A stretch of 64,000 nt of DNA from Phyllobates terribilis (taxonomy: Eukaryota): the NCBI RefSeq assembly GCF_046119375.1, contig NW_027362768.1, positions 89,900,001 to 89,964,000 of the forward strand. Reading direction: 5' to 3'. Numbering within the stretch: position 1 is the stretch's first letter; every line of letters starts with the position of its first letter. Below the pieces are notes generated by a model that saw nothing but the letters and a program-made list of their open reading frames with translations, did not search any database and had not been told where the DNA came from. Of the stretch, positions 1 to 64,000 are shown piece after piece. Position numbers and translations under genes: made by a program.

Positions 1-686
1 CTGTATCCGGCCTTTTTCAATTCACTTGCATTGAGCGAGGATGCGCACATCTAGTCGGCAAGTGACCACATGTTTGCAAGTCACATACATACTTACGCCA
101 CTCCCGGCGCTGGAGAATCCTCACAATGCTCAGTGTGTACGCTGTGAGGATTCACATGTCTGCAGTCACATGGAGTGACTGCAGACTTGTAGCCGTAGAC
201 AGGACAGCCCCTTTAACTGCAGGGATTGGAGCTTCAGTCCCAACAGATATAGTGGGAACAGTCACAGGCGTAACTCCTGTATCCCGACCATCTCTGGGGC
301 GCTTATATTCGGGAACTTGTTAAAGTCGCACATAACAACAAGCCTTGTCTTAATGCCGATCACATGGTTTAGCTTATAGGGACTGATTCAGTAACACTAG
401 CATATATGTAGCCAGGTTTGAAGAAAAGCCCCCTTGAATCAGATGCGCCAAATTCATTAATGAACGTGTTCCCTTTATGAATCTGGAAAGGCTGCAGAAT
501 CCGAAATCTGTTCCCGTTACTTCCAATAGTTTTCATGACTTATCCGGCAGATGCCCATCCAGTCCGTGGGTGATGAAAGCTCAGGGTGCCGCGGTCACCG
601 GATACGGTGCGAGAGTGTTCCTGGGATTTGCATTATATGGAGACAAAACCACGATATGACGCAACGGGAACCTCTAGAACACTTAC

Positions 687-744
687 AGTCAATCTTCTTA
701 GCTACAAGCTTACAGGGAAACTTATCTCCGAGTATCTGAATGAC
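687..744 (-). CDS. ITPA: ITPA coding exon 2 (inosine triphosphate pyrophosphatase)
   Basis: Minus strand reads ttccgcag|GTCATT...GACT|gtaagt, a 58-nt exon encoding [19 protein letters not shown], matching recalled human ITPA [19 protein letters not shown]. Phase 0 start fits exon 1. Later exons fall left of the window. Confidence 0.95.
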
Positions 745-1038
745 CTGCGGAAACAGAAATGAAGACAAACTGGTAAACTGGAAATGACCTTGTTGGGTTT
801 TCTTCTGTACATGTTCTAATATATATATATATATGTTATATGTTGTTATACGGAGGCCGCTATGACTGTGCAGAGTACATGACTGCACTACAGCTACAAA
901 TGGGCAACCTCTCCGGAAAAATTAACTTTATATCCTGGATTTTCAAGGGTTTTTGGGAGGCTTAGTAACGCAACTTCCTCCACCTTGTATGGCAGCATGG
1001 GCGACCTTGTGTATATGGTGTCTGAGTGTACAAATGGG

Positions 1039-1867
1039 CAACAGGGCACGGGCAGCAGAGCGCAGGCAACAGGGCGCGGGCAGCAGAGCGCGGGCAGCAA
1101 GGTGCAGGCAGCAGAGCGCGGGCAGCAGGGTGCAGGCAGTAGAACGCGGGCAGCAAGGTGCAGGCAGTAGAGCGCGGGCAGCAAGGTGCAGGCAGTAGAG
1201 CGCGGGCAGCAAGGCGCAGGCAGTAGAGCGCGGGCAGCAAGGCGCAGGCAGTAGAGCGCGGGCAGCAAGGCGCAGGCAGTAGAGCGCGGGCAGCAAGGCG
1301 CAGGCAGTAGAGCGCGGGCAGCAAGGCGCAGGCAGTAGAGTGCGGGCAGCAAGGCGCAGGCAGCAGGGTGCGGGCAGCAGAGCGCGGGCAGCAGGGTGCA
1401 GGCAGCAGAGCGCGAGCAGCAGGGTGCAGGCAGCAGAGCGCGAGCAGCAGGGTGCAGGCAGCAGAGCGCGGGCAGCAGGGTGCAGGCAGCAGAGCGCGGG
1501 CAGCAGGGTGCAGGCAGCAGAGCGCGGGCAGCAGGGTGCAGGCAACAGAGCGCGGGCAGCAGGGTGCAGGCAGCAGAGCGCGGGCAGCAGGGTGCAGGCA
1601 GCAGAGCGCGGGCAGCAGGGTGCAGGCAGCAGAGCGCGGGCAGCAGGGTGCAGGCAGCAGAGCGCGGGCAGCAAGGTGCAGGCAGCAGAGTGCGGGCAGT
1701 AGGGTGCAGGGTGCAGGCAGCAGAGCACGAGCAGCAGGGTGCAGGCAGCAGAGCGCGGGCAGCAGGGTGCAGGCAGCAGAGCGCGGGCAGCAGGGTGCAG
1801 GCAGCAGAGCGCGGGCAGCAGGGTGCAGGCAGCAAGGTGCAGGAAGCAAAGCGCGGGCAGCAGGGTG
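1039..1867. repeat. 28-bp GC-rich minisatellite, about 29 copies, in ITPA intron 1
   Basis: Unit GCAGCAGGGTGCAGGCAGCAGAGCGCGG, with a left block of the variant GCAGCAAGGCGCAGGCAGTAGAGCGCGG. Explains the stacked ORFs at 894-2054. Confidence 0.95.
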
Positions 1868-3074
1868 TGGCCAACAAGGCCAAGCACTATTTGTTACTGC
1901 TATTCCTGAACCACTAATGGTAAGAGAAGTATCCAGTAATACTGTAGAAGGTCACCAGGCACTAGCGCTGTCAACCTGTACTGTGGGCAACTTATATACC
2001 GTATGGACTCTTATAGGAGTTGTACATGTATTTTGGACTAAAAATCATTTTTGATATTTGTTTCCATTAAAACATTTTGCAGAGTTTGGTTTTTACAGGC
2101 TCTGTGTGCCGGCATAGTCAACTTTGATGTGGTCTATGGTCATAAATCAGCTCAGAGGAGTTCAGAAATTGTGATAGTATAGTAACAAACTCTTCCAATG
2201 GACAGTCAGAACAAGCTCACTGATGGATTTTTAGTTACGTAATTCATACTGCAGCCAGCAATAGACTGTGACACAGAGGTTATAGTGGGCAAATAGTACA
2301 ACATTTTAATAAAACCCAATTATAAACATGATTGTTAGTCAAAATACATGAATTCATCTAAGAAGAAATAAAAAAATTGACCCCAAAAGTTGTCAACCCC
2401 TTTAATTCTCCCAAAGGCGATATCAGTTGACTCCTCCTGAGCTGGATATATCCATACTAAGATAGTCGTTCTGGTTGTGCCCAGCAACAAAAGATGGGAA
2501 CTTCCCTCATTTCTTTCCAAAAAACAAAATTTTGTATAGTTTTATCCCATGGGGCGAACAGACATTAACCATAAGGGGCACTCTGGCCGGAACAAGTTTG
2601 CAGGGAGAGGAGCACACTATAGTAGACAGCGTTTTATATACTGAATAACATTAGTTCGGGACTTCTTAGTGGGATACAATGTATATTTTAAAGGATACTT
2701 GCCATTGGATGTGCTGATGTCATACTGATTGATAATCTGCTCCCCACTGCCTAACTGCGGGAAGCCGACTGTCAATCTGCAACTACCTGCCTGTTTTTTT
2801 TTGTTTTTTTTTTACTATGGGTCTAAAAACGAAGTCCTGGATAACGTCTTTAAGAACGAGGACTATTTTGGCCTCAATGACCAAACCTTGTTCTTGTGTG
2901 TTGTTGCATTCCAGAAGCCATTATTCATTATTTTTTTATTCTCTCAGTAGCTTGTTTTTGCAGGATGAGTTAGTGGCACCACTTTGGACTACATATAACT
3001 TATTAACCAAATGAAAAAACAAAGCAAAATGTTTTACGTCATTCTTCACATGGCGGCACTGAGAACGTGTTCAC

Positions 3075-3865
3075 ACATTAACTTTATTCTCCAGGTCAGT
3101 ACGATTATGGCGATACAAAAGTGCTATAGTTTTATACAGTACAGTACGTATTTTATTGAGGCACGACTTGTACACTATTGATTTTACTGAATAATGTACT
3201 GAAAACAGGAAAAAAAAAATTCCAAGGAAAAGGTGAAAAAAAAAATGCAATTCCGCCATTGTTTTTTGGGTTTTGCTTTTATTGTGCATTTATTTTATTG
3301 TTCATTGCGCGGTAAAAATGACCTGGCAACAATTGTCCACGTCAGTCCTATACCAGCGATATTAAATATGCATCGATTGATTTCTATGTAAGTGCTGAAA
3401 AAATATCTGAATATTGTAAAAAAAACCCTGTTTTTCCATTGTGTCGCCATTTTCCGAGACCGGTAACATTTTATTGTTACCGGTCTCGCGGTAAACTGAA
3501 GTTTTTACTGACACCAATATTGTGAATATAAGAGGATTTGATTTCTTATTGTTACATTTTTTTTTTAGGGAGCTAAAGTGACCAAACCCCCTCCCCCCTT
3601 CAATTCTGGAAATTAGATTCTTTTTAGTTGTTCCAGGGGATTGATAGGACCTAGTGTGCGTTTGCATTGAAAAGCCACTGTCAGAGATTGACAGCAGCAT
3701 GTAAATGGTTAACAGCCACGGACGGAATTCCGGCCGTGGCTGCTGGAGACAGGTGCCGGCTACGTAATACAGCCGGTATCTGCTGTGTGTGGAGGAAACT
3801 CTTGAGCCCCCTCCACATCTGTAGACGCCTTCCCAGGACGTTAATTCAGATCCTAAGGAGGTAAT
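3075..3865. mobile_element. Degenerate non-autonomous DNA-transposon fragment resembling the TTAA elements at 20092 and 29231
   Basis: Shares motifs with their distal parts (GGTCAGTACG, T-rich blocks, subterminal GC-rich segment). Boundaries approximate. Confidence 0.4.
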
Positions 3866-4959
3866 GGCCGAAAATGACCCGTGAGACGGATGAGAACAGG
3901 ACATGCTTGGAGTCTCAAGGACCGGAGACGTGGATCCATTTTTTAAAACCTATTTGTGTATGGAAAAATGAAACTCTATGGGTCAGTGTAATGTCCCAAC
4001 ATGAGAATGCAGCACTATACTGACAGTCCGACTAGACGTGAGCGGCCTCACTCAATACAAGTGAACGTCTAGTTGTACTGTGGCCAGAAGTATACAAATC
4101 GCATATTTGCAGTCACGTGACGGTCTCTTCATGCGGTCCGTAACGGAGAATCCTGAAAATTCAGACATCTGCAGTCACATTGAGTGAATGTAGACATTCA
4201 ATAGAACACTGGACAACCCCTTTAAGTAGATTAAGAAGTTTTACCAGGAGTACAACTTATCGCCTATCTACAGTATAGCAGATCGCTGGGGGGGCTCCAC
4301 CACTAGGACCATCAGCCACGATTAAGGATGTCACCCTTTGAATTGAGTGGTATCAAGCAAACACCCCATCACTCTTTTTGGGGTCTAAAAGGTGAAAGCT
4401 CTCGGTTATCGCTGTCAGCTGGAGAAAAATGTAATTGAGTATGCCTGACTGCTGTTCCATCCAAATGCCGGACCCCGGACATCCCTACTGGAGCTTGGTG
4501 GGGTCCCAGTGATCAGTAACCTATCATGACAAGTTGTAATCTTGGCTCTTAGCTCAGCCCCTTTAACCCCACTGATCATAAAGTGACAGCGTAACCTAGC
4601 AACAGCCCTTACCTTTCTAATCAGAATAATAACCCTTTAAGAGTTTGAGGAAGTCTTTAAAATATGGAATTTAATTTCCTGTAATAAATTGAAATAATTC
4701 GGCAAATTGGCCGATGAGTGAGAAGAGCAGGGAAAGTCGTAGAGAGCCCTCTAACTAGTAATAAAAAGTCTGCTGTCATTCCCAGAAACAGCACCACTCT
4801 GACACACAGGTCGTGTCGGGTATTACATCCAGGCGTCCTGCAGGATACGTCACGTATGTGGCTCGTTCTCTATGTCACCGTGTGTAATAATGAATACGGC
4901 TTCCACCTCACCCAATGCTGAGCCTCCCATCATGTCTGCCCTAGGACACCACCACATAC

Positions 4960-5022
4960 CTCCTCCAGCTTCTTGGCATTGCCCGTCACAAACACCACGC
5001 TCCTGCCAGTCACTGCAGCCAT
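4960..5022 (-). CDS. ITPA: ITPA coding exon 1
   Basis: ATG at 5022; 63 nt encode [21 protein letters not shown] (Ham1/ITPase N-terminal TGNxxK motif), followed by donor GAG|gtatgt. Confidence 0.96.
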
Positions 5023-5275
5023 CTCCACACTTCACATGGACAGCAGGCAAAAGGCCACCTCCTGCTGCAGCCCCCGCCCCGAACACACCAGCACCAATAA
5101 CCCAAGACCACCACGACCTGGAAGTGATTGTGTCACTGTACAGCACTAACATGCCCTGAGCCTGAGCTGACACTAGATGGCGCTGTGCACGTGTAATAAG
5201 AAGCTGCGTATTCCGGGCTGTCAGAAGCAGACGCTGCCACTTAGCTGTTCACACGTCCAGTTGTCATCTGTTTAA

Positions 5276-5469
5276 TGCCGTGTTCACACGTTCAGTGTTT
5301 GGTCAGTATTTTACATCAGTATCTGTAAGCCAAAACCAGGAGTGGGTGATAAATACAGAAGTGGTGACGTGTTTCTATTATACTTTTCCTCGGATTGTTC
5401 CACTTCTGGTTTTGCCTTATAAATACTGAGGTAAAATACTGACCAAATACCGAACGTGTGAACATGGCC
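5276..5469. mobile_element. Tourist/PIF-Harbinger-like MITE
   Basis: Imperfect TIRs of about 45 bp (GCCGTGTTCACACGTTCAGTGTTTGGTCAGTATTTTAC / GTAAAATACTGACCAAATACCGAACGTGTGAACATGGC) with TAA on both flanks. Confidence 0.7.
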
Positions 5470-6419
5470 TAACGAATCCAATATTAAAATAATGGAGAAA
5501 AACGGGTGCAAAATGTAAACCCAAATTTCCATTTTGATCCATCTATAAATGGACACTTTGGTTTCCAGTTGTAACGGATTCATTTTTACAATGACCATTC
5601 GTTATGATCCATTTTTCATAGACTTCAATGTTTAATAATATGGATCCTTTTGCAATCTGTTTTTTTTTTTGGGGGGGGGGATAAAAATAGTTTTGCAGAT
5701 TAAGTTTTTATTTTTGTTTCTGGCTCAAAAACAGAAATCAGCCAAAACGGAGTCAAACGGAAGATCTTGTATGACACTTCTATTCCCACTCACATGAATG
5801 GACCCTGGACTGCTACGTTTTATGTCCAAGAGATCCAAAACATAAATAACTACGGGCCATGTGAACAGGGGCTAACAACGAGCTGTCACTACACAGCGCT
5901 GATTGTATTCACAGGCATCACTGCAGGTACATGGAAGGAAATATATGCGCCCCAATTCATTGTTGCATTTGCGTGTTTTTTGTCAAGGTTTTGGTATTTT
6001 GTGCCATTTTTTTCTCTTTGCACCCCATCCATCTTTCTATTTGTGCTTTTTTTTATTATTTTACGTGTTCACTTATTTTTTTATTTTTAGTTCCCCATTG
6101 TGGACGGGGTTTAGGGTTTCCAGATGTTTTCGTCCGATTCACGGCTTTTCAAAGCGTTGTTACATTTCTCAGAAATGTTCTTTATCACCCGGTAATGCGG
6201 TTCTATGCACACCAGCAATTTTTGCAACAGTAAAAGAAAGAAAAAGAAGACCATTTTGGACTTTGCGCAAAAAAAAAACTGCAAATGATGAATGAGATCC
6301 ATAGTATTTCTGTGGACCAGGATGGCGTACCTCACCCTGATGTCGGCTTCCTCACCTTTCCTCTTGAATCGCGCTATCCTGAGATGAGTGGATCAAGATG
6401 ACACAAAGATCAAGAGGAA

Positions 6420-6880
6420 AATTGTGCTACTGTCGGGTACTGGTTATGCTCCACTACTCAGACAACGCTTTCTCAATCCCTATGTATCCCCCCAGCAAAT
6501 AATAACACCTATACTCACTTCTGGTGCCGGCACTGTTCCAGCAGTGATAGTACTGTCTCTCCTGTGACACTGTTATGTCATGCGATCCCTGCAGCCAATC
6601 AGCGCTGGCTTCACTCTCCGTGCCTTTAAACAAATCACAGACATCTGGAGGAAGTGAGTACTGCTGTTCTCTCACTTTCTCTGGATCTACGTGATTCGTC
6701 TATAGAAGAGGAGAATGAAGTGGTCTCTGATTGGTCGCAGGGATTGTGTTACATAACAGTGTCACAGGAAAGACACCGCTGGAACAGCGCCGGCACCAGA
6801 GGTGAGAATGGGTGTTATTATTTTACAAAAGGGAAACATGGGAATGAGAAATGGTTGTCGGAGTAGTGGACAACCCCTTT
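6420..6880. mobile_element. T2/Kolobok-like MITE remnant
   Basis: Right end GTAGTGGACAACCCCTTTAA resembles the end of the element at 43554-44029; carries an internal direct duplication. Left boundary approximate. Confidence 0.45.
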
Positions 6881-7639
6881 AAATTTGTATCATAAAATAC
6901 TGGAGTCTGTAACAAAACTTGTGGAAAGGGTAAAAAACACCTGTGACCAAAATCTACCCTGGTAGACATGGATTTTTCCAGAGCCGGCGAGAATATTTCT
7001 TTCCATAGAGGAGGACGAGCCTCATCTACATCTAGACGCCCGACACCTGATTCCTCCAGTAAGATCACACTGGAAACGATAAAACACTGGATCCCTCTCT
7101 CCTCCAATGTCTTACACATCTGATAATTTACTTATGTGCTTACACCGTGAGATGGTAGGACTCTTATGGCATTGTACAATTGTGGAAGGATAATTCTCAT
7201 CATCATAAATGGATACAATTGCAAACTTGTTGTAAAAATGAGAAATTTTGCAGTTTACTGGTTATTAAAAAATCTTTTCTGGTCTTAAGACTGGAAGAAT
7301 TTTGTTATTGGGTACTGCTTGTTGCCTAGGTTACCGACCACTTCTGCAGTGTATCAGCGGAGGCAGATCTCCAAGGCAACAAGAGCTTTCAAAGTGTTTC
7401 CAATAGAGGGTTGGACTCGGGGTCACTGGAGCTGCCCCTTCTCTGCCCTTCCATAGCACTGGAGGGTGGACTGCTCCGGTCCCTTACACCCAGTGTGATG
7501 GAGCAGCATGGGGGAGGATGGATAAGCAATGAAGGGACCACAACTGTCATGGCGGCTCCCGCCACATCCATGTCACACACTCGTCTAGTGCGATGATGAT
7601 GCCGCCGATCACAACTGCACAACACAAACACATGGAGAG

Positions 7640-7750
7640 ACCCAGTCCCGCCCCCCGTCCAATGAAAAGTTGTGCCGGCAAGTCACTGGCCAATCAGAAT
7701 ACGCGCTTCCGCTCAGGCCTTTTGCTCAGTGGCTTTGACCCGGAAGTGTT
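7640..7750 (+). promoter_or_regulatory. TATA-less METTL13 core promoter
   Basis: GC box CCCGCCCC 7647-7654, CCAAT at 7659 and 7690, ETS/GABP-like CCGGAAGTG 7740-7748 and CTTCCG near 7706, all within 150 nt of the ATG. Confidence 0.7.
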
Positions 7751-7787
7751 TGTGCACATGTGACAGAGATGAGCTAGAATCTGCGCG

Positions 7788-7940
7788 ATGAACCTGTTAC
7801 CGAGGAGCAGTAAGGAGTTCTCCTCCAGCCAGTACTGGGAGCAGTTCTTCCGGCGCCGCGGGGAGCGGGCGTTCGAGTGGTACGGAGGCTACCTGGAGCT
7901 GTGCGCCGTGCTGCACAAGTACATTAAGCCGAAGGATAAG
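7788..7940 (+). CDS. METTL13: METTL13 exon 1 (eEF1A lysine and N-terminal methyltransferase)
   Basis: [51 protein letters not shown] matches the METTL13 N-terminus. 153 nt; donor AAG|gtcagc. Confidence 0.97.
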
Positions 7941-8119
7941 GTCAGCACAGCGCCCTCTGCTGGCCGCGCTCTTCCTTGCTCACGTGTGTGCTGGTGGGGG
8001 AGCGACAAGTGATATTCCGCAGACCTGAGTGTAATGTGCTAGAATAATTGTGGGACATGTACAAAAGTGCAGAATAATGACTGTTCCTGCTGTAAATACT
8101 TCCTGTGTACAACTGGCTG

Positions 8120-8925
8120 ATGGCAGCCTGCATTCTGCTGATGGATCTGACTCCTCTGCTGGTATTAGATCGGTGTAACAGACATGGTGCATGTGTACAG
8201 ATGGCAGCCTGCATTCTGCTGATGGATCTGACTCCTCTGCTGGTATTAGATCGGTGTAACAGACATGGTGCATGTGTACAGATGGCAGCCTGCATTCTGC
8301 TGATGGATCTGACTCCTCTGCTGGTATTAGATCGGTGTAACAGACATGGTGCATGTGTACAGATGGCAGCCTGCATTCTGCTGATGGATCTGACTCCTCT
8401 GCTGGTATTAGATCGGTGTAACAGACATGGTGCATGTGTACAGATGGCAGCCTGCATTCTGCTGATGGATCTGACTCCTCTGCTGGTATTAGATCGGTGT
8501 AACAGACATGGTGCATGTGTACAGATGGCAGCCTGCATTCTGCTGATGGATCTGACTCCTCTGCTGGTATTAGATCGGTGTAACAGACATGGTGCATGTG
8601 TACAGATGGCAGCCTGCATTCTGCTGATGGATCTGACTCCTCTGCTGGTATTAGATCGGTGTAACAGACATGGTGCATGTGTACAGATGGCAGCCTGCAT
8701 TCTGCTGACGGATCTGACTCCTCTGCTGGTATTAGATCGGTGTAACAGACATGGTGCATGTGTACAGATGGCAGCCTGCATTCTGCTGACGGATCTGACT
8801 CCTGCTGCTCTGTTATTAGATGGCTGTATGTGACATGTAGAATTTGAAAGACTGGGTGGACAGATGGCAGCCTGCATTCTGCTGACAGATCTGACTCCTC
8901 TGCTGCTGTTATTAGATGGCTGCAT
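8120..8925. repeat. 81-bp minisatellite in METTL13 intron 1
   Basis: Eight near-identical units start at 8120, 8201, 8282, 8363, 8444, 8525, 8606 and 8687; diverged units start at 8768 and about 8864. Confidence 0.96.
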
Positions 8926-9544
8926 CATACATGGTGGATGCTTTGGGGATTTCCTGTGTGACTTTTCCAGCTAAGCCCCTCAGCACATTACAGAACAATA
9001 CAAGTGAATGATGTTTGCATATCTGCACGCGTTTCCAGACTTGATTTTCATTGCAATCCTAAAAATCATGTAGCTGCAGGGACATGTGTGAACGTTCTCT
9101 TCCTCTAATCAGGTCTTAAATGGGGTTGTTCAGTCATATAATATTGATACATATTCCACTGTCAGGTCATCAGGCTCAGCCTATTCATGTGACTTGGAGC
9201 TGATCTGCTGTACTCGGCAGCTGCTGCTACTCGTTGAATGCAGCACTGCTGTTCAGCTCCATTGTTTACATCCGGCCACTACTAGTGCTAATGACAGCTG
9301 ATGAGTGGGGTGCCAACAATCTCTAATATTGAGTATGTGTACTATGGGTGTGTCATAACTGTTTTATGCTTAGAGAACCCCTTTGTTTCTGGTCTGTGGG
9401 AGGAAATCCATGCAAACATGGAGAAAAGATACAAACTCCAGCAGATGTGGTCCTTGGTTGGATTTTAACCCAAGTCTGCACAGGAGCAGTGCCAATCATT
9501 GAGACACCATGCCTTACATTGTTATCCTCATTTATTTCTTCCAG

Positions 9545-10298
9545 GTCTTGGTTGTTGGATGTGGCAACTCTGAGCTGAGCGAACGGCTCTACGATGCCGG
9601 ATGCCCTAATCTGACAAACATTGATGTAAGCGAGGTGGTCATTCGTCAGATGAATGAGCGCAATGCCAGTCGGCGGCCCAACATGACTTACCAACTAATG
9701 GATGCCACCAAGACTACTTTTTCAGATTCCCACTTCCAGGCTGTGCTGGATAAGGGGACACTGGACGCTATCCTCACTGACACTGAAGCTGGCACCCTGG
9801 AAACTGCTACCAGGTTATTGACTGAGATTGGCCGAGTTCTCCAGTGTGGTGGGCGCTATCTCTGTGTATCGTTGGCTCAAGCCCATGTGCTGGAGAAGTT
9901 GGTCACGCAGTTTTCTCAAGGAGGATGGATGGTTCGTATTCACCAGGTCTCGGAGAGCAGCAGTAAGGAGTCCGGCAGCCAGTTTCCCTTGCCAGTGTTT
10001 GTATTTGTGATGACTAAAGTTAAGGAGATGCCAGGTCTCCCTCAAGTCTTGGAAATGATGCCGGAGGATGAGGGTGGGAAATCGGTGCGCTATGGAAGCC
10101 CTAGTGAACTGATGGACATGGTGAAAGAAAGACAGAGCTACGCACTGATCCGGAGCCACTTAAACCAGAACCAGAATTCTCCAGAGGTGTCGCTAGACTT
10201 ATGTGATGGGGTCTCTGGAAAAACACGTTATACCTTCCATGTGGTGGATAGTCCAACCGTACGGCTTCCTCACTCCAATCACTTTGCTATTTTTATCA
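9545..10298 (+). CDS. METTL13: METTL13 exon 2
   Basis: ttccag|GTC...ATCA|gtgagt, 754 nt. SAM-binding motif VLVVGCGNSELSE and DKGTLDAIL of the N-terminal seven-beta-strand methyltransferase domain. Confidence 0.97.
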
Positions 10299-10484
10299 GT
10301 GAGTATCCCCTGTCATTTTCTGTCTGAAAAATTGGAAATGCTGCTTACGGTTGCAACAAAAATTATTCAAGCTTCTTATTAAATTAGGTTTATTAGCAAT
10401 ACTTATAAACGTTCTGCTGTTTGCAATAAACTATCGAGAGAAGGACAATTTCAATAGCCCAACACAACTGATAGCACAAGTGGG

Positions 10485-11460
10485 TTCAGTCTCAATTATT
10501 CACCCCTTCATGACAAGCATATATAGCACTTAGTAGAACCACTTTGGCTGTTTATTACCTACTTCTAACTTGATGTATAGACAGACACCAGCGTCTGGAC
10601 AATGGCCTCTGGTTCACTAACATTCTTGGGTTTGTGTGTTGCAACTGCCTTCTTCAAATCCCATCAAAGTTTTTTTCTATGGGGTTCAAGTCAGGAGACT
10701 ATGGAGGCCACTCCAGAATCATTCAGGACTTCTTCTGATAGCAAGCTTTAGTGGACTTTGACATGTTCTTGGGATCATTGTCCTGTTGGAAGGTTCAATG
10801 ATGCTGAAGCTTAAGCTTCCTCACAGAAGACATGATGATTTGTCTCAGGATTTCCTGATACTTAATTGATCCATCTTGTCCTCCACACACTGTAGGTTTC
10901 CATGGCCAGAGGAAGCAAAGCTGCCCCAGAGCATCACCAAGTCCCCACCATGATTCACTGTAGGTGGGGTGCTCTTTTCAACATATGCTTCAGTCTTTCT
11001 TCAGACATGCTTGATCCATAGGTCTATAAAGTTAATTTTTATTTTTTCGCTCCAAGAATTCCAAAACTTCTGTGGCTCATTTTTATGGCTTTGAGCACAT
11101 TGCAGCTGACAATTCTTGTGCTTTTGGATCAGTAGAGGTGTACATTTTGGAGTTTGGACATGGAGATATTCAGCGCTTAGTATGCACCTTACTGTACAAA
11201 CTGATACCTCTGTGCCTGACGCCACCAAATCTTGCTGCTGTTTTTTTGCAGTCACTTGAAGGTTTTTGATCACCTGCCCCTTCAGGAATGTGGTGTCAGC
11301 TGATGATGGTGCCCACTTTCTGTTGTGTCTGGGTATTATAGCCAGTGTCCCCTTTAACTTTGCTTCCGGCTGTATCTCTAGGGACACTCAATGCCTTTGT
11401 TTTTTTTTTATCCTTTGATCTCCTCTTAACATTTTGAACCACTCACTTGACAGCCCAAGA
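10485..11460 (-). mobile_element. Degraded Tc1-like transposon remnant
   Basis: Minus-strand fragments such as CTVRCILSAEYLHVQTPKCTPLLIQKHKNCQLQCAQSH resemble the Tc1 HTH region; multiple stops and frameshifts. Confidence 0.6.
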
Positions 11461-12379
11461 TTATTAGTGAACTGCATGCCGTTGACCTCGAGGAATGGGC
11501 TAAGGTTCCTCAAGAGCTCTGCCAGTACCTGGTGTCTGGCTATCAGGGCCACATCTGCCATGAGGTGAGCTGAGCATCTCTCCATAGTCTGAGGACTGAG
11601 GTATCTCTCAAGGGAGCTGCACAATCCTCCTGATGCCAGCCAACTGCAGCGTCATAGTTCTGTGCGGGCAGAACAAGGATTGTGCCGCCCCTGAGAGCCA
11701 TCACTCAGGCTGTGTGTTTCCTCACCGAACACAGTGATGCTGGCTGGAGTCGGAAGCAGTATGTCTGATGCTAACAAGCCACAGCTGCAGTGTCCTTATG
11801 TGCTCTGTGTGTGGATACGGCTTGAGTCACAGGACTTATAAAACACCGTAGTCGCCCTCGAATGTATGTATAAGTGTGTGTGTCTTCATATGATGTGGAT
11901 GTGATCAACATTTATTTTACAATGTGTGATGTGCACATGTATATGGACAACAGCCATAAACATACTATATACAGTGTGAGGCCCCACACAGCCCCCCTAT
12001 ATACAGTATAAGGCCCCACACAGCCACATATATACAGTATGAGCCTTTCACAGCTCCCTATATACATACAAATATCCCATACACATGGGAAAAAAAACAA
12101 CATATACTCTTTGATCCCGTTCCCCGGTGCTCTGCCTCTGCTCCGATGCTCTGACTCTCCGCAGTGAACAGCTGACACGATGAAATGACGGCATTGCGAC
12201 TGCTTGCTCACACTGTGGTGGAGGATGGCACCAGCGGCGCCATCCTTCAGCGAGGTATTCACCGCTGTCTGCATCCAGAGGATATGGAGAGCAGTGACAT
12301 TGAGCGACCGATGGGCGGTGGAGGGCACGGTGCTACCCATGGGTCACTGCTTCAGCCCCTCGGCGGTCTCCGTCCTCTA

Positions 12380-12826
12380 GCCCAGGTTTGGTTTAGATCA
12401 AAGCATATTCATGTGTGTGAATGGCCCAGTCACAGTCCAGGCCTAATCCCCATTGAGAATCTATGACAAGACTTCAAAATTGCTGTTTGCTGACATCTAA
12501 ATCCAATGTCACTGAACGAGTGTGCAAAGAAGAATGGGCCAAAATGTCACCTCTAGATGTGCAAAGCTGGTAAAGACAGACCCCAAAAGACTTGTAGCAG
12601 TAATTGCATCGAAAGGTGGTCAGACAAAGTATTGACTCAGGGGGGCTGAATACAAATGCACCTCACAATTTTCAAATTTATATTTTTAAAATATTTAGAA
12701 AACCATGTCTCATTTCCTTTATACATCACAAATACTCGCTACTTAGTGTTGGTAAAATCCCAATAAAATACATTTAAGTCTGTGAGTGTAACATGAAAAA
12801 ATGTGGAAAAGTTCATGGGGTATGAA
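12380..12826 (+). mobile_element. Tc1-like 3' remnant
   Basis: Encodes WPSHSPGLIPIENL (SPDLNPIE-like motif), then RCAKLVK..PKRLVAVIASKGG and a TIR-like AT-rich end. Confidence 0.65.
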
Positions 12827-14042
12827 AACTTAAGTACAGAAATTAATTTGCGCTGCACTAAAGGACAATAGTCAGGGGATTAAGAAAAAGGTAGTTTATT
12901 AAAAATTTAGTAAAAGGATAAAATCTGGATTAAGTCGGTAGACAAAAGCAGGGACAGTCTGGATTTAGGGTCTTAGTCGAGGTCCAAGATACCAGTGATG
13001 GATGGCTGCCACTAGGGAGGGGAAAGAAAAGAGGTGATTTAGTGAGGAAATAGTTAAAACAAGATAACCTATTAGGTTACCTATAGGTGGGAGGACCAGC
13101 AAGGATTACCTGGAGGTTGGATGGTTCAATAAAGACACATATGTAGCTGGGTCCACTAAGGCGTGTGAAGAGGGGCTAATTAAAGGGGTAATAAATATAA
13201 GATTAGAATTTTATTATTAATAAAATGCTTAAAAGTGTTTACAAATATATAAAAAATATATATTTACCAATATCCTGAATAAGCTTGTAGTGGCCAGTAG
13301 GTGGAACAGGTTAGAAGTGGTTCCTGCTGAAAACCTGGGTAATTATAAATGGCAATTTAATGCAAAGGTGAAGTTGGAGGAGGGTAGCTGATACCAGCTT
13401 ATGGGTATTTAGGGCCAGGAGGGGGGGGGGGGGGTTACCTGTTGGAAAGAGGTCAGAGTAGAATGCACTAGAAGGCTAGGCTGTGGAGAGTGAGGCTGGA
13501 ATAACACCCTGTTATTTAGGGAGAAGAGGGTGACTCTCCTAGATTGGGGTAGATTAGTAAGAGGGCTGTGAAAGGCTGTGCCCAGTGGTCACAACTGTGA
13601 ACCTAACTGGGTAAAAGAAGGACAGTTTAATATAGTATTAATGCCTGGTAGCAAATAGCGAGAAACAAAAAGGGATTACCTTAATGTAGTAAGGTGGTGT
13701 GTCAGATGACTCTGTAGATTGTGTAATAGGGCACCCAGAGGGAGGCGCAGCTGTATGGTAGGACTGTGCTGCGGCTGTGCTGTAGGAGGCTTGTGTTGGA
13801 GGCCACTGGCAGATGTTCAGACGGAGCAGCTTACCTCTTTACGTGGAGCTGTATGTGCCGAGTGGTCAGAGCTAGCGATGAGTCCAGAAAATAGAACGAG
13901 GAGGAGCGGAGTCCCGGCCGGTGACTCGTGCTCTAAACCTTGCGGAGCGGTGCGGATGTGCTGTCGGGTCTTCCAGGACCTGACGTGACGTCACAGTCAC
14001 GTGTGGAGCACGTGATCTAGTAAGTTACGGTGAGGCAGAAGG

Positions 14043-14092
14043 ACCAATTCCTACGCGTTTCGAAAGCTACGGCTTTCTTCATCAGGGATGGT
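14043..14092 (-). ncRNA. Minimal type I hammerhead ribozyme
   Basis: Minus strand reads ACCAUCC-CUGAUGA-A-GAAAGC(CGUA)GCUUUC-GAAA-CGCG-UA/GGAAUUGGU: full catalytic core, 6-bp helix II, palindromic ACGCGU helix III, helix I UCC/GGA plus ACCA/UGGU. Confidence 0.85.
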
Positions 14093-14314
14093 GTAACTTC
14101 TGCCCGTGGTCCTTTATATAGTAGATGTCAGTGGATTCCAATTAATGGATCAGTCTTTGTTAATGATTTGATGCTTAGGCCATTGTTAATCATTAAAAGC
14201 GAAGATCTCAAACTCGCTGTTAAGGCCTTTTGGCTTAAGTGTGTCCATTTTGAATATCCAGAAACTTTCAGCACGGGACATACTTTTAATGTAGTCACCA
14301 CTGCGCCAATTTTT

Positions 14315-14704
14315 TTATACAGTTTGTATCCCCATTATCTGGGTGCCCAATGTGTTACCCCCATGTTTTTCCAGATAATGTGCAGACAAGGGATGTCCAG
14401 TAAAATGATTTTTAATATTGCGTAGGTGTTCATTGATGCGTTTAAACATGGGGCGTTTAGTACGTCCCACGTACATCTTTTCACAAGGGCATTTTAAACA
14501 GTAAATTACACCTGGTGTGGAGCATGTTATGAATTCAGTGATGGGATACTCTTTCTGTTGAGTTTTAATTGTTTTTTGTTTGAGAGTTAGTGAATGTTTA
14601 CATGCGTTACATTTTTTGCAGGGAAAGAAGCCTCTCAGATTTTTGGTAAACGCATTTGAAGCGTTCAGGAGGTTCGGTGGATTTCTTATAGATGGGGCAA
14701 TCAA
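14315..14704 (-). pseudogene. Penelope GIY-YIG endonuclease with Cys-rich linker
   Basis: VIYCLKCPCEKMYVGRTKR...RINEH (GIY-YIG) preceded by FPCKKCNAC, the zinc-finger-like linker typical of the Neptune clade. Frameshifted from the RT ORF. Confidence 0.9.
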
Positions 14705-14802
14705 ATTGCCCAGATTCTGAGCCTTTCTAAAAATAAACCTCGGGTTTGGTGGTAGTTTACCCCCCAGAGTTTTATCATCCTTAAGGATATCCCAATGTTT
14801 TT

Positions 14803-16260
14803 TTACAATTTTTTTTTAATAAGATGAATGTTAGAGTTGAATTGTAAAATTATTGGGATATCTATGCTAGTTTCCTTACTCGCGAAATGGAGTCTGGGAT
14901 TTTTTTCCGCCAGTATTTGGTTCCTAGGGATTTCCTGGACTTTAGTTTTGGCTGATTCTAGGAATTTTGCATGGTATCCCTTCTCTAGGAATTTCTTTGT
15001 CACACTCTCTGCTTCTACCTCAAAGTCAAGTGCGTGTGAGCAATTGCGGTAGAGTCTGGTATATTGGCTACGGGGTATGTTTAGTAACCATTGTGGTAAA
15101 TGGCAACTGTCCGATGGGATGAAACTGTTGGCGTCCGTTGGTTTCGAGTAGGTTCGGGTATGTAAGTGCCCTTGATCTATGTATATATTTAAGTCCAGGA
15201 AGTTGATTTGTTCAGAGCTAGTGTGAGATGGAAATTCCAGATGGAAATCATTTGTATTAATTTCCCCGAGGAAAGTATTCAGTGAGTCCTTGGTGCCGGA
15301 CCAAATGAATATAACGTCGTCTATGAATCTTTGCCATAGGACCAGGTTCGCACGCAGCGCACCCCCGGGATAGATGGCGGACTGTTCCCACCTGCCCACA
15401 TAGAGGTTTGCGTAGCTAGGTGCGAACCTGGTCCCCATAGCTGTGCCCAACTGCTGGGTGTAGTAGTGCCCCTCGTGTAGAAAAAAATTATGGGTCAAAA
15501 TGAAATGCATACATTCTTTTAAAAAAGAGATTTGTTCTGGTGGTGTCTGGCTGAAGGTTTTTAGGAAATGTGCTGATGCATCGCAGCCTTTATCATGCTG
15601 TATAACCGTATATAGTGAAGTTATATCTAAAGTGCCCAAAATGTAGGTATCCTTCCATTCTATTTTATTAAGCGTTTGTAGTATATGCTTGCTGTCCTTG
15701 AGGTGAGATGGAAGTTTAGGGACAAGTTCCTGAAGATGATGGTCAATAAATCTGGATAGGTTGGAAGTAAGGCATTGTATGCCAGATATGATTGGTCTTC
15801 CGGGGGGATTGGAAAGGGATTTATGAATCTTAGGTAAATAGTAGAAGACAGCCGTCTTTGGATGGAGGATGTTAATGTATTCAAACTCATTTTTATTTAT
15901 ATAGCCAGAGTGTAGGCCTTTTAATGTGAGTTCCTTCAGTTCAAGACCGTACATAGTGGTAGGATCGTGGTCTAAGATTTTGTATGTACGGGTGTCATTC
16001 AGAATTCTGGAAGCTTCGTTCTGATATTGATGCAGATCCAAAATTACGATACCGCCTCCTTTATCGGCTGGTCTTATGACAATTTGCTTATTTTTCTGTA
16101 ATTGTCGTATGGCTTTATATTCTGGTGCTGTAAGATTATTCCTATATTTAACACACTTTCTGTCACTTATACGGCGTATGTCAGAGATAGTGTTTTTCTG
16201 AAAGCTGAGAAGGGCCTCCGAATACTCATTGAGAGGGTTAAAGTTGGATTTGTTTTTCAA
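14803..16260 (-). pseudogene. Penelope reverse transcriptase, 485 aa open stretch
   Basis: Motifs RPADKGGGIV, LPKIHK..PPGRPIISG, LDITSLYT, GTAMGTRFAPSYANL, RFIDDVIFIW, INFLDL. Confidence 0.93.
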
Positions 16261-16520
16261 TTTGGTATGTACAAATGGATCATTAGGTTCCCGTATGGCC
16301 TCGTTTGCTCATTAGGTTCCCGTTCAAGGCACTGTAAATACTTCCATTAACCCTCAAGACATAGCACCCCATTCTAGTGAACGTTGGGGTCTCTGCTGTG
16401 GGATCCCCTCAGATCATACATTTATTTTGAACCCTGTGATTATGACAAGTGATATTTTTGTTTGTGGATAACCCTATTTTTTGTCTTTATTGTGGTCTCC
16501 ATCTTCTGCCAATTTCACAG

Positions 16521-16720
16521 TCCCACAAGGAAGGGAAACAGAGTGGCTTTTCGGTTCAGAGACGGGACGGAGACAGTTGGCGGGCAATGTTGGGTTTCGT
16601 CGTTTGCTTTTCGTGGCGTTGCATCGAGACCAGCAGTATGAAAGCATGGAAGCTATTCAGTCAGAGCTGTCAGCCAAAGTGCTGGAGCTCGCTCCTCCGG
16701 GACTGCCTGATAATCAGCAG
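16521..16720 (+). CDS. METTL13: METTL13 exon 3
   Basis: tttcacag|TCCCACAAGG...CAGCAG|gtaagg, 200 nt; [19 protein letters not shown]...[13 protein letters not shown]. Confidence 0.96.
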
Positions 16721-16953
16721 GTAAGGTCTGGGGACGCCATTGTCATTACTATCTGCCTGGATATAAGCTACTGCCAAGGAGAAATGATTGAACTGGTACG
16801 TCCACATGGCACAAATCCATGCAAGGGAAATGCCCACCAAATGTGACTTTTACTGCAGAAATGCAGACCTGCCACAGATTGTATGCATTGCATTACAAAT
16901 GGAGAATCGGCAGCATAAGCTACCGGAGTGTGGTTGTCAGATTTTTATATATA

Positions 16954-17301
16954 CAGTACAGACCAAAAGTTTGGACACACCTCATTTAAAGATTTTTCTG
17001 TATTGTCTTGACTATGAAAATTGTACATTCACACTGAAGGCATCAAAACTATGAATGAACACATGTGGAATTATATACTTACTACCTCTTGAAGCTCATC
17101 AAGAGAATGCCAAGAGTGTGCAAAGCAATCATCAAAGGAAAAGGTGGCTACTTTGAAGAACCTAGAATATAAGACATATTTTCAGTTGTTTCACACTTTT
17201 TTGTTAAGTATATAATTCCACATGTGTTAATTCATAGTTTTGATGCCTTCAGTGTGAATGTACAATTTTCATAGTCATGAAAATACAGAAAAATCTTTAA
17301 A
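16954..17301 (+). mobile_element. Internally deleted Tc1 (same family as the DD38E copy at 42150)
   Basis: TA followed by left TIR CAGTACAGACCAAAAGTTTGGACACACC, a jump to the transposase C-terminus (KRMPRVCKAIIKGKGGYFEEPRI), and a right TIR missing its tip. Confidence 0.88.
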
Positions 17302-17886
17302 AAGGGGACAAACTTATGGTGTGGCCCCCATGCTCCCCTGACCTCAACCCCATTGAGAACCTCTGGAGCATCATCAAAAGGAGTGTCTATGATGGCGGGA
17401 GGCAGTTCACATCTAAGCAACAGCTCTGGGAGGGTATTCTGTCCTCATGCAAAACAATTGCAGCAGAAACCATCCAAAACCTGACAAATTCAATGGACGA
17501 GAGAGTTCAGAAGCTCCTTTCGAACAAGGGGTCCTATGTGCAAATGTAACATCACCTAGGATAAAGTTTTGAGTTGAAAACTGTTTGATTTCAGTTTGTA
17601 ATAACCTGCTAATGCTTATAATTTCAAAAATGACCATTTTTTTGTTCTTTATTAAAATGAAAAGGTTGAAAACTCTGCTGTGCATAATAATTTGGAACAT
17701 GCATTTTGAGTACAGTTTGCGTTTTTAATTTTTTTTTAAGTATACTGTTATCATAGGCAGTTTGTACAAAAACCTTTCAATTGTACTCTAATAGTTATTT
17801 GACTGGAAAATTACAATGACTGCAATTCATATAGGTAATTTGGGAAAATCTGAGAAAATATTATTTGCATAATAATTTGGAACACA

Positions 17887-17889
<3 letters not shown>
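17302..17889 (+). mobile_element. Right end of a second Tc1 family
   Basis: MVWPPCSPDLNPIENLW...KGSYVQM, then a long TIR with GCATAATAATTTGGAACA repeated near 17684 and 17866, ending CACAGTG. Confidence 0.8.
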
Positions 17890-17940
<51 letters not shown>

Positions 17941-17966
17941 ATACATATATATATATATTATATATA
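17887..17966. repeat. (TG)n/(TA)n compound microsatellite
   Basis: Read directly from the sequence. Confidence 0.95.
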
Positions 17967-18104
17967 ATTTTTGTGCCATTTATGGACCTATTTATTTTTT
18001 GCTTGTATATAACTGTCCTCATACAGGACAGTCGTGATTCTGACTATAAATGATTGGATTTGAACCATGATTTATAACGTTCATATTTGACTCTTTTTGC
18101 ATAG

Positions 18105-18300
18105 ATCCCCTTTTTATCCGCTGGCGGAGACATTGGTATCCGGACAGTCCAGTTTCGCGGCAGGAGTGAAATGAGTGGGGACTATGTGGTGGAGGACGTA
18201 CGAGGGGATGGAACAAGCTATTTCAGACGCCTTATTTTCCTCAGTAACCAAAATGTAGTCCAGTCCGAGGCTCGGCTGCTGCCAAGTAACACTCCTAGTG
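18105..18300 (+). CDS. METTL13: METTL13 exon 4
   Basis: ttgcatag|ATCCCC...AGTG|gtaaga, 196 nt; IPFLSAGGDIGIRTVQ...YFRRLIFLSNQNVVQSEARLL. Confidence 0.96.
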
Positions 18301-18549
18301 GTAAGACTCGTGAGACAGGACATGTGCGGAGGCTCTGTGGTGTGTGTCCGCGTAGGGGGAAAGCTACAAGTGACGTAAGGAAGAGCTACTGGAGCCTGGT
18401 ACTGACATTTCTCCCCCTGTACATCACCTGTTGTCAGATCCTTTACCAGTAAGGGAGGACATGCATGCTCTGATTTTAGGGGGAGATTTTTGTTTTTTAC
18501 TACTGAAAAGTTGAGTTTGAGGGGTTTTGATCTGTGTATGAAGACGAGG

Positions 18550-19885
18550 GCATCCACCCAGTTCCCTCATTTATGTTTCCTTCCTTTTGAAGTCCACACC
18601 GTTAGACTCTTCAAACCCTTCTCCCTGCGAGTGGCAGTTGTATATCGCCCTCCAGGCTCCTCCCATCAGTTTCTGGATCACTTTGCCACCTGGCTTCCGC
18701 ACTTCCTATCCTGTGATATTCCCACTCTCATCATGGAGGACTTTAACATACCCATTGATAACCCGCTTTCCCCATCTGCCTCTCATCTTCTTTCTCTAAC
18801 CTCCTCATTCGGCCTCTCTCAGCTAACTAACTCTCCTACACATGAAGACAGGAATACTCTGGACTTGGTATTCTCATGACTCTGCTCGCTGCATGACTTT
18901 ACTAACTCCCCTCTACCACTCTCTGGCCAAAACCTTCTTTCCTTCTCTGTCAAGAATTGTCTCCTCACCCGGGACACCCCCACTTACCATACACACAGGA
19001 ATCTACGTGCCATTAATACCCAGCAGCTTATGAACAATCTACAGTCATCTTTAGCTCCCATCTTCTCCCTCTCCTGTCCAGACTCAGCATTGTCACACTA
19101 TAACCACACATTGCAGAGTGCACTGGATGAATCAGCACCTGCTACATGCAGAATGACCGGACATAGATGGCAGCCCTGGCACACAATGCAAACACGTTTT
19201 CTCCAGCGCTGCTCAAGATGTGCTGAGCGTCTGTGGAGAAAATCACTTTCAGCAGAAGACATCATCCACTATAAGTTCATACTCAAAACTTATAATGCTG
19301 CTCTCCATCTGGCTAAACAAGTCTACTTTACTACTCTCATCACATCTCTAGCCAACAATCCTAAACGACTCATTGAAGCCTTCCACTCCCTCCTGAGCCC
19401 TAAAGAACAGACCCCCGTCACCAACCTAAGTCCTTTCGATCTGGCCACTTATTTCCTACAAAAAATCAATCATATCCGTCAAGACATTCTTGCACAATCC
19501 CGTCAGAGTCTGGATCCCCTTCCCTCCTGCACTTCAAATTCACTTTTCATCTTCGAAACGGTCACAGAAGAAGTGACCAGACTCCTCGCTTCTTCTCGCC
19601 CTACAACCTGCAACAGTGACCCTATTCCATCACATTTCCTTCAGTCCCGTTCCCCAGCTGTCACTACCCACCTAACTAAAATATTCAACCTCTCTCTTTC
19701 TTTGGGTATCTTTCCCTTCTCATTCAAACATGCCATCATAACCCCTTTACTTAAAAAGCCATCCCTGGACGAGAACTGCACTAACTGCAGACCGGTCTCT
19801 AATCTTCCCTTCATCTCTAAACTCCTGGAACGCTTGGTCCACTCCCGTCTAATCTTCTATCTCTCAGATAACTCTCTTCTCGACT
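18550..19885 (+). mobile_element. L2/CR1-type LINE, 5' part (AP endonuclease to start of RT)
   Basis: VAVVYRPP, IMEDFNIP, TLDLVF (APE); DPIPSH, IITPLLKKPSLD, RPVSNLPFISKLLERLV (RT N-terminus). Stops and frameshifts present. Confidence 0.88.
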
Positions 19886-19887
19886 CG

Positions 19888-20089
19888 ATCAAAGCAAAAG
19901 GTGTCTACTTTGAAGAACCTAGAATATAAGACATATTTTCAGTTGTTTCACACTTTTTTGTTAAGTATATAATTCCACATGTGTTAATTCATAGTTTTGA
20001 TGCCTTCAGCGTGAATGTACAATTTTCATAGTCATGAAAATACAGAAAAATCTTTAAATGAGGTGTGTCCAAACTTTTGGTCTGTACTG
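19888..20089 (+). mobile_element. Right end of a DD38E-family Tc1
   Basis: IKAKGVYFEEPRI-stop, then an intact right TIR ending GGTCTGTACTG followed by TA at 20090-20091. Confidence 0.9.
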
Positions 20090-20091
20090 TA

Positions 20092-23000
20092 TGTCATACA
20101 AAATAGTTAATAAATAACATTTCCCACATGTCTACTTTTATATCAGCACAATTTTGGAACCAAAATTTTTTTATTAGGGAGCTATAAGGGTTAAAAGATG
20201 ACCAGCGATTTCTCATTTTTACAACAAAGTTTACTAAACCATTTTTTTAGGCACCACATCATATTTGAAGTCACTTTGAGGGGTCTTTATGACAGAAAAT
20301 ACCCAAAAGTGACACCATTCTAAAAACTTCTCCCCTCAAGGTGCTCAAAACCACATTCAAGAACTTTATTAACCCTTCAGGTGCTTCACAGGAATTTTTA
20401 GAATGTGGAAGAAAAAAATTAGCATTTACTTTTTCACAAAAATGTTACTTTAGACCCAATTTTTTTTATTTTCACAGGGGTAACAGGAAAAAATGGACCC
20501 CAAAATTTGTTGTGCAATTTACCCCGAGCACGCAGATAACCCATACGTGGGGAAAAAACACTGTTTGGGCTCACGGCAGAGCTCGGAAGGGAAGGAGCGC
20601 CATTTGGCTTTTTGATTCTAAAATTTGCTTGAATAATTAGCGGGCACCATGTTGCGTTTGGAGTGCCCCTGATGTGCCTAAACAGTGGAATCCCCCAGAA
20701 GTGACACCATTTTGGAAACTAGACCCCTCAGGAAACTTATCTAGATGTGTGGTGAGCACTTTGAACCCCCAGGTGCTTCACAGAAGTTTAGAACATTGAG
20801 CCAGAAAAATAAAATTTTCACATTTTTCCCACAAAAAATGTTTTTCAGCCCCCAATTTTGCATTTTCATAAGGGTAACAGAAGAAATTGCACCATGCAGT
20901 TTGTTGTGCAATTTCTCCTGAGTAAGCAGATACCCCATATGTTGGGAAAACCACTGTTTGGGTGCACGGCAGGGTTCGGAAGAGAAGGAGTGCCATTTGA
21001 CTTTTTGAATGGAAAGTTTACTTGTTGAGCACCCTGAACCCCCAAGTGTTTTGCAGAAGTTTATAACATGGAGCCGTGAAAATAAAAAAATCAAACTTTT
21101 TCCACAAAAATAATGTTTTAGCCCCAATTTTTTTACATTCATAAGGGTAAGAGGAGAAAATGGACCCCAAAAACTGTTGTGCAATTTCTCCTGAGTATGC
21201 CAATACCCCATATGTGGGGAAAATACAGTGTTTGGGCGCACGGCAGAGTTCAGAAGGGAAGGAGCACTGTGTGACTTTTTGAACGCAAAATTGGCTGGAA
21301 TTGAGTGCTGACGCCATGTCGCTTTTGGAGAGCCCCTGTTGTGCCTCACAAGTGACCCCATTTTGGAAACTACACCCCTCAAGGATTTTATCAAGGTGTA
21401 TAGTTAACATTTTGAATCCAGAGGTACAACACAGAATTTGATAACATTAGGTCATCATATTGAATAAGTTGCCATTAGTCTTGAGCGCAAGTGCTCGCTA
21501 CTTGAGTTTGCATCAGGTACACGGGTATGCACCATGTATCACGGGTGCTCGAGTGACATGCTCGAGTCACCGCTCGCATGTTTCATGGTTATTAGACACC
21601 CAAAAAAAAAACATGCGGGGATCGCTCGTGCATGGCAGGCAATCCCCGCGAGGTTTTTTGGCCACGAAGCATATGGGGCGGAGACTCGAGCATGTCACTT
21701 GAGCACCCGGGATACTTAGTGCATACCCGATGCAAACTCAAATAGTGAGCACTTGCGCTCAACACTAGTCGCCATATCATCATCTTTTTTTTTTTTTCAC
21801 TTTTGAAAAAAATCCCAACCCCATCACAACCCTAACACAACCCTAACCCTAGAGTTTATTTTTGACGCCGTTCCTCGTGCGGTATAAGTGATTAGACGAC
21901 TTTATTCTTCGGGTCGGTTCGATTACAGCGATACTAGAATCATATCGGGTTTTTATGATTGACAGCTGTCACACACTAAAAGACGCATTTTTTTGCAAAA
22001 TCTAGTTTTTGCATCGCCATATTTTGAGCTATAATTTTTCCATATTTTGGCCGACAGAGTCATGTGATGGCTTATTTTTTGCGGGATGACTTGACGTTTT
22101 ATTGGTGCCATTTTCAGGCACATGACATTTTTTGATCGCTTTCTATTCCGATTTTTGGGAGGCAGAATAAACAAAAACCAGCAATTCCAGAATTTTTTTT
22201 CATGGTGTTTTTTATGCTGTTCCGCGTGTGGTAAAATTGATAAGGCAGCTTTATTCTTCGGGTCAGTACGTTTACAGTGGTACCACATTTATATTGTTTT
22301 TCTATGTTTTGGCGCTTTTACACAATAAAAGCTATTTTATAGAAAAAAATATTTCTTTGCATCGCTTTATTCTGAGAGCTATAACTTTTTTATTTTTCAG
22401 CTGATGGAGCTGTATGGCGGCTTTTTTTTTGCGGGACTAGATGACGTTTTCAGCGGTACCATTTTTATTTATATTCGTTATTTTGATCGCGCGTTATTTC
22501 ATTTTTTGTTTGGCGGTATGATAAAGCATTGTTTTTTTTTTTGTTTTTTTTTACCGTGATCACTGAATGGGCTAACTAGTGGGACAGTTTTATAGGTCAG
22601 GTCGTTCTGGAAATACCAAATATGTGTACTTTTCTTGTTTTTTTCCATAATAATATTTATTGATGGGTACAGTATATTTTTATTTTTGGTGGATTATTAT
22701 TTTTCTTTTTTATTTAATATTTTTACAATTTTTTTTTTTTTCTTTTTTTAACACTTTTTGGACTTTTATTCTGTGTCCCACTCTGGGACTTTCACTTTTT
22801 TTTATTCTGATCGCCTGTATAGCACAGGAATGCAGCACCATCCCTGTGCTATACAGGCTGTCAGTGCTGCACAGGGAGAAGATAGTTTGGTCATGCACTG
22901 CGCATGGCCAAAGAATCTTCCTGCTGTCTGGTGACCCGGATGTTGTCAAGACAACATCAGGTCGTCATGGCAACATCCAGGAAGCCGCGGCAGACAGCGC

Positions 23001-23282
23001 TGGAGGCCGGAAGAGAAGGTGAGTATTCCGATCACCTCCCCTTGCCACCGCAATGCTGCGATCCACTTCGATCGCAGCATTGAGGGGGTTAATGTACCGG
23101 GAGCGGTACGGGACCGCTCCCTGCACATAGTCACAGCTGACACCCTGTACTATCAGCTGACACCCGGCGGCGATCGCCCCACACCGCTTGTGTGCGGCGC
23201 AATTGCCATATGACCTAATAGTACGTCATTGGTCCAGTCGGCCCAGGTCACCAAGACGTACTATTAGGTCATACATCAGGGG
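20092..23282 (+). mobile_element. Large non-autonomous TTAA (piggyBac-like) element, copy 1, left end deleted
   Basis: Colinear with 29497-32522; right end AGGGG followed by TTAA at 23283-23286; internal subunits of about 400 bp; no real ORF. Confidence 0.8.
21476..21767. mobile_element. hAT-type MITE nested in TTAA element copy 1
   Basis: TIRs TAGTCTTGAGCGCAAGTGCTC / GAGCACTTGCGCTCAACACTA; 8-bp TSD GTTGCCAT / GTCGCCAT. Confidence 0.85.
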
Positions 23283-23286
23283 TTAA

Positions 23287-25062
23287 TGATCTACTAACAC
23301 CTTAATCTAATGGTCACTACTCCCTGCTGTTTCTCCTGGATCTCTCTGCTGCTTTTGACACTGTGGATCACCAGCTCCTCCTCACTATTTTCCGCTCTGT
23401 AGGCCTCAAGGACACTGTTCTCTCCTGGTTCTCCTTCTCTCTCTCTGACCGCTCCTTCACGGTATCTTTTGCCGGCTCTTCTTCCTCTAACCTTTTCCTT
23501 ACTATTGGGGTTCCACAAGACTCAGTCTTAGGTCCCCTCCTCTTCTTGTATAGTGCCCCTATTGGGCAAGCCATCAGGAGATTTGGTTTCCAGTATCATC
23601 TCTATGAAGATGACACCAAACTATACACCTCTTCACCTGACATCACCCCCACTCTAATACAAAATACTAATGATTGTCTGTCCGCTGTCTCGAACATCAT
23701 GTCCTCCTTCTATCTGAAACTGAATCTCTCCAAAACTGAACTCCTTATTTTTCCTCCCTCTACTAACCTACCTATACCTGACTTTTCAATTTCCTTGGGT
23801 GGTGCCACCTTAACTCCCAAGCAGCAAGCTCGCTGTCTTGGAGTCATATTTGACACACAACTTTCCTTTATTCCCCATATTCAATCACTCGCTCTTGTCA
23901 CACCTGCACCTTAAAAACATCTCCAGAATCCGACCTTTTCTCACCTTTGATACTGCAAAAACTCTTACTGCTACTCTTATTCACTCTCGTCTGGACTACT
24001 GCAACTCTCTTCTAATCGGTCTCCCTCTAAACAAACTCTCCCCTCTCCCATCCATCCTAAACGCAGCAGCCAGGGTCTTCTATCATTCCGCTTCACCGAC
24101 GCCTCTACCCTGTGCCAGTCATGGCACTGGTTACTAGTGATGAGCGAGTATGTTTTATTAACCCTTTCGCTGAATATACTCTGGCGAGCACTGAGTAGTT
24201 ACAGCTGCTCGGTGATATGTTTGAATCACTCCCGTGTGTGTTATTTGCGACTGTTTGACAGCTTTAATACATGTGAGGATTGTCTATTTCTTACACATTC
24301 CTCACATGTATTAAAGCTGTCAAATCATGCACACAGGAGTGATTCAAACATAACACCGAGCAGCTATAAATACTCGGTGCTCGCCCGAGCATACTCGGCG
24401 AAAGGGTTAACAGAACATACTCGCTCATCACTACTGGTTACCCATTCACCACATAATACAATACAAACTCATCTCTCTCACCCACAAAGCTCTCCACAGT
24501 TCTGCACCAGCCTATATCTCATCCCTCATTTCTGTCTATTGCCCCTCTCGTGCCCTTCGTTCTGCAACTGATCTAAAACTAACATCATCCTTAATCTGAA
24601 CCTCACACCTCTGTCTCCAAGACTTCTCTCGTGCCGTGCCAGTTTTCTGAAATGCACTACCCCAAACGATCCAACTGATATCTAGCCCCATGTGTTCATA
24701 TGTGCTTTAAAAACACATCTGTTTAGACAAGCCTACCACCTCAACTCGCCAACCTAACTCTCCCCTGTTCCCTCCTAAATGTTAATCTTAATCTGCCCCT
24801 GCGTATTCATCTGTCTCTACATCCTCCATGCACCAAATACCACACGGTAACTGCACTTAGACAGATACTGGCTGATGACTATGTTCTACCTATTGTGTCA
24901 CCCCATTTCCATATAGATTGTAAGCTTGCGAGCAGGACCCTCAATACTCCTGTAACTGCTGAAATGTGATACATTGTATTGTTTATATTGTCTGTATATG
25001 TCCCTACTTAATTGTAAAGTGTTACTTAATATGTTGGCGCTATATAAATAAAAATGACTATT
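23287..25062 (+). mobile_element. L2-type LINE, 3' part with intact 3' end
   Basis: [49 protein letters not shown]; 3' tail TAGATTGTAAGCT...TTGGCGCTATATAAATAAA. Confidence 0.88.
24135..24433. mobile_element. 299-bp hAT-type MITE inserted in the L2
   Basis: TIRs TAGTGATGAGCGAGTATG / CATACTCGCTCATCACTA; perfect 8-bp TSD CTGGTTAC at 24127-24134 and 24434-24441. Confidence 0.93.
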
Positions 25063-25239
25063 AAGACACAGCCCCAAATGTGAATTGTTGGGCATTTCAT
25101 ATAAAACGTTTTATGCAAAAATATATGAAGGTGTCCGGGATTTAAGTGCTGTTCACGTGGCAAGGGTCTACTTTTATATTCAATCTGTTTTATCAAACCT
25201 CAATTAAGCATTAATTAATAATCCTTTTTCATTTTGAAA

Positions 25240-25760
25240 ATCATGAAAAATATATTGTATTCGACTTTGAAGAAAATATAACAAAATAGAAAATATAGAA
25301 AAATGTCCCAAGTTCAAATGGGGTCACTTGTTTCAAATAACCATTCAAATGTTAGTGTATTGAGCAATATAATGTTTGTAAGATAACTGTCTATAAGAGG
25401 ATCATTTATGTTGAGGAGAATTCTTTATTGTATCTGAAAATCCCATATAAGAAGAAAAGGATGGAGAAAAGAGTAAAGAAAAGAAAAGGCAAAGGGTCCT
25501 GGGGGAGGGGGGAGATCCTTATGCCTGTGGCTAATTATGAACACAATCACATGTATCTGAGAAACTATTAGAATAGGTTATGAAAATCAGGTCCTGGAAC
25601 AGAATCCATCCGCTCCACACCCTTCTAAATTTATCACTGGTTCCATTACATTCTGCAGACAACTCTTCCATTCTACATAGAGTCACCATTACCTTGTACC
25701 AATCTAGTATGTTAGTTTTTTTTTTTTTAAGTTTCAAAAACCGTGGAATTCAAGGGTCTA
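25240..25760 (-). mobile_element. Probable L1/Tx1 LINE 3' fragment
   Basis: Minus-strand WYKVMVTLCRMEELS...DKFRRVWSGW resembles the conserved C-terminus of fish/amphibian L1 ORF2. Recognised by eye only. Confidence 0.5.
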
Positions 25761-26727
25761 CTTTTAAGAGCTGTATGGGTGTGGAGTATAATGTTAACTT
25801 TTTTGTGATTTCCTTGTATTTTTATAAAATATTCACCATCGGTCTTGCCAGAGGAAGTGGCAATACTTGCCAAAAATTGGCATGTGGCTGCATGGTTTAA
25901 TTCTGCGTGGATTGTCATTTAGCCACATGCATGAACACCCACAATGTGAAACCTTATATAAATGCTTTCTCTTAAATATATTTGTATGGCGAGTCACTGC
26001 CAGGAATATCCGGGCAACTTGGGGTGTGTGTATCATAGTTAGTGCAGTATACACACCCCAGTTGTGCTATATATGTATATATATATTACTGCAGCCCCCC
26101 ATCTACCTATCACACTCTGCACTTCTTTTATGAATGGACAACTTGCTTCCATTTCATTCACTCTATTTTCTTCTCCTTCTGCCTCTGTCTTGATTCCTTG
26201 CTCTCTTCCTGTATTTTATTCCTTTATGCTCTGCAATGGTTCCATTGATGCATCGGCACAGCATCTCATAACCAGCTAGAGCCAGTACCATCTATGCCTA
26301 GTGAGAGGACACTATGAATGTTCTTCTAAATAAGTTAATATATTATAAGTATACAGTAAAGAGGCTGGATTGTCATCTCTTATACTATAGTTAAGCGACA
26401 GGAACTGTATAGTCATCATCAGTAATTGTGATAGCTGTATCTGTTCTCCCCCAATTCCCGAGTGATTATGATGTTGACCCCCTTCAGAGAACATAAAGAC
26501 ATAAGTATACCACACATTTTCAGGTAGAAAGGAACAAATACATCAGATAAGACTAGCTGAATTATATATATTGGGGGACTAGTGACAGAATAACTATTAA
26601 AAACTTTAGAGTTACTTTGATTAAATAAAAGGTTATATACATGTGCTTGGTTGATGTGATAAGGATGTGTGGAACTCTGTAGTAGACTGGCTATACTTTT
26701 CATTATAGTAGTTTTTCTTTATTCCAG

Positions 26728-26889
26728 GTCAGAAAAAGAAGAGAAAAGACAAGAAGAAGCCGCAGAAAGCAAATGACAAGATAGAGCCGGAGATCACACA
26801 TGTAGTTGACAAGAGCTACTTGTGCTGTGAACATCACAAAGCAATGATTTCTGGACTGTCGCTCCTTCACAATCCCGGAGTAGCCCCAG
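26728..26889 (+). CDS. METTL13: METTL13 exon 5
   Basis: attccag|GTCAG...CCAG|gtatag, 162 nt; QKKKRKDKKK (basic, NLS-like) and DKSYLCCEHHKAMISGL. Confidence 0.96.
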
Positions 26890-26980
26890 GTATAGTTTAG
26901 AGATCTAAGATAATTAGTTTAGCCCTGTATAATACTCCGATCTGTCGTATAGAGTGGTCATGTTGTCTCTTCTTTTGCAG

Positions 26981-27193
26981 AGCAGCACCTCTCAGTATTG
27001 GTGGTCGGGCTGGGTGGAGGCAGTCTGTCCCTCTTTATCCATGACTATTTCTTGGGTTCACTAGTTGAAGCTGTTGAGATAGACTCTGCTGTGCTGGATG
27101 TTGCGAGCCGCTGGTTTGGCTTCACTCTAGATGATCGTTTAAAGGTTCATCTCTCCGATGGTCTGGCTCATATAAACGAACTGGCAGAAAAAG
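26981..27193 (+). CDS. METTL13: METTL13 exon 6
   Basis: tttgcag|AGCAG...AAAAG|gtacac, 213 nt; VLVVGLGGGSL and VEID motifs of the C-terminal methyltransferase domain. Confidence 0.96.
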
Positions 27194-30100
27194 GTACACT
27201 TTTTTTTTTTTTTTTCTACCCTGAACTTGGTTTAAGCCTAAGTGGAAACCTCTTTTCTCTATCGCTTCATTGGGGGACACAGGACCATGGGTGTATGCTG
27301 CTGTCGCTAGGAGGTTGACACTAGGCAAAAAAAGGAAAATAGCTCCTCCTCCGCAGTATGCACCCGCCTACAGGCACCAAGCTCACCATTTTAAGCTTAG
27401 TGTCTGTAGGAGGTAGACCTGGATCTTCACAGATCCAACCTGTTGTGTTTATTAATCCTTGTTTTTTCTCTTTCAGATACAGCTCTTCAGGCTAACAGGG
27501 AACATTGCGTCCCCTGTTAACCCACTAGCGACCGAGAGAGCAATGTGGCTACCCCCACATCGCCCACTCTCGGACCCGCTGGGCAGGACTTATCCCCTGT
27601 CACCTTAGGGTGTCTCAGGGTGATTTCGGTGGCCAGTCCTAGCCTGTTCCCCACCCCAGCCCCCTCCTCGGAGCGGCCTGGGAGGGAGACGGTGGTCCCT
27701 GCGGGTGACCTTCCCCCAGTTTTCTGGGGTTGACACAGTCTCCTGCACTGTCTAGGACCGGACAGTGAGGAAAAGCCAGGATCCCCCCCTATCCAGGAAG
27801 GCATCCTGAGACCATCCTCAACAGGAGAAAGGAACAGACGATTCCGCTAAGACTGGTACTTCCCTGTCTTTCAGTGTAGATCCCAGTCCCCCCGGCGTTA
27901 TCTGCCCCCCTCCCCCTCTCATCAAACATGGCGCTTACAGCGCTACCCTGGGCCACTTCCTCCCTCTTCTTCACTTTGTATGCTCGGCAGATGGCGCACT
28001 TTTTTCCGTCGGGGGGCGTGTCCGGTGGGCGGTACTTCCTCCTTCTTCATTATGTATGTGAGGCAAATCTGCCGCACTTTTCTCCGTCGGGGGGCGTGTC
28101 CGGTGGGGGGTACCGCTCTGACGGCTATACGCCCCCTCCTATTTAACCAACCAGGGCCGAGGAGCATAGTGACGCTTCCGTCACGCCCTCCGCAGACCTA
28201 TCTAGGGGGCCTTTCAAGCCACGCCTCACTTCCCATCCACCTATCGGAGCCTCGACTTGCTCCGTCATCAACGCAGTGTCCCCTGCTCCTCCCCCTACAC
28301 CGACGCCATCACTCTGCCGCATGCAGCTCCCTACTCCATCGGCACCTACTGTGACCCGCTCCAGCCTAACCTTCGGAGTTTTTCAGGGGGACACGGGACC
28401 GCTTCCCTGCAGGATCGGGTAGGCTCTGTCCTGACACCGACCCACACCCTTTCCTGCCCACAGCGCCCTCCCCTGCAGTATCCCTGGTCAGGCACATATG
28501 CCCAAACCCAGGGAGCTCTCAGTCCGTCCCTCTCACATCGTCACCTACTACGGCTGTGCTCTTTGCGGTACTAAGTGGCCCGTGGGTCTCACTACAGCCT
28601 TCTGCTCGACCTGCAACCCCCCCACCATGCTGGCACCCCAAGATCCCCCCGCTGCTCAGGACGTGGAAATCCCCTCCCCTCCGGAGTGGGCTGTTGCTAT
28701 GTCACAGTCTGTCTCTGACCTCACCAAGGTTTCTCAATCTCTGGTGCAGGTCTTAGAAGGCTTGCCAGAACGTTTGCCTATGTTATCCACGGCCACCAGC
28801 GCTCCAAACGTCCCCACAGACGATTCGCACGCACCCCTGCCCCCTCCTCTCAGGGGTAGACTGACCGCATGTTCTCAGAAACGGACTCACGCAAGCTCAT
28901 CCTCCAGCTCTCCAGACACCAAGATGCTTCCCTCGTCTCACACCTCTTCCCCGGAGGTCGTCCCGGGATCTAACTCTGCTTCAGATTCAGACTCTGGTTC
29001 TGACACAGACCAGTATTCCAAGATACAGGACATGATAGACAGCCTTATAACGGCTGTCAATCAGACTCTGCATGTTACGGAAGACGAGAGCCCTTCCCGG
29101 GACTACTCCGTTTCCTTGAAAAAGATTAAGCGTCCTGCACGCACTTTTTCTAACCATGCAGAATTTGACAGTGTCTTTCAGAAGCAGTTGGAGCATCCAG
29201 AAAAGCGCTTTACAGGAAAGAAACAGTTAACCCCTTAACCCCCGAGGGTGGTTTGCACGTTAATGACCAGGCCAATTTTTACAATTCTGACCACTGTCAC
29301 TTTATGAGGTAATTACTCTGGAACGCTTCAACGGATCGCCCTGATTCTGAGATTGTTTTTTCGAGACATATTGTACTTCATGATTGTGGTAAAATTTCTT
29401 CGATATCACTTGCGTTTATTTGTGAAAAAAATGGAAATTTGGCGAAAACTTTACAATTTTCAAAATTTGAATTTTTATGCCCTTAAATCAGAGAGATATG
29501 TCACACAAAAGAGTTAATAAATAACATTTCCCACATGTCTACTTTACATCAGCACAATTTTGGAACCCAAATTTTTTTTTGTTAGGGAGCTATAAGGGTT
29601 AAAAGTTGACCAGCGATTTCTCATTTTTCCAACAAAATTTACAAAACAATTTTTTTAGGGTCCACATCACATTTGAAGTCACTTTGAGAGGTCTTTATGA
29701 CAGAAAATACCCAAAAGTGACACCATTCTAAAAACTGCACCCCTCAAGGTGCTCAAAACCACATTCAATAAGTTTATTAACCCTTCAGGTGCTTCACAGG
29801 AATTTTTGGAATGTGGAAGAAAAAAATGAACATTTAACTTTTTTCACAAAAATGTTACTTTAGACCCAATTTTTTTTATTTTCACAGGGGTAACAAGAAA
29901 AAATGGACCCCAAAATTTGTTGTGCAATTTCCCCTGGGCACGCAGATACCCCATATGTGGGGAAAAAACACTGTTTGGGCGCACGGCAGGGCTCGGAAGG
30001 GAAGGAGCGCCATTTGACTTTTTGATTGTAAAATTTGCTTGAATAATTAGCGGACGCCATGTTGCGTTTGGAGTGCCCCTGTGTGCCCAAACATTGTAGC

Positions 30101-30616
30101 TCCCCCACAAGTGACCCCATTTTGGAAACTAGACCCCCCAAGGCACCTATCTAGATGCATAGTGAGCACTTGGAACCCCCAGGTGCTTTACAAATTGATT
30201 CGTAAAAATGAAAGTGTTTTTTTTTCACTTTTTCATTATTACGAATCAATTTGTGAAGCACCTGGGGGTTCCAAGTGCTCACTATGCATCTAGATAGGTG
30301 CCTTTGGGGGTCTAGTTTCCAAAATGGGGTCACTTGTGGGGGAGCTCCAATGTTTGGGCACACAGGGACTCTTCAAATGCAACATGGCGTCCGCTAACAA
30401 TTTGAGCCGATTTTTCCATTCAATTTGTTAGCGGACACCATATCGCGTTTGGAGAGCCCCTGATGTGCCTAAACAGTGGAGCTCCCCCACAAGTGACCCC
30501 ATTTTGGAAACTATACCCCTCAAGGATTTTATTAAGGTGTATAGTGAACATTTTGAACCCAGAGGTACGACACAGAATTTAATAACATTAGGTCATCATA
30601 TTGAATAAGTTGTCAT

Positions 30617-30916
30617 TAGTCTTGAGCGCAAGTGCTCGCTACTTGAGTTTGCATCAGGTACACGGGTATGCACCATGTATCACGGGTGCTCGAGTGACAT
30701 GCTCGAGTCCCTGCTCGCATGTTTCATGGTTATTAGACACCCAAAAAAAAACATGCGGGGATCGCTCGTGCATGGCAGGCAATCCCCGCAAAGTTTTTTT
30801 GGCTGCGAAGCATATGGGGCGGAGACTCGAGCATGTCACTCAAATACCCACGATACTCAATGCATACCAGAGCACAAGATGCAAACTCAAGTAGCGAGCA
30901 CTTGCGCTCAACACTA
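30617..30916. mobile_element. hAT-type MITE nested in TTAA element copy 2
   Basis: Same MITE at the homologous position to 21476-21767; TSD GTTGTCAT / GTCGCCAT. Confidence 0.85.
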
Positions 30917-31884
30917 GTCGCCATATCGTCATCTTTTTTTCTTACTTTTGAAAAAAATCCCAACCCCATCACAACCCTAACCCCAAACCCAGCCCTAACC
31001 CTAACCTGAGAGTTTATTTTTTACGCCGTTCCTCATGTGGTATAAGTGATTAGACGACTTTATTCTTCGGGTCGGTGCGATTACAGCAATACCAGAATCA
31101 TATGGGGTTTTTATGATTGACAGCTGTCACACACTAAAAGACACATTTTTTGTAAAATCTAGATTTTGCATCGCCATATTTTGAGAGCTATAATTTTTCC
31201 AGATTTTGGCAGACAGTTATGTGACGGCTTGTTTTTTGTGTGATGAGTTGACGTTGTTATTGGTGCCATTTTCAGGCACGTGACATTTTTTGATCGCTTT
31301 CTATTCCGATTTTTGGGAGGCAGAATAAACAAAAACCAACAATTCAGGAATTGTTTTTTTTATTTTTTATTCTGTTCCGCGTGTGGTAAAATTGATAAGG
31401 TAGCTTTATTCTTCGGGTCAGTACGTTTACAGCGGTACCACATTTATATTGTTTTTCTATGTTTTGCACTTTTACATAATAAAAGCAATTTTATAGAAAA
31501 AAATATTTTTTAGCATAGCTTTATTCTGAGAGCTATAACTTTTTTATTTTTCGGCTGATGGAGCTGTATGGCGGCTTGTTTTTTGCGGGACGAGATGACG
31601 TTTTCAGCGGTACCATTTTTATTTATATTTGTCTTTTTGATCGCGTGTTATTCCATTTTTTGTTTGGCGGTATGGTGATAAAGCATTGTTTTTTGCTTTG
31701 TTTTTTATTTATTTTTTTTACCGTGTTCACTGAAGGGGTTAACTAGTGGGACAGTTTTATAGGTCAGGTTGTTCCGGACGCGGCGATACCAAATATCTGT
31801 ACTTTTATTGTTTTTTTTTTGTTTGTTTGTTTTTTTTTTAATAATATTTATTGATGGGTACATTATATTTTTATTTTTGGTGGA

Positions 31885-31890
31885 ATATAT

Positions 31891-31958
<68 letters not shown>
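31885..31958. repeat. (TA)n microsatellite
   Basis: Read directly; not present at the homologous site of copy 1. Confidence 0.95.
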
Positions 31959-31961
<3 letters not shown>

Positions 31962-33324
31962 TTTGTCACTTTCTGATAGTTTTTATACTTTATTACTTTG
32001 TCCCACTATGGGACTTTCACTTTTTTTTTCTCTGATCGCCTGCATGGCACAGGAATGCAGCACCATCCCTGTGCCATGCAGGCTGTCAGCGCTGGACAGG
32101 GAGAAGATTGTTTGGAGATGCACTGCGCATGTCCAAATAATCTTCCTGCTGTCTGGTGACCCGGATGTTGTCATGACGACATCGGGTCGTCATGGCAACA
32201 TCCTGGAACCCGCGGCAGACATCGCTGGAGGCCGGAAGAGGAGGTGAGCATCGGCGATCACCTCCCCTTGCCACCGCAATGCTGCGATCGACTGCGATCG
32301 ACTTCGATCGCAGCATTGCGGGGGTTAATGTGCTGGGAGCGGTGCGAGACCGCTCCCTGCACATAGCCCTGGGTGTCAGCTGTGACAATCAGCTGACACC
32401 CAGCGGCGATCGCGCCCGCACAGCCTGTGTGCGGGCAAAATCGCCAGGGCGTACTAATACGTATCAGGTCCATAAGGCCCAGGGCACAGATACGTACTAA
32501 TACTCCCTTGGTCGTAAAGGGGTTAAACGTCCTATACCCCTTTAACCATGACCTTGTCAGCAAATGGACGGAGTCCCCGTCTGTGGACCCTCCCGTCTCT
32601 TGCCTTTCCGCCAAGACGGTACGGTCTCTTCCGGACGGTTCCTCCCTTGGGGATACCACGGATAGACAGGTTCAGGCCCTCCCTAAGTCAGCCTTTGAGG
32701 CTGCGGGCACCTCCCTTTGCCCTTCCTTCACCTCAACTTGGGTATCAAAAGCGGTGTCCGCATGGGCCAAACAGCTCAGACAGGGCATCCTAGCAAGGGC
32801 CTCCCCGGACGATATGGCCGACTTAGCTGATCAAATCGGCCACGCTGGAAAATATCTACTTGCGGCGTCCCTCGACTCCGCTGCATGCTCAGCCCGGGTT
32901 TCCAGTAATCTCGTTGCCTTACGTAGAATTCTTTGGCTTAAAGCCTGGAACGCCGACCCGGCTTCCAAAAGATCTCTAACTAATCTTCCTTTTCAAGGTT
33001 CCAGGCTGTTTGGATCCAAGCTAGACCAGATAATCTCTGATGCTACTGGGGGTAAGAGTACCTCTCTCCCCCAGCCCAGACCCAAATGCCCTTTTCCTAG
33101 GAGACGTCCCCTTCAGTTCCGGTCCTTTCGTCAGTTCGCTGAACCGAACCCCTCCTCTCAACAGGACCGTACTCCAGCACAGCGGGACTGTCGTAAGCCC
33201 TCCTTTAGGCCCACGCCTAACTGGCGCCTAAAGAGTCGCTCCTCCGAGTCCTCTGGATCACGATCTCGATCCAACAGGTTTTCCTCAGCATGACTGGTCA
33301 CTCCCACCTGGGACTTCTCCCAGG

Positions 33325-34520
33325 GTGGGCGGCCGTTTCCTTCTGTTCACAGATTCTTGGCTCTTGGCAATAGAAGATGCCTCAGTCAAAGAAATTGTGA
33401 CTTCCGGCTACAAAATCGAGTTCGATTCCAGCCCACGATCACGTTTTCTCAAGTCCCGCCCCCCACAACCATCTCTGCTTCCTGGTTTCCTTCAAGCAAT
33501 CACCTCTCTTCTGCGCTCAGGAGTCATAGTCCCGGTTCCCTTTCAGGAAAGGTTTTCCGGTTTTTACTCAAATCTTTTCGTCGTCCCAAAAAAGGACTGC
33601 TCACTGCGTCCGATTCTGGACCTCAAACAGCTAAAACAACATGTACGCATCCCACAGTTCAGGATGGAGTCCCTCAGGTCGGTAATAGCCTCGATGGAAA
33701 CCGAGGAATATCTATGTTCCGTGGACATTCAGGATGCATACCTTCACATCCCAATCTGCTCGTCACATCAGAAGTTCCTTCGCTTTTCCTTCAGGAATGC
33801 GCATTACCACTTCACTGCCCTCCCCTTCGGCCTCAACAACACACGGTCCAGGGCCGGTGGAGTCCCCACGAAGTCTCCCTTCCCATCAACATTCTGGAGA
33901 GAAGGGCGATTTACCTGGCGTTGCGTCACTGGCAGAAGATCCTGGCAGGGTTCCCAGTCCGTGTACAATCGGACAATGCCACGGCCGTGGCATACATAAA
34001 CCATCTGGGAGGAACGCGCAGCAAGCCCGTTTTAAAAGAGGTGACAAGAGTGCTACTTTGGGCCGAGAAGACGGTCCCGGCAATCTCAGCACTCAACATT
34101 CCAGGGGTCGATAATTGGGCGGCCGACTTCCTCAGTCGGCAGGGCCTCACCTCAGGAGAATGGGCTCTCCATCCCGAGGTGTTTCACCAAATCTGCTTAC
34201 GGTGGGGCACGCCGGACGTCGACCTCATGGCGTCCCGGTTAAACCACAAGGTTCCGTCCTTTGTAGTTCGGTCCCGCGATCATGGTCACAGTTCCAACTG
34301 CCCTATCTCTTTCCACCTCTACCTTTGATCCATCAAAAAGGTCAAGACAGAGGGAGTACCAGTTCTCCTAGTAGCCCCAGATTGGCCCAGACGAGTCTGG
34401 TACGCAGATCTGGTAAATCTGCTTGTCGACTCCCCCTGGAGACTACCAGACCGCCCGGACCCCCTCTCTCAGGGTCCTATTCTTCTTCAGAGTTCTCGTT
34501 CTCCGAATTTAATGGTATGG
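33325..34520 (+). pseudogene. DIRS pol (RT, RNase H, methyltransferase-like), internally deleted
   Basis: LRPILDLK and SVDIQDAY..FTALPFGL (RT) jump near 33836 to INILE..VQSDNATAVAYINHLGGTRS (RNase H), so the YLDD core is missing. Followed by DLMAS and YLFPP (MT domain). Confidence 0.88.
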
Positions 34521-35545
34521 CCGTTGAGGCCGTGGTGTTGAAGACGGCGGGCTTTTTCTGACCATGTCATTCAGACCCTAATTAACGCCAGAAAACCCGC
34601 TACCTTGCGCATATACCACAGAACTTGGAGAGCCTTTTTTCATCACTGTGAACAGGATCAGCTAACTCCTTTTCTTTGCCAGTCATTTTGTTTTTTCTTC
34701 AGTCTGGTCTAGAGGTGGGACTCTCTCTCAGCACTCTCTAGGGCCAAGTTTCGGCCTTGTCCATTCTATTCCAACGTAACTTAGCTGGCCGTCCTCAGGT
34801 CAGGATGTTTCTACAAGGGGTGGCCCATCTAGCGCCCCCCTGTCGCCCTCCAGTGGAACCATGGGACCTTAATATGGTCCTAAGTGTTCTACAACAGCCT
34901 CCGTTTGAACCCATTCAGGACGTCCCAGCCTCTTTCCTTGAAGGTGGCTTTTCTGGTGGCTGTTACCTCTATTAGAAGGGTCGCAGAACTCGCAGCCCTC
35001 TCTTTTCTGTCGCCTTTTCTGGTATTCCATCAAGACAAAGTAGTGCTCAGGCCGGTGCCTTCCTTTTTGCCAAAGGTGGTTTCCGCTTTTCACATTAATG
35101 AGGACATCGTTTTGCCTTCCTTTTGCCCTGCTCCAGTGCATCCACGGGAGAAGTCCCTGCACAGACTGGACCTGGTCAGAGCTCTACGTGTGTACCTTTC
35201 TAGAACAGCCTCCCTTCGGCGCTCGGATGCCCTTTTTGTCATCCCTGAGGGGCACCGCAAGGGTCTCCCTGTTTCCAAGTCAACCATCGCCCGTTGGATA
35301 CGTTCGACCATTTTGGAGGCACATCGCATCTCGGGCAAACCTCCCCCTTCCGGAGTAAGGGCTCACTCCACCAGGGCGGTGGGGGCCTCTTGGGTGGCCC
35401 TCCATCAGGCTTCGGCCTCTCAAATCTGTAAGGCCGCAACGTGGTCTTCTCTTCACACCTTTTCAAGGTTTTACAAGGTCCACACTTATTCTTCGGCTGA
35501 TGTCAGTCTTGGACGGAAGGTCCTGCAGGCGGCAGTTGCCCTAGT
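34520..35545 (+). pseudogene. DIRS tyrosine recombinase (frameshifted N-terminus)
   Basis: Catalytic-type motifs TSIRRVAEL (R), AHSTR (HxxR) and WSSLHTFSRFY (W, Y) in ORF 34884-35774. Confidence 0.9.
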
Positions 35546-37159
35546 CTGTGACTATCTTCTGTTCTCCCACCCAGGGGACTGCTTTGGGACGTCCCATGGT
35601 CCTGTGTCCCCCAATGAAACGATAGAGGGATTTTGGGTACTCACCGTAAAATCTCTTTCTTGGAGCCTTCATTGGGGGACACAGCACCCTCCCTATTTTT
35701 GGTCATATGTCCAGTTGGCCTTGTTGGGCATCTCCTTTAGTTTTCATGGTTGTGCCCCGTTGGGCATTGCATAGTGGTTATTTTATGCTTCTCCTACTGC
35801 TCTAGCCACTAACTGGTGAGCTTGGTGCCTGTAGGCGGGTGTATACTGCGGAGGAGGAGCTATTTTTCTTTTTTTGCCTAGTGTCAACCTCCTAGCGACA
35901 GCAGCATACACCCATGGTCCTGTGTCCCCCAATGAAGGCTCCAAGAAAGAGATTTTACGGTGAGTACCAAAAATCCCTCTTTCTTAATTAAAGGAGAGAG
36001 GTGCACGGTGCGCTCCTGATTAACAGCTTGGACCAGTGGCATGGTTGCATTCTGGTTTGAACTGTGCGTTCTCCATTGCTTCATGCAGAGAAAACCTTGC
36101 ATCTTCAGAGACGTGCAGGAGGACTGTGGCTGGCGAGATCCACTGATCTCTCCAGCTTCAGACTAGCACTTGCAGGATTTATAGAAAAGATCTTGTAAGC
36201 ACATGATCCTTGCCTACGAGACTAGCCACCACTTATAAAAGTGGTCGGTAACCTAGGCAACACACTTCAGAATCCCTCCATTATTGAACGGTTTTTACAA
36301 CCACCATGCAAATTTATTTTTTATTTATTTATTTTTTTTACAAGTTTTACTTCTTAATGAAGATGAGAACCTCTTTAAGGAACTCTCCAAGGAATAACCC
36401 AATGTAACAGATTTTCTTTCTGGAAGGCTCCTTTGAACACATTCAGCATCAGGACAGCCAGTACGATTTCTAAATAATAAATATTATGGGGTGAGCAAGT
36501 ACATTAGGAAATAATAAGCCTTGTGCTAGATAACTAATCAAATTTCTTTATTTTTTTTAAATACGGCCCTGATTGGTTTCTTTCGTCAGGTCTGATACAC
36601 TCAAAGCATTTTTTATACATTTTGCCAATATGTATTTCGGCAGGAACGTATTCTATAAACCCAAGAAATCATAAACCTTTTTAGTCTTTGTCTTTTACAG
36701 GATCTCCACAGCCAGATATAGAATTTTTTCTCAGTGCACCTTTATGTATGTGCCACCTATGTAATAAGCCAGAGCTGCATTCATAATTCTGCAGAAATCT
36801 GAGGGTTTGTTCACATTGAGCTTTTTGATGTGGACTTTGGAACAATTTGCACTCTTTTTAAGAATATGCTTCATATTTAGTTCCTTTCGGGGGAAAATGC
36901 TCCTAAAGTGCACATGGTGCTTTTCTTCCCACCCCTCCCATTTACTTGACTTCTTGGAAGTTTTATCTTTGCACCAGGTGTGTGCCAATAAGCATGAGGA
37001 TGTTCGATATCAATCTGCAGAATTGTGAATGCTGCTCTGAGTGATAATACTCGTTGTATAAAATAAGTGATGCTATGTATTTACAAAGAGAATCTATGAC
37101 CAATTGTGTACAATGGAGAAAATAATCTTTAATCCTTAATAGACTTTCCATTTCTCTAG

Positions 37160-37291
37160 GAAACGTTCCCTACGATGTGATAATGTTTGACGTAGACAGT
37201 AAAGATTCCAGCCTTGGTATGAGCTGCCCACCTCCTGCTTTTGTGGAGAAGAAGTTTTTGAAAAACGTCCAAAAGATCTTGAAGGATGATG
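37160..37291 (+). CDS. METTL13: METTL13 exon 7
   Basis: ttctctag|GAAAC...GATG|gtaaag, 132 nt; [26 protein letters not shown]. Confidence 0.96.
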
Positions 37292-38315
37292 GTAAAGAGC
37301 GAGAATCTCATTGCTTCTGTCCAGCTGTCTTCTCTTACTGCGCGTCTTAACTATAATGTCCATGTGTATGAGAAAACGTCAGTCTGGGGGCATTTACTGA
37401 GTTTGCTTCAGATGCACAAGTAGAAAAACCTACGGATTTTTTTTCCCTCTTACTACCCTCTGTAAATATTCATTCTACTGTTCTGTAGTTCTGAAGTTGG
37501 TCACGTATGCATTTCGGGATTATAGGGGGGTTGCACATATGTCACTGCATCCTATACGTTATAGCAGTTCAAGTTGAAACCTGTGGGATACACAGATGGG
37601 ACATTAAATTGGAGGTGCTGTCTCCAGGTCAAAAGTCCCTGCTGATACCCCTGGAGTCTTCTGTTGAGTGGTGTTCGTTTTTTTGTTTTAAATCTGCCAT
37701 GCGCTTTAAGAGATATGGGCCTTTATATTTAGTGCTAATTTTTATGCTCTTTACCAAGAGGGCGTGGCTCACAGGGTAATTATGCAGAGTAGCCTAAAGA
37801 CACGCCCCAGAGGATTCTGTGAGCCATGCCTAGTTAGCAGTCAATGAAAAGCCAAAATCTCTGGATCTGTATAACGGTCTTAAAAACCAGGCTGAATACT
37901 CAGGGGAGCAGAGGGAATAAAACAAGAGCAAAAACGGGACACTTTTGTCCTTATAACAGGTTTTGTTTCTTATATTTTCTTTACTCAAATTCCCATCGTA
38001 GCAAACCTAAATGTGATGGTTAGGGCTTCCATGAGGATAAGGCTGGTCACACTATGCTAGACACCTTCTGAGCCAGTTTTCCAGCAATGGTGGACATATT
38101 TGTCATCTGCTATCTCACAGCGGAGAAATATGGTCAAAGTGGCGGTGTCGTATGAGAATCTTTGCTGCCATAATAAATATGGAGAGGCGTACACCTCTCA
38201 ATAAATCAGGAGCGTTTGGTCCAACACGACCACTCATCAAGGCCGGTGAGAAAATCAATGATGAATCACCCTCTTGGATTTTATGCTTCAAAAATTCAGC
38301 AACAAGGCTCCGAGG

Positions 38316-38514
38316 CTGGCACGCTTGCATTATGCCTGTTCTGGCACGCTTGCATTATGCCTGTTCTGGCACGCTTGCATTATGCCTGTTCTGGCACGCT
38401 TGCATTATGCCTGTTCTGGCACGCTTGCATTATGCCTGTTCTGGCCCGCTTGCATTATGCCTGTTCTGGCCCGCTTGCATTATGCCTGTTCTGGCCCGCT
38501 TGCATTATGCCTGT
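38316..38514. repeat. 25-bp minisatellite, 8 copies, in METTL13 intron 7
   Basis: Unit CTGGC(A/C)CGCTTGCATTATGCCTGTT, starting every 25 nt from 38316. Confidence 0.95.
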
Positions 38515-39140
38515 CTTGCTGGAGTACAAGATGCTGAATTCATTAAGAGGCACACGACACTTAATGAATTCGGGGCGTTTTCTGAGTGGCATGCGCCTCC
38601 ACGTCAGGGACTGAAGTAGCATTTTTGGTGTACAAAACGTCAGCACTTTTAATGAATAGGATGGGCGAGCGTGGTCACGCCCCATCCAGCCCTGGCATCT
38701 TCCCAGCTTCATCCATTTTGGCGTAGCTGATTCAAACTGATGAATGCCAAAAGTAGCAATTTTTGCGCCACTACACATCGTGCAAAAAATGTTGTGACTT
38801 TTCAAAGCTTTTGCAACAGTTTCCTGGCATAAAAGCTTTGGCGAATCGGCCCTATAGTGTGCACATACCCTAAGGGCGCATTCAGACATCTATGCAAATT
38901 GGTCTGATCTTGGAGCGATTTGCACGGGCTTCTGAATGTGCCATAATCGTGAATGGCTCTATTGGAGTCATGCTTCTCAAAGATTCCTAAAGAAACCTCG
39001 ACACTGTGCTCAGCGGAGAGCACTGTATAACTGTATATTTGTGAACGTAGCATAAACATGGAGCTTTTTGGTAGAGTTATTGCCCAGTAATAATCTGACT
39101 ACTTGTGCAACTTCTAAAGTTGTCTTCTTTCCTTTTTTAG

Positions 39141-39415
39141 GAATCTTTATTCTAAACCTAGTGTGCCGTGACCCCGTGTTAAAGAAGACGGTGATAAATA
39201 CTATTCATGAGGTTTTCCCTCTGATTTATGTGCAAAAGATTGAGGATGAAGTGAATGAAATCCTTTTTTGCCGTCCTGTTTCTGGCCAAAGTTGTGACCT
39301 CTCTGATCTTAAGGAGTCTGCAAGAAGCTTGGAGAAACAGTTGAGGAGACCAGGGATGTTGTGGGATGAAACCTTTGTCCTTGCCAACATGCTTAAATCA
39401 GTCCAGATTGTGTGA
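39141..39415 (+). CDS. METTL13: METTL13 exon 8 (last coding exon)
   Basis: ttttttag|GAATC...GTG TGA; IFILNLVCRD...IEDEVNEILFC...VQIV-stop. The spliced CDS totals 2085 nt. Confidence 0.96.
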
Positions 39416-39512
39416 AGAAATCGTTATTGGCCTCCTTGGCAAAGAATTCTTGGAGAAAATACATTTTATGGATATGGACACAAGAACAGCAATGTATAGA
39501 ATACCAATTTTA

Positions 39513-39518
39513 ATTAAA
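39513..39518 (+). terminator. Candidate METTL13 poly(A) signal ATTAAA
   Basis: First canonical-type hexamer after the stop codon; another ATTAAA lies near 39741. Unverified. Confidence 0.3.
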
Positions 39519-41699
39519 AAAAATAGTCACTCTTATAAGATACTGTTCTTATATTTTTATGTTTTAAAGATACATTTTCTCTTCTTAGTGGCATCTATTT
39601 AAAAAAAAAATAGTACACTGGTAATCTCATCTGTTCTGGATCTCATCTCCTGGTCCAAGTAGAAAGCAGCCATAAAGCACCTCTCAGCTGGGAGGACACC
39701 TTGCAATGCTTGATTTTCTCTGTGGTGGCGCTGCAGGAAGATTAAAGACTTGCTGCTAGTTTTCCCTATTGATTACAGCGGGCTATTGTGGCGCCCAGCA
39801 CATGGACACAAGCTTATTTTCAAAGGACCCTTCCAACAAGTAGGGATCGTCCAATGTGAATCAGTAGGCATACTGGTTACGTCTCGTATGCAATTCCCAA
39901 TGTCGAGATGCAATGTATGGTGTCCATCCTGCAATGTGGCGCCTGTAAAAATATATTCTTCCTCTTTCCTGTTTCCTTGCCTCTTTCATGTTTTATTTTG
40001 TAATAGTGCTTACTTATAGTTTATTTTTTTCTGATATTGATAAGACCGAAAATAACTCCTAATTCACCGACACTTGTCAGGTTGCTTCTCTGTCACAAAC
40101 AATGGGGGCCGGCTGCGCTGGGGTAACCTATAGGTTCAGTACTGGACCTGGGTGTTCCTGACTACAGTCACATACAAATACTGTATCCGAGATAACAAGG
40201 AATCCAGAAGTGACCATACAGATCAGTTATCACAATCGTATTGTTGGGGTATGTGCAGACGGTCGGTATTGACAGCGCTTTGAACTCGGTATACTTTATG
40301 CTGCGTCCAAAGGGCTGCACGCAGGTGACTCCGCATGTGTTCATTGAACCATGCGGATTCAATGCATCCTATACGTTACAATGATCTAATTTCTCTTTCG
40401 GAGGCTAGCATCTCTGCAAGAGAAATTGACATGCTGCGGTCTGTAAATACGTGCCACATGTTCATGTCTGAGGGTGATCTGCAGGTGCACGGAGACGCAT
40501 AGTGGGCATGGGATTTCTACAAATCTCATCCACTATGCTGTAACATCTGGCCACCGCGTCCAATCCGCAGTGATTACTGATCGTGTGCACACACCCTTAG
40601 AGCACCACTCGCTAGTCCAGCATTTTTTTATTTGACCACTAGTCACTAATATCTGGGACCTTGCCTCTAGTAATATACTTATCAGCTCTTCCTGGTCCCA
40701 CACAACGTCTTCTATCTGCAGCTTCAAATTGACCGGCAGTCAAAGAGAATGGTCTGTGTAACTCTGAGATCCTCGTTTTGGACTCATAGACTTACAGTGA
40801 GAACTGACCCTCGGCTCGCCCAACAAATGCTGGAGTGATCCGACAGGTCCCAACCTGCAAAACACCGACTGGAGCGGTGCTGATAACAGAAGAAGACAGC
40901 GGCTGGTAAATATTTTACCAGGGGCAGGGAACATGCACTAGTGATACCACTCCGGCAGTGAAATAGAAAAAAAAAAATGTTGCAGTGGTGCTTATAACAT
41001 TCAATTCTGGGAATTTCCATTTATCCCCCCTAGCTATTAGGACCCTTATTGATCTCAAGAACAGAGCTAAGGTCATGAGATCCAGGTTCTCCAGAGTCCC
41101 AGGTTCTCCAGAGTCCCATCTTGAATGGGGTGTACTGTATGTCTAAGGCACAACTAGAAATTGCTGAATGTCATAGTTGGCTTTCTCTGACCACTCAATA
41201 AACAGTGAATGGAAGTTGAGCCATCATTAAAGGGGTATTCCCATCTCCAAGATCCTATCCTATTATGCAGTAGGTGTAATAATAATAATATTAGCAAATA
41301 CCTCCAATTACAAAATGTAGTATAATTCTTCTGATTCGCTATGTCGCTTACCCCATGTGCTGGCATTGCAGGACCTTAGGTATCCATGGTTATGACCACT
41401 AGCAACTAGCTAACTAACTGTCACTATATCAGTGGTTGTAACCATGGATACCTAAGGTCCTGCAAATGGGGTAAGCGATCTAGGGGATGACTTTTGATTC
41501 TGGGAATACTTCTTTATCTCCTTCCCAATGTATGATGTAATAATACGGATCTTATAGTTCGGGCTATGGTGGGGTCCTCATGTATGCAACGGGTTCAGGA
41601 GCTGAGTCCACACCGTACCTGACACATGCCAGCTGTGTTACACTGTCGGCAACGACCTATAATAAATCCAAGATAGCAAAATATTTGGTGAGCAGATGT

Positions 41700-42144
41700 C
41701 CCTTATTATATATAAAACCTATAAATGTGACTCATGGTCAATAATATAAAAAACTAATTTATTGAAATATTCCATTAAAAACACGTAAGAGACAATTATA
41801 CAAAGAGGAAAAAAGTAAACAGAAAATGGGCATCTGAGGGTAGATAGAAGCATAAATCAATATTTGAGACCATATATAGGAACACAATGACCATAGCCAG
41901 CCTAAAAATATGATAGTAAAGACACATATGGGAAAGTTCATTTAAATAAAGTGCAATGTGCAACAAAGATATCCCAAGTGAGTAAATACATAGCTACTAA
42001 AAGGTCAATAAGTAAATAAATAGGAAGGCAGTACATAGGTCAGAGGTTCTAAAAAAGAAACGTAGAAGTATATAATGAACTACCTGAAAGTCCCTCAGAG
42101 TCCACACAGGTCCGACGCGCGTTTCGCCGTAGGCTTTTACCAGG
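41700..42144 (-). mobile_element. Penelope-like tail remnant with a decayed hammerhead motif
   Basis: AT-rich tail ending in GACGCGCGTTTCGCCGTAGGCTTTTACCAGG. Left boundary approximate. Confidence 0.45.
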
Positions 42145-42149
42145 TAAAA

Positions 42150-43345
42150 TACATAATACAAATTCTAAGTAAGGAAAAACGAGTGGCCATCATTACTTTA
42201 AGAAATGAAGGTCAGTAAGTCCGAAAAATTGGGAAAACTTTGAAAGTGTCCCCAAGTGCAGTTGCAAAAACCATCAAGCGCTACAAAGAAACTGGCTCAC
42301 ATGAGGACTGCCCCAGGAAAGGAAGACCAAGAGTCACCTCTGCTTCTGAGGATAAGTTTATCCGAGTCACCAGCCTCAGAAATTGCAGGTTAACAGCAGC
42401 TCAGCTTAGAAACCAGGTAAATGCCACACAGAGTTCTAGCAGCAGACACATCTCTTCAACAACTGTTAAGAGGAGACTTTGTGCAGCAGGCCTTCATGGT
42501 AAAATAGCTTCTAGGAAACCACTGCTAAGGACACGCAACAAGCAGAAGAGACTTGTTTGGGCTAAAGAATACAAGGAATGGACATTAGACCAGTGGAAAT
42601 CTGTGCTTTGGTCTGATGAGTCCAAATTTGAGATCTTTGGTTCCAACCACCGTGTCTTTGTACGACGCAGAAAAGGTGAACGGATGGACTCTACATGCCT
42701 GGTTCCCACCGTGAAGCATGGAGGAGGAGGTGTGATGGTGTGGGGGTGCTTTGCTGGTGACACTGTTGGGGATTTATTCAAAATTGAAGGCATACTGAAC
42801 CAGCATGGCTACCACAGCATCTTGCAGCGGCATGCTATTCCATCCGGTTTGCGTTTAGTTGGACCATCATTTATTTTTCAACAGGACAATGACCCCAAAC
42901 ACACCTCCAGGCTGTGTAAGGGCTATTTGACCAAGAAGGAGAGTGATGGGGTGCTACGCCAGATGACCTGGCCTCAACAGTCAACAGACCTGAACCCAAT
43001 CGAGATGGTTTGGGGTGAGCTGGACCGCAGAGTGAAGGCAAAAGGGCCAACAAGTGCTAAGCATCTCTGGGAACTCCTTCAAGATTGTTGGAAGACCATT
43101 TCCAGTGACTACCTCTTGAAACTCATCAAGAGAATGCCAAGAGTGTGCAAAGCAGTTATCAAAGCAAAAGGTGGCTACTTTGAAGAACCTAGAATATAAG
43201 ACATATTTTCAGTTGTTTCACACTTTTTTGTTAAGTATATAATTCCACATGTGTTAATTCATAGTTTTGATGCCTTCAGTGTGAATGTACAACTTTCATA
43301 GTCATGAAAATACAGAAATATCTTTAAATGAGAAGGTGTGTCCAA
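42150..43345 (+). mobile_element. DD38E (Intruder-type) Tc1 transposon, 5'-truncated, right TIR runs into the gap
   Basis: Transposase ORF followed by the same TIR family seen at 16954 and 20089. Confidence 0.9.
42240..43199 (+). pseudogene. DD38E transposase, 319 aa open stretch
   Basis: GRPR, WSDESKF, QQD-x38-E (counted by hand). The upstream frame KEKRVAIITLRNEGQ is cut by an in-frame TAA at 42216-42218. Confidence 0.88.
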
Positions 43346-43541
43346 NNNNNNNNNNNNNNNNNNNNNNNNNNNNNNNNNNNNNNNNNNNNNNNNNNNNNNN
43401 NNNNNNNNNNNNNNNNNNNNNNNNNNNNNNNNNNNNNNNNNNNNNNNNNNNNNNNNNNNNNNNNNNNNNNNNNNNNNNNNNNNNNNNNNNNNNNNNNNNN
43501 NNNNNNNNNNNNNNNNNNNNNNNNNNNNNNNNNNNNNNNNN
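43346..43541. other. Assembly gap (196 N)
   Basis: Run of N; adjacency across the gap is not guaranteed. Confidence 0.99.
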
Positions 43542-43553
43542 TTCCCTCATTAA

Positions 43554-44029
43554 AGAAAGTTGTGCACTACTTTAGACTACCCCCCAATGTAATTACCTTA
43601 CGTTGCTGATAGAGCCGCTCACAGACATCACGTGACCCCCCGCTGACGTCATGACAAGTGAGGCGTGACTCAGTGCTGGGGTCCCTGCGGTGGCTGCTGG
43701 GTTATGAGCGGGGTTATTCCCCCCACCCACCCACGGGGGGAGGCAGAGCATGCGGTGGATGCCGGGTGTGATGCGGGGGTAACCCCGCCCACAGCCTGGC
43801 AGCCAACGGTGGAACGCGGAAGAGGGACCCCCGGCTGCTGCCAGCACTTGTCGTGATATCAGCGGATGTCAGAGCCGGCTGCAGCCGGGGGTCACGTGAT
43901 GCCTGTGAGCGGCCAGTGATAGCGCCTCTCACAGGCAGTAACTGCAACATAAGGTATTTACAAAAAGTCTTAGGGGCCCTGGGGAGATACATTGGGTGGG
44001 GGGTAGTCTAAAGTAGTGGACAACCACTT
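43554..44029. mobile_element. T2/Kolobok-like MITE
   Basis: TTAA flanks at 43550-43553 and 44030-44033; TIRs AGAAAGTTGTGCACTACTTTAGACTACCCCCC / GGGGGTAGTCTAAAGTAGTGGACAACCACTT; quasi-palindromic interior. Confidence 0.85.
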
Positions 44030-44639
44030 TTAAAAAAAAAAAAAAAAAAAGATTAAACTCCAAAGTTGTAGATTTTCAGGTGCCGCACTTCACTAAAGAA
44101 AATGCCATAAAAAAATATTTACCCCCGAATGGTAACACTAAAAAGGTCGCCATCCCAAAAAAAAGTTCTCACACGGCTCCTCTAACGCAGAAATAAAAAA
44201 GGTTATGGGCGGCACAAACCCCAATTTTTTTTATTTTAGAAATTTCCAAGTTTTTTTATTTTTTTACTTTTTATATAGAAAAAAAAATGTCTATACAAGT
44301 TTTGATTTAGGCATTTTCACCTCACAATGAACACAAGAAAAACAATGGCAGAATTGTCCTTCAGAACTACAGCTCGTCCTGCAACAAGCCCTTCATGTAG
44401 CTACATTGATGGAAACATTAAAACGTTATGTCTCTCTGAAGAAGGAGAGGTCATTTAACACCATTTGTGCAGAGGACATTTTATGGAATGTGAATGTGAC
44501 TTAATTTTACTGACCTTTCAATAGGGAAATAAGTAGGAATGTCATCTAGTACATATAGGCCAGAGCGGTGTTCTCTACTTAATAGCCCGAAAGCTCCACG
44601 TAATCCTCTGTTGAAGGCTCTCTGTTATTTAATGTCTAG

Positions 44640-44901
44640 GTTACTACTGTTGTGCACCGGTGACATGCATTGTTAAGTTTTTGTCGCTCCGTGAACATGA
44701 TTTGCGACTGTTTGACAGCCTTAATACATGTGAGGAATGCCTGTTTTTCCAGCATTCCTCACATGTATTAATGCTGTCAAACAGTCGCAAATCATGTTCA
44801 TGGAGCGAGGAAAACGTAACCCCCGAGCACGCTGAAGATAATAGGTGCTTGCCCGAGCATACTCGTAAATCTCGAGCAATGAGCATGCTCTATCATCACT
44901 A
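44640..44901. mobile_element. hAT-type MITE remnant related to 24135-24433
   Basis: Shared hairpin core GACTGTTTGACAGC..TTAATACATGTGAGGA and right end CATCACTA. Confidence 0.65.
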
Positions 44902-47900
44902 ATTGCAAATACTGGAGCGCTTGGCCAATTGAGGGCTATTGTGTATGAGGGAGTTTGGGGACATAACTGTTGGCAGAACCATTGTTCGTCCATTAGCTGT
45001 CTGAAGTTTATGGGGGCTTAATATTTTGATGATCTATCTTTGTGATAGGTCATCAATATTACATTGGTGTGTGTCTGTCACCCAATACTCCTACTGTGCC
45101 ATAGCCACTGGAAATTCAGTGTATGGCGTTTCACTACTGTGTTGTGGCCATTCTTCTGTACTGCAGCTCATTCTCCTCTCGCGTCAATAACCAATGCACA
45201 GAGGTCTAACCTGGAAACTTTCAACTCCCCTCCGTGACTTTCTTGGCAGGGATTGTGTTTCACATGCTAGACAGCAGATAGTGTTGTGTCCAGCGAGTAG
45301 TAGAATAGGACACCAAGGAAGACCTGTGCAGTGTGTGAGTAACTAGAGCACTGATTTAAACTTTATAATTGAGGGACATTCAGGCAGCAGTAAATGTATT
45401 ATGCATCTGTCTGCTCTAGTGCCAGGCTCTGCTCCCTTTACACATGCAGTGCTCCTGGCCGAGTTTCAGTAACACTATCAACCAATGCCTTTTAAAATTG
45501 CCCCGGACACTCATTTGTGTCACTATATTGAGTAAGCTTTATGTTCAGTTACTGTGTGCTTTGGAGCTTGCCACCTGCAATCATCTCTCCAAAGTCCTGT
45601 GATTTCTACATCAAGCGTCTACTTCGTAGTTCAGACCTGCTGATTAACCTTTCGCCTACTGTAAGCGTAGCAAATTGTTTTCTGGACTTGTTCACATTAC
45701 CATGCTCCTGCATCTCTTGTAACTACAAACAAACTTGCCTGTTCCAGCCAGCGGCAGTGAATTCATTGTTTGTTGATTAAACCTTTGTCTGCTGTAAGGT
45801 TAAGGTTGCACAATGACATGTCATGCTACACTGAAACCGCAGTGGCGCATAGCGATATTGCATCTAATGATATTCTATGGTGTCGCATTTCACACTGCGA
45901 CCTCCTGTGACTGACACAAATATTCCCAAATGAGTTAGATTTTCTGTCACTGCAAGTCACATGTGACACAATTGCAACAGACTGCAATGCAAGGCACATG
46001 TGACTTGTGTGTAACTTGGCTGTTTCATTTACTGCACAGTCAGAGCTCTAAAATGTTTTTGTCACATGTCTTTTCAGAGAATGGTTGTCACATGTCGCAA
46101 TGTAGCCCTTGACTTCTAAACTTTTCTTAGGACTTATTTACATTGCAAATGCTGCAGCTAGTCATGGACTGTTCATACATCTTCAGTTCCTGTGTGTATC
46201 ACTCCTGGCTCTGAATCTTCTGGTGTGTCCTGTTCCGTGTGTCTGCCTTCTGTTCTGGTCATCACTGTTCTGTTTGCATCCAGCAAGTCCAGTCTGCTGT
46301 TCCATTGGCTTCGGTCCGTGTTGTCCACCTTGACCTGCAGCTTAGAGAATCCACCTCACCGGGTGAGCCCATAACAATCTGAGAGAGAGGACAAGAATCA
46401 TGGTAACTGTACTCTTTAACTTTGGGCGTTCCACCCTAAGAAAGCCCTAGTAGCATCAAAACAAATGTGCAGCACGTAGTTGAGCAAGATCATGAAGATT
46501 AATAATTCCTGTAATGGCATTATTTGTTGAATATTCAGACAAATTTAGCTACAGTGAGATTCACTTGAAAGAGGCCCCGAATATTCTGTAATTACTCTCG
46601 CTAAGACGAAGCAACGTGCTATGTGAGCCTTAGCAAATGGGGCGTCAAACAAGCCAGGATGCCCCCGCGTTCTTGCACTGTGGAAGATTTGAAGGAAAAT
46701 GTCTAATGTGGAATTGCTGCTATTCCCCTTTTCTCTCTCTCAATGTCAAGCCGGAGCAAGGAAATGCCTGGTGTGCGGCGCAAAAGAGGAAAAGAAAATT
46801 AAAGGTGCCCTGACGATAGGGAAAGGGTAGAGGGGAGACCCTTTAAACACTCACCTGAGACTGCACCCTTTTTCCCTATCGTCCCTAGATGGGGCCTTAA
46901 CCACGTGCGAGCAGTTACGTGCCTAAGCCCTGGCTGACCCTGAGCTAGCCCTAACTAGTGAGTAGGGGCAGCAAGACACTAATCTCACTCCTGAAGTAAG
47001 GAAACACATGGGGCGAGACAAACTGGGAGAAATCAAACAACAACTGGAACTCCACAGCTTAAACTGTTACAACTTCTCTAGGGAGGACAGCATAGAAAAC
47101 CTATAACTGGCACAGGAGGGAGCTAGGAGTGAGTTTAAATAATGGACGGGAGTGAATCAAAATGCAGCAGCTGAGATTAGAGCCATATGGAATCCCAGCA
47201 GGATCAAAAATGAACTCTTAACCCCTTCCCCACCAAGTGAAAATCAATCCGATTCACTCAAGTTAAAGGCCGAGTAGACTCCATAGAGGACCTCTGATCT
47301 TCCAATCGCTGCGACCTTCTGATCCCAGATTCCCCAAAGGTCTCAGCAGGATGCAGCACATTTCTAACACCAAATCCCCTGATACAATTAGGAACGTGGA
47401 GTGTCATATTGAAATACAGGTGCATCTCACTAAATTAGAATATCATCAAAAAGTTAATTTATTTCAGTTCTTCAATACAAAAAGTGAAACTCATATATTA
47501 TATAGAGTCATTACAAACAGTGATCTATTTCAAGTGTTTATTTCTGTTAATGTTGATGATTATGGCTTACAGCCAATGAAAACACAAAAGTCATTATCTC
47601 AGTAAATTAGAATACTTAACAACAGCTTGAAAAATGTTTTTAAAATCCGAAATGTTGGCCTACTGAAATGTATGTTCAGTAAATGCCCTCAATACTTGGT
47701 CAGGGCTCCTTTTGCATCAATTACTGCATCAATGCGGCGTGGCATGGAGGCGATCAGCCTATGGCACTGCTGAGGTGTTATGGAAGCCCAGGTTGCTTTG
47801 GCTTCAAGCCTTCAGCTCGTCTGCATTGTTGGGTCTGGTGTCTCTCATCTTCCTCTTGACAATACCCCATAGATTCTCTATGGGGTTAAGGTCAGGTGAG

Positions 47901-48460
47901 TTTGCTGGCCAATCAAGCACTGTGATACTGTTGTTTATAAACCAGGTATTGGTACTTTTGGCAGTGTGGACAGGCGCCAAGTCCTGCTGGAGAATGAAAT
48001 TTCCATCACCAAAAAGCTTGTCGGCAGAGGGAAGCATGAAGTGCTCTAAAATTTCCTGGTAGACGGCTGCGCTGACTTTGGTCTTGATAAAACACAGTGG
48101 ACCTACACCAGCAGATAACATGGCTCCCCAAAACCATCACTGACTGTGGAAACTTCACACTAAACGTCAAGCAGCTTGGATTGTGGCCTCTCCATTCTTC
48201 CTCCAGACTCTGGGACCTTGTGGAGTATGTCAATGGCTGCCTTCTGGACATCTGTCAAGTCAGCAATCTTCCCCATGCTTGTGGAGCCTACGGAAACAGA
48301 CTAAGGGGCCTTTTTAAACACTTAGGAAGCCTTTGCAGGTGTTTTTTTGTTAATTAATCTAATTTACTGAGATAATGACTTTGTGCTTTCATTGGCTGTA
48401 AGCCATAATCATCAACATTAACAGAAATCAACACTTGAAATAGATCACTCTATTTATAAT

Positions 48461-49276
48461 TGTAACGGGTCTGGGAGGTGGAACCTCTGAGCTGCAATAC
48501 AAAGGGGAAGTCCTTGTAAGGAAGCGGGTGACTCCCAGGGAAGGCAAGCAGGTAGTCACAGCAAGGGACGGGGACAGTCTCTGGGAAAGCAGGCAGGTGG
48601 TCACGGCAAGTGATGGGGACAGTCTCTGGGTAGACAGGCAGGTGGTCACGGCAAGTGACGGGGACAGTCTCTGGTAGACAGGCAGGTACCTTCAACCCAG
48701 CGGGCAGATCGACACGGCAGCTACTGGCAGGTGCTTCCGGGTAAGCAGGTGGATAGCCGCGGCAGGTGCTGGCGGGCACTTCCGGATAAGCAGGTAGATA
48801 AACTCAGCGGGTGCAGGCAGGTGCTTCCAGGTAAGCAGGAAGATAGACTCAGCGGGTGCTGGCAGGTGCTTCCAGGTAGCAGACAGGTGACAGGCAGGAA
48901 TCAGGCTGGACTAGTCAGGCTAGCGGAGGGACCTGAGGGCTGAAGCAGAGGTGAAGACACAGTGCAACAACTGTTGCTCGGGCACCTCCATTTTGGAGGA
49001 GGTGCCTTAAATGTGGGAAGTCCTCTGGCCATTGGCCGGGGACTTTTTAGGAAGATGCACGCAGTCCCTTTAAGAGGGGGGGAGTGCGCGCGCGTCCTAA
49101 GCACTCTGCTGGAGGAGGGACGTGCGCCGGCCACAGCAGGGAACGGAGCGCAGGGAGAAGCCGCGCCAGGAGCCGGGGGGCGAGAGAGAGAAGCGCTGGA
49201 GGGATCCACGTGAGGAGCGCGGAGGTGAGAGGGACGGAGTCCCTGCCTAGCAGAGGGCAGGGACGCTGATGCTACA
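48461..49276 (-). repeat. 3' LTR (816 bp)
   Basis: TGTAACGGG...GATGCTACA; direct repeat of 53468-54280. Confidence 0.95.
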
Positions 49277-49307
49277 GTACCCCCCCCTTTATGCCCCCTC
49301 TTCTTTA
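49277..49307 (-). promoter_or_regulatory. Polypurine tract
   Basis: Minus strand AAAGAAGAGGGGGCATAAAGGGGGGGTAC immediately before the 3' LTR. Confidence 0.85.
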
Positions 49308-49329
49308 GGCCAGAAAGAAATTTATCAAG

Positions 49330-50786
49330 AAGGAGCGGGGCATGGATGTTCTCCCGGGGCTCCCACATTCTCTCCTCAGGACCAAACCCCTTCCAATCCA
49401 CTAGAAAAAAGGTCTTTCCTCTTACCCTCTTGGTGGCCAGAATGCTCTCTACCTCAAACTTGTTTTCAGCGGAAACCGGAGCAGGAGGCGTACCTGTAGA
49501 CTGGGAAAAGAGTTAAGTACCATGGGTTTGAGGAGAGATACATGGAAGGAGTTGGGGATCCGCAAGTTGGCCGGGAGTTTCAATTTATAGGCCACCGGGT
49601 TGATTTGCTTGATAACTTCCAGTGGGCCGATGAACCGGGTCCCTAACTTGTAGGAAGGAATCTTGAGCCGGACATATTTGGACGAGAGCCAGACCTTATC
49701 TCCAGGACGGAATTGGGGCGGATCCAGACGTCTCTTGTCAGCCTGTCTCTTCATCCACTCGGAGGACTGAAGAAGTGCGGATCTGGTACTCTCCCAAATG
49801 GTGGAGAATTCGCTAACAAGAGATTCCGTGGCCGGGTTGTCCACCGAGGCGGAGATGGGAAACGGGATCCGGGGATGTTGGCCGTAAACTGAAAAAAACG
49901 GGGATTTGGAAGATGATTCGCTCTCATGATTATTGTAGGAGAATTCGGCCCACGGTAAAAGATCCACCCAATTGGAATGGTGGGCAGTAACAAAGTGCCA
50001 GAGGTAACTGGTTAAGATTTGGTTGATCCGCTCTACTTGACCATTGGACTGTGGGTGATAAGCAGAAGAGAAGTCCAAGGTGACCCCCAGCAGTTTACAT
50101 GTGGCTCTCCAGAAGCGACAGGTGAACTGAACCCCTCGATCGGACACGATGTGGAGAGGAAGACTATGGAGACGGAAAATATGATGAATAAAGTCCTTAG
50201 CCAACTCAGATGCAGACGGAAGACCCGGCAGGGGAATGAAGTGAGCCATTTTAGAGAAGCGATCAGCGACCACCCAAATGACCGTACAACCAGCAGAGAC
50301 AGGGAGATCCGTTATAAAGTCCATGGCTATATGCTGCCACGGGGCAGCAGGTACGGGAAGAGGCAGAAGGCGGACGGCTGGCAGATGTCTAGGAACCTTG
50401 TTACGGGCGCAGGACGCACAGGCTGAGACAAAGTCTATTACCTCCTTGCGCAGGGTAGGCCACCAGTAATGCCAGGCAATAAGCTGGAGGGTCTTCTTTT
50501 GGCCAGCATGGCCAGCTAGCTTAGACGAATGTCCCCAGTGCAGAACCTTCTCACGATCAGGTACTGTCACGAACGTCTTACCGGGTGGAAGACGATTCAG
50601 ATCCAAGGGAGCCACCTGCATTACCTTGGCGGGGTCGATGATGTGCTTAGGCTCCTCCTCTAGATCGGAGAACAGAAAGGATCGGGACAAGGCATCGACT
50701 TTGATATTCTTGTCTGCCGGGCGGAAATGAAGAATGAAATCAAAGCGGGCGAAGAACAAGGACCACCGGGTTAAGTCTTTGGGCAC
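49330..50786 (-). pseudogene. Gypsy integrase with C-terminal chromodomain
   Basis: HSSKLAGH..CASC (HHCC); IAMDF, VSDRG and QVER (DDE); RFIGPL (GPY/F). After a frameshift: FEVESILA...FLVDWKGFGPEERMWEP. Confidence 0.9.
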
Positions 50787-52455
50787 TCTGGAGGTAAGCC
50801 AAGTTTTTGTGGTCCGTATAAATTATTACCGGGTGAAGAGCCCCCTCGAGCAGGTAACGCCACTCCTCCAGTGCCAATTTAACGGCTAACAATTCTTGGT
50901 CTCCTATAGAATAATTGCGCTCAGACGAGGAGAAGAGCTTGGAGAAGAAGCCACAGGTTACCATTCTCCCGGATGGCGACTTTTGGGTGAGCACCGCTCC
51001 GGCTCCGGAGGAGGAAGCATCTACTTCTAAGAAGAATTGTTTTTTGTAGTCCGGACGGTGCAGCACAGAAGCGGAGGAGAAAGCTTGTTTCAAAGAAAGA
51101 AAGGCCTCTTCAGCCTCGGGCGGCCATTCTTTGGGACTAGCGCCCTTACGGGTGAGCGCAGAGATAGGGGCAGTCCGGGAAGAGAAGTGCGGAATGAAGA
51201 GGCGGTAGTAATTGGCGAAGCCCAGGAACCGCTGAATAGCCTTCAACCCCTCCGGTCGGGGCCACTTCAGGATGGCAGAAAGTTTCTCAGGATCCATTTG
51301 TAGGCCGGTCTGGGAGATGACGTAGCCCAGAAATGGAAGCGAGGTCTGCTCAAAGAGGCACTTCTCAAATTTTGCGTAGAGGTGGTTCTGCCTGAGCCTG
51401 AGCAGGACCTGACGAACGTCCCTCCGGTGTGTGGGAAGATCCGGAGAGAAGATCAAGATGTCATCCAGGTACACCACCACGCAGGAGTAGAGAAGGTCAC
51501 GGAAGATGTCATTGACCAACTCTTGAAAGACGGCGGGAGCATTACAGAGGCTGAAGGGCATTACGAGGTATTCATAGTGGCCATCCCGGGTGTTGAATGC
51601 CGTCTTCCATTCATCCCCCTGACAGATACGGACCAGGTTATACGCCCCACGGAGATCCAGAATGGTGAAGATTCTGGCACCCCTCAGACGGTCAAATAAT
51701 TCAGGAATGAGCGGAAGGGGGTATTTATTCTTCACCGTGATCTGGTTAAGACCTCTATAGTCTATACAGGGACGGAGTGAGCCATCCTTCTTTTTAACGA
51801 AGAAGAAGCCTGCTCCCGCCGGGGAGGTAGATTTCCGGATAAATCCCCGGGCCAGATTTTCCTCGATATATTCAGATATAGCCCGGGTCTCGGCTGCGGA
51901 CAACGGGTAAATACGCCCACGGGGTGGAGTAGCGCCGGGTACCAGGTCGATTGGGCAATCGTATGGTCTATGGGGGGGTAATGTCTCTGCTTCTTTCTTG
52001 CTGAAAACATCAGCATAAGACCAATAAGGAACCGGTAGGCCGGGTAGATTGGCTGGAGTAGGAGAAGGACGAGCAGGACCTAAACAAGTCTTATGACAGT
52101 CCTGCCCCCAGCGAAGGACTTCTCCGTTCTGCCAATTCAGCACGGGTGCATGTTTCTGGAGCCAAGGAAGGCCTAACAAAAGGGCGTGAGAGAGTCCAGG
52201 TAGAACATGGAAGAAGATTCTCTCAGAGTGCAGCATTCCCACCTGCAGAGTTATGGGTTCGGTGATGAGTTGGATGGTTAGCGGTAAGAGCCCTCTATCC
52301 ACGGAGGCAACAGATAAGGGTTCAGCCAAAGGTTTAGTGGGAATGCGGTATTTCTCTACCAGGGTCTGGGAAATGAGGTTTCCGGCAGCTCCAGAATCGA
52401 GTTGAGCTAGTTCAAGGTAGCGGTTCTCCCCACAGATGATAGAGACCAACAGCAT
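50740..52455 (-). pseudogene. Gypsy pol (protease, RT, RNase H), 571 aa open stretch
   Basis: LDSGA (protease); LRPCIDYR, LDLRGAY and YLDDILIFS (RT); EVDASS and YTDHKNL (RNase H). Confidence 0.94.
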
Positions 52456-52505
52456 CAGAGATGGAGGGGGTTTACTCTTGTCTAGGACGACCTCTCCGAG
52501 CGATC

Positions 52506-53440
52506 CTAGTCACTGGCGTTTCCCGGCCTCTCCGGGCAGGAACGGATCCGGTGCTCCTTACTGCCACAGTAGAAACAGCTCCCCTCGGCACGGCGTGACT
52601 CTTGACGGGTTTTGACCATCTTGGTCTGGTCGACCTGCATGGGCTCTGGCGAGTGCGCCCGGGGAGTTACAGAGGAAGAGACGAGTCTCTGGAAAGTGGG
52701 AGCAAGGCGGGGAAACCTCCTCACGGGTGACCTCTTTGGTACGCTCCTGGAACCGGATGTCAATCCGGGTGGCAAGTGTTACTAAGTCATCCAGGGAGGT
52801 TGGAATGTCCCGACCGGCGAGTTCATCTTTAATCCGGCCAGATAGGCCTTCCCAGAAGACGGACACCAGGGCCTCGTTATCCCAGGCAAGCTCGGAAGCA
52901 AGGGTACGGAACCGTATGGCATATTGGCCCACGGTGAGACTCCCTTGGCGGAGGCGTAGCAGAGAGGAGGCGGATGAGGTCTTTCGTCCTGGTTCGTCGA
53001 AGACTTTCCTGAAAGCCGTGAGAAAGGCTGGCAGGTTGGACACCAGGGGGTCTCCTCTCTCCCATAGGGCATTTTTCCAAGCCAGTGCCTCCCCAGTGAG
53101 ATGGGACATGATGAAGGCCACTTTGGCCCGATCGGTGGTGAATTGGTGTGCCAAAAGTTCGAAGTGCAGGGTGCACTGGTTAATGAAGCCTCCTGCCAGA
53201 CCGGGGTCTCCACCAAAACGAGGCGTGGCGGATAGGCGGGTACCTGGAAGGGATGCCATGGCATTGATGGGCAGCGACGCTGCCGGGGTAGGAGTCGTGT
53301 GACTGGAAGCTGGTCCCGATGAGGCAGTCATTGTGTCCAGGCGGGAGTTAACATTACGCAGGTGGCTCAGGATGGACTCCTGTTGGGACCTCTGACGGGA
53401 AAGTTCATGGCATAGGTCCGAGAGCGAGGGAGCTTGGGTG
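52506..53440 (-). pseudogene. Gypsy gag (sushi/PEG10-RTL-like capsid plus CCHC knuckle), frameshifted
   Basis: AKVAFIMSHLTGEALAW, LRQGSLTVGQYAIRFRTLA, WEGLSGRIKDEL; CFYCGSKEHRIRSC in the second frame. Confidence 0.9.
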
Positions 53441-53467
53441 CCACCGGGTTCCAGGGCCCGAGCAAAC

Positions 53468-54280
53468 TGTAACGGGTCCGGGAGGTGGAACCTCTGAGCT
53501 GCAATACAAAGGGGAAGTCCTTGTAAGGAAGCGGGTGACTCCCAGGGAAGGCAAGCAGGTAGTCACAGCAAGTGACGGGGACAGTCTCTGGGTAAGCAGG
53601 CAGGTGGTCACGGCAAGTGACGGGGACAGTCTCTGGGTAGACAGGCAGGTGGTCACGGCAAGTGACGGGGACAGTCTCTGGGTAGACGGCAGGTACTTTC
53701 AACCCAGCGGGCAGATCGACACGGCAGGTGCTTCCGGGTAAGCAGGTGGATATCCGCGGCAGGTGCTGGCGGGCGCTTCCGGATAAGCAGGTAGATAAAC
53801 TCAGCGGGTGCAGGCAGGTGCTTCCAGGTAAGCAGGAAAATAGACTCAGCGGGTGCTGGCAGGTGCTTCCAGGTAGCAGACAGGTGACAGGCAGGAATCA
53901 GGCTGGACTAGTCAGGCTAGCGGAGGGACCTGAGGGCTGAAGCAGAGGTGAAGACACAGTGCGACAACTGTTGCTCGGGCACCTCCATTTTGGAGGAGGT
54001 GCCTTAAATGTGGGAAGTCCTCTGGCCATTGGCCGGGGACTTTTTAGGAAGATGCGCGCAGTCCCTTTAAGTGGGGGGGGGAGTGCGCGCGCGCACGCGT
54101 CCTAAGCACTCTGCTGGAGGAGGGACGCGCGCCGGCCACAGCAGGGAACAGAGCGCAGGGAGAAGCCGCGCCAGGAGCCGGGGGCGAGAGAGAGAAGCGC
54201 TGGAGGGACCCACGTGAGGAGCGCGGAGGTGAGAGGGACGGCGTCCCTGCCTAACAGAGGGCAGGGACGCCGATGCTACA
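53468..54280 (-). repeat. 5' LTR (813 bp)
   Basis: TG...CA termini; a few percent different from the 3' LTR by eye, with a 10-bp indel. Confidence 0.95.
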
Positions 54281-56634
54281 GTAATGACTCTATATAATAT
54301 ATGAGTTTCACTTTTTGTTTTGAAGAACTGAAATAAATTAAGTTTTTGATGATATTCTAATTTAGTGAGATGCACCTGTATGTCTAGCAGAAAACAGAGA
54401 TCACTTTCAGCATCACATGTATTGCAATCAATAACACTTACGTCAAGGCATGTAGCATATTTTTTGGGTTCAGGTTGATTAATCCTAATGGAAGTTACAA
54501 CAAAATATTGGGGGCCTCTTTTGAGTGACTCTCCCTGTACTTTTCTGCACTGTTATGACCCCTGAGAATACCTTTTAATCGTAATGCACTGAGATTACTG
54601 CGGGGGGCACATCCAAGGAGTCCAGGCTACATTATTACTCCAACCACCCCCACTAACAGCTAGGACTACTGGACATCTGTGCCTGTCTCCGCTGCCACCC
54701 CCCTCCATGTGACATATAACATGTCTTTGTAGTATGCTAAAAATCAAATAACCCCTATTTAATAAAGCAACGATCCCAATAATGGCTATAATATTGTGGG
54801 AACTTCACATTCTTCTTGGTTTTACACGCTTACATGATCTTATTTTACAATTAAGGGAAAGTAATGCTTTCATTGAGGACAGTGAAGTTCCATGTGAAAG
54901 AAATACTAGAACAAGAAGCGTTTTGTCTCCGTTTCCCGCAGTCTCATAGTGACTCCAGGATGCCATTTACATTCAGACACTGTGCTTCTGACTTGCTTTT
55001 GGCTATTTCTCCAACCATTTCTCCATGTAAGTATTTTATATACATTTTATTTGGTGTATTTATGTCACTTGGGAGGAATTTTCCAATATATTAGGACTAT
55101 TTCTCATTCAGAGAATTTTTTTTTGCATATGTATGAATGGGTAGCATTTATAGGTGTTCTTAATATACATATAACAAAAATCTGATATCACATAATATGG
55201 CTGTAAGTAGATTATTAGTAGTGTTATAAATTGTTACATGCACTTCTGGGTATAATAGTATGGGGGGAATACTGATTTTTAAGTTGTTTGAAATTATTTT
55301 TAGGAAATCCATTTTGTATAATAAACATGTAATGGATGTGGGGAACTTTGATTTCTAGAAATTATACTGTGATATATTGAGCTATGGCATTGGGTATTGT
55401 TGGAGTTTATTTCATCCATATATTATGAGTTAATGTAAATTAATCTCATATTAATCATGGGAGTGTGATAGTGCCGTCTACTATGCATCAATAGCGAAAT
55501 CTGTCCGTTCATGCCCATAGACGAGGAGGCTCTTCTTTAGGATTTGGCTGAAATTAAAAATAAATTCATCAAATACTTCTGTTTAATATTGATTTTTCTC
55601 CCAAAAAAACCCATAATGATATTATAGACAGCTAAGAGGGTGAAGCAGAGTTTATTTTAAGTGTTTATTTAAAATAATCTGATATCATAAGTCTATAACT
55701 TACAGAAATCTATAATTGTATATGTTGTTTGGTTTGCATAATAATAGTGTTGAATAATTCGGATATATTTTGGGCATGCTATTCTCCAGGTAGACATGTC
55801 TGTAGCTCGCATTAAAACTGCCCTCTGTAACGCTATAGCATGCGAGTATGAAATATATGAAATTGGAATTGCATTACTGCTCTAGAAAATAGGAAAAAAC
55901 GAAGGTACTTAGCACATGAATTTGCCAATTCATGTGTGCCCAGCAGCCACGACAAGGCTATCCTACAACAGTAATGTTATTTACATGCACTAGTTCCGGT
56001 CCATAAATCGGACCAGAATAGTACATACTGTGATTTTTCTTTATGCAAACCGTTGGTCTGTGTCAAAAATCGGGAATGAGCACTGGCATACCTGTCAGGA
56101 TTCCAGTTGTCCTTCTACAGTTTGACCACTAGTGGCTGCTATTGTTCACTTTAATAATTGTGCTGCAATCCCACTCCTTACCACTGGAGGCTGCTGTTGT
56201 GTTTTGCAATTGTCCTTTACTACGATGGCAGATTCTGAACCTGTGGGATCCATCTTGTTTCCTGTTTGGGCCTACTTAAAGCCGCATGGATCTCTCACTC
56301 ATTGCTTGAGTATTGTATCTAGCTGTTAGCCTAGTTTCCAGTCTCCAAGCTCCTGAACATTCTTACTTAGATTGTTCTCACCTATCTATGGATTGTTTCC
56401 TGCATCTCCTTTTGCTAACTACAAGAAATTCTATTACCACTTTTTGTTCCTGCTCGTGCTCCTTCGGCCACTGGTTTCCAGCAGTACTACGCCAGTATCG
56501 TAACACCACTATGCATCCACAGGAGCAAATCTAGGTGTTCATCATAGCACATATCCCAACAATGCAATTACAAGTTCAGTCCGCTCCAGCTGGCAGAGCA
56601 ATCAACTGATTCAATAAATTAACCTGTGCAGGGT

Positions 56635-57080
56635 TTAAGGGAACCTGTCATGTTAAATAACGCTATTAACCTGCAGATATGGAGTTAATCTGCAGGTGAA
56701 TAGCGTTCTGACACCGTGCGGTGCCTGTACTGAGAGCCCCTCTGCCGGGAGGAAATCATCTTTATTCCTTCCAGCAGCGTTTGTCTTCCAGTCATAAGGG
56801 TGGCATTGGTATAATTTCAGTCACCGCTCTGTGTATAGAGAATGGCAGCTATACCCGCCTTCCCTTGGCACTGACTAACAGCCGACTCTAATGCTGAGCC
56901 TGCTGTCAGTCAGTGCCGGGGGCGCAGTTACAGCTGTCGCTCTCTCTACTTAGACCGGTGACTGAAACCGTGCCAGCGCCACCCCTATAGCTGAATGCCG
57001 AACGCTGCCAGGTCATTATTGTGTCGCCAGACTGCGGCAGCCCCTCAGTATTATGTTACAGTGGACAGAATAGTAATGGC
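56635..57080. mobile_element. T2/Kolobok-like MITE, left part
   Basis: TTAA-GGGAACCTGTCA start and subterminal palindrome AACGCTATTAACCTGCAGAT...ATCTGCAGGTGAATAGCGTT; a related segment lies at about 59800-60080. Confidence 0.55.
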
Positions 57081-60080
57081 TGCAGGAATCAGTGGCCTAG
57101 TGACACACCAATGTCACGTGATCTGTTCAAAATCTCAGCGGCTATGTTGACAGAAAAATGTAAAAACGATGGCTCTTGGAAGAAGGGGAGGAAAAAATGG
57201 CACATTGCTCCGCCATGAAGGAGTTAGAGAGTTAAGCAGATCTATACGTCTCCATGGCAACAGACTATAAAAACTAGCCTTGTGTAGTCTGATTCTACAC
57301 CATCGTGCTTCCTTCAATCTTCCTACTAACCTACAATGCGCAAGAAGATGGCAGACAGAAAAGGATGTATAGTGCAAGATCAGAGTTTCTTGTCTGTCAC
57401 CATGGAGGCCGATAGGTCTCCATAAAACCTGTTGGACTAATCTGATAGGAAATACTTGACAAAGTTGTTTTGCAAAGTTTCTTTACTTTTCATCTTATGA
57501 GCATTGGGATGATAAGAATTGTGATTGTATTAGTGGCCTTTTAACAAAATCAGGTCTCCTCCACTGTTTTTTCAGCATTTTTAAAAGCTAAACAAAAATG
57601 TTTCTATGTTGCTTATAGCAACCAATGATAGAGCAGCTTTCATTTTACTACAGCAGTTTAAGAAATTAAACCAGAGCTGTGATTAGTTGCTTTGGGCTAC
57701 AAGCCGGTTTTCTTTTAATCAGTTTTGTTAAAGGAGGCTTTATATTAAGTGTTTTCTACGGCATTTTCGGCAAGTATTTTTCAGTCATTTTTGAAGGGAA
57801 AAAATAGCAGTAGAAATCAACACCCAGATTTAAAGACAAATGAATCAATTAAATAACACATTTTTAACAATTTGTTGAATTTGGCGAATTTGAACAATTT
57901 GCATTTCATTTCGCACTAATCACCTAAAATAGCTCCCATTATTTTACATATTGCAGAAGTTTACATCAGCCAGAGAAGGATCACATGACCTAGGGCGGGC
58001 TTCCCCATAATGCCTTGCATCTATCACATGGTATAGCACAACTAATCAGAAGAGACTATCATAGCCTGTATAAAAGCAGAGGCAGGGAATTCAGCAGACA
58101 CATTGTGATGAATCTCGACAGTAAGAGGACGTCACTGCTTAGCCATGGAGATAGGGCGATTGAGCTGTAAAACACTGTAGAAACTGTACAGATAGTGTGT
58201 GACAATGAAGAAGATTAGTGTGTGCGGAAAAGAAGAAAGTGCCATTCACATTTTTCAAAACATTTAGAGGTTTTGACATACTTTTGAATCCTGGTGAAAC
58301 GATTGGACGAAAATAAAATTTCCTGGGAATATTTGGTGGATCTAGCTATTTTGAAAAGATTAACTCATCTCTCCACAAAGTGCGTTAGTGCAAATTACTG
58401 CCCATTTAGATTTCTAAATATCTGTGTCTATATGTAGACTTTTTTTTAGAATTTTCTACAGGCAGCCCAGTGTCGGACTAGGGTGCCAAGGGCCCACCAG
58501 TAACCAACTCCAGGGCCCCACTTTTCAGCTACATGCAAATGTGACATTATCATCAATCACAAATGTATATAACAATGAACTGGGTAGATTGTTACATGAA
58601 TAAAATGCTGCCTTTGTCTGTACATAGTGAATCAAGTATATAGTGCCAAGTACTGTTCATATAAGAAGGTGGTGGCCCACCGGAGGATTCTCCTGTTCTC
58701 TTGTGGGCCAGTCCAACCAGAGGCCTCAAAGCTTTTGTCAAAAATTGAAGCCAATGAAAATGTGGTGAAAAACGTATCATACCACACGGTGTGAACACTT
58801 TTTGATGAGGAGCTTCACTTTAATAACACTGTAAATATAAATAAATTAACAATCTCATCTCTGTATTGTTCCCTCTGTAACTGTAATGTGATTTACCAGC
58901 TTTTAGGCTTTCAGAGATTGGAGATATATTGGAGAGATGAATCCTAGCCAAAAAGATATTGATGGTAAAGGGATATAATGTGCAAGCTGCTCCGCTAGCA
59001 GACGGGAAATCTTTCCTATCTCATCCAGCTTACATACACATGGAGGATCATTGTGGAGCACCGCACCTTCAGGAGGTTACCACTCAGGTATTTTAATGTT
59101 TTTATAGATTTGATACTATAAATGTATGTAAAATGCAAACACATTGCAAAATCCAGTTAGACGGCAATTTGCCTGGTCTTTCTGAAGTACAGTGATCCCT
59201 AGAGTAGACATGAATTTTGCAGCAGGAGACAGTCTCCAACATCCGCTGATGTCACGTTAAGTTGCGGCTGCAGCCGGGTGTGACTCAGTGACGCGCGCCC
59301 CGCTGATTGATGGTCTGTGGGCGGTGTTTCACTGCACCTCACAGCCCAGCATCCACCGCGCACTTTCCCTGTGAAGCCCCGCCCACAGCCCATCAGTGTT
59401 ACCCACTGTGTATAGAGGTGTTACCTTTAGTTGAAAAGTAATCTATACAGAACAGGAAGTGTGAGTCTAGTATAAGACCTTGTAACCAATGTGAAAACCC
59501 AACAATTATACATTTTTTTAAATGAATAGTGATGTGGAAAATAAAAAAAAATAATTAAATATTTTTGTAAAATAAATTTCTTGGAACCTTGATTTAAACA
59601 ATATGGCATTTTATGATTACACCGTCCCTTTAAAGTAAATCTGATAATGATATGAGGACTGCAGGTTTCAAACTATTTTGTACTGAGGACTCCTGTCCTT
59701 ACAGATGTCCCTGGCTTAAAATATTAGGTATATAGCTACCTTTAGGATCAGAAAGTTCTGCTCAATACATAGTGAGTAAAAGCTGTAACAATGCCCCGGC
59801 ACTGGCTGACAGCCGTCTGAGGCACTGGAAAGTCTGTTGTATCCATGCACCGGTCCTGAATAATATCTGTCTCTCCAGTGCAGCAGAGCTGAGCTAGTTG
59901 TCAGTCAGTGTCAGGATGTGGTTACTGCTGCTGCTCACTATGTATTGAGTGGTGACTGAAGACACGCCGGGCGTGCCTCTATGACTGAAAGCCATAGGCT
60001 GTTGGGAGGAATAAAGTTAATTTTCTCATGACAGCTGAGCTTTCAGTGCGGTGGCTTTAGAACACTATTAACCTGTAGAT

Positions 60081-60784
60081 TGTTACGTACCTGTCCCAGA
60101 TCTGGACTGTGCTCTCCTCACTCTCGTCCGATGAGCTCTGTTGTACTCCACGTTGGGCTTTGCAATTAGCCCGGTGTGCTCCAATATGTTGAACTTCCTA
60201 GACCTATGTAAGGCCTCCCAAGACACACACCTGGTCTTGATATTAAGACTTTTAGTTTGTCTGTGCACAGTTCCTGTCTGCAATCTCCAGGATGTCTCCT
60301 GCATACCTGTGGTTTCCAGTTCCTGAGTTACCTGTGTGTGGCTTTCAGTACCACTGCTTCCTGTCTGCGGTCTCCAGGACGTCTCCTGTCTGCTTCCAGC
60401 TTCCATGGTATTAAGACTTTCTAGTTAGTCAGCAGTTTTGTCTGCAACCTGTCTGCGATCCTCAGGCCGTCTCATGGCTATCTATGGCTTCCAGTTCCTC
60501 CGACCAGTCTGCGGTCTCCCGGACGTCTCTGACCTGTTTGCGGCTTCCAGTAACTCTTCTACCTGTCTCCAATCCCCCAGAAGTCTTCTGCCTGCCTGGG
60601 GCTTCCAGTAACTATGCTACCTGTCTGCCGTCTCCCGGACATCTCTGGTTTGCCTGCGGCTTCCAGCACCTCTGCAACTTGTCTGCGGTTTCAAAGATGT
60701 CTCTGGTCTGCCTGCAGCTTCCAGCAACTCTGCTACCTGTTTCCTGTGTGCAAAACCCACCTGCTGTACCTACGCCCGTAACCC
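60081..60784. mobile_element. Possible solo LTR
   Basis: Begins TGTTACG, ends near CGTAAC, has degenerate internal repeats (CTGTCTGCGGTCTCC), and interrupts a MITE palindrome. No TSD identified. Confidence 0.4.
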
Positions 60785-62079
60785 ATTTGCCTACCTGGAA
60801 CTTGGGCTTCAAGGATCCACCTCACCTAGTGAGCCTCCTTTTAAGTGTAGTCCGTCTCTTGCGGCTGAGATAATGCAACAGTTTACTGATAGTAGGGGCA
60901 AGTCTTTGTCTCTCTGCTCTTGCCCTGTTGTCTGGCGTACATGAATTTCAGAGAGGCAGGCTTTCAGTTTAGAGCAAGCAAGCCATTGAAAAATGGCAGG
61001 CACAATGCATGCTGGGAGGTTAAGTAAAAATACTTTCCAGCACCCTTAGTGCCGATGAAGCAGAACCACCCACTCAAAAACTGTAGATAGGAAGTTACAG
61101 ACCATGAGAATCAAGACCGTTCCAGAACATATTAGACTGATCAAATAGCATTTTAACATGTGTTTTTATTACTATCAGAAGTAATTATATACATTTATTT
61201 TTTTAGTCTTGTTCTGCACAGGAGCATATTAGCAATCAAATACAGAATGCACAATCAGAATTCAGGAGCAAACAGCAAAATCAGACGCTTTGCTTACAAC
61301 ATGATCCTGAGGTGGGGAAGAGTATTATGACCGAGGAGCCAATAAGGAAGACTAAAGCTTTGTTAAAGTAGGTAATTTATATTCTCTTCATTACTTGTGA
61401 CTTCTATTATAAATTACATCTGGGCCCCGATTCATCAAAGTGTTTTTGCCTCCAAAATGCAACTTTTCTTGCAATATAACTTAAGATAATAGCCAATTAT
61501 CCTAATTCATATTGCAAGACTTGTTAAAGGGTCGATTGTGACTTGTAGGATTTCTGATTCCAATAGGTGGCGCTATAGAGTTCAAGTCCTCTTCATCTCT
61601 GAAGAGGCAATTTGCATATTCAGTTTCCCAGAGGAGCATTGCATGGTGAATAAGCCTCCTTACCTTGGCATGCCAGAGCCGGTATGTCGCTCTCTACAAG
61701 AAGAAACGTTACCACTTAGACCTCAGTAAAGCACAGACATTTGCTGATCTCGCAATTACAATTTTTAGCATTCCTAAAGATATGCTGCCGTAGATTCACC
61801 TTAAAAAGTCATTGCCGTTTTAACAAACTTTGCATTAATCAATATTACAACTATATCTCCCAACCATCCAGGATATAGTGGGATAGTCCTGAATTTGGGG
61901 AGGTGTCCCGGTAAGTCTGGGGTATGCCCCGACTTCAGCTGCATCTGTGTCCTCAGGACACAGTTGAATATGACAATGGAGCAAGGAATTATCATATCCC
62001 TCCTTCACAGTTCAGTCTATGTAGAGACTGAGGGTCCTACCAGGACTTTTAGGTCGCGTAACATTATCAGGCCATGTAA

Positions 62080-62781
62080 GGCTATGTGCCCACGTTGCGG
62101 ACCTGAAGCATATTTTTTACGCTTCTCCCTGGCGGGAAAATCGCATGCGGATATTACATGCGGTTTTCCCGCCAGGTAGAAGCGTTTGTGAGGCGTCTTT
62201 GCATGCATTTCCGCATGCGGGTTATCAAGCACTTCTCCAAGCATCACTTGGAAAAGTGCTTGACAACTTGTTCAGAATGGTAAAAAATAAAAAAATAAAG
62301 TTTATACTCACCTTCTGATGCATTCTCTGCCCCGTCCGGAGGCTTGAGCGGCTCACGCTGTTGTGTGCAGGACCTGCGGTGACGTCATTGAGTCATGTGG
62401 TGGGTCACATGACTCAATGACGTGGCAGGTCCTTCAGACAACAGCGCGACGGAGGGAAAACATCAGAAGATAAGTATAAACTTTATTTTATTCTTTTTTT
62501 TACAGGTTCTTTGGTACCCAGGTCTGGATGAGAGTCTCCTCTCATCCAGACTTGGGTACCATCCGCACATTGATTCCGCTGCGCTTCCGCAAAATTAATG
62601 AACATGCTGCGGATTTTTGACCGCAGCATATACGCTGCGGAAAAATCCACAGCATGGGCATTGACATTGCGGAATGCCATTGGGGACCATGGGGTGCGGA
62701 TATACATGCGTTTTTCAAGCGTTTACGCTGCGGAAATTCCACAGCATATACTCTTGAAAAACGCTACGTGGGCACACAGCC
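62080..62781. mobile_element. Tourist/PIF-Harbinger-like MITE
   Basis: TIRs GGCTATGTGCCCACGT / ACGTGGGCACACAGCC; TAA/TTA flanks; central hairpin with 18-bp arms at 62382-62423. Confidence 0.8.
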
Positions 62782-63179
62782 TTAGGCTATGTGCCCTTTA
62801 TGGCTTTCTTTCCTGAAGCATCTTCTTTGGCATCATTTTTGTCATTTTTACAGTGACTTTGCTGCCGGCATCTTTTTTTTTTTAAATTGTATATATAAAC
62901 TAGGGAGCGACGTCCAAATGGAAGCCGTCTGAAGATTGGGCAGGTCACGTCTTTTAGCTGCTTTGCGGTTTTTGAAGCCTGAAGCTTTTGACAGAAGTTC
63001 AAGAAGGCTGAACATATGAACCGAAAGTTGTTTTGACAGAAAAAAAGCATATGTCCATTCTTTTTGACCTTTTTCTAATTGCTTTTTCAGGTGGACTTCA
63101 GGCTAAATCCATCAGCAAAAGACATTATATGTACAGACTCTAACTAAGCAGCACAGATTAGGAGCAGGCATAGAAAGGG

Positions 63180-64000
63180 GGTTGATGTAGCAAAGCTGTT
63201 TGTGTGTATGTGCATTGTGTGGGGGCATCATATTGTGTGTGGGGGAAGGGACTGTGGGGAGGCATCATACTGTGTTTGGGAAATGCACTGTAAGGGGCAT
63301 CATACTGTATGTAGGGATATGTAATGTAGGGGGCATCATACTGTATGTAGGGATATGTAATGTAGGGGGCATCATACTGTATGTGGGGGAATGTACTGGG
63401 CATTATACTGTGGAGGCATCATTCTGTGTGTGTGGGAATGTATTGTGAGGAGGCATCATACTGGGTGTGGGGGAAGGTACTGTGAGGAAGCATCAAACTG
63501 GGTGTGGGGGCAGGTACTGTGAGGAAGCATCAAACTGGGTGTGGGGGCAGGTACTGTGAGGAAGCATCAAACTGGGTGTGGGGGCAGGTACTGTGAGGAG
63601 GCAACATATTGGGTGTGGGGGAATGTACTGTGGGGAGCATCATACTATGTGTGGGAATGTACTTTGGGGGGCATCATACTATATGTAGGGGAATGTACTG
63701 TAGGGGGCATCATACTGTGTTTGTGAGAAGGTACGGTGGGGGGGCATTATACTGTGGGGGCATAAACCTGTATGTGTGGGAATGTACTGTGGGGGGCATC
63801 ATACTGTGTATGGTGGAATCTACTGAGGGCAGGAATCATACTGTGTGTGTGGAGAATGTACTGTGGGGGGAATCATATCATATGTGGGGAATATACTGTG
63901 AGGGGGTATTATACTGTGGGTGCATAATCCTGTGTGCGGGGGAATGTACTGTGGGGAGCATCATACTGTGTATGGTGGAATCTACTGTTTGTGGGAATCA
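63180..64000. repeat. Degenerate G-rich minisatellite (units of about 33-37 bp), running off the window
   Basis: Recurrent GGGGGCATCATACTGT(A/G)TG...GGAATGTACTGT. Confidence 0.85.

What the first reader, a model, noticed from the sequence alone, without database searches (positions are those of the whole stretch)
14043..14092. Intact hammerhead ribozyme in the tail of a Neptune-type Penelope element
All core nucleotides are present on the element-sense strand: CUGAUGA, GAAA, and a GUA cleavage triplet with the predicted cut between 14052 and 14051. There is an extra A between A9 and G10.1, a variant known from a viroid hammerhead. Helix III is only the palindrome ACGCGU, as in the minimal PLE hammerheads thought to work as dimers. 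Only one copy is present here, so cleavage would need a partner in trans or a monomeric fold. It is antisense to METTL13, so it should not cut that pre-mRNA.
Basis: partly seen in the sequence, partly recalled or inferred. Interest (0 to 1): 0.7.

Follow-up and report, generated by a model that had tools for sequence, protein, structure and literature searches.

The report
Frog Penelope retrotransposon minimal hammerhead copy
This is a real but ordinary copy of the small "minimal hammerhead" self-cutting RNA motif that Penelope-like jumping genes are known to carry; it sits behind a dead, truncated element in a frog intron, and a single copy like this is not expected to cut on its own.

Summary
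On the minus strand at 14100-14036 (core 14092-14043) lie CUGAUGA, an extra A, a 6-bp helix II, GAAA, the palindrome ACGCGU, a GUA triplet (cut 14052|14051) and an interrupted helix I. My descriptor finds it once in the window, against about 0.01 expected by chance.

It starts about 85 nt after the stop codon of a 5'-truncated, frameshifted, stop-interrupted RT/GIY-YIG Penelope-like ORF (16278-14186, minus). That ORF has the CxxCxxC linker of Neptune/Nematis elements, and its relatives are all anuran.

Rfam's hammerhead models do not hit it. They also miss 15 of 16 equivalent motifs in independent Penelope loci, so that negative says little. A covariance model built from 15 such loci, without the window, ranks this site first (22.2 bits, E about 2e-4).

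All four published hallmarks of Penelope minimal hammerheads (Cervera and De la Peña 2014) are met. The "viroid-like" extra A is one of them, not an oddity.

Two copies are predicted to fold into the classical double hammerhead, but the window holds no partner. The element is dead and lies antisense in a METTL13-like intron.

Verdict: a genuine member of a known kind, probably inert here. The scan has noted many similar motifs elsewhere in this genome.

The parts
14036..14100 (-).
   Evidence: Sequence read. Fold. Own descriptor, single hit. Covariance model R1, top hit 14093-14044, 22.2 bits, E 2e-4.
14079..14085 (-). CUGAUGA box (C3-A9). The unpaired extra A follows at 14078.
   Evidence: The extra nucleotide is a class hallmark (PMC4209133).
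14062..14077 (-). Helix II, 6 bp (GAAAGC/GCUUUC), with a G10.1-C11.1 closing pair and loop CGUA.
   Evidence: The equivalent pairs covary in 15 independent Penelope loci.
14052..14061 (-). GAAA box, the ACGCGU palindrome (the only 'helix III') and the GUA cleavage triplet. Predicted cut 14052|14051.
   Evidence: The cofold of two copies forms an intermolecular 6-bp ACGCGU:ACGCGU helix.
14049..14089 (-). 41-nt hammerhead core shared with many otherwise unlike contigs of the same species.
   Evidence: Loose ends pile up at 14048/14049 and at 14089 in two DNA runs: 19 and 12 contigs in X1, 20 and 10 in X4. The flanks agree only about 0.5.
14186..16278 (-). Remnant of a Penelope-like ORF (RT plus C-terminal GIY-YIG endonuclease). 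About 118 residues are missing at the 5' end. There is a frameshift near 14810 and an in-frame stop at 14317-14315. The normal stop codon is 14188-14186.
   Evidence: tblastn of anuran relatives. Homology search: 438 relatives, best 56% identity. GIY-YIG Pfam hit below its cut-off. Sequence.
14600..14620 (-). CxxCxxC zinc-finger-like linker between RT and endonuclease (Neptune/Nematis hallmark).
   Evidence: Translation. The three cysteines are invariant in alignment A1. Definition in PMC8557442.
13960..14035 (-). Repeated sequence continuing 3' of the hammerhead, probably the rest of the pseudo-LTR. It contains CACGTG twice and TGACGTCA.
   Evidence: Many contigs at 80% likeness or more lie here. 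Exact single-locus contigs stop at about 13950-13959. That this is part of the pseudo-LTR is an inference.

Best explanation
This is the hammerhead of the downstream pseudo-LTR of a dead Penelope-like retrotransposon, probably of the Neptune clade, in a frog genome.

How the class is thought to work: in live elements, tandem or partly tandem copies are transcribed as one long RNA. Two minimal hammerheads pair through their palindromic 15.x/16.x nucleotides, here ACGCGU, and build an extended intermolecular helix III (a 'double hammerhead'). Each core then cuts after H17, here GUA|G, leaving a 2',3'-cyclic phosphate and a 5'-OH. This trims the element RNA to unit length, possibly helped by the element's own protein.

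At this locus the motif is intact in sequence. However, the element is 5'-truncated and so has lost its upstream pseudo-LTR, promoter and partner hammerhead. Its ORF is broken, and it lies antisense in an intron. The motif is therefore most likely an inert fossil.

Shown here: the motif, its context, its class membership and the predicted dimer fold. Inferred: cleavage, its role in processing, and inactivity at this locus.
For: - Motif and coordinates.
- Chance expectation 0.01 per window.
- Outer helix I starts 85 nt after the stop of an RT/GIY-YIG ORF, on the same strand.
- In 80 independent Penelope loci fetched by protein similarity, 24 descriptor hits in 22 loci. All 24 are on the ORF-sense strand, 163-593 nt (one at 1492) after the protein match or about 0.9-1.4 kb before it. 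21 of 24 have the extra A, 23 of 24 a palindromic helix III core, and helix II is mostly 6-7 bp.
- Helices I and II covary in 15 of these: 95.9% of cells paired, against 26-42% when the partners are slid.
- A model built from them finds the window motif as top hit, E 2e-4.
- Cofold: the dimer is -34.5 kcal/mol against 2 x -14.7, and has the domain-swapped double-hammerhead topology.
- Literature: hallmarks of the class, about 9,000 copies in Xenopus tropicalis, no monomer cleavage and weak dimer cleavage (PMC4209133). A Poseidon hammerhead cut only when the element's protein was added, and mutating it did not affect insertion in vitro (PMC11167929).
Against: - No Rfam hammerhead model matches, even at E 10 or less on 76 nt. 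This is weakened by the control.
- As a monomer the hammerhead-compatible fold (-12.1) is less stable than the minimum free energy fold (-14.7), and the fold z-score is only -1.37.
- No cleavage data. The runs available were contigs only, so RNA ends could not be seen.
- The pseudo-LTR status of the tail cannot be shown at this locus, because the upstream repeat is missing.
Confidence: 0.85

Rival explanations
1. The solitary copy is still a working ribozyme. It would either fold as a monomer, or be cut after pairing in trans, through ACGCGU, with transcripts of the many other family copies.
For: All core nucleotides are intact. The dimer is predicted to be 5 kcal/mol more stable than two monomers. 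Many contigs of the species carry the same 41-nt core. A run guessed to be RNA holds a related hammerhead contig (X9 record 22).
Against: Published monomers of this class show no cleavage, and dimers only weak cleavage (PMC4209133). The copy has lost its upstream promoter, so minus-strand transcription is unproven. This copy differs from the family majority at roughly 3% of positions, so an unchanged 50-nt motif is expected about one time in five without selection (my estimate).
Confidence: 0.07
2. The hammerhead block belongs to a separate short non-autonomous element (a solo pseudo-LTR, a monomer of a non-LTR retrozyme, or a SINE-like repeat) that merely abuts the ORF remnant.
For: Contigs that share only 14049-14089, and contigs that join 14129 to 14306 or to 14711, show the block exists in other arrangements. 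Retrozymes derived from Penelope pseudo-LTRs are abundant in amphibians, many as dispersed monomers (preprint 10.64898/2026.07.22.740005).
Against: Same strand as the ORF. It lies close behind the ORF stop (about 100 nt here), as in independent full elements, where the gap is 163-593 nt after the protein match. Contigs that skip parts of the ORF end still link the ORF to the block.
Confidence: 0.06
3. A chance match to the hammerhead consensus.
For: Rfam models do not recognise it.
Against: 0.01 expected per window. Exact expected context and strand. Hit by a class-specific model, E 2e-4. The Rfam models miss the class in general.
Confidence: 0.01

Closest known systems
Minimal hammerheads (min-HHR) of metazoan Penelope-like elements (Cervera and De la Peña 2014, PMC4209133; Lünse, Weinberg and Breaker 2017, known to me only through the review PMC6765202)
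   Same: Type I topology. Unpaired nucleotide between 9 and 10.1. G10.1-C11.1 pair. Long helix II (6 bp). Short interrupted helix I. Helix III reduced to a palindrome. Location in the terminal non-coding part of the element, on the ORF-sense strand. Amphibian host.
   Different: Nothing structural. This copy is solitary because the element is 5'-truncated. Its helix III palindrome is CGCG within ACGCGU, seen in only 1 of 24 of the relatives I recovered (L011), where TA is commonest.
Hammerhead of Poseidon PAc from Anolis carolinensis (PMC11167929)
   Same: A Penelope-like element hammerhead whose cleavage is weak or absent without help. This suggests the same may hold here.
   Different: In PAc the motif overlaps the start of the ORF. 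Here it follows the ORF stop. The clade also differs: no CxxCxxC linker in Penelope/Poseidon (PMC8557442).
Viroid CChMVd (+) hammerhead with an extra A between A9 and G10.1 (De la Peña and Flores 2001, as cited in PMC4209133)
   Same: [quoted passage not shown]
   Different: The viroid ribozyme has a stable helix III and loop-loop contacts, and it works within a circular RNA replicon. The resemblance is one feature, not kinship.
Newt satellite 2 and Schistosoma type I hammerheads, and non-LTR retrozymes (PMC7229834; preprint 10.64898/2026.07.22.740005)
   Same: Short palindromic helix III. Presumed action as dimers from tandem copies. Amphibian genomes.
   Different: Those have 4-bp helix II, 6-bp helix I and conserved loop contacts, sit in short tandem repeats, and are covered by Rfam models. 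This one is single, follows an ORF, and is missed by Rfam.

Membership tests
Hammerhead ribozyme (catalytic core) | C3 U4 G5 A6 N7 G8 A9 box | tested here: met
   CUGAUGA at 14085-14079, minus strand
Hammerhead ribozyme (catalytic core) | G12 A13 A14 plus the A15.1-U16.1 pair, and an NUH cleavage triplet | tested here: met
   GAAA 14061-14058, U 14053, GUA 14054-14052
Hammerhead ribozyme (catalytic core) | Three helices around the core | tested here: inconclusive
   Helices I and II form. Helix III is a single A-U pair in a monomer. A 6-bp helix III forms only between two copies in the cofold.
Hammerhead ribozyme (catalytic core) | Match to an Rfam hammerhead covariance model | tested here: not met
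   No hammerhead hit at gathering score or at E 10 or less. Control: only 1 of 16 Penelope-context motifs is seen by any Rfam hammerhead model, and that one scores below its gathering score.
Hammerhead ribozyme (catalytic core) | Site-specific Mg2+-dependent self-cleavage | not testable with these tools
   Runs were available only as contigs, which cannot show RNA ends.
Penelope-like element minimal hammerhead (PMC4209133) | [quoted passage not shown] | tested here: met
   A at 14078. 21 of 24 relatives have it, always A.
Penelope-like element minimal hammerhead (PMC4209133) | G10.1-C11.1 pair and a long helix II | tested here: met
   G14077-C14062, 6 bp. In relatives GC 12 of 15, mostly 6-7 bp.
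Penelope-like element minimal hammerhead (PMC4209133) | Palindromic 15.2-16.2 / loop 3 | tested here: met
   CGCG inside ACGCGU. 23 of 24 relatives are palindromic.
Penelope-like element minimal hammerhead (PMC4209133) | Lies in the terminal repeat of a Penelope-like element, on the ORF-sense strand | tested here: met
   Same strand as the RT/GIY-YIG ORF remnant, starting 85 nt after its stop. That the tail is a repeat (pseudo-LTR) cannot be shown at this truncated copy.
Penelope-like element minimal hammerhead (PMC4209133) | Match to a model of the class built without this sequence | tested here: met
   Model R1, from 15 metagenome Penelope loci: top hit 14093-14044, 22.2 bits, E 2e-4 (rough).
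Penelope-like element minimal hammerhead (PMC4209133) | A second copy nearby to form the active dimer | tested here: not met
   Only one motif in the 64 kb.
Neptune clade of Penelope-like elements | RT followed by a C-terminal GIY-YIG endonuclease | tested here: met
Neptune clade of Penelope-like elements | CX2-5CxxC zinc-finger-like linker between RT and endonuclease (shared with Nematis, absent from Penelope/Poseidon) | tested here: met
   CKKCNAC at 14620-14600. Invariant in relatives. Definition from PMC8557442.
Neptune clade of Penelope-like elements | Placement within Neptune in an RT tree with labelled references | not tested

The most novel reading that the evidence does not exclude
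The same 41-nt hammerhead core with the ACGCGU palindrome is shared by many otherwise unlike repeats of this frog. Transcripts of different elements could therefore pair in trans through that palindrome. Solitary copies such as this one would then still be cleaved, or would act as partners for others. That would make a genome-wide, trans-acting ribozyme network rather than strictly tandem-dependent processing.
Probability: 0.05. Interest if true: 0.5.

Novelty: new member of a known kind. Interest (0 to 1): 0.12.

Why it matters
It matters little beyond annotation. It is one more copy of a ribozyme class already described in thousands of copies in amphibian, fish and invertebrate genomes.

Two practical points come out of the work:
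- Rfam release 15 hammerhead models do not detect this class. Infernal/Rfam annotation of animal genomes will miss such motifs, and a simple class-specific model recovers them.
- The extra A after A9 should be read as a class hallmark, not as damage or a rarity.

The open questions remain open and are not made more testable by this single dead copy: whether these minimal hammerheads cleave in vivo, whether they need a partner or the element's protein, and what they do for the element.

Tried and rejected
- **Rfam, window:** scans of the whole window at gathering score and of 501-nt and 76-nt sub-windows at E 10 or less gave no hammerhead family. The weak hits were snoRNA and lncRNA noise.
- **Rfam, control:** only 1 of 16 Penelope-context motifs was seen, and below threshold. 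I therefore do not count the negative against the motif.
- **The look-up of encoding contigs:** I could not fetch the frog loci of the closest proteins and used metagenome contigs instead.
- **Sequencing runs:** all were Logan contigs, none on record as RNA. Laying them showed multi-copy status and the shared core, but no RNA ends, strand or level. Summed depth is not a copy number, so I did not use it as one.
- **Pfam on the 485-aa RT piece:** nothing at E 0.01 or less. RT identity rests.
- **ORF 19030-19929 (+):** checked as a possible METTL13 exon, with no PDB or Pfam hit. It is not one; the METTL13-like exons are elsewhere.
- **Lünse et al. 2017:** not held in the library.
- **Second hit of my model, 44428-44453:** lacks helix II and GAAA, so rejected.

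Full report
**1. The observation**

Read on the minus strand, the window carries a complete hammerhead core. The parts are:
- CUGAUGA at 14085-14079.
- One extra A at 14078.
- A 6-bp helix II, GAAAGC (14077-14072) with GCUUUC (14067-14062), closed by the loop CGUA.
- GAAA at 14061-14058.
- The six-letter palindrome ACGCGU at 14058-14053.
- A GUA triplet at 14054-14052, which puts the predicted cut between 14052 and 14051.
- Helix I in three short segments: UCC/GGA next to the core, then ACC/GGU, then GAAG/CUUC. Together they span 14100-14086 and 14051-14038.

The thermodynamic fold reproduces helix II and helix I, with the inner helix I segment (next to the core) shifted by one register.

**2. 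Is it more than chance?**

I wrote a relaxed descriptor. It asks for:
- CUGANGA, followed by 0-1 extra nucleotide;
- a helix II of at least 4 bp with a loop of 3-8;
- GAAA, followed by 0-12 nucleotides;
- U, then a non-G;
- a helix I of at least 3 bp.

It finds exactly this one site on both strands of the 64 kb. In 400 first-order Markov simulations of the window it found 0.01 sites per window. None of those had a helix II of 6 bp or a palindromic helix III.

**3. Context**

The motif lies on the same strand as a Penelope-like ORF remnant, just behind it.
- Anuran RT/GIY-YIG proteins align by tblastn to 16278-14195, minus strand. About the first 118 residues are missing. The frame changes near 14810.
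- The sequence also shows an in-frame stop at 14317-14315. The normal stop is at 14188-14186.
- The endonuclease piece hits the Pfam GIY-YIG family just under its cut-off.
- The piece carries CKKCNAC at 14620-14600, a CxxCxxC linker. These cysteines are invariant in an alignment of nine relatives. The linker is the stated hallmark of the Neptune and Nematis clades as against Penelope/Poseidon (PMC8557442).
- The word-based protein search found 438 relatives at E 1e-10 or better. All named ones are from frogs or a newt, and the best has 56% identity.
- The outer helix I starts 85 nt after the ORF stop.
- No upstream repeat survives, because the copy is 5'-truncated. No second hammerhead lies in the window.

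The + strand carries a methyltransferase gene.
- The ORF at 9509-10327 matches PDB entry 2pxx, a human class I methyltransferase, at E 8e-20.
- Its nearest named cluster in the protein atlas is 'eEF1A lysine and N-terminal methyltransferase', that is METTL13, at score 0.97.
- Further exons can be read by eye at about 7788, 16500, 18171 and 26998.

The hammerhead is not part of its pre-mRNA.

**4.

Rfam release 15 gives no hammerhead hit:
- at gathering scores on the whole window;
- at E 10 or less on 501 nt;
- at E 10 or less on 76 nt.

Before counting this against the motif I ran a control. I took 15 independent Penelope loci that carry 16 such motifs in the expected place. Rfam saw only one, the variant without the extra nucleotide, as Hammerhead_HH9 at 28.5 bits against a gathering score of 52. 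The Rfam models simply do not cover this class.

**5. Relatives from elsewhere**

Instead I searched the metagenome contigs with an alignment of nine relatives (A1) and obtained 80 Penelope loci. Their proteins are about 30% identical to the frog proteins.

My descriptor, slightly relaxed, gave 24 hits in 22 loci.
- All 24 are on the ORF-sense strand and none on the other.
- They lie 163-593 nt after the end of the protein match (one at 1492), or 0.9-1.4 kb before its start. One more lies within a composite match.
- One locus, L038, has two identical copies 3419 nt apart, the classical pseudo-LTR pair.

Three features were not required by the descriptor but are nearly universal:
- the extra nucleotide, in 21 of 24, always A;
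- a palindromic helix III core, in 23 of 24 (TA, GC, CG, CCGG, CGCG, TAGCTA);
- a helix II of 6-7 bp, in 18 of 24.

One locus, L011, has the same GAAACGCGUAGG as the window.

In an alignment of 15 distinct motifs (A2), 95.9% of cells in helices I and II form pairs, against 26-42% when the partners are slid. Nine of ten pairs change on both sides. The caveat is that part of this pairing was demanded by the descriptor.

A covariance model built from these 15, without the window, finds 14093-14044 (minus) as its best hit in the window, at 22.2 bits and E about 2e-4. This is similar to motifs that were not in the training set, which score 19-31 bits.

**6. Comparison with the literature**

Cervera and De la Peña (PMC4209133) defined the minimal hammerheads of metazoan Penelope-like elements. 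They listed four features that emerged beyond their search pattern:
- the G10.1-C11.1 pair;
- the palindromic 15.2-16.2 / loop 3;
- families rich in compensatory changes.

They also noted a long helix II and a short helix I. They found such motifs in Xena, Poseidon and Neptune elements of fishes, about 9,000 in Xenopus tropicalis, mostly as single motifs next to truncated elements.

The window's motif meets every one of these.

The same paper reports no cleavage by a monomer and weak cleavage by dimers. The review PMC6765202 summarises the view that they act as dimers. Work on the Poseidon element of Anolis found that its hammerhead cut only when the element's protein was added. Mutating it did not affect insertion in vitro, and no RNA-seq reads ended at its cut site (PMC11167929). 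A 2026 preprint links the pseudo-LTRs of amphibian Penelope-like elements to dispersed and tandem 'non-LTR retrozymes'.

**7. How it most likely works, and whether it works here**

Cofolding two copies of 14100-14036 gives -34.5 kcal/mol against -29.4 for two monomers. The predicted structure is the domain-swapped double hammerhead:
- an intermolecular ACGCGU:ACGCGU helix;
- the 5' strand of helix I of one molecule paired to the 3' strand of the other.

As a monomer, the hammerhead-compatible fold (-12.1) loses to the minimum free energy fold (-14.7).

This supports the published mechanism for the class: two copies on one tandem transcript, cutting after H17. At this locus, however, there is no partner, the upstream promoter-bearing repeat is lost, and the ORF is broken.

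The sequencing runs of the species were available only as contigs. They show three things:
- More than 300 contigs per DNA run lie on the 1.1-kb stretch at 80% likeness or more.
- Some 20 contigs per run share only 14049-14089 and then run on into unlike sequence.
- Other copies read differently at the position of the internal stop, so that stop is private to this copy.

None of the 40 best-supported differences lies inside 14034-14093; a further 200 differences were not shown. The copy differs from the family majority at roughly 3% of positions. An untouched 50-nt motif would therefore occur by chance about one time in five, and its intactness needs no selection at this locus.

I therefore read it as a genuine but inert relic (confidence 0.85). 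The smaller possibilities are that it can still be cut in trans (0.07), or that the block is a separate non-autonomous element abutting the ORF (0.06).

**8. Verdict**

- The extra A is typical of the class.
- The Rfam test is negative but uninformative.
- 'Neptune' rests on the linker motif alone.

It is a new member of a well-described kind. The scan's own index holds 51 notes on Penelope-type hammerheads in this same genome, and I did not test those. Interest is low.

Noticed in passing
window 7942-8928: A tandem repeat of about 81 nt, seen as long ORFs with a 27-residue period on both strands. It lies in the first intron of the METTL13-like gene.
   Followed up: no
window 18490-19929 and 23363-24137, + strand: ORFs that look by eye like endonuclease/RT fragments of a non-LTR retrotransposon. 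The ORF at 19030-19929 has no Pfam or PDB hit and is not a METTL13 exon.
   Followed up: partly
window 16320-16280, minus strand: A 15-nt direct repeat (ACGGGAACCTAATGA), twice, 28 nt apart, exactly at the 5' truncation point of the Penelope-like ORF. It may be a trace of the insertion event.
   Followed up: no
window 14015-13985, minus strand: Two CACGTG boxes and a TGACGTCA palindrome just 3' of the hammerhead, within the repeated block. They look like a promoter and may be the pseudo-LTR promoter of the element.
   Followed up: no
window 14129/14306 and 14129/14711: Contigs of the same species join these points, so deletion derivatives exist that lack the end of the ORF but keep the hammerhead block.
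   Followed up: no
window 44428-44453, + strand: Second hit of my hammerhead model (13.6 bits, E 0.095). It is only a CUGAAGAA box inside a short hairpin, with no helix II or GAAA, so it is not a hammerhead.
   Followed up: yes
L055:106-155: A Penelope-context minimal hammerhead with the U3-A8 core covariation described for Cercyon elements in PMC4209133.
   Followed up: no
L075:164-206 (minus) and L040:4325-4756: L075 has an inverted hammerhead just upstream of its ORF, which fits the known inverted 5'-truncated copy arrangement. L040 has two tRNA genes within 500 nt after its hammerhead.
   Followed up: no
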